A stretch of 32,000 bases of DNA from Halalkalibacterium halodurans. GTDB taxonomy: Bacteria > Bacillota > Bacilli > Bacillales > Bacillaceae_D. The translations under genes and the position numbers were made by a program. Under the pieces are notes generated by a model, which did no database searches, was not told where the DNA came from, and saw only the letters and a list, made by a program, of their open reading frames with translations. The stretch lies in NCBI RefSeq assembly GCF_004376175.1, contig NZ_SNUY01000004.1:1-32000 (forward strand), in the 5' to 3' direction. Shown here piece after piece: positions 1-32,000 of this stretch. How positions within the stretch are numbered: the stretch's first letter is position 1; each line of letters starts with the position of its first letter.

Positions 1-204
1 CTCAATCTCACCAAATAAACTGTCTATTTTTAGAGGCCGTTTATCTTTATAATGGAAGCGTTGCTTATCACGTTGTTGCATAATTTCTTCGTCATATTCC
101 TCTAGTATGCAGGTCATCACACTTGAGAAGGTTTCCTGTAACTTCCTCCAAACTAGCTGTTCAAGTTCTTTTAAAGTTGGGTATTCTGTGTTATTCTTTT
201 GCAT
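1..204 (-). CDS. ISLre2/UPF0236-type transposase, N-terminal 68 codons; the gene runs off the left edge of the window
   Basis: Minus-strand ATG at 202-204 with SD AAAGGAGA (rc of 211-218) 6 nt upstream. The translation MQKNNTEYPTLKELEQLVWRKLQETFSSVMTCILEEYDEEIMQQRDKQRFHYKDKRPLKIDSLFGEIE stays open to position 1. It resembles N-termini of UPF0236/ISLre2 transposases, recognised from memory and not searched. Confidence 0.5.
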   Translation of the reverse strand, partial: MQKNNTEYPTLKELEQLVWRKLQETFSSVMTCILEEYDEEIMQQRDKQRFHYKDKRPLKIDSLFGEIE

Positions 205-313
205 AGGGTTTCTCCTTTGAATCGGGTTTTTGTCGACTATGATTCTACCAAGGAGAGACCCTTTTTTCATGCATTTTGCTTAAACCCTACCGCGCTTTCG
301 CTTGGTGGCCTGC

Positions 314-347
314 TCAACCAGGTAATGAACTTCCATTACCTGGTTGA
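314..347. repeat. Perfect 14-bp inverted repeat with a 6-nt loop (hairpin) in non-coding DNA between the transposase start and the catalase gene
   Basis: TCAACCAGGTAATG (314-327) and CATTACCTGGTTGA (334-347) are exact reverse complements, with loop AACTTC between them. Confidence 0.7.
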
Positions 348-459
348 TCAGGTTATTTCTTCTCCCACAATCATTTTACTCATACCGTAACCAGTCATTT
401 GTTAGTTCTTATTGATCGAGCTTAATTTTAGTGATTCATTATGGTACGTGAAATTATTA

Positions 460-492
460 ATAAAAAAAGAGAAAATGGCCGTCCACTTTCTC
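460..492 (-). terminator. Rho-independent terminator of the Mn-catalase gene
   Basis: Arms GAGAAAATGG (469-478) and CCACTTTCTC (483-492) pair at 9 of 10 positions. An A-run at 462-468 gives a T-run on the minus strand. The structure overlaps the stop codon at 491-493. Confidence 0.5.
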
Positions 493-1336
493 AAAACATT
501 GGAGGTACGTGAGGTTTATCAACAATAGGTGTATTGTGTATATACGGTGGAGCTGGACGCAGACGGGGAATACGGCCAAATGCTCCTGGCTCAGCGACAT
601 ACGTAAATTCAGACAAGCTGTCCATGCTCGGACCGCTCGCCCACCTTCCTGTACTACTTTCATGCCCTTCTGATAAATTGAAAAACGTATGCGCTACTTC
701 TTGCTTTTCGAGGTGAGTTGGGAACGTGCTCGGTACGACGATATTCTCCTTTTCCTCAAGCTCACATATGGCTGCATACCATTGATTTTGATGCATGCGA
801 TCCCTCGCGATTAAGAACGATAGCATATCTCGAACTCCAGGATCTGTCGTCATTTCATACAAACGAACCGCCTGCAACCGTCCTTGCGATTCTGCCGTCA
901 AATTCATTCGAAAATCGGCTAATAAATTCCCGCTCGCAATAATATAATCAGCCGTCCATCGGTTGCCTACACTATCGGCTGGCATCGCACCGAGACCTGA
1001 TACGATCGCATGCTGGGGATTCATTCCTCCTAGGACAGCACCAATAACTGGGTTTTTTGCTGCTGCTTCTTGATCTCCTACAGGAGCCCCATCCAATAAA
1101 CGAGCGATCATCGTCGCAAGCATTTCCACATGAGCTAGTTCTTCTGTTCCCGTATCCATTAATAAATCTCGATACTTCCCATCCCCTCTCGTGTTCCACC
1201 CTTGAAACAAGTATTGCAAGGCGACGGAAATTTCACCGAATTGTCCACCGAGAATTTCTTGAAGCTTTTTAGCATAGACCGGATCAGGTCTTTCTGGCTT
1301 CGCATGATACTGCAAATGCTTCACATGATAAAACAC
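491..1336 (-). CDS. Manganese catalase family protein (YdbD/CotJC-like)
   Basis: 281-aa ORF with a GTG start and SD GGGAGG 7 nt upstream. N-terminus MFYHVKHLQYHAKPERPDPVYAKKLQEILGGQFGEISVALQYLFQGW...EELAHVEMLATMIARLL is typical of dimanganese catalases. Confidence 0.9.
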   Translation of the reverse strand: MFYHVKHLQYHAKPERPDPVYAKKLQEILGGQFGEISVALQYLFQGWNTRGDGKYRDLLMDTGTEELAHVEMLATMIARLLDGAPVGDQEAAAKNPVIGAVLGGMNPQHAIVSGLGAMPADSVGNRWTADYIIASGNLLADFRMNLTAESQGRLQAVRLYEMTTDPGVRDMLSFLIARDRMHQNQWYAAICELEEKENIVVPSTFPTHLEKQEVAHTFFNLSEGHESSTGRWASGPSMDSLSEFTYVAEPGAFGRIPRLRPAPPYIHNTPIVDKPHVPPMF

Positions 1337-1500
1337 GTTACCGCCTCCCAGTTATCATCTTTACCTTTCAGCCTATTCCTTCCCAGCCCGTCTTTATGTC
1401 AATTTTCGTCTATTTTTCTCTCGGCTAATTCATTTCCCCATACAGAAAAGCTCGAATGCACATAACGTAAAGAGACACTGTAATGGAGGAGGGAATGTAA

Positions 1501-1710
1501 ATGGATTTAAAACCCATGCTAGAAGTTGTCGTTGATCGGGTGTTAAAAAAACACGGAGTCACAGTACAAAATGTTCAGATCGACGAGCAGGAAAAAGCGA
1601 AAATTCGCCAGCTTTTGAAACAAGTCGAGTCTGATGTTGAAACCTTTTTGGCCAACCAACAAAAACGAATAAATAAAACAAACGATAACGACCAAGCTCC
1701 AGAAAAATAA
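1501..1710 (+). CDS. Small hypothetical protein (69 aa, predicted helical, charged), immediately upstream of the CotX-family gene
   Basis: ATG preceded by GGAGGAGGGAA. No overlapping better ORF. No family recognised. Confidence 0.5.
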   Translation: MDLKPMLEVVVDRVLKKHGVTVQNVQIDEQEKAKIRQLLKQVESDVETFLANQQKRINKTNDNDQAPEK

Positions 1711-1811
1711 GCAAAACAGCTAAAATTCAACGAAATCATCATGACAGTTTGTCCAAACGATTTTCCATTTCGTTCATACATTATCGTAGAAGGAAGAAAG
1801 GGGGAATAACA

Positions 1812-2294
1812 TTGGGTAGAAGAAAGCATTACGATTTGCGGCCAGTCGGGCAAGATAAAGTTGCAAACGGCTGGTGTGCTCTCGATCCAAAAGCGAAACA
1901 TCCATTATGCGATGGCCCAACTAATGACTTTACTCAAGAAGCAACTCAACAAAATAAAATGTTTCAGCTTAGCGATGAGTTGATCGTGATTAAAGATTCC
2001 TGTGACGTAAATGTCACAACTACTGATACCAAAGCAGCGGTAAACCTTCAAGCAGCATTACAAGCCGCACTCGTAATACTCATCTCGCTTGCGGTTGGTG
2101 ATTCGCCACAAACAGAGACCATTGCTCAAGAATTGCTACAAACTTCTCGTACAAAACAACTTTCATTCCAAAAAGTAATTGTTGGGAACTCTCGTAATGT
2201 TGATGTACAGACAACTGACACTCAAGCGGTGATTAACATTCAAATTTTATTACAACTGTTAATTGTGCTTGCGATTCGATTAGATATTTTATAA
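1812..2294 (+). CDS. Spore coat protein, CotX/CotV (Coat_X) family
   Basis: The motif D(S/R)x(D/N)V(N/D)VxTTDT(K/Q)A..N(L/I)Q..LQ occurs twice, and the C-terminus is LAIRLDIL, as in Bacillus CotX/CotV. I prefer the TTG start at 1812 (SD AAAGGGGG at 1797-1804, 7-nt spacing) over the longer track ORF starting at 1749. Confidence 0.7.
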   Translation: MGRRKHYDLRPVGQDKVANGWCALDPKAKHPLCDGPTNDFTQEATQQNKMFQLSDELIVIKDSCDVNVTTTDTKAAVNLQAALQAALVILISLAVGDSPQTETIAQELLQTSRTKQLSFQKVIVGNSRNVDVQTTDTQAVINIQILLQLLIVLAIRLDIL

Positions 2295-2298
2295 GTGA

Positions 2299-2336
2299 AA
2301 AACAGGCGGATCTTAATGGATTCGCCTGTTTTTTCA
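2299..2336 (+). terminator. Rho-independent terminator after the CotX-family gene
   Basis: AACAGGCGGATC..GGATTCGCCTGTT stem followed by TTTTT. Confidence 0.8.
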
Positions 2337-2472
2337 ATGATTAAAGAACGCGGATATCAAATGATGAATAATTTCGGGCACGTTTTTTGAAAGGCAGCTT
2401 TCTTATACATATTGCCTGAGGATTGCGGCATGTTAACAAACATACATATTTCCTTTGAAAGGAGACTTTCCT

Positions 2473-3252
2473 ATGGCGAATAAACACCATGTATATTGGT
2501 ATCGTCACCATATCGTGAACATCATCATGATTGTTGACTCCAAGACTTCCGATTGGATTCTCATCGATACAGGTCTGTTTTACTCAGAGGCCTTTATTTT
2601 AAAAAAGATTCGTCGTGTTTTGGGAGAGCTTATTCCCCCAAAAGCCATTATTCTGACCCATGGCCATTTTGACCACGTTGGGGCTCTTCGTCCATTGCTA
2701 CAGCGCTTTCCTAATGTTCCTGTTTATGCCCACGAACTTGAGCTCCCTTTCCTTACCGGACAAAGACACTACGTGAAACCTGACCCGTCCGTTCCCGGAG
2801 GGCTGATGGCAAAGCTCGCCTGGCTATATCCATATCATGCCTATGACTTTTCTCGCATTATTTGCCCGCTACCGGATGATGGTACACTGCCATTCTTTAC
2901 GGATTGGCGATGGATCCATACACCAGGTCATACAGAAGGACACGTTTCCCTCTTTCGCCCCAGCGATCGATTTCTCATCGCTGGAGATGCGTTTACGACC
3001 GTTAAACAAGAGTCTCTCCTTTCCGTTTTGGCCCAGAAAAAAGAAATTCACGGTCCGCCTGCTTACTTCACACCTGACTGGGAGTTAGCAAAAACGTCAG
3101 TGGAGACCCTTCAGAAGCTCGAGCCTGCCTTTGCTGTGACCGGACATGGACAAATGATGGAAGGAAGCTCTTTGCATTCTGGGTTAAAACGGTTAATCAG
3201 CCAGTTTGAACAAGTGGCCGTTCCAGACCATGGAAGATATGTTCCTGAATAG
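2473..3252 (+). CDS. MBL-fold metallo-hydrolase
   Basis: Contains the HGHFDHVGA (HxHxDH) motif, with later HTPGHTEGH and GD motifs. ATG at 2473 has SD GAAAGGAG 8 nt upstream. The track's TTG at 2455 lies inside that SD. Confidence 0.85.
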   Translation: MANKHHVYWYRHHIVNIIMIVDSKTSDWILIDTGLFYSEAFILKKIRRVLGELIPPKAIILTHGHFDHVGALRPLLQRFPNVPVYAHELELPFLTGQRHYVKPDPSVPGGLMAKLAWLYPYHAYDFSRIICPLPDDGTLPFFTDWRWIHTPGHTEGHVSLFRPSDRFLIAGDAFTTVKQESLLSVLAQKKEIHGPPAYFTPDWELAKTSVETLQKLEPAFAVTGHGQMMEGSSLHSGLKRLISQFEQVAVPDHGRYVPE

Positions 3253-3257
3253 TTTAC

Positions 3258-4130
3258 TTACTCTTTTGCTTTCTTTTGCAAAAAAGAGAATACCACTCGA
3301 TCAATTGTTTGAGTTCCTGTGCCCATCCGCCCTTCTAAATTCTCAGTGGCAATAAATTGCTGGAGGGCATCTCGCCAATGCTGAGTTAACGACAGGTAGC
3401 CCAATGAATGAAGGGATGATTTAATAATAGAAATCCGATCGTCAGTTAATGGTAATTGATCTTGTTCTTTAGGCTTGGCGAAATAAAGCTGCTGCAATTC
3501 AAATATTCTTTTCAGCTCTTGTATCGGCTCAGGATGATCGTCTACGCGTAAATCAATCAATCGGTCATTAAACCCACAATAGCCTCCTTTTTCCTTCACA
3601 ATGAGGAGCGCAGCCGACTGTTTTCCTCGTCGATCCCCTCCTGCGCACTGCCCTGCCTCCAATGTAAGAAGGAGGCGTTCCGCCAGCGATCCAGTCGTCT
3701 GAACAAACTTCTGGGCCATTGTTTTCACGGTCTCCTCGCTCACGAGGAGATTCCCTTGCACCGCAAAACAGGGGCCTGTCATACTTCCAGCCCATTCGTA
3801 GCATCCTTGACCTGTAAAACTCGCCGCTCGTCCTTTTGCATCAACGATTCCAACTTGCCTAAGATGTCGATCTGCATCTTCATTGATTAACAGTGCCAAC
3901 GTTTCCTCAGCCGTTTTACCACGGGCTAAAAAATCAAGCCCTTTAGATCCATAGCTCGTATTTGCATAGGATTGAGTGGCAATAGCCCCTACGCCTGCCT
4001 TCGCCCAAGGCACGATGGCACCTACGCCTAAAAACTTCGATTGTACGGCTATCCCCAGTTCATCCGATTTAGGGTCATAGCCGACAATGGAAAAAGTAGA
4101 TACAGACTGTTCCTTTCTACTCGTGTTCAC
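3258..4130 (-). CDS. DUF1028 family protein (Ntn-hydrolase-like)
   Basis: N-terminus ..TFSIVGYDPKSDELGIAVQSKFLGVGAIVPWAKAGVGAIATQS is typical of DUF1028. GTG start with SD GGAGGGA. It lies 22 nt downstream of the aminotransferase gene on the same strand. Confidence 0.7.
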   Translation of the reverse strand: MNTSRKEQSVSTFSIVGYDPKSDELGIAVQSKFLGVGAIVPWAKAGVGAIATQSYANTSYGSKGLDFLARGKTAEETLALLINEDADRHLRQVGIVDAKGRAASFTGQGCYEWAGSMTGPCFAVQGNLLVSEETVKTMAQKFVQTTGSLAERLLLTLEAGQCAGGDRRGKQSAALLIVKEKGGYCGFNDRLIDLRVDDHPEPIQELKRIFELQQLYFAKPKEQDQLPLTDDRISIIKSSLHSLGYLSLTQHWRDALQQFIATENLEGRMGTGTQTIDRVVFSFLQKKAKE

Positions 4131-4152
4131 GCCATCCCTCCATTCACCATGC

Positions 4153-5331
4153 CTAAGAAAAGTAAGATTTTAACTTCTTCAATACGGGTGCCGACCGTTC
4201 AATTTGTTCCATCGAAACACTGTAGGATAGCCTGAAGTGACCAGCCCGCCCAAAACCAATACCAGGTACAACAAGGAGCTGGAACTCTTCGGCTGCCACT
4301 TGACAAAACTTCGTATCATCAGCAATCGGTGACTTCGGAAAAATAAAGAATCCACCTTTCGGATAGACGAACTCAAACCCAGCATCTTCGAGGACTTGAA
4401 CCATGGCATCGCGACGCTTTTTGTATTCGTGCTGCTCCTGTGTCAACGTGTCCATTTTGCTTATCATACGTTGCACAGTGACGGTGGCATTTCCAAAACC
4501 GAGCGTGCGATTCGCAAAAACGAAGGCTGCCATATATTGCTCGACACTAGGAAAATCAGGTCTAATCGCGAGATATCCTAGCCGCTCCCCAGCCAAGCCT
4601 AGATCCTTACTGAAAGAAGAAATATAAAATAGGCGCTCAATTGCCGCAAAAGGATTTGGCACGTTACCATCGTAAATCAATTGACTATATGGATCATCAT
4701 AAAGAACATGGATTTCCGTTCCCCATTCTTGCTCTTTTGCAACTAAATATTGATTTAATCGCTCTAGGTCAGATTGAGGGATTAGCTGCCCCGTAGGGTT
4801 GTGGGGGTTGTTCAAGATGATCGCCTTAGTTTTCGGCGAAATCGCCTTTTCCAGTTCATTAAAATCAAAGGTGAAGTCTTCTGCTAGCGGACAGTAAACA
4901 GCAACACCATTCGCATTTCCTACATAGAATTTATATTCGGCAAAATACGGGGTAAATATAATCACTTCATCCCCCGGATTCATAATACTTTTTAAAGCAA
5001 CATTTAAAGCTCCAGCTGCACCTGACGTCATTGTCACGGTTTGGGCGGTTATGTTTGTGTTAAAACGACCATTCATATGCTCTGCCACTTTTTGTCTGGC
5101 TTCTGGTAATCCTTGATTCGGTATGTAACTATGACCACCTGGGATCGGAGCATTGGCATACGCCCGAAGTTGCTCAAAATAAGAAGCAGGCGGATCAATA
5201 ATTGGATTCCCGAGTGAAAAATCAAAAACATTTTCCGTTCCATGGATCGATTTAAGGCGTTGACCTTCCTCAAACATTTTTCGAATCCATGAACTTTGTG
5301 TTAAATTTTGTTCGATCTCTTTTGCGATCAT
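4153..5331 (-). CDS. Pyridoxal-phosphate-dependent aminotransferase, class I/II
   Basis: Shows SFSKDLGLAGERLGY (PLP lysine), NNPHNPTG and YDDPY motifs. The start is placed at ATG 5331 (SD AAAGGGAG, 7-nt spacing), because the predicted -10 box overlaps the longer-ORF ATG at 5364. Confidence 0.85.
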   Translation of the reverse strand: MIAKEIEQNLTQSSWIRKMFEEGQRLKSIHGTENVFDFSLGNPIIDPPASYFEQLRAYANAPIPGGHSYIPNQGLPEARQKVAEHMNGRFNTNITAQTVTMTSGAAGALNVALKSIMNPGDEVIIFTPYFAEYKFYVGNANGVAVYCPLAEDFTFDFNELEKAISPKTKAIILNNPHNPTGQLIPQSDLERLNQYLVAKEQEWGTEIHVLYDDPYSQLIYDGNVPNPFAAIERLFYISSFSKDLGLAGERLGYLAIRPDFPSVEQYMAAFVFANRTLGFGNATVTVQRMISKMDTLTQEQHEYKKRRDAMVQVLEDAGFEFVYPKGGFFIFPKSPIADDTKFCQVAAEEFQLLVVPGIGFGRAGHFRLSYSVSMEQIERSAPVLKKLKSYFS

Positions 5332-5362
5332 GTAAGCACTCCCTTTACTTATCCTTTCATTC

Positions 5363-5391
5363 ATTATAACGTGACTCCCTTAGAGTGTCAT
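5363..5391 (-). promoter_or_regulatory. SigmaA-type promoter of the aminotransferase-DUF1028 operon
   Basis: The minus strand reads ATGACA-17 nt-TATAAT (-35 at 5386-5391, -10 at 5363-5368). Confidence 0.55.
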
Positions 5392-5438
5392 TGTTCATAC
5401 CGAGCAACAAAAAAGATTTCAAAACAGTAAAAAAGCAA

Positions 5439-5468
5439 TTGAATACGGACAAAGCGCTCATGTATAAT
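5439..5468 (+). promoter_or_regulatory. Orphan sigmaA-like promoter on the plus strand with no downstream ORF; candidate sRNA/antitoxin promoter
   Basis: TTGAAT (5439-5444), an 18-nt spacer, then TATAAT (5463-5468). The next plus-strand gene is about 1.4 kb away, beyond two minus-strand genes. Confidence 0.35.
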
Positions 5469-5578
5469 GAAAAATGGAGATTGTTAAAATCCTATTTTCT
5501 GTTAAACTAAAAGTATAGTAGCTTGTCTTCTAAAAGTAATTCTCTCATCACCGAGTTCCTCATCGACTATTTCACTCA

Positions 5579-5610
5579 TAAAAAAGGACCAAGTATGGCA
5601 GTACTTGGTC
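5579..5610 (-). terminator. Rho-independent terminator (minus strand) about 100 nt downstream of the small toxin-like ORF
   Basis: GACCAAGTA (5587-5595) and TACTTGGTC (5602-5610) form a perfect 9-bp stem. On the minus strand it is followed by CTTTTTTA. Confidence 0.6.
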
Positions 5611-5708
5611 AATACCCAGCTAGCTTGATTTTCAGTCGGGACTGACCTTTTAGTCGTCGCCTTCACAAATTGAAATAACACCTCATCCTACAGGCAAAAC
5701 AGTGAAGG

Positions 5709-5816
5709 TTACTTCTTTTTGTTAAAAAAGACGACTATACTGAGAACAAACGTCAACGTCGCAAGCAAAATCGAGTTGACTTGCACGACGATGCTTAACG
5801 TTTCATAAACGGTCAT
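5709..5816 (-). CDS. 35-aa hydrophobic peptide, Hol-Tox-like candidate type I toxin
   Basis: Absent from the ORF track because it is under 60 aa. ATG at 5816 with SD GGGGGTGG just upstream. Translation is MTVYETLSIVVQVNSILLATLTFVLSIVVFFNKKK: one TM helix plus a KKK tail. The N-terminal MTVYE.L resembles the Firmicute putative holin-like toxin family (from memory). Confidence 0.5.
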   Translation of the reverse strand: MTVYETLSIVVQVNSILLATLTFVLSIVVFFNKKK

Positions 5817-5876
5817 TGAACCACCCCCTTCTAGGAAGTGGTCAGTCCCTGCGCTTTCAACCTAACTGTTAATTAA

Positions 5877-5885
5877 ATTTTAACA
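5877..5885 (-). promoter_or_regulatory. Extended -10 element (TGtTAAAAT) about 60 nt upstream of the toxin-like ORF
   Basis: The minus strand reads TGTTAAAAT. The -35 is poor (TAGTAA). A second extended -10 (TGgTACAAT, rc of 6085-6093) lies further upstream. Confidence 0.3.
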
Positions 5886-6093
5886 GAAATTTCCGACCTT
5901 TACTACGCAGCAACACTGAAAGAATGCCATTTAACTGAAAATAATGAAAATTACCTAAATTTTCATATCCTTCATTTAATCTTCCACGATCATGCATAAA
6001 AATGAACTCTCTTTCTGTCGAACCGATAATGAATTAGCCCTACTATAATGAAATTTTTTCCTATGTACGAGCCTTACGACTGATATTGTACCA

Positions 6094-6126
6094 CAAAAAA
6101 TCAGCCCCTTCATTATGAAGGAGCTG
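6094..6126 (-). terminator. Rho-independent terminator of the 126-aa hypothetical gene
   Basis: CAGCCCCTTCA (6102-6112) pairs with TGAAGGAGCTG (6116-6126) with one mismatch. An A-run at 6094-6100 gives a T-run on the minus strand. Confidence 0.65.
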
Positions 6127-6157
6127 TCTCATTAACGGCTAGTCTATGGTAAGATCA

Positions 6158-6538
6158 TCAAAAAAAGCGGGCATATTTACCTTCCATTCCATTCGTTCGC
6201 TTTCCACCAAATTGGTTTACATAGCCCAATAAAATAAGGAGACCAATCAAAGGAGTACGTTCTGGTGCCTCAATTTCCAATCCTATAAAGCCTTTACTTT
6301 TTGCCACTTCCTCAGCGGCATGAATAATGGATAAAACCAGTTCTCGATTCGTCCAATCAATGACATCTGCTACTGAATAGCTGATGCAAAGTGTCTGTCT
6401 CGCACTTGCTTTAAAATGCACTGTTCCCTTTTCAAGTGTAACCGCAACACATGATCGTTCCTCTTCGATGTTCGTTGCTTCATTTGGAATTAAGCGTATG
6501 ATGGGTTCTATATCTTTTCTAAAAATAGGAATAAACAT
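6158..6538 (-). CDS. Hypothetical protein (126 aa)
   Basis: ATG with AAAGGTGA upstream and its own terminator. The segment ELVLSIIHAAEEVAKSKGFIGLEIEA is faintly GNAT-like, but no family is assigned. Confidence 0.6.
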   Translation of the reverse strand: MFIPIFRKDIEPIIRLIPNEATNIEEERSCVAVTLEKGTVHFKASARQTLCISYSVADVIDWTNRELVLSIIHAAEEVAKSKGFIGLEIEAPERTPLIGLLILLGYVNQFGGKRTNGMEGKYARFF

Positions 6539-6666
6539 ATCATCACCTTTATACCTTTCTATCTTTAAAGCGAACCATATGTATTATTTAAATTCGTCAT
6601 GTTTTGTCTCCATCCTCCTAAAATCGACAATCAATTTATTTAAATATAAATATATTGCTTTATCTA

Positions 6667-6724
6667 TTGTAGCAACTCTTATTTGTTATGCCAACTTGTA
6701 GCAACTCTTATTTGTTATGCCAAC
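6667..6724. repeat. Perfect tandem direct duplication, 2 x 29 bp
   Basis: TTGTAGCAACTCTTATTTGTTATGCCAAC occurs at 6667-6695 and again, identical and abutting, at 6696-6724. It lies in the divergent intergenic region. Confidence 0.95.
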
Positions 6725-6858
6725 AAAATTTTAATTCCCCCCCTTTTTTCACGGAATGTATTTTTATTCAATTTCGTGTTTTTTTCATTTACACATATTT
6801 CACTGTCATTGCTGCAAACTAACGATACAAACCATACTTCCCGAGGTGAAAGCAGCAA

Positions 6859-7125
6859 ATGAATTTATCAATTCAACAAAAAAATACGATTTGTGTCATT
6901 ATTTTACTTATTTTAATGTTACTCCCTGTTTGGGCAGCAATGGTGTCTCCTCTTGATTTCCAAGGTGCCTTGAAGCTATTCCCATTAGACTTCTCATTGT
7001 TCTTTGCCTTTTTAATGGGCGGAATCATCGTAAATTACACATTACGATCATCCAAGTTTATGATCGTCATTATGATTGTCGCTGCAATTGGACTTGCCGT
7101 TATTGCCTACGGCTTTATCGTTTAA
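6859..7125 (+). CDS. Small integral membrane protein (88 aa, 3 predicted TM segments)
   Basis: ATG with SD GAGGTGA 9 nt upstream. Hydrophobic throughout. No family recognised. Confidence 0.6.
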   Translation: MNLSIQQKNTICVIILLILMLLPVWAAMVSPLDFQGALKLFPLDFSLFFAFLMGGIIVNYTLRSSKFMIVIMIVAAIGLAVIAYGFIV

Positions 7126-8033
7126 CACCTTTAATTACCACTGATTTTTGGGCGACCAAACATGGGTTTCAGCTTGTAGAGGCTTTAAGATACAACGGCC
7201 AAACCATCATGCACCCTTTTTCTACAATAAGTTCCATTTATCCCCCGTTGCAAGTAAAGAGCGCGGAAAAGAATAAAAGACAGGGGGGACGACCTCTCAT
7301 CTCGCTTTTTCCAATACCATCTCTCTGTTATCAGCTTCCCCTAGTCAATCGAGTGCTACTAATAGGAATTATCGATAACATCGATGATCACTTCAACTTC
7401 TGGAACGGCTTTCATAAACGTATGTACAAGGGCCGATGATGCCGTAACTACTAGGAAAAGATCTGTCCTCATGACCCGTAATTGTTTGTTATCTTGAGAA
7501 TCTTTTCATTCAAGAAAACTCATGTCCCATCCCTCTAGTTTTCGTTCTAGCCAGACAGCATAAGCATATGGAACGCACAAGCCATCCATGAAAATGTTCT
7601 ACTTAAGGACTACAATAAGATTCTCACCCATTCTGACTTGCATCCTCTCACTTTATTTATCACAATCATCCCTTCTTTAAATAAAAGCACTCCCTCCTTC
7701 TTTTTCAGCTTATACTAAAACATATTAAAGAAAAAGAGGAGGAAGTTCATATGACTTTTTCACCTGCAGAAAAAGAAGTTACGCAAACAAAGACATCAAT
7801 TATCCATATTGCTAGTTAAAAAGACGCGAATCTTGATTGGAATAAATCTTCCATTAACCTTATCCTCCCCCACTCATTTGAAGAGTTTCCTAATTTTTAT
7901 CGGTTGGAAAATAATTAACAGCTGTTTTTTGTTCTTAGTAATAGATTAGGATGGTATGATTAAAGTCAGTATTTACTCATCGATCATAAACAATCGAACA
8001 ATTGGCGCCTATGGCTCAATCACTTGTATTCTC

Positions 8034-9032
8034 TTAATACATATAAAAACCAATCGCTTCTCGCACCTCTTGAATCGTTTGCTGTGCTGACACTTTCGCT
8101 TTCTCTTTGCCCATTAATAACAAATCGTGGATATCTGCATCAGTCAATTGCTCGTAGGTTTGGCGAATAGGTGCTACTGTCCGTTCAATGGAGGTTGCAA
8201 GCATTTGTTTACATGCTACACAACCGATTTCGGCTGTTTGGCATCCTGTTTGAATGGATTGCTGCTCCTCTGGCTCTGAGAAGTATTCATGAAGATGGAA
8301 CACGTTGCAGCCCGTTCTCGTCGGATGACCAGGTTTTACTTTATGGGTACGAAGCGGATCTGAATAAGCCCGTTTTACTTTTTGCTCGATCACCTCTTTT
8401 GGATCTTTAAGGGAAATCGTCGTCCCTTTCCCATCAGACTTGCTCATTTTCCCTTCACCTGTTAGTGATGGGACTCGGGCGCTTTGGTTTTCTACAGGTT
8501 TTGGTTCTGGAAATAACGGACCATAGTGAGCCGAAAATCGCCGAACAATCGCACGTGCCATTTCTAAATGAACGAGTTGATCCTCTCCTACAGAGACGAG
8601 CTCTCCTTTATGAATCAAAATATCGGCAGCCATAAGGACTGGGTACCCCGAGAGACCATAATGGACGTGATCAGGGTGTTTTTTCGCTTTTTCCTTAAAT
8701 GTGGGACAACGGAGAAGTTCTCCTAACGGCATGACCATCCCTAAGTAGGTGGCTAACTCTGTTATTTCTGCGGCAATAACCGATTGAGTGTAAAAAGTCG
8801 CCTTATGAGGATCGAGTCCAGCAGCTACCTATAACTTGGCTGCATCAATCGTTCGTTTCGCTAAGGATGTTTCATCAGAATGAGTCGTGAGTGAATGAAT
8901 ATCAACAATAAAAAAATGAGCATCCGTTGTTTCTTGTAAATCGATGATGTCGCGCATCGCACCAATGTAATTACCGATATGCACATCTCCTGTTGGTCTA
9001 ATTCCTGATGTAAGGATAGGTTTGCTAATCAT
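8034..9032 (-). pseudogene. trpS: Tryptophan--tRNA ligase paralog with one in-frame TAG (8829-8831); carries a C-terminal four-Cys motif
   Basis: Track ORFs 8829-9032 and 8034-8738 are in the same frame, and 8739-8828 is open. The joined protein has HIGN (DVHIGNYIGA), KMSKS and GEDQ..HLE motifs and is collinear with Bacillus TrpS. The stop falls where TrpS has a Tyr (..AALYLAVGLDP vs ..DAAKL*VAAGLDP). Confidence 0.8.
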
Positions 9033-9164
9033 AAAAAGTCCTCCTGTTTCGAAAGGTTAATTGATTGAAGATCATCAACAAATCGCTTTCCCACCAACCG
9101 TCTTCCATAGTCGTCACCTCTTCCTTTATATTTACATTTAGTTCTGACAAGGTGTAGGACCACC

Positions 9165-9420
9165 AAAAAAGCTCCCCCATCCTTAGAAAAGGACGGGAGA
9201 GCCCGCGGTACCACCTTCATTGGTCAATAAATAACCCTGCTTCCTTGTCATCACAACTCGAGAACAAGTGTCTCATGTAACGACGAGACCTATCGCCAAA
9301 GCCTACTAAGGATCCATTCCCGTTCGGTTTGGATGCTCCGAAGCCCATTCTGCATCGTTTCTGTACTGATTTCCACCGACCATCAGCTCTCTAGAACAGG
9401 ATACGATTCATACTCTTCTT
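9165..9420 (-). promoter_or_regulatory. T-box leader (tRNA-Trp responsive) with terminator/antiterminator, upstream of trpS
   Basis: On the minus strand the T-box sequence AATGAAGGTGGTACCGCG (rc of 9204-9221) runs into the terminator GGGCTCTCCCGTCC..GGATGGGGGAGC followed by TTTTTT (rc of 9165-9203). Upstream lie an AGAGAG motif, a GGTGGAA distal-loop motif and two GAAUGG candidate specifiers (UGG at 9345-9347 and 9314-9316). Confidence 0.8.
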
Positions 9421-9498
9421 CATCATTGCAAACATATGCATTCTCGAACTACCTTCATTCTATACTGGGGACCTCGTCAAAGCAATCGTTTTTTCCTT

Positions 9499-10194
9499 TT
9501 AGGAATGAAGGTGATCTCGATACGTATCAAGGACGAGGCGCCCTTTTGAATCAAGAACGGCATAAAAGACGTCTTGTATTCCGTACCCCCGCCTAAGAAT
9601 TTCTTGTTTTAACCACTCTTCAGACAGGTCATTTTCCAATAGATTTTCTTTATTTACCTCACCATCGATGATGAGCTCGATCGGGCGATGCCGTTTCGCT
9701 ACAGGAATGTTAAGGTCCTTTCTTGTCACTGGCAAGTATTCAGGTTTTTTTAATACCGTTACCGTTCCATCAGTTTCAAGGATGGCGGTTTCAACTTCCT
9801 GCCAATCAAAGATTTCCTTTTCGCGGAGCGCTTGTTTAAACATATCAATTGAGAAGTTTTCCTTTTTTAAATTGTGCTCTAATAGCTTCCCATCCTGAAT
9901 GAGAAGGGTTGGTGTACCGTCTAACCATTTACGAATCGCCCGGCTTTTCCAACTTAAACGAGTAGTGAAAAAGCCTAAAACCGCAATTAATAAGAGAGAG
10001 GTTGTCATCAGCCAAAAGTTTAACGATGAATTAAACGCAAGATTGGCTGCGATCGCCCCAAGCATGACCATCGTAATAAAATCATGATTTGTCATCTGGG
10101 CCATCGAATGCTTCCCTAGTATACGATTCATAATTAGTAAAAAGCCAAACGACCAAATCGTGCGGAGTATGGTTTGAACGAGCTCCTGAACCAC
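9499..10194 (-). CDS. DUF421 (YetF-like) membrane protein
   Basis: N-terminal TM region with LGKHSMAQMTNHDFITMVMLGAIAA, plus a soluble C-terminal domain, as in the Bacillus YetF/YdfS family. Confidence 0.8.
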   Translation of the reverse strand: MVQELVQTILRTIWSFGFLLIMNRILGKHSMAQMTNHDFITMVMLGAIAANLAFNSSLNFWLMTTSLLLIAVLGFFTTRLSWKSRAIRKWLDGTPTLLIQDGKLLEHNLKKENFSIDMFKQALREKEIFDWQEVETAILETDGTVTVLKKPEYLPVTRKDLNIPVAKRHRPIELIIDGEVNKENLLENDLSEEWLKQEILRRGYGIQDVFYAVLDSKGRLVLDTYRDHLHS

Positions 10195-10276
10195 GGTGCA
10201 AACATCCCCTTAATCATTTATTCAAATGATTCCCATTACTTGTATTTTTATTCTAATGGTAAACAGGGGCACTTCT

Positions 10277-10909
10277 TTATAAAATGCCAGATTGTTCATT
10301 TTCCGTTTTCAAACGCTTGCTCTTCTCTCGTCTTTTCTTATAAAGCGTTAAAAGTGTAACGAGTAGGAGCAGAGCTAGCACCGCAATCATTCCGTAGGTT
10401 TCAATAAAATTTCCAACATAGCTGATCGATTCATGGAAGGAATAGCCGATCAAAAAATAAACCGAGCTCCAAATTACTTGTGAGGGAGCGGCGGCGACTA
10501 AAAACTGGTGAAATCGATAGTTTGATAGCCCAACCGAAAATGGAGTGGCATGGCGAAGGAATGGTAAATAGTAACCGAAAGCTACAGCCCAAAGGCCGTA
10601 TCGGTTAAGAAAAGCCTCCCCCTTCTCCACCCGAACGACAAAGAGACGGGTATCTTTTAATTTTTGCAAGGAAGGTTTGCCCCCCCACTGACCAAAACCA
10701 TACAGTAAAATTCCATGGGCGATTACACTAGCGATGATCGTGAAATAGGTTGGGATTGGCTCTAACATCGAAGTAGTGGAAAGGAAGCCTCCTGTCATTA
10801 GAAGTATTTCATTGGGGACAGGAAAAAGAAACAAACCGATCAAAAAAAAGACGAAAATGGCACAATAACTCCATTCTTGTACAAGGACATTGATCGTCTG
10901 AATATCCAA
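10277..10909 (-). CDS. DedA/VTT-family membrane protein
   Basis: Shows the FPVPNEILLMTGGFL motif and multiple TM segments. I prefer the TTG at 10909 (SD AAGGGAGGGGG, 9-nt spacing) over the track start at 10960. Confidence 0.75.
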   Translation of the reverse strand: MDIQTINVLVQEWSYCAIFVFFLIGLFLFPVPNEILLMTGGFLSTTSMLEPIPTYFTIIASVIAHGILLYGFGQWGGKPSLQKLKDTRLFVVRVEKGEAFLNRYGLWAVAFGYYLPFLRHATPFSVGLSNYRFHQFLVAAAPSQVIWSSVYFLIGYSFHESISYVGNFIETYGMIAVLALLLLVTLLTLYKKRREKSKRLKTENEQSGIL

Positions 10910-11025
10910 CTTACCTAGCCCCCTCCCTTTGACTTTTGTAGTTGTAAAATAGTATACCATGAAAAAGTTGAAAAAGTTTGAAATCTTTTTTTGCTTTATT
11001 CACGTTTTTCTTACTGCTAAAACTT

Positions 11026-11055
11026 AAGCCGCCTTTCATTTTGACCAAAGGCGGC
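11026..11055 (-). terminator. Hairpin downstream of the small 11063-11266 gene
   Basis: AGCCGCCTTT (11026-11035) and AAAGGCGGCT (11046-11055) form a perfect 10-bp stem. The minus-strand tail is only moderately T-rich. Confidence 0.5.
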
Positions 11056-11062
11056 TCGCTCA

Positions 11063-11266
11063 TTATGTATTAGAAAAGTACTCTTTGAAATAACCAGCGA
11101 CTTTTCCCGTATTATCAACAATAAAATAAAATTCTTCCGTTTCATTTTTGACTTCATACGTTTTTCCTGGCGTTAATACTCCACTCACTTTAAATTTCTT
11201 TGCGTCCGTATGTACGCATGTAACGGTCTTCAATGTTTCTTTTGTCGTCCACGTTTCATGAATCAC
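11063..11266 (-). CDS. Small hypothetical protein (about 67 aa)
   Basis: Track ORF is 11063-11290. The best start is GTG 11266, with SD AAGGGGAG 8 nt upstream. No family recognised. Confidence 0.5.
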   Translation of the reverse strand: MIHETWTTKETLKTVTCVHTDAKKFKVSGVLTPGKTYEVKNETEEFYFIVDNTGKVAGYFKEYFSNT

Positions 11267-11402
11267 ATCGTTCACTCCCCTTAAATACACTTAACTCCAT
11301 ATCCATTATATAACGAATGGGCCAATAAAGAAAACTCACTCGGCGCACCAGTTAGTAAAACTAGCTTGCCACCAAAATCCTTTAACCTAAGCTGTTATTT
11401 AA

Positions 11403-11434
11403 CAAAAAGCCCTAGAGATTCAACTCTAGAGCTT
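11403..11434 (-). terminator. Rho-independent terminator of odhAB
   Basis: AGCCCTAGAG pairs with CTCTAGAGCT (9 of 10). An A-run at 11404-11408 gives a T-run on the minus strand. Confidence 0.7.
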
Positions 11435-11446
11435 TTCATAGAACCA

Positions 11447-12682
11447 TTAACTATCTAAGAGCAACGATTCTGGATCTTCTAGCATTTCTTTGACTCGTAC
11501 GAGGAAGCTTACCGCTTCTTTCCCATCTACAATTCGATGATCGTAGGAAAGGGCAATGTACATCATCGGACGATTTTCAAAGTTTTCTTCGTCAATTGCC
11601 ACAGGGCGCCATTGAATCTTATGCATTCCTAAGATCCCCACTTGAGGCGCATTTAAAATCGGTGTTGACCAAAGAGAGCCAAACACGCCGCCATTAGTGA
11701 TCGTAAACGTTCCTCCTTGCAATTCTGAAAGGGAGAGCTTATTCTCACGTGCTTTCTTTCCAAGGTGCATGATTTCTCTTTCTATGCCTGCGAAACCGAG
11801 GCGATCTGCATCGCGGACAACAGGAACAACAAGGCCCTCGTCTGTCGATACGGCGATGCCGATGTCATAATATTTTTTCAGTAAGATTTCATCTCCTTGG
11901 ATCTCGGCGTTAAGAAGCGGGAACTCTTTTAATGCGCCGATAACTGCTTTTGTAAAGAAAGACATGAATCCGAGCTTCACATCATGCTTCTCAAAAAATT
12001 GGTCTTTGCGGCGCTTTCTAAGTTCCATTACCGCCGACATATCTACCTCATTAAACGTTGTAAGCATGGCTGCTGTTTGCTGTGCTTCGACAAGACGCTT
12101 GGCGATCGTTTGACGGCGACGGGACATTTTTATTCGCTCCACTGGCTTTCCTGGTGATTCAACGTTAGCTGCGGCAGGAGCCGCTTTTTTCTCAGGTGCC
12201 TTCGCCGGAGCAGAAGCTGCTGGTTTCTCTTCATATGAAGCCACATCCTGCTTGCGCAAACGTCCTAACGGGTCAGCTGTTGGCACAGCTTCCAAATCAA
12301 TCCCTTTCTCCCGCGCAAGCTTTCGTGCCGCTGGTGACGCGACCGGACGATTCCCAGGGGCAGGGGCTGCTTCCTCAGAAGCTACACGAGAAACCTTCTT
12401 CTCTTCTTTCGGAGCCTCTGCTTGTTCGGTTGAAGCCGTAGGAGAGTCGCCTTCCGCTAGAACGGCGATCACTTCTCCTACCTCGACTGTGTCACCTTCT
12501 TCTCTTTTTAGTTCTTGAATGACACCCGAGTGCTCTGCCGTAATTTCTACATTGACTTTATCTGTTTCAAGCTCTGCAATGTATTCCCCTTGGGATACGT
12601 GGTCCCCAACCTTTTTCAACCATTGCGCGATGGTTCCTTCTGTAATCGATTCTGCTAGTTCCGGTACTTTAATTTCAATCAC
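11447..12682 (-). CDS. odhB: 2-oxoglutarate dehydrogenase E2, dihydrolipoyllysine-residue succinyltransferase
   Basis: N-terminal lipoyl domain ([11 protein letters not shown]), an Ala/Pro linker, a PSBD ([15 protein letters not shown]) and a catalytic domain ending in SYDHRIVDG. Confidence 0.95.
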
Positions 12683-12702
12683 GATGATGGCCTCCCTTTG
12701 CG

Positions 12703-15540
12703 TTATCGAGTCAAAGTTTCTGTTACGATGCGTTCTTGTTCTTGTTTATGAATGATAGGGTCGCCTTCCGCTGGACTTGAGCGATACGTGCGGCCTTCGT
12801 AGCGAACATTGATTCCGTTAGGAGCAGCACGGCGAATTTTCGACTGAACAAACGGCCAAGCTCCCATATTTCGTGGTTCTTCTTGCGACCAAACGATTTC
12901 CTTTACGTTCGGATAGCGGGCAAAGATTTCTTGTAGCGGCTCTTTCGGGAATGGATATAACTGTTCAACGCGAACGATGTGCACCCAATCCCAATCTTTA
13001 TCCGCCTCTTTTTCAATCCGATCTTGCAAATCAATGGCAATCTTTCCACTACAAAGAACAATCCGTTCTACCTTCTCATGGCTTTCCCCTAAATTTGGTT
13101 GCTCCAAAACGGTTTTAAATCTTCCTGTCGTCAGCTCTTCCACGGAAGAGGCAACCTTTTGGTTTCGCAACAAGCTTTTTGGCGTCATCATTATGAGTGG
13201 GCGCACAGAATCTGTATTTAATATCGCTGCTTGGCGGCGAAGAATGTGGAAGTATTGCGCTGCTGACGTACAGTTTGCAATCGTCCAGTTATTCTCTGCT
13301 GCTAAGACGAGGAACCGCTCGAGCCTTGCACTTGAATGCTCAGGTCCTTGCCCTTCGTAGCCATGTGGAAGCAAGCAGACTAGACCTGATTTTTGTCCCC
13401 ATTTTGCTCGGCCGGCAGACACCCATTGGTCAAACATAACTTGGGCTCCGTTCGCAAAGTCGCCGAATTGAGCTTCCCAGAGTACGAGCGTCTCCGGAGC
13501 AAATACGTTATAGCCATATTCAAAGCCGACAATCGCCATTTCACTTAACGGGCTATTGTGGACCGCAAACGAGGCATTCGCATGACGGAATGATTGTAAA
13601 GGCGAGTGCACATCGTTTGTGCGAGAATCATGCAATACAAGGTGACGGTGGGCGAATGTTCCACGTTCAGAGTCTTGACCCGTCAAACGAATTGGCGTGC
13701 CGTCATGTAAAATCGTCGCAAAAGCGAGAGTCTCAGCTAATGCCCAGTCGACCTTTCCATCACCATCAAAAACGTTCAGGCGCCGCTTTAAAATTTTCTC
13801 TAGCTTTGGATTCACCGAGAAGCTCTCTGGCCATTCGAGCAATTCATTATTGATCGCCTTTAACGTTTCACTCTGAACTCCTGTATCGAGTTTCGGAAGG
13901 CCATTCACCACTTCGACTGGAGGCGTATCTGGTAGATGTTCATCTGTGCGATTTCTTAACGTCTCCTCGTATACGCTTTGCAGTTTGTCTTGCACCTCAT
14001 CATCAAGCTGCTTGACTGTTTGCTCGTCGATCAAACCTTTTTTAACTAGCTGCTTGCTATAAAGCTCGCGAACAGTCGGATGCTTGCGAATGATTTGATA
14101 TACCCCAGGCTGTGTCACAGCCGGCTCATCCATTTCATTGTGTCCGAAGCGGCGATATCCAATTAAATCAATCAAGAAATCCTTCTTGAAGCGTTTCCGG
14201 TATTGGAAAGCAAGATGGACAGCTGCCAAACAGGCTTCCGGGTCATCGGCATTAACGTGTACAATCGGAATCTCAAACCCCTTGGCAGGATCACTCGAAT
14301 ATAGTGTTGAACGTGAATCGAATGTTTCTGTCGTAAACCCGATGTTGTTGTTCGCAATGATATGCAACGATCCACCTGTTTGATAACCGGTTAAGCGGCT
14401 AAGGTTCAATGTTTCTGTTACAACACCTTGACCAGGGAACGCGGCATCTCCATGAATTAAAATCGAGTAGGCTTTCATGATATCCTGCTCAGGAGCACCA
14501 GGTGATGTCCGATCCTCTTGGGCCGCTCGGGCGTACCCTTCAACGATTGGGCTTACGAACTCTAAGTGACTTGGGTTGTTCGCAAGCGTTAACCTTGCTT
14601 CGGCAGTATTTTCATCGCGAATTTGCCTGTCAGCTCCAAGGTGATATTTCACATCTCCCGTCCAGCCATAGTTAATTCCAATCGAGCCTTCCGATGGGAA
14701 TAAATCTTTATTTAGCGAGTGTAAAAACTCAGCGAAAATCATTTCATATGGTTTGTTTAATACGTGTGCAAGGACATTCAAACGGCCGCGATGGGCCATG
14801 CCAATCATCACGTTTGTCGTTCCTTCATGAACAGCTTCTCGAACAACTTCATCTAGCATTGGCACTAAGGTATCTAAACCCTCGATCGAAAACCGTTTTT
14901 GTCCAACGAATGTCCGATGCAAAAACTTTTCGAATCCTTCTACATCAGTTAAGCGCTTAAGTAAGGATTTTCGTTGTTCAGTCGATAAGTTTGGTAAGTA
15001 GAGCCCAGATTCAATCATACGATTCAACCATTTGCGCTCTTCTTCATCGGTAACGTGTACAAATTCAAAAGCAATCGTCTTTGTATAAACTTCTTTTAAA
15101 TGATTGATCGCATCTAACCCATTCTTAACATGGGCAGGTGCATATGGACAGAGTAAGTCCACAGGTACGGAGCGAATGTCACTTTCTGTTAAGCCAAAAC
15201 GATCCAAATCGAACATATCTTCCCTGCGCTGCTCTTTGAGAATTGGTTGAATATCCGCTGCTAAATGACCGAACGCACGAATATGATCAGCTAATTTCAC
15301 TGCACCCACGAACTTCTTAATGACGTCTGGGTCAGTGATTGATGCTGCTGTAAACGTTGATTGCGTACGCTCTGGTGCTGTTGCCGGCGGTGGTCCCCAT
15401 TTTTCAAATGCTTCTCTCAATTCATCATCGACCGCATTGGGATCCTTTTGGTACTCTTCATAAAGCTCTACTGCTACACCAAGGTTAGGACCATAAAATC
15501 CTTGCCAAGGCTCTTCCGACGTGTGCTCCTTGCTGGACAT
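12703..15540 (-). CDS. odhA: 2-oxoglutarate dehydrogenase E1 component
   Basis: 945 aa with a typical SucA/OdhA N-terminus (..[20 protein letters not shown]), a ThDP-binding region ([12 protein letters not shown]) and [22 protein letters not shown]. It lies directly upstream of odhB. Confidence 0.95.
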
Positions 15541-15609
15541 GAAAAAACCCCCTACTTTCTAGTCAGTCAAAAACTATCAAAGGTTTGTTTTATAACGCTT
15601 TCATCAAGT

Positions 15610-15638
15610 ATTTTAACATGTTTGTCACATTTGCTCAA
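15610..15638 (-). promoter_or_regulatory. Candidate sigmaA promoter of odhAB
   Basis: The minus strand reads TTGAGC-17 nt-TAAAAT with a TGt extended -10 (-35 at 15633-15638, -10 at 15610-15615). Confidence 0.45.
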
Positions 15639-15861
15639 AGGTAATCTGAATTTACGATTTTTCGCATAATTACGCGGGAAACTATTGGTCTATTAAGGTT
15701 TTTAAGTAGCAACGCGTTGCCGAATCAAGGCAAAACGACAAACTTAATTTAAGTCTTTAAATTCTGAAAATAAAGTCTTTTTTACTTCCTTTCATTTTCT
15801 TCCCTTGCATCCCTCTTCTTTTCATAGTATGGTGTGCTTAGTTTCAATGGGAAAGGTGATG

Positions 15862-16479
15862 ATGATGACCGCTACTGTAGACCAGCAAAACAACCAGATC
15901 CTCTCACCTCTTTGCTCAAACTGTCCAGAACCTTATTTCAAGAAAGCTCATCCAGATCTTCCGAATGCCGGTTGTTGTAGTTATAGCCCGACCTTTTCCT
16001 TATTCGAGCTATGGAAAATGGTTCAGAAAGATGAGCGCTTTGTCCGAAGGTTATTCGAACTCCCGACAGCTGAGGTGCTGGAAACAGAGGTAAAAGTACA
16101 TGCCCACGTTCATGAAGGATACTCTGATCGTGATGACCTTTCCAGTCTTTCGCCGATTGAGCAAAGCGATTTAATTGAACGGTACTCTGTCTGTGTTTTT
16201 TTACGTAACGGCAAAGGCTGCATGCTGGATGCTAGCTTTAAAAATGCCGTTTGTCGCTCCTTCATCTGTCCTTCTGTTGAAGCGACCTTATCCAACGAAT
16301 TACTACACGAGATCCAAGCTGCGATTCATGCCATTCAGCACGAAGCAAAGCAATTCCATACAACGTGTAAACAAGTTTTACAAGAGCTCGGGCTCTCCTT
16401 AAAAAAAGACCATGATGAAGTGATTCGATTTTTAAAACAATATTACCCAGAGCCAGACCTTCATGAAAAAAGGAGCTGA
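15862..16479 (+). CDS. Cysteine-rich hypothetical protein (possible CxxCxxCC/YkgJ-type metal-binding fold)
   Basis: Shows LCSNCPEP...AGCCSYSP and later CVFLRNGKGCML..VCRSFIC. The start is ambiguous among ATG 15847/15859/15862/15865 (SD GAAAGG at 15851-15856). The track's TTG at 15805 is unlikely. Confidence 0.55.
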   Translation: MMTATVDQQNNQILSPLCSNCPEPYFKKAHPDLPNAGCCSYSPTFSLFELWKMVQKDERFVRRLFELPTAEVLETEVKVHAHVHEGYSDRDDLSSLSPIEQSDLIERYSVCVFLRNGKGCMLDASFKNAVCRSFICPSVEATLSNELLHEIQAAIHAIQHEAKQFHTTCKQVLQELGLSLKKDHDEVIRFLKQYYPEPDLHEKRS

Positions 16480-16496
16480 TCTAGGCTCCTTTTTTA
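16465..16496. terminator. Bidirectional terminator between the convergent Cys-rich gene and ku
   Basis: AAAAAAGGAGC (16465-16475) and GCTCCTTTTTT (16485-16495) are exact complements with A/T runs on both sides. Confidence 0.65.
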
Positions 16497-16505
16497 CTAC
16501 GTATA

Positions 16506-17348
16506 TTACGCATTTTTCTTCGTTTTGGCGTTTGTTCGCTTGCGTGGCGTTTTCTTTGCCCCTGCTTTTTTTGTTTTATCGATCGACGCTTGGAGCGCCT
16601 CCATCAAGTCGGTTACATTAGAAGCTGCTGGTTCTTTCTCCTTCGCTGTTACTGTCTGTTTTCCTGCCTTTTTGTTTTCAATCATTTCCATCAGTGCTTG
16701 TCGGTAGTCATCCTCATACTTATCAGGGTCAAACGTTGTCGTCAGTTGATCAATAAGCAAAAGGGCTGTATCGACTTCCTTTTTCGTTACGTCTACCTTC
16801 TCAGGTACATTCGGCACTTGATCTACGGCTCTCACTTCATCGGGAAAATGGATCGTTTCCATAAGAAGCGTATTTTTGTATACACGAATAACAGCCAGAT
16901 GCTCTTTGGCACGAATGATGATTTTTGCAACACCGATTTTTTCCGACTCCGCTAGGGCTTCTCGTAATAACGTATAGGCTTTGCCCCCGCCATCTCCTGG
17001 AGACATGTAATAGCTCTTATCAAAGTAGATCGGGTCTATTTCCTGTAGTTTGACAAAGTCAATGATTTCTACCGCCTTATCTTCCTGCTCTTTTTTTAAA
17101 GAGGCAAGCTCCTCCTCATCAAGCTCAACGAACTTATTTTTCGCGTATTCATAAGCTTTCACAATATCATTTGGCTCCACTTCAGCATCACAGTTGGGGC
17201 AAACCTTTAAATAATTAATCGGGGTCTTACATTCTTTGTGAAGCTGTCTTAAACGAACATCTTTATTTTCTGTTGCAGCATGCAATTTGATGGGGATATT
17301 CACAAGGCCAAAACTGATCGTTCCCTTCCACATCGTGTGAATCGTCAT
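16506..17348 (-). CDS. ku: Non-homologous end joining protein Ku
   Basis: MTIHTMWKGTISFGLVNIPIKLHAATENKDVRLRQLHKEC.. is collinear with B. subtilis YkoV, including the basic C-terminal tail. The start is set at ATG 17348. The 28-codon extension in the track ORF has no homology support. Confidence 0.9.
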   Translation of the reverse strand: MTIHTMWKGTISFGLVNIPIKLHAATENKDVRLRQLHKECKTPINYLKVCPNCDAEVEPNDIVKAYEYAKNKFVELDEEELASLKKEQEDKAVEIIDFVKLQEIDPIYFDKSYYMSPGDGGGKAYTLLREALAESEKIGVAKIIIRAKEHLAVIRVYKNTLLMETIHFPDEVRAVDQVPNVPEKVDVTKKEVDTALLLIDQLTTTFDPDKYEDDYRQALMEMIENKKAGKQTVTAKEKEPAASNVTDLMEALQASIDKTKKAGAKKTPRKRTNAKTKKNA

Positions 17349-17452
17349 CACCTTCTTTCCTTCTTCCCTAGCCTTCATAATGTGTGATGAAACCGGATTG
17401 ATTATGTAACGGAAGTTTTTCTGAAACAGCATGTATCGGCCTCATTAAAAAA

Positions 17453-17460
17453 TAAAAAAC
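17453..17460. repeat. Target-site duplication, left copy (TAAAAAAC)
   Basis: Identical 8-mer to 21251-21258. It abuts the outer end of the left terminal IR. Confidence 0.85.
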
Positions 17461-17484
17461 GGGTATTCGGATTTCATGGTGGAA
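17461..17484. repeat. Terminal inverted repeat of the ISL3-family element (end adjacent to the transposase stop)
   Basis: GGGTATTCGGATTTCATGGTGGAA compared with the rc of 21227-21250, GGGTCTTCGGAATATATAGTGGAA, is identical at 19 of 24 positions. It ends 6 nt before the tnp stop codon at 17491-17493. Confidence 0.8.
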
Positions 17485-17490
17485 AAGGGC

Positions 17491-18822
17491 TTATAAATCA
17501 CCCTTCTCCAAATTCTTAATAAGTGTGGAAAAATCGACACCAAAGTTGTCTGTAATGTCGTGATCATTCACTTCATACCAATTGAAAGTATCGTATAACA
17601 TAGCTTTATTGAAAGCACTTGAATTAAATCGTGGCTTACGCTTTTTATGGAGCTTCTCATTGAAAAGGATTTTGGCTCGTAAGGCATCAAACGAGTAACC
17701 TCTACCCATTCGCTCTACCTGCCTAATAATGCTGTTAATTGACTCCGTATAAGCATTAGTGAGCCTTTTATCAAAGTAGTTGAATATTTCGACATGCCAG
17801 TTGTCTACGGCTCTCACGAGGTCTTTATATGCGTCTTTAGAGTTGCTGGACATACAACGGTGTCTCCATTGACTATAACGAAGATGACCTTCATCTGGAT
17901 CAGGAGTATCCCATATCCAGTAAAACTCTTCTTTGAGTTCATAGGCTTCTTTTAAAGCAGGAAGATTACCTAACCAAGTATCTAAGAGGAATGATTCACG
18001 TTCATTTAGATCGTGTTTACGCTTTAGAAGGATAAACCTTTCACGCATAAGGGTACGTCTTTCTTTTTGGCTCATATGGGCTTTCAAAGACTTTCTGACG
18101 TTATCTAAGGCTTGATTAGCCATTCTAACTACATGAAACTTATCTACGACAACTTTAGCGTGTGGAAGGATAGTGTTCACTGCGTCTTTGTAGGGCTTCC
18201 ACATATCCATTGTGACGTACTCAATGTAAGTCCTGTCACTGATTTCTGAAAGACGTTGGATGACTGTTTCCTTGTTACGGTTAGGCTTGATGTCATAAAT
18301 AGTCCTGCGTTCAATATTAGTCAATACAAGCCGAGGTCTACGGATAATATGTATCTCGTCTATCCCAAGCCACTTAGGAGTTTCAAACTGGTATTCACGT
18401 TCTTTGAGTGCCACATAGTCCTTAAAAACGTTCCTAATGGTTTTCTCGTCAACACCAACGCTTTCTGCGACTTCTACAAAGGTCTTAGACATGGATTGCT
18501 CTTGAATGGACTTTAAAAGCCTTTTGGTCATACTACGCTTTTCATCTACAGATATTAGGCGTTCCCAGAAGGTAGATCCGCATTCACGACACTTGTATCG
18601 TCTACGGTTCAATTGTAAGCCCACTCGCTTTAAACGAATGGGCAAATCCATAATTAGTTGATTTCTTGAACTGTGTTTGTACAACTTGTCAAAACCACAT
18701 TCAGGACAACGTTCAGGTGGTCCGACTGCTTCAACTTTAAACATCATATCGGTTTCATTTTCTTGTGGCGGTTCTATTGTTTTAATGTATGGTAGGGATA
18801 ATAAGTCTGACATATTATTCAT
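17491..18822 (-). CDS. ISL3-family DDE transposase
   Basis: 443 aa with an N-terminal zinc-finger pair (CPECG..18 aa..; CRECG) and a DDE_Tnp_ISL3-like body (..LGIDEIHI.., ..VTMDMWKPY.., ..DKFHVVR.., ..TNAYTESINSIIR..). Confidence 0.9.
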   Translation of the reverse strand: MNNMSDLLSLPYIKTIEPPQENETDMMFKVEAVGPPERCPECGFDKLYKHSSRNQLIMDLPIRLKRVGLQLNRRRYKCRECGSTFWERLISVDEKRSMTKRLLKSIQEQSMSKTFVEVAESVGVDEKTIRNVFKDYVALKEREYQFETPKWLGIDEIHIIRRPRLVLTNIERRTIYDIKPNRNKETVIQRLSEISDRTYIEYVTMDMWKPYKDAVNTILPHAKVVVDKFHVVRMANQALDNVRKSLKAHMSQKERRTLMRERFILLKRKHDLNERESFLLDTWLGNLPALKEAYELKEEFYWIWDTPDPDEGHLRYSQWRHRCMSSNSKDAYKDLVRAVDNWHVEIFNYFDKRLTNAYTESINSIIRQVERMGRGYSFDALRAKILFNEKLHKKRKPRFNSSAFNKAMLYDTFNWYEVNDHDITDNFGVDFSTLIKNLEKGDL

Positions 18823-18972
18823 CCTTTATTACTCTGCGGTGTTAAGGTATCAATTATAGATTTGATGTCGAAATCATCAGTGTTAAATTATTTTTGTGAC
18901 CACAAATGCACTTAGAAAATCCCTTAAAGCATTAGCTGGTTCACTTGAATAGGGAGTTGTAAAAAAGTTCCC

Positions 18973-20613
18973 TTAGCCTGCACAACAAGATAATTTCGAA
19001 ATATCTTTATCGAACGTAAGTGCAGCTAATTTTAGCCCTTCAGCCATTGTTAAATATGGTGCTAGGGTTTCTGTTAAATCTTCTATCGTTAAGCCAAATT
19101 TAACAGCTAATGATGCTGCATAGATGACATCTCCTGCATTCTCAGATACAATATGAACCCCTAATACTTTTAGTGTTTCTGCATCTGCTACTAGTTTAAA
19201 TACACCGGTTGTTTCACGGTTTACAATTGCTCTTGGAACAGCATCTAAAGGTAATACAGATGTCTTCACATCATACCCTTTCTCTTTTGCTTGTTCTTCT
19301 GTTAAACCAACCGTTGCAACCGTCGGATTCGTAAACGTAACAGCAGGAACTACCGATAAATCTATTTTTTTGTTTAATCCACCAATAGCATTATCAGTAA
19401 TAATTCCACCTTCATAGGCTGCTACATATACAAATTGTGGTCCTAAAGTCACATCTCCTGCTGCATAAATCTTTTCATTACTTGTTTGACCAAAATCATT
19501 GATCAGGATTTCATTATTTTTTCCAGTTTCAACACCTGCTGCACTTAAATTTAAAGAATCCGTATTTGGTTTTCTTCCAGTGGCAACAAGTAACTGATCT
19601 GATTCAATGACTTCTCTACTGCCATTTACTGTTACGTAAACCCTTTTTATCTCTCCACTTTGTTCAACACGCTCAAAAGTTGCCCCTTTGACAAGGTTTA
19701 TACCCTGTTCAATTAACGCTTTTTCAACTGACTCTGAAATCTCAGGATCATACTCCTTTAAAAGTCGCTCACTTCTTTGCATAAGCGTTATTTCTGAACC
19801 TAAATGATGAAATAGTTGTCCAAGCTCCATTCCAATGTATCCTGAACCAATTACAGTTAATCGTTTTGGTATTTTCTTTAACTCAAGAAGTGTTGTACTA
19901 GTTAAATAGTCCATTTTTTCAAGTCCTGAAATTTGGGGCAACGAAGGCGATGCACCTGTTGCAATTAAAAAGCGTTTTGCAGATAACTTTGCCCCATTGA
20001 CCTCAACCGTACTAGCATCAACGAATTTTGCTTCACCTTTAATTAAATCAAAATTATATTCATCAATTAAATCCATATATTTTTGATTCCGAAGTTCGCT
20101 CACCAATTTATCCTTTTGCGTGATTAAACTAGCTAAATCCACTTCTCCAGCGGATGTTTGTAAACCTATAAACGGATTGTCTTTTGATAAATGATTGATT
20201 TCCCCTGCCCTAAGAAGAGTTTTTGACGGAACACAGCCAATATTCACACAGGTTCCCCCAACCGTTCCACGCTCAATCATTCCAACTTTTGCACCGTATT
20301 CTATAGCTTTAATTGCCGAAGAAAAGGCAGCAGCACCAGAACCAATAATAAGAAGGTCATAATTGTCTTCATTAATTAACGCCACGTTTTCTAGTGATGA
20401 TACTTCTTCAATTTCTCCGGCTTGGTAATTTGCTTCATCAATCGCCTTTATTGCACTTTCAACCTCAATATCATCGGGCAGTTCAAATACTGCTTCACCA
20501 CGACGATAACTAGACTCAATATTTTTAGCACCTATCTTTTCAAGTGCTGATTCTACGTGTTTTTCACAACTCGTACAAGTCATTCCTGAAATGTTTACCT
20601 TAAATTTATTCAT
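18973..20613 (-). CDS. merA: Mercuric reductase with N-terminal HMA (NmerA) domain
   Basis: Shows GMTCTSC metal-binding motif, redox-active [13 protein letters not shown] and the C-terminal vicinal cysteines ..KLSCCAG. At 546 aa it matches Gram-positive MerA. SD AAAGGAG. Confidence 0.95.
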
Positions 20614-20641
20614 AAAAAAGCTCCTTTCGTTAATTAATCTC

Positions 20642-21034
20642 TCATGTTAATGTTTCTATTATTGGACACGAATGTAATTGCTTTTCATCTGGACATCGTT
20701 GTTTTAAGTCGTCTAACATAGTTTCAATTCGTTTTAAATCCTCTATTTGTTTTTGCACTTCCTTTTGTTTTTTAGAAACAAATTCGAACATATCTTGACA
20801 ACGAACTTCATCTTTATCTACAACACCAAGTAATTTATAAATCTCGCTTAAAGAAAAACCAAGTTCCTGTATTCGTTTAATAAACCCAACACGCTTAACG
20901 TCATCATATGAATATATCCGATAACCAGCTTCCGTTCGGTGAGGTTCTTGTAATAAATTTTTTCGCTCGTAATATCTGATCGTTTCTTTATTAACTCCAC
21001 ATTTATCTGCAAACTCACTAATGCGATAAATCAT
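20642..21034 (-). CDS. merR: Hg(II)-responsive MerR-family transcriptional regulator
   Basis: N-terminal HTH ([24 protein letters not shown]) and three Cys at MerR-like spacing (..VRCQD.., ..[13 protein letters not shown]). It lies directly upstream of merA. Confidence 0.9.
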
Positions 21035-21053
21035 CTTATTTCACCCCATGAAT

Positions 21054-21085
21054 ATTATAAACCGTGTACCATAGTACACGGTCAA
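21054..21085 (-). promoter_or_regulatory. mer promoter/operator: long-spacer promoter with a MerR dyad
   Basis: The minus strand reads TTGACC (rc of 21080-21085), a 20-nt spacer, then TATAAT (rc of 21054-21059). The spacer carries the perfect dyad ACCGTGTAC-CATA-GTACACGGT (21061-21082). An over-long 19-20 bp spacer is the hallmark of MerR-activated promoters. Confidence 0.75.
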
Positions 21086-21226
21086 GTGAATTGGACTATT
21101 TTATTTTTTTCCCAAAGTATCACTCGTATGTGATTGATACTTTTATATAATACTATTGATTATCCTAACATCCCACCAGAAAATCCGATTTAAACACCAG
21201 TTGTTTTTAAACTATTAAGAAAGTAA

Positions 21227-21250
21227 TTCCACTATATATTCCGAAGACCC
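21227..21250. repeat. Terminal inverted repeat of the ISL3-family element (end upstream of merR)
   Basis: The reverse complement GGGTCTTCGGAATATATAGTGGAA matches 17461-17484 at 19 of 24 positions. Confidence 0.8.
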
Positions 21251-21258
21251 TAAAAAAC
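21251..21258. repeat. Target-site duplication, right copy (TAAAAAAC)
   Basis: Identical to 17453-17460. It abuts the outer end of the right IR. Confidence 0.85.
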
Positions 21259-21281
21259 TAAAGGTGTGAGGTGACGATTTA

Positions 21282-23117
21282 GTGAAACCAATGCTTTTAC
21301 AGACGACGACCGATTTACCGACAGGCGATAACTGGCGCTATGAAGTGAAGTACGATGGGTTTCGTACGATCCTCTTTTGGACAAAGGAGACGATTCGCCT
21401 TGAGAGCAGAAATGAACGACTTTTGACCGATCAGTTTCCTGAAATACACGATTTTTGCCAACGAATTTCCAATAAAGTGGAAGCCTGGCTCCCTATAACG
21501 ATTGATGGTGAGCTTGTCCATCTTGTTAGCCCGTACCGAGCCCACTTTGCCCCGATTCAGACGCGATCGTTTATGCGTAAGCACGAAACGATTGCAGCTA
21601 GTAGCATTAAGACACCTGCTACTTTATTGGCGTTTGACATCCTTGAACTAAAAGGAAAAACGCTTGTAGACTTACCGTATGATGAACGAAAAAAACAACT
21701 TAAGGCCCTCCTAAAGGCGATCGATGTTCCGTTAGAACCAACGATCCAATCGAATGCGTGCTTGCAAATGATCCCAGCACAAACCGATGGTCAAGCCCTT
21801 TGGCAAGCCGTAGAGCTCCATCACGGGGAAGGAGTCGTCGCTAAGGATAGGTTCTCCGATTGGACAGAAGGAAAACGCACAAATCGCTGGTTAAAAAAGA
21901 AGAATTTTCGACAGGTGACCGTTTTTTTAACGGCCTATGATCCTGTGAACGGCTATTTTCATTTTGCTGTCTATCGGGATGGAACTAGCCTAGAGGTTGG
22001 AAATGTCACCCACGGTTTTGAGGATCACGAACGAGAAACACTCATTGCTTTTATGAAACAAAATGGAATGAAAAAAGGGAAAAGATATGTCCTTGAACCG
22101 TCCGTTTGCTTTGATGTAGATTGCATCGATTTTGATGGGAAACATTTGCGCGAACCGATGTTCCATCGATTCAGACTCGATGTCAAACCTGCACAATGCA
22201 CGTGGAAATCGCTGCAAAGACAGCTAGCCCCGCTGCCTCCACAAGTTGAGATAACTCATCCAGATAAGCCGCTTTGGCCGAGACAAATGATTCAAAAGAT
22301 CGATTATCTTTACTATTTGCAGGAGGTTGCGCCTGCGATGTTACCTTTTTTAAAAGATCGACCATTGACCGTCATCCGTTACCCTCACGGTGTACGAAGC
22401 AACACAGAGCGCGAGGCATTCTATCAAAAGAACTGCCCCGATTATGCCCCGTCGTTTGTTAAAACGGTTCGTTTAGACGAAATCCGTTATATTGTATGCA
22501 ATGATATTCAAACATTAGTTTGGCTCGGAAACCAGCTTGCACTTGAATTTCATATCCCTTATCACCCCGTTCCTTACACAAAGCCGAGTGAGATTGTTTT
22601 TGACTTAGACCCACCATCAATTAGTCAGTTTTCACTTGCTGTTAAGGCGGCTCAACTAATGAAAAACATGTTCGATGCCCTTAAATTACAATCATTTGTG
22701 AAAACATCGGGAGGAAAAGGGTTACAGCTCTACTTGCCACTCCCAGACAACACGTTCACCTATGACGATACTCGATTATTTTCGAAAACGGTTTGCGAGT
22801 TGCTTTGCAGCCAATTCCCTGAAGATTTCACGACCGAACGATTAAAAAAACACCGAGGACAGCGGCTCTATTTAGATTACTTACAGCACGATGAAGGAAA
22901 AACGATCGTCGCCCCCTTTTCTCCCCGAGGCAATGAAGGAGGATTTATCGCGACCCCTTTACGTTGGGAAGAAGTGACTAACACCTTATCTCCCGATCAA
23001 TTTCCGATGAAAGCTGTCCTAGAGCGGTACCGAAACGGCATTCAGCCTTTTGCAACCTTTGCCGAGGCAAAGAAAACTCAGCCTTTTGCCGACGTTTTAA
23101 AAAAATTCAAACGTTAA
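21282..23117 (+). CDS. ligD: ATP-dependent DNA ligase D (ligase plus polymerase/primase domains), NHEJ
   Basis: 611 aa. WRYEVKYDGFR contains the ligase KxDG motif. The C-terminal half (..RYPHGVRS..FYQKN.PDYAP.. LWLGNQLALEFH.. FDLDPP.. YLDYLQHDEGKTIVAPFSPRG) is collinear with B. subtilis YkoU. GTG start with SD GAGGTGA 7 nt upstream. Confidence 0.9.
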   Translation: MKPMLLQTTTDLPTGDNWRYEVKYDGFRTILFWTKETIRLESRNERLLTDQFPEIHDFCQRISNKVEAWLPITIDGELVHLVSPYRAHFAPIQTRSFMRKHETIAASSIKTPATLLAFDILELKGKTLVDLPYDERKKQLKALLKAIDVPLEPTIQSNACLQMIPAQTDGQALWQAVELHHGEGVVAKDRFSDWTEGKRTNRWLKKKNFRQVTVFLTAYDPVNGYFHFAVYRDGTSLEVGNVTHGFEDHERETLIAFMKQNGMKKGKRYVLEPSVCFDVDCIDFDGKHLREPMFHRFRLDVKPAQCTWKSLQRQLAPLPPQVEITHPDKPLWPRQMIQKIDYLYYLQEVAPAMLPFLKDRPLTVIRYPHGVRSNTEREAFYQKNCPDYAPSFVKTVRLDEIRYIVCNDIQTLVWLGNQLALEFHIPYHPVPYTKPSEIVFDLDPPSISQFSLAVKAAQLMKNMFDALKLQSFVKTSGGKGLQLYLPLPDNTFTYDDTRLFSKTVCELLCSQFPEDFTTERLKKHRGQRLYLDYLQHDEGKTIVAPFSPRGNEGGFIATPLRWEEVTNTLSPDQFPMKAVLERYRNGIQPFATFAEAKKTQPFADVLKKFKR

Positions 23118-23158
23118 TCGCTCGCAAAATGTTTCATCATGCGAGCGATTATTAAGTT
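23114..23158 (+). terminator. Rho-independent terminator of ligD
   Basis: TAATCGCTCGCA (23114-23125) and TGCGAGCGATTA (23139-23150) form a perfect 12-bp stem followed by a T-rich tail. Confidence 0.7.
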
Positions 23159-23352
23159 TACATAATGAAATTATGGTTTATTAATTTTAACAGGAACATT
23201 CGTTCTACATCTTTTGCTGTATGATGTCCAAGACGAATTTCGTAAGCAGCCTCGTTCTTGCTGACGATGAGCGAAAGAAAAAAACTTAATACACTAGCAT
23301 TGTAACGATGAGTTCACAGCTCACAGTCCTTACAATGAAAGGTGGATAAACG

Positions 23353-24087
23353 ATGAATGATACAAAAGTAGTGATGATAACTGGAGCATCAAAAGGGCTA
23401 GGAAAAGCATTAGCGCTCACATTTGCGAGAAACCATTGGTCCTTAGCCTTGTGTGCAAGAAATGAGCAGGCGCTAGAAGCTGTTAAACAAGAGGCGTTAG
23501 AATCCGGAGCTGAATCGGTTCTCGCCATCCAAGCAGATGGTGCAGTAGAAAAGGATATGGATCGATTCGTCTCTTTAACGGAATCAACGTTCGGACACAT
23601 TGACGTACTCATTGTCAATGCCTCCATTTTCGGCCCTGGGCCGGCATGGCTTCTCGATTATGATCTCTCTTCATTCCAAGACGTTTTGCTGACGAATGTC
23701 CTCCATTCGTTTATGATTACGAAACGTGTGCTACCAGGCATGCTTCAACGAAAGAAAGGAACCATTTTACATGTCACATCAGAGGCAGGAAAAACAGGCT
23801 TTGCCGAATGGGGGGCTTACGGGATTAGCAAATTTGCGCTGGAAGGCTTAGCTGAGACATGGGCTAATGAGCTAACGGAGACGGATATTGCTCTTAGCTG
23901 GATCGACCCTGGTGAAATGGATACAGACATGCACGCCATCGCTGTTCCTGATTGCGATTACCCTCTTGCAAAACCAGAAGATGTAGCAAATGTATTTTTC
24001 GCGATTGCTAGCCGAAAGCGAGAGGAAGTTCACGGCAAACGTTTTGAGGCGCAGGCATTGATGACAAAAGGAGGGGTAAGCTTATGA
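23353..24087 (+). CDS. Short-chain dehydrogenase/reductase, sepiapterin-reductase/YueD-like subgroup
   Basis: Shows TGASKGLG (cofactor site), NASI, YGISK (YxxxK) and a DPGEMDTDMH motif resembling the PGxxDTxM of the SPR/YueD group. SD AAAGGTGG. Confidence 0.85.
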   Translation: MNDTKVVMITGASKGLGKALALTFARNHWSLALCARNEQALEAVKQEALESGAESVLAIQADGAVEKDMDRFVSLTESTFGHIDVLIVNASIFGPGPAWLLDYDLSSFQDVLLTNVLHSFMITKRVLPGMLQRKKGTILHVTSEAGKTGFAEWGAYGISKFALEGLAETWANELTETDIALSWIDPGEMDTDMHAIAVPDCDYPLAKPEDVANVFFAIASRKREEVHGKRFEAQALMTKGGVSL

Positions 24088-25094
24088 ATCACGCACCGAC
24101 GTTCTCCATCCCTGATCATCTAAACGCAAGTGAACCGATTGAACGGCAAGGGAAACAGCGAAGTGATGTGAGAATGCTCGTTCTCGATCGAGACTCTCAC
24201 CGAACATTCCATGAGCCTTTTACGGCAATTGCGAACTATTTACAACAGGGGGATATCCTCGTCTTAAATCGAAGCCGTTCGATCCCTTCCCGATTAATCG
24301 GGTCGCTACACGGGGAAACCATTGAGCTCCGGCTGTCCCATGAACGGAGGGACGGCCTATGGGATGGATTAATTCTTAGTTCTAGTGAGCTACACGCCGG
24401 TGATAGGATCTTTTTATCTTCAAGTCTTTCGGCCACACTTATAGAGAAAGATGAACATACCCCATTATGGAGGGTGGCGTTTAGTAAAAGAGGCGCTCAA
24501 CTACTTGAATATGTTTATCGTTATGGAGAGCCGATCGGCTACGAGTATATTAAGAGCTCCCTTTCGATCCAAGACTATCAAACCGTCTACAGCTCCGCTC
24601 CTGGTTCTGTGGAAATGTGCTCTGCGGGAAGACCGTTTACGTGGCAGCTGCTAGCGCGCTTAAAACAAAAAGGTGTCCGCATCGCCTTTTTAGAGCTTCA
24701 TACTGGGTTAAGTTATTATGAAAACGACGTGTGGCCAGATCCTGCACACCATCCTGAACATTACCATATCCCGAAGGAAACAATCGAGGAGCTAAAGAAA
24801 GGAAAACGTATAATTGCCGTCGGAACAACGGTCGTCCGAGCATTAGAAACATACGCCCAAACAAATCGTTCACAAGGAACAACGACGCTATCCATTGATG
24901 CTGGCTATGAACTGCAGTTAGCAACTGGCCTATTGACAGGATTTCATGAGCCTCAGGCTAGCCACCTTCATATGCTAGCAGCCTTCGTCCAAGAACAAGA
25001 GCTATTTCGCGTGTACGAACAGGCGATCAGGCAAGGCTATCAATGGCATGAATTTGTGGACGTGAACTTCATTCTCCCGCTAGGAGATATGTGA
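24084..25094 (+). CDS. QueA-like protein (divergent paralog of S-adenosylmethionine:tRNA ribosyltransferase-isomerase)
   Basis: 336 aa. Shows VLDR...GDILVLNRSRSIPSRL, ..AVGTTVVRALE.., ..TGFHEPQASHLHMLAAF.., collinear with QueA (LVLNDTRVIPARL / AVGTT..R.LE / TNFHLP.STLLMLVSAF) but divergent at the C-terminus. The ATG overlaps the SDR stop (ATGA at 24084-24087). Confidence 0.75.
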   Translation: MNHAPTFSIPDHLNASEPIERQGKQRSDVRMLVLDRDSHRTFHEPFTAIANYLQQGDILVLNRSRSIPSRLIGSLHGETIELRLSHERRDGLWDGLILSSSELHAGDRIFLSSSLSATLIEKDEHTPLWRVAFSKRGAQLLEYVYRYGEPIGYEYIKSSLSIQDYQTVYSSAPGSVEMCSAGRPFTWQLLARLKQKGVRIAFLELHTGLSYYENDVWPDPAHHPEHYHIPKETIEELKKGKRIIAVGTTVVRALETYAQTNRSQGTTTLSIDAGYELQLATGLLTGFHEPQASHLHMLAAFVQEQELFRVYEQAIRQGYQWHEFVDVNFILPLGDM

Positions 25095-25441
25095 TGAACT
25101 GGGATCATGTCGGAATGGAAACAAGTCGCCTTGATGAGACACTGAAGTTTTATGAAACGTTCTTCAAGTTCGAAGAAGAACAAGCGATTACATTTCAAGA
25201 GGAGAACATCCTCTTCATCCGCCGAGGAGTCATCCGACTCGAATTAATTGAAAATCAGCAAGCCTCTCCCCCTTCTCAACAGCTTCATATATGCTGGCGA
25301 GTCCCTTCATTGAAAAAGGAAATGATTCGGCTTCAGAAGCTCGGCCTTTTACCAGTTGAGGGTCCCTTCGCCTTCGACCTGTTTAAAACGGTTTTCTACA
25401 AAGGCCCTAACAATGAAATCATTGGACTGATTCAAAGGTGA
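25094..25441 (+). CDS. VOC (glyoxalase/bleomycin-resistance/dioxygenase) family protein
   Basis: 115 aa, with N-terminal WDHVGMETSRLDETLKFYE typical of VOC modules. The ATG at 25094 shares its A with the QueA-like TGA (TGATG). SD GGAG at 25083-25086. Confidence 0.7.
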   Translation: MNWDHVGMETSRLDETLKFYETFFKFEEEQAITFQEENILFIRRGVIRLELIENQQASPPSQQLHICWRVPSLKKEMIRLQKLGLLPVEGPFAFDLFKTVFYKGPNNEIIGLIQR

Positions 25442-25459
25442 CACTCTGTCTCACCTTTG
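25433..25459. terminator. Hairpin between the convergent VOC and response-regulator genes
   Basis: CAAAGGTGA (25433-25441) and TCACCTTTG (25451-25459) form a perfect 9-bp stem that overlaps the VOC stop codon. Confidence 0.55.
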
Positions 25460-25466
25460 AATCAGG

Positions 25467-26120
25467 TTAAAACCGATCATACTCAGAGATTCCATACTTT
25501 ATCGCAAAAAGGGCTGCCTGCGTCCGATCATGAACATCCAACTTCCAAAAAATATTTAATACATGGGTTTTCACCGTCTTTTCAGAAATGTGCAACTCGC
25601 TCGCAATTTCTTTGTTACTTTGCCCTTTGGCCAATTCTCGTAATACGTCTTTTTCTCGATTCGTTAAGTCTCTTAACCGCTTCTCTTCCTCAGACTCGTC
25701 CCCGTTCATCCTCGTCAGCACATGCTTGGTCACTTTCGGGTGTAAACGGCTCTCTCCTGAGCAAACGGCACGAATCGTTTCTGCAAGCATTTCCGGGTCT
25801 ACTTCCTTCAATTGATAACCATTTGCCCCTGCTTGCAGTGCAGGAATCACCGACTCTCTTTCTGCACTACTTGATAAAACGACAACATGTACAGTTGGCC
25901 ATTTTTGTTTAATTTTCTTCGTCGCTTCTATCCCATTTATTCCTGGCATGATGACGTCCATTAATACAATGTCAGGTTGGACTTTTTCAACTAAGGTAAG
26001 GGCTGCCTCACCATCTTCAGCTTCCCCTACAATGGTAAAATCGTGATAGGTTTCTAAAAAGTAGATCAACCCTTTGCGAACGACATGATGATCATCCACT
26101 ACTGCAATCCGAATACTCAT
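25467..26120 (-). CDS. NarL/FixJ-family response regulator (REC plus LuxR-type HTH)
   Basis: Shows IAVVDDH..., DIVLMDVIMPGINGIE and a C-terminal LTNREKDVLRELAKGQSNKEIASELHISEKTVKTHV. The start overlaps the kinase stop (ATGA). Confidence 0.9.
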   Translation of the reverse strand: MSIRIAVVDDHHVVRKGLIYFLETYHDFTIVGEAEDGEAALTLVEKVQPDIVLMDVIMPGINGIEATKKIKQKWPTVHVVVLSSSAERESVIPALQAGANGYQLKEVDPEMLAETIRAVCSGESRLHPKVTKHVLTRMNGDESEEEKRLRDLTNREKDVLRELAKGQSNKEIASELHISEKTVKTHVLNIFWKLDVHDRTQAALFAIKYGISEYDRF

Positions 26121-27553
26121 CCTTGCTCCTCCTCATCAAACGGGACATGAATGGAAATAACCGTTCCCTCACCCGGTTGAGAGCGAACATGTATCATTCC
26201 CCCTATTTGCTTCGCCCTCTCTTTCATATGTTTCATTCCGAATCCTTCTGCATTGGTTTCCTTTATTCCACAGCCATCATCCTGAATTGAAATAATCCCC
26301 GTCCCTCGATTCTTGTACATGTGTACGACAACGTTCGAAGGATTGGCATGCTTTTTACAGTTGTTTAACGCCTCTTGAACAATCGGAAATAGCGCAGCCT
26401 CTTTTGCCTTTGACCACCGGATTACTTCACAGCTTGAGAAAGAAACCGGCAGTTGAATTTGACCTGCATACGTTTCAATTGCGAAAATCAACCCTTTTTC
26501 AAGCCCGAGTGGTCGCAATTGCCAAATGAGATGACGCATCTCCACCATTGCTTCGGAAGAAAGCTGTTGAATCATCGCAAGCGGTTTTTTTAAAGTATCG
26601 TCCTTCGTCCGTTGCTCCCCTCCTTTAGCTGTTAGCCCGATCGAAAAAAGGAGTTGGTTAACCGAATCATGTAAATCTTGGGCGAGCCGTTGCCGCTCTT
26701 GGGAGATTAATACGTCCGTTGCCACCTCTTGTAATCGCTCTCTTTCGATGAATAATGCAAGATGATTCGCAATTCGCTCAATCAATTTTGCTTCTATCTT
26801 TGAAAATGATGGCGCGTATACCGTTAGACAAATCTTTGTATCACCCATCTGCTCATTAGTGGTTCGTGCTTTTTCATCGCTTTTCCCATAAAAGATCGTA
26901 GCCCCATTTGTTAGCGTAAGTGATAGTCCAGACCACGAGAAGTAATCGAGAAGGGATTGGGAGGTCTCCCTTTCAATTCCCTTTCTTCTACTTTTATTTA
27001 CGTAGGTAACCCATTGATTAAAATTTTCAAACAGATTCGCCCGGAGCTTTTCTTCTTCTAACAATTGAATCCGATGAACTGCCGCTCCCATTTGATAAGC
27101 AATCACTTCAAGAATCTCTAATTCTTCTTCTTGAAAATGAAATTTTTCAGAGGCCGCTACGTTCATCAAACCGTATGTTCGATCCCCAGCACGAATCGGG
27201 ATCGTCGCATGGTGAGTAATTTGCGCGGTCGATCCCCAGTTGTTGAGCTTAGCCCGTTCAAGACGACGACACTCTAAAATATTGACCGCCCCTTGTAGCT
27301 TGCCATGGTGTAAACGATCGACACACCAACAGCTTCCTTCGCACATGGGCCGAAACTGATCGTGAACGAGTCCTTCCGGTAAGTTTGAATGGGCCACTAA
27401 ATGTTGCTTCTCTCCTTCCACCATAAAGATCCAGCCAGTGTCAAGCCTCGTTAATTCTAACGTTTTCTCAAGCACACGCTGGAACATTCTTTGGAGATTT
27501 TCACCTTCGTGTAAGGTTTTCGAAAGTTCTTTTAAGATGTGAATCGATCTCAT
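26117..27553 (-). CDS. Cytoplasmic GAF-domain sensor histidine kinase (HisKA_3 / HATPase_c)
   Basis: No TM segment. GAF-like N-terminal half, H-box RLAQDLHDSVNQLLFS, and N/G boxes (..EALNNCKKHA.., ..IQDDGCGI.., GFGMKHMKERA). Confidence 0.85.
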   Translation of the reverse strand: MRSIHILKELSKTLHEGENLQRMFQRVLEKTLELTRLDTGWIFMVEGEKQHLVAHSNLPEGLVHDQFRPMCEGSCWCVDRLHHGKLQGAVNILECRRLERAKLNNWGSTAQITHHATIPIRAGDRTYGLMNVAASEKFHFQEEELEILEVIAYQMGAAVHRIQLLEEEKLRANLFENFNQWVTYVNKSRRKGIERETSQSLLDYFSWSGLSLTLTNGATIFYGKSDEKARTTNEQMGDTKICLTVYAPSFSKIEAKLIERIANHLALFIERERLQEVATDVLISQERQRLAQDLHDSVNQLLFSIGLTAKGGEQRTKDDTLKKPLAMIQQLSSEAMVEMRHLIWQLRPLGLEKGLIFAIETYAGQIQLPVSFSSCEVIRWSKAKEAALFPIVQEALNNCKKHANPSNVVVHMYKNRGTGIISIQDDGCGIKETNAEGFGMKHMKERAKQIGGMIHVRSQPGEGTVISIHVPFDEEEQG

Positions 27554-27692
27554 CCTCTGTCTCCATTTCAGCTTTTACATTCATTGTAAAAGGACACTCC
27601 CCCAGTTGTAAACTTTCTGGCCCATAAACGTCTTCACCTTTTTCCTATGTTCCCCATACCATACAGTAGCTTTGAATTGGAGGAAGGCGTTT

Positions 27693-28661
27693 ATGAAACG
27701 ATTCTGTTTACAAGGCATTGTCCTATTAACAGCGTTTTTATTAGCCATTTCTAGCTTTGTCCTTTTTGTCGTCCGAGATGATTATGAAACGGGACAACTT
27801 ATTCATAACGAAAAACCTAGTTGTTCGAAAAACGTGTTTATTTACCATACGGAAAAACAGGTGGAAATTACCAATGAAGAAAACGACGACCAAAAGGAGA
27901 ATGGCAACGGTGAAGAAGACGGAGTGCAGGAAGAGGAGCCTAGTGGAGAAAATGAAAATGGCGAGGAGAAGGAAGGGCAACGAGATGGTGACGACTTGCC
28001 CGAAATCGTATGGGGTGTTGATTCGGTGAATGTAACTGATTCCTCATTTCTTGATTGTGTCACGACAAACTTTGGCTCCCCTACCATTTGGGGGCGCTAT
28101 TTAGGCGATAAAGAAGATGTATCATACGGACTGACTCCAGAAGAAATTGAGCTGTTACATGATCATGACATTTCGATTCTCATTATTTACAACCAATTTA
28201 TCGATGCGACTGGATATGAAACAGGAGTAAACGAAGCGGAAGGAGCGCTAGCGTTTGCTGAGGAGCTAGGCATACCTGAAGGGGTTGCTATTTTTGCAAA
28301 CGTTGAGCCTGAATACCCTGTTGATGGTGCCTTTTTAGCTGGTTGGTACGATACGTTAACGGAAGCGAACTACCCGCCTGCTTTATACGGATTGTTTGAC
28401 GACGATAGCAATGTTACGATTGCACTCGAAGAAGCAAGAGAAGAAAACGAGACGATATTCGAAGAATTAATTTTATGGTCGAATCAACCACAAGTCGGTA
28501 TTACGTCAGAAGAAAATGCTCCTGATTCCTTCGACGTGAACGCTCCAGATGGCAGCCGCCCTCTCGGTTGGCAATACGGGCTTGAAGCGGATACGTGCAA
28601 CATTGATACGAACCTATTTGTTGGAGAAATGCTAAATTATACGTGGGGAAGCGCTGAATAA
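27693..28661 (+). CDS. Membrane-anchored DUF1906 (Rv2525c-like glycoside-hydrolase-fold) protein with an acidic low-complexity linker
   Basis: ATG 27693 with SD GGAGGAAGG. N-terminal TM segment (GIVLLTAFLLAISSFVLFVV), an E/D/N/G-rich linker, then WGVDS....WGRYLG....LTPEEIELLHDHDISILIIYNQ....GVAIFANVE, typical of DUF1906. Confidence 0.7.
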   Translation: MKRFCLQGIVLLTAFLLAISSFVLFVVRDDYETGQLIHNEKPSCSKNVFIYHTEKQVEITNEENDDQKENGNGEEDGVQEEEPSGENENGEEKEGQRDGDDLPEIVWGVDSVNVTDSSFLDCVTTNFGSPTIWGRYLGDKEDVSYGLTPEEIELLHDHDISILIIYNQFIDATGYETGVNEAEGALAFAEELGIPEGVAIFANVEPEYPVDGAFLAGWYDTLTEANYPPALYGLFDDDSNVTIALEEAREENETIFEELILWSNQPQVGITSEENAPDSFDVNAPDGSRPLGWQYGLEADTCNIDTNLFVGEMLNYTWGSAE

Positions 28662-28668
28662 CACGGTT

Positions 28669-28703
28669 AAAACCCCATGAAACGTATGATTTCATGGGGT
28701 TTG
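28669..28703. terminator. Bidirectional terminator between the DUF1906 gene and treP
   Basis: AAACCCCATGAAA and TTTCATGGGGTTT form a perfect 13-bp stem. Confidence 0.75.
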
Positions 28704-28709
28704 CTCTGC

Positions 28710-30122
28710 CTATGCAGCTTTGCGAATTCGAGCATATAGATACGTTAAGACAAGCGGTAAAATGAAGGCGATCACCATGCCGATAAAGAACACTCCCCAG
28801 AAGCCTGCCTGAATTGAGAAAATTCCAGGAAGCCCTCCTACACCAATTGAGTTCGCTAAAACGCCATTAACCGTAATGAACGCACCCCCAATGGCAGCAC
28901 TAATAATCGCGCAAACAAATGGGAACTTATAGCGAATGTTCACTCCAAACATGGCCGGCTCCGTAATGCCTAAATAGGCGGATACCGCGGATGAGAGGGA
29001 CAGTCCCTTGAGCTTCTCGTCACGGGTTGCAAACATCATGGCGAGAGCTGCGGACCCTTGTGCAATATTTGAAAGAACTAAAATCGGCCAGAGGAAGGTT
29101 CCACCGATCGTACCGATTAACTGTAAGTCAACCGCAAGGAACGTATGATGCATCCCAGTGACTACGAGGGGAGCATAAATGAGTCCATATAAGAAGCCGC
29201 CGACGAGGGGAACAGCTGCAAAGATCGATGTGAATACGTTTGTAATCCCATTCCCAATCGTAAAGGTGATTGGCCCAATCGCAGCAAAAGCAATAAATCC
29301 TGTAATAAGTAAGGCAACAGGTGCAACAACAAGCAATTGAATGGAATCAGGTACACGTTTACGCAAGAAGATTTCAATTTTTGCTAAGATCCAAGCCGAG
29401 AATAAAATCGGCAACACTTGGCCTTGATAACCAACTTGTTCAATCGTTAAGCCAAACAAATTCCATGTGGGAATCTCCCCTTCTAACTGTGCTTGCCCGT
29501 ACCCCCATGCGTTTAAAAGATCAGGGTGGACGAGCATGAGCCCGAGGACAATCCCTAGCAATTCACTCCCGCCAAACCGTTTGACGGCAGACCAACCGAT
29601 CAGACCAGGCAAGAAGACGAAGGCGGTGTTCGCGATTAAATTAATAATGCCAGCAAAATCTGCCCATTGGGGATGAATGTCAATGACAGAGGCACCGTCA
29701 TAAAAAATCCCTTCCGCCGTTAAAATATTGTTTATCCCCATAAGTAAACCAGCAGTTACAATGGCCGGTAATATCGGGATAAAAATATCAGCAAGCGTTT
29801 TCACAGCACGTTGAAAAACATTCGTATTTTTCGCTGCCGCATCTTTAACATCTTCTTTCGTTGCTTCGCCGATGCCAGTTTCAGCCACGAGTTCCTTATA
29901 CACTTTATCCACGGTCCCTTGACCGATGATCACTTGAAACTGACCGTTCGTGGAGAATGATCCCTTTACAATGTCAAGGCTTTCAAGTTTTTCTTGATCA
30001 ACTTTCCCCTCATCGCGAAGGACAAAACGAAGCCTTGTAACACAATGAGTAGCTGTCTGAATATTGTCCGCACCGCCAATGGCTTCGACAATTGCGTTCA
30101 CTTCTTTTTTATATTGAGCCAT
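28710..30122 (-). CDS. treP: PTS trehalose-specific EIIBC component
   Basis: 470 aa, near-collinear with B. subtilis TreP. Shows the EIIB motif ATHCVTRLRF, VKGSFSTNGQFQVIIGQGTV, TLADIFIPILPAIVTAGLLMGINNILTAEGIF, and ITGMHHTFLAVDLQLIG. Confidence 0.9.
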   Translation of the reverse strand: MAQYKKEVNAIVEAIGGADNIQTATHCVTRLRFVLRDEGKVDQEKLESLDIVKGSFSTNGQFQVIIGQGTVDKVYKELVAETGIGEATKEDVKDAAAKNTNVFQRAVKTLADIFIPILPAIVTAGLLMGINNILTAEGIFYDGASVIDIHPQWADFAGIINLIANTAFVFLPGLIGWSAVKRFGGSELLGIVLGLMLVHPDLLNAWGYGQAQLEGEIPTWNLFGLTIEQVGYQGQVLPILFSAWILAKIEIFLRKRVPDSIQLLVVAPVALLITGFIAFAAIGPITFTIGNGITNVFTSIFAAVPLVGGFLYGLIYAPLVVTGMHHTFLAVDLQLIGTIGGTFLWPILVLSNIAQGSAALAMMFATRDEKLKGLSLSSAVSAYLGITEPAMFGVNIRYKFPFVCAIISAAIGGAFITVNGVLANSIGVGGLPGIFSIQAGFWGVFFIGMVIAFILPLVLTYLYARIRKAA

Positions 30123-30135
30123 GGTGTTCTCCTCC

Positions 30136-30150
30136 TGTTATCGTTTTCAT
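30136..30150 (-). promoter_or_regulatory. Candidate catabolite-responsive element (cre) in the treP leader
   Basis: The minus strand ATGAAAACGATAACA fits WTGNAANCGNWNNCW at every constrained position. Confidence 0.55.
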
Positions 30151-30171
30151 GTTGCGTTTTCTTATTAAAAT

Positions 30172-30183
30172 TTGTATATACAA
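30172..30183. promoter_or_regulatory. TreR-type operator, promoter-distal copy (TTGTATATACAA)
   Basis: Perfect 12-bp palindrome downstream of the predicted -10. Its core is identical to the second copy at 30208-30221. Confidence 0.6.
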
Positions 30184-30200
30184 GTTCAACTGCTACTTGT

Positions 30201-30229
30201 ATTTTATCTTGTATATACAAGTTAGTCAA
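30201..30229 (-). promoter_or_regulatory. treP sigmaA promoter with an embedded TreR-type operator
   Basis: The minus strand reads TTGACT (rc of 30224-30229), a 17-nt spacer, then TAAAAT (rc of 30201-30206). The spacer contains the perfect 14-bp palindrome CTTGTATATACAAG (30208-30221). Confidence 0.6.
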
Positions 30230-30423
30230 TCCTTTTATGTCTGCTTCCTGTTATTTTCTACTTCTTCTCTCATTCTATAATCGAGACCTTCCCTTTGTAC
30301 GAATGATTTCTGTTACGTTAAACAAAAAAGGCATACACGGATGATAGAGATGAATCTCTACCGTTTCAGAATCGCGGAAATTTTTAACGATAAAGCTTTA
30401 CCGAAATTTAAGTTGTTTATAAA

Positions 30424-30459
30424 CAAAAAAGGTTAACCAGTGTTAAACCGGTCAACCTT
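30424..30459 (-). terminator. Rho-independent terminator after the 92-aa gene
   Basis: AAGGTTAACC pairs with GGTCAACCTT with one mismatch. An A-run at 30424-30430 gives a T-run on the minus strand. Confidence 0.55.
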
Positions 30460-30486
30460 ATCCATCACTTGATAAATCTTATTACT

Positions 30487-30765
30487 TCAGCTACTCGCTC
30501 GGAACCAGCGAATCAGTTGCTCCTTTTCTAATTCGGTAAACTGATAGTTAGGAGAATCACAGCCCTCTTCGTATAAAACAACTTGAAGTACGTCGCCACT
30601 TTCACTAAGGATGAGAAGGGCTTCTGGATCGATGATGTCTTCCGGCATCGCATCACATTGAAAAGAAACAACTACGTGCGTCCAGTGCTGAATCTCGTAC
30701 GTGCGGACAATCGCAAAGTTTGTTAAAGTTGCTTCTGTATAGCGTTCAAAATTTAAATCAATCAT
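30487..30765 (-). CDS. Small acidic hypothetical protein (92 aa)
   Basis: ATG with SD AAGGAG 8 nt upstream. That SD overlaps the stop codon of the upstream radical-SAM gene. Confidence 0.6.
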   Translation of the reverse strand: MIDLNFERYTEATLTNFAIVRTYEIQHWTHVVVSFQCDAMPEDIIDPEALLILSESGDVLQVVLYEEGCDSPNYQFTELEKEQLIRWFRASS

Positions 30766-30777
30766 TGTTAAACTCCT

Positions 30778-31590
30778 TTATGGCAAAAATCCTTCCTGGC
30801 TCAGTTTAACACGACTTTCGTCAAAATGGGCACAGAACTGCCGATGAACTTTTTCAAGCGCCGCTTCTTCATACCAAGTTTCATAACCGAGCTCAGTCAG
30901 TCTCTCCGGCATCCTGAGAGCTCGCGAACGCTTCCCATTAGCCCCGTCACCAAGCTCAAACGTATCGATACACACTTGGTCAGCAATCGAAACGTAGGAT
31001 TCAGCAAAACGATCACTTGATGGAAGGATTGGCGCGACTGTTAACTGAGTCGGTATCCCCGCTTGATATAGAGCATGGAGCGCTCGCTTTCTCCCTTGGA
31101 TTGGTGGTGCTTTCGGCGCAAATGCTTTCCGAACCGACTCTAAATCAGTTTCAATGGTCAGGCTCACGCGAACGCGCTTACCAAGCTGCTGCAGAATGTC
31201 TACATCTCTTGTTACAAGCGGACTACGTGTTTGAACAAACAAAAAGTCCGGCGGATTGTCTGCCATTACTTCTAACAACGAACGGGTTACCTTTTCCTCC
31301 ACTTCAACTGGCTGATATGGATCTGTGCTAGAAGACATGAAGAGATGGACTCGCCCTCTTTTCTTTGCTCGTACTAGCTCATTCGAAAAGGTTTCTTTTA
31401 CCCCTTGTTTTATATCAACCCAGTCCCCCCACTCACCTTTATGGAAAAGAGCGACCGGCATTTTTCTTACGTAACAATAGGAGCACGCGAACGTACAACC
31501 AACGTACGGATTTAACGAATAATCATAGCCTTGTAAAAAGCCAGATGTTTTCGTTAACCACGCTTTAGGTGTTCGGTAGGATCGATCCAT
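30778..31590 (-). CDS. Radical SAM protein, SPL/Rv2578c-like (COG1533-type)
   Basis: Shows the CTFACSYCY (CxxxCxxC) cluster motif near the N-terminus. 270 aa, with SD GAGGAGG. Confidence 0.8.
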   Translation of the reverse strand: MDRSYRTPKAWLTKTSGFLQGYDYSLNPYVGCTFACSYCYVRKMPVALFHKGEWGDWVDIKQGVKETFSNELVRAKKRGRVHLFMSSSTDPYQPVEVEEKVTRSLLEVMADNPPDFLFVQTRSPLVTRDVDILQQLGKRVRVSLTIETDLESVRKAFAPKAPPIQGRKRALHALYQAGIPTQLTVAPILPSSDRFAESYVSIADQVCIDTFELGDGANGKRSRALRMPERLTELGYETWYEEAALEKVHRQFCAHFDESRVKLSQEGFLP

Positions 31591-31691
31591 CGAATTCCTC
31601 CTCTATCCCCCATGTCAGGATCTTTTCCTATCATATCGTGTGAAGGCAAAGGCAGTAAAGAACAGATTAAGGTCCTGTTTGCTTTCACGAG

Positions 31692-31718
31692 CAAAAAAAG
31701 AACCCGGCATGTCGGGTT
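31692..31718 (-). terminator. Short hairpin plus T-run after the LacI-family gene
   Basis: AACCCG (31701-31706) pairs with CGGGTT (31713-31718). An A-run at 31693-31699 gives a T-run on the minus strand. The structure overlaps the stop codon. Confidence 0.5.
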
Positions 31719-32000
31719 ATGTTGCAATCGTTTCATTTTTCGTCGTTCCGCGTATGATCAGCTCTGGGGTATAGAGCACTTTCTCATTTGTTAGCGCTTT
31801 TGTTTCAATCGCTTCAAGCAGAAGATCGACAACCTTTCTCCCCATATCGGCCACGGGCTGAGCGACTGTCGTCAATGCAGGCACCGTCGTTGTTGCGAGA
31901 ATGGTATTATCGAAGCCAATGACAGATAGATCTTCAGGAATCCGAATGCCTAACTCTTTTGCACCATGAATAACACCGATCGCGATCAAATCGTTACAAG
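31717..32000 (-). CDS. LacI-family transcriptional regulator, C-terminal part; the gene continues beyond the right edge
   Basis: ..DLIAIGVIHGAKELGIRIPEDLSVIGFDN..TTV.QP...G is typical of the LacI/GalR periplasmic-binding-fold C-terminus. The frame is open to position 32000. Confidence 0.8.
   Translation of the reverse strand, partial: CNDLIAIGVIHGAKELGIRIPEDLSVIGFDNTILATTTVPALTTVAQPVADMGRKVVDLLLEAIETKALTNEKVLYTPELIIRGTTKNETIAT

Follow-up and report, generated by a model that had tools for sequence, protein, structure and literature searches.

The 32-kb window (the whole 32,000-nt stretch of DNA analysed here) has three co-directional minus-strand genes, merR, merA and an ISL3-family transposase gene, between the host genes ku and ligD. 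The transposase gene (17491..18822, minus strand) encodes 443 aa from the first ATG, and its product has the Pfam domains DDE_Tnp_ISL3 (1.1e-70), Zn_ribbon_ISL3 (1.5e-15) and HTH_Tnp_ISL3 (6.6e-09), scoring 292 bits against NCBIfam transpos_ISL3 (cut-off 180). The database annotation gives a transposase of 440 aa with its start at 18813, a form recorded in 14 contigs; in the databases the second ATG is taken as the start, and an exact look-up of the 443-aa form returned 0 contigs. The mer genes lie upstream of the transposase gene in the same direction, separated from it by a minus-strand spacer of 150 bp (18823..18972) in which the terminator scan found no terminator-like site.

The gene merA (18973..20613, minus strand) encodes a 546-aa mercury(II) reductase whose N-terminus holds a single metal-binding domain; it has the Pfam domains HMA, Pyr_redox_2 and Pyr_redox_dim and scores 643 bits against NCBIfam TIGR02053 (cut-off 454). 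Three cysteine motifs were located in it, GMTCTSC (residues 10-16), CVNIGC of the active site (122-127) and the CC of the C-terminus (543-544). The Hg(II)-responsive regulator of 130 aa, merR (20642..21034, minus strand), was assigned to NCBIfam TIGR02051 (193 bits, cut-off 151) and has cysteines 79, 114 and 123, which are the positions known for the MerR of Bacillus RC607. The mer promoter/operator was read directly on the minus strand (21054..21085), having the -35 TTGACC at 21085-21080, the -10 TATAAT at 21059-21054 and, inside the overlong 20-bp spacer, a perfect dyad ACCGTGTAC-N4-GTACACGGT at 21082-21061. It is missing from the sigma-70 scan because that scan takes 16-18-nt spacers only, as is expected for a promoter of the MerR type. 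A helix-turn-helix MerR with three cysteines, a dyad promoter with a 19-20-bp spacer and the MerA motifs are together the features of Gram-positive narrow-spectrum mer determinants.

The three genes are enclosed in a unit of 3790 bp (17461..21250, minus strand), bounded by two 24-nt terminal inverted repeats that both start with GGGT and that were read directly. These include GGGTATTCGGATTTCATGGTGGAA at the transposase end (17461..17484, plus strand), only 6 nt from the end of the transposase stop codon, and the repeat at the merR end (21227..21250, minus strand), whose reverse complement is GGGTCTTCGGAATATATAGTGGAA; the two agree at 19/24 positions. Elsewhere in the window, the agreement of a 24-mer with either repeat does not exceed 16/24, a level reached by 0-6 sites per shuffle in the shuffle control (n=20). 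Both ends are abutted by identical copies of the 8-bp duplication TAAAAAAC (17453..17460 and 21251..21258), which occurs twice on the plus strand of the window, at these two flanks and nowhere else, a particular 8-mer being expected to match at any one fixed place with a probability of ~2e-5. A sequence-only reading of this DNA had placed the repeats and the duplication at exactly these positions, with the co-directional merR, long-spacer promoter, merA and transposase between them, and the structure stands as it was described. The G+C is 36.7% in the element and 43.3% in the remaining window, and GC3 comes to 0.20-0.21 in merR and merA, to 0.39 in the transposase gene and to 0.43 in ku and ligD; in base composition the element is foreign to its flanks.

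The ISL3 family was judged on a DDE transposase with a zinc ribbon and a helix-turn-helix, on repeats of ~20-40 nt starting with GG and on an 8-bp, usually A/T-rich duplication; the element has the transposase type, the terminal repeats and the 8-bp duplication of this family. In the proposed mechanism, the DDE transposase (zinc ribbon, helix-turn-helix, DDE_Tnp_ISL3) would recognise both 24-nt repeats and move everything between them, and a staggered cut in an A/T-rich target followed by repair would give the 8-bp duplication TAAAAAAC.

The element is inserted 23 bp upstream of the start of ligD (21282..23117, plus strand; Pfam LigD_Prim-Pol 2e-75 and DNA_ligase_A_M), and the other flanking host gene is ku (16506..17432, minus strand; Pfam Ku 9e-56). 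Translation of ku probably begins inside the listed ORF, at residue 28-31 (near 17348): alignments with relatives set in at about residue 26-31, and the ATG at 17348 has a Shine-Dalgarno-like GAAAGAAGGTG in front of it. A scan of the genome collection with Ku as the query gave relatives whose nearest Ku proteins have 73-76% identity, and no nucleotide-level empty site; the synteny and spacer length of relatives stand in for it. The two genes are divergent neighbours ~74-290 bp apart in 71/76 of the Bacillaceae relatives measured, with a median spacer of 108 bp among the 76, and no mer or transposase gene was found between ku and ligD in any of those measured. Once the element and one copy of the duplication are subtracted, the spacer of the window comes to ~135 bp.

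Two unrelated sites hold the same 3790-bp unit at 100% identity between different 8-bp duplications: TAAATAAA flanks it in Exiguobacterium aurantiacum DSM 6208 and NCTC13163, and AAAAAAAA in metagenome contigs. At a third site, two copies of 99.87-99.89% identity have the flanks GTTTAATA. Further copies with different 8-bp flanks, which the sequence-only reading had suggested looking for, exist. Additionally, a variant of 4045 bp has four further duplications, GTTTTTTT, AAAATTAT, GAAAAAAG and TAAAATAC, and one genome holds two copies of this variant at different sites. The recurrence of the same unit at many sites, together with the two copies in one genome, points by comparison to transposition of the element, and the mer genes, as had been claimed, move with it as one unit. 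Three plasmid copies lack an 8-bp duplication and therefore not every copy marks a simple insertion; later rearrangement is the likely reason for the missing duplication in these three.

These copies bear on two other explanations of the locus. The repeat-like ends and TAAAAAAC could have been native features of the ku-ligD spacer, as the A/T richness of that spacer, and nothing beyond it, would favor; however, the same ends are found on Enterococcus, Lactococcus and Staphylococcus plasmids and on Exiguobacterium chromosomes far from any ku/ligD, and the spacers of the relatives, which lack mer genes, are too short to hold them. This origin of the ends is refuted, and we give it practically no credence. 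Alternatively, a transposase-only ISL3 insertion of ~1.5 kb could have landed beside a resident merR-merA pair, with the far repeat and its 8-mer arising by chance and the mer genes not being cargo. The GC3 of the transposase gene (0.39) against that of the mer genes (0.20-0.21) does point to separate origins at some past time, but other genera have the whole 3790 bp, together with its mer genes, at 100% identity and between other duplications, the search against the terminal repeats found nothing repeat-like in the merA-transposase interval, and in the relatives the ku-ligD spacer is free of mer genes. The recurrence of the identical whole unit with other duplications refutes this second explanation, which is extremely improbable. 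The homologous elements share their termini at many sites and have the mer genes inside them. Neither of the two outcomes that the sequence-only reading had named as refuting it, a native origin of the ends or mer genes lying outside different termini, was thus observed. The element at 17461-21250 is therefore real and cleanly bounded, and its recent insertion, also proposed earlier, is supported along with the other structural claims.

However, the element is not new, as the sequence-only reading had implied when it could not place an ISL3 unit with a single pair of repeats and merR-merA as cargo. In the 2022 description (Pathogens; PMC9782665), a unit with the Transposon Registry name Tn7546 is reported from Staphylococcus hominis as merR-merA-tnpA(ISL3), with a size of 3775-3791 bp, 8-bp duplications, many Gram-positive hosts and a terminal repeat given as the 11-bp GGGTCTTCGGA, the reference copy being that of S. 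hominis FDAARGOS_136 (CP014107 1,838,641-1,842,445). The element of the window has the same gene content and co-direction, a size of 3790 bp within that range, a terminal repeat that starts as GGGTCTTCGGA, an A/T-rich 8-bp duplication and a place among the Gram-positive/Bacillales hosts. The first 11 nt of its cargo-end repeat are exactly the published repeat and those of its transposase end match it at 10/11 (GGGTATTCGGA); the repeat extends here to 24 nt at 19/24, against the 11 bp given in the paper (PMC9782665). Table 3 of the same source gives GTTTAATA as the duplication for Lysinibacillus sphaericus IAB59 (PMC9782665), the duplication also carried by the copies that are 99.9% identical to that of the window, which is indirect evidence for near-identity to the reference copy.

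It is almost certain that 17461-21250 is an intact copy of Tn7546, recently inserted in the short ku-ligD promoter region of a Bacillaceae-like host, an assignment made by published size, genes, repeat and duplication length. The only differences from Tn7546, and the only new points, are the host and the insertion site; neither the ku-ligD spacer nor TAAAAAAC is in the table of PMC9782665. PMC9782665 was the only literature found in the search for other names of the element. Novelty fails because the unit had been named in 2022 (PMC9782665) and is very common. Beyond annotation the finding matters little: a widespread mercury-resistance transposon, already published, gains a further host and a further insertion site. 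It also serves to illustrate the wide and recent spread of Tn7546, with 100% identity over 3790 bp in a Bacillaceae-like genome, Exiguobacterium and metagenomes.

The spread of the element and its relatives extends to several plasmids. The exact MerR protein was found in ~13,500 blocks of the public collection, and Enterococcus faecium plasmids have copies of ~98-99% identity beside the vanA vancomycin-resistance genes. The copies on Enterococcus faecium and Lactococcus lactis plasmids have ~77 extra bp near the merA-transposase spacer, and in a variant on an Enterococcus faecalis ATCC 29212 plasmid, merR is separated from merA by an inserted merF and merT. In the phage collection, the matches were one short unannotated record with the E. 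faecalis variant and two weak merA matches only. A transposase-less derivative of the element also exists.

Judged by its predicted genes, the cargo is a minimal sensor-plus-reductase pair and not a full operon. The mer module had been called complete, but no ORF for an Hg(II) transporter (merT, merP, merF or merE) was found within the 3790 bp, so the module is not a complete mer system. As proposed here, MerR on its dyad operator would bind Hg(II) at Cys79, Cys114 and Cys123 and switch on merR-merA; MerA would then receive the Hg(II) at the GMTCxxC domain of its N-terminus and the Cys pair of its C-terminus, and its CxxxxC/FAD site would reduce it to volatile Hg(0). Since the element lacks a transporter gene, entry of Hg(II) has to depend on other routes, and this lack may limit mercury resistance.

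A further reading accepts the Tn7546 identity but holds that in this host the unit gives little or no resistance without merT/merP/merF and persists mainly as a selfish insertion sequence. It would agree with the lack of a transporter ORF in the 3790 bp and with the gain of merF and merT by the E. faecalis plasmid variant, which suggests that transport is worth having. On the other hand, all catalytic and metal-binding cysteines are kept in MerR and MerA, selection for the cargo would more readily account for the presence of the exact MerR in so many blocks, and MerA can also work on Hg(II) that has come into the cell with no dedicated transporter. We consider the selfish reading unlikely. In the available text of PMC9782665, no Hg(II) resistance phenotype is reported.

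MerR-controlled merA genes moved as one transposable unit are also a feature of the class II (Tn3-family) transposons Tn501, Tn21 and TnMERI1. These have a Tn3-family transposase and a resolvase, 38-bp repeats, 5-bp duplications, merT and merP and a size of at least 8 kb, none of which is found in Tn7546. Closer in plan are the ISL3 elements ISPpu12 and ISPst2 of Pseudomonas and other Proteobacteria, which have a metal regulator and metal cargo upstream of the ISL3 transposase, one pair of 24-nt repeats and an A/T-rich 8-bp duplication. The existence of passenger-carrying ISL3 members, mentioned in the sequence-only reading, is borne out by ISPpu12, whose cargo is cadR, a cation transporter and lspA; that of ISPst2 is arsR and a permease (PMC6305408), and the ISPst2 IRR as printed there matches the transposase-end repeat at 20/24, compared by eye. 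Both differ from the element in their cargo, in their Gram-negative hosts and in a transposase only 41% identical, and ISPpu12 also in having its regulator divergent from the remaining genes. A nearer relative is an unnamed ISL3 element of 2337 bp on the S. aureus plasmid NZ_CP077883.1 (positions 1282-3618 of locus L113). One of its terminal repeats is identical and the other agrees at 23/24, AAAGTTTA is its 8-bp duplication, and its transposase has 84% identity; the regulator-cargo-transposase layout is the same, but with an ArsR/SmtB regulator and a metallothionein instead of merR and merA. Among these ISL3 relatives the regulator-cargo-transposase plan recurs, the metal cargo being interchangeable.

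A direct copy of the inverted-repeat core, ATCGGATTTTCTGGTGG, was found at a subterminal position (21171..21194, minus strand), 56 nt inside the merR-side repeat. Within the window alone, its match of 16/24 to the repeat is at chance level. However, its offset is conserved in the S. aureus element, which has the same subterminal repeat, and in ISPpu12, which also has a subterminal core copy, the surrounding DNA being unalignable there; with this positional conservation in distant relatives, chance was dropped as the explanation. The core copy is possibly a second transposase-binding site, and could be one peculiar to the cargo-carrying ISL3 clade.

Two further consequences may be considered from the arrangement of the genes. 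Because merA and the transposase gene share a strand, and the 150 bp from the end of merA to the transposase gene hold no terminator-like site, transcription from the MerR-controlled promoter could run on into the transposase gene and raise the transposase with Hg(II); mercury exposure itself could then mobilise the resistance unit. As the insertion leaves ligD only 23 bp of upstream region, it may also change the expression of the end-joining repair genes. This reading, of Hg-induced mobilisation, a clade-specific second binding site and altered expression of the end-joining repair genes, is in our judgment unlikely. Specialists in the ISL3 family would find interest in three points beside the finding itself: a regulator-cargo-transposase plan that recurs with exchangeable metal cargo, the subterminal repeat conserved among relatives, and the transposase-less derivative.

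The element between the host genes ku and ligD (17461-21250, minus strand, 3790 bp) is bounded by two 24-nt terminal inverted repeats, read directly at 17461-17484 (transposase end) and, as the reverse complement, at 21227-21250 (merR end, the cargo side). As described in the sequence-only reading, these are identical at 19 of 24 positions, and the 8-mer TAAAAAAC directly flanks both ends (17453-17460 and 21251-21258). The two flanking sites are the only plus-strand occurrences of TAAAAAAC in the window; a given position would match an 8-mer by chance with a probability of about 2e-5. The similarity of every other 24-mer of the window to either repeat stays at or below 16 of 24 positions, a level at which shuffled windows, used as the control, gave 0-6 sites. 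The G+C content is 36.7% in the element versus 43.3% in the remainder of the window.

The three co-directional minus-strand ORFs within the repeats encode a transposase (443 aa), MerA (546 aa) and MerR (130 aa), the gene content first proposed from the sequence and now confirmed by family profiles; none of the ORFs of the element is a transporter gene. The transposase, whose stop codon lies 6 nt from the inverted repeat, contains three ISL3 domains (Pfam) and scores above the NCBIfam ISL3 equivalog cut-off. MerA is above the TIGR02053 cut-off (643 bits) and retains the GMTCTSC, CVNIGC and C-terminal CC motifs, and MerR is above the TIGR02051 cut-off and retains Cys79, Cys114 and Cys123. In the minus-strand region that precedes merR, TTGACC and TATAAT are separated by a 20-bp spacer that includes a perfect 9-bp dyad; a long spacer enclosing a dyad is a hallmark of MerR-type promoters. 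The third-position G+C (17491-21034) is 0.39 in the transposase gene versus 0.20-0.21 in merR and merA, a difference which suggests separate donors for the transposase and the cargo.

With this anatomy and these family assignments, the transposase would act on both repeats, cutting the target with an 8-bp stagger, Hg(II)-bound MerR would activate merR-merA, and MerA would reduce Hg(II) to Hg(0). A terminator scan found no terminator-like site in the 150-bp merA-transposase spacer; that transcription from the mer promoter continues into the transposase gene is speculative.

One unit has inserted repeatedly at different sites. In 39 plasmid records, mainly of Enterococcus faecium, E. faecalis and Lactococcus lactis, a single place accounts for 80% or more of the 3790 bp, and exact-protein look-ups returned the contig of the window itself (GCA_036219485.1) as well as further copies. 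The Exiguobacterium aurantiacum DSM 6208 and NCTC13163 copy, with flanks TAAATAAA, is 100% identical to the window copy across 3790 bp, as are metagenome copies flanked by AAAAAAAA, while copies flanked by GTTTAATA have 99.87-99.89% identity. Such sequence comparisons indicate that the entire 3790-bp unit is mobile and bear out the earlier proposal that the mer genes move inside one repeat pair. The 8-bp duplication is absent from three plasmid copies, likely due to later rearrangement.

Cargo variants with common ends were also retrieved, having transposases 98-99% and merR 95-100% identical. The 4045-bp form (records L003, L111, L112 and L107) has the same ends as the window element, a 631-aa MerA with ~71% identity to that of the window and the duplications GTTTTTTT, AAAATTAT, GAAAAAAG and TAAAATAC; one genome holds two of these copies. 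The 4475-bp form (L004, E. faecalis ATCC 29212 plasmid) has merF and merT between merR and merA, and the 3864-3867-bp form (L001 and L002), which adjoins vanA genes on E. faecium plasmids, has ~77 additional bp near the merA-transposase spacer. A 2480-bp derivative (L109; GCA_000314795.2, KB373314.1) lacks the transposase gene, while merR-merA, the two terminal repeats and an 8-bp duplication (CTAATTTT) are all present, reflecting either movement in trans or deletion of the transposase gene after insertion.

The finding is real and its interpretation right, but the element is already known. The sequence-only reading implied novelty for an ISL3 unit with merR-merA cargo; the description of Tn7546 (PMC9782665) reports such a unit, made up of merR, merA and the gene for an ISL3 transposase. 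It measures 3789 bp in Staphylococcus hominis, against 3775-3791 bp elsewhere; its terminal repeat is GGGTCTTCGGA and its duplications are 8 bp long. Its hosts there include Staphylococcus, Lysinibacillus, Salinicoccus, Rothia, Granulicatella, Haemophilus and several streptococci. Compared by this published description, the window element has every listed feature, and the duplication given for Lysinibacillus sphaericus IAB59 (PMC9782665) is GTTTAATA, as in the recovered 99.87-99.89% copies. In a full-text literature search, this description alone named the element, with no second paper found. Nothing beyond the host and the site of insertion, which lies 23 bp upstream of ligD, is new.

Whether the element ends are native to the ku-ligD spacer was examined in 76 relatives, in which ku and ligD are divergent and separated by a median of 108 bp (5th-95th percentile 86-286 bp); none of the 76 has a mer or transposase gene in this spacer. 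The window spacer is 135 bp after subtracting the element and one repeat copy. The best Ku match in the genome collection, which holds no close relative of the source species, is 73-76% identical. The insertion splits the divergent promoter region (17349-17460 / 21259-21281), leaving ~112 bp to the ku side and only 23 bp to ligD, and has probably moved the native ligD promoter 3.8 kb away. Homologues of the ku ORF (16506-17432) align from residue 26-31, with a ribosome-binding site ahead of the ATG at 17348, and the listed ORF probably begins too far upstream; database calls differ in ku length (278 versus 308 aa).

The layout in which a metal regulator and metal cargo lie upstream of the transposase is shared by three further elements and is thus a known theme that recurs within this ISL3 clade. 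ISPpu12, whose family has transposases 41% identical to that of the window, carries cadR, a cation transporter and lspA, and ISPst2 is described with arsR and a permease (PMC6305408). In the 2337-bp Staphylococcus aureus element (plasmid NZ_CP077883.1, record L113, 1282-3618), with an 84% identical transposase, repeats as in Tn7546 and the duplication AAAGTTTA, an ArsR/SmtB regulator and a metallothionein replace merR and merA. The cargo seems exchangeable within fixed ends. About 56 nt inward of the cargo-side terminal repeat (21171-21194, minus strand), the core of the inverted repeat is present again as a subterminal direct copy (ATCGGATT..TGGT.GA). The position of this copy is kept in the S. 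aureus sibling (L113, 1337-1360) and ISPpu12 (L114, ~1517-1540), even though the neighbouring DNA cannot be aligned, and the transposase may use it as a second binding site.

Unrelated to the Tn7546 element, a T-box leader (Rfam RF00230, 126.9 bits versus a gathering score of 93) is present at 9186-9435 on the minus strand, upstream of the minus-strand ORF 8034-8738.
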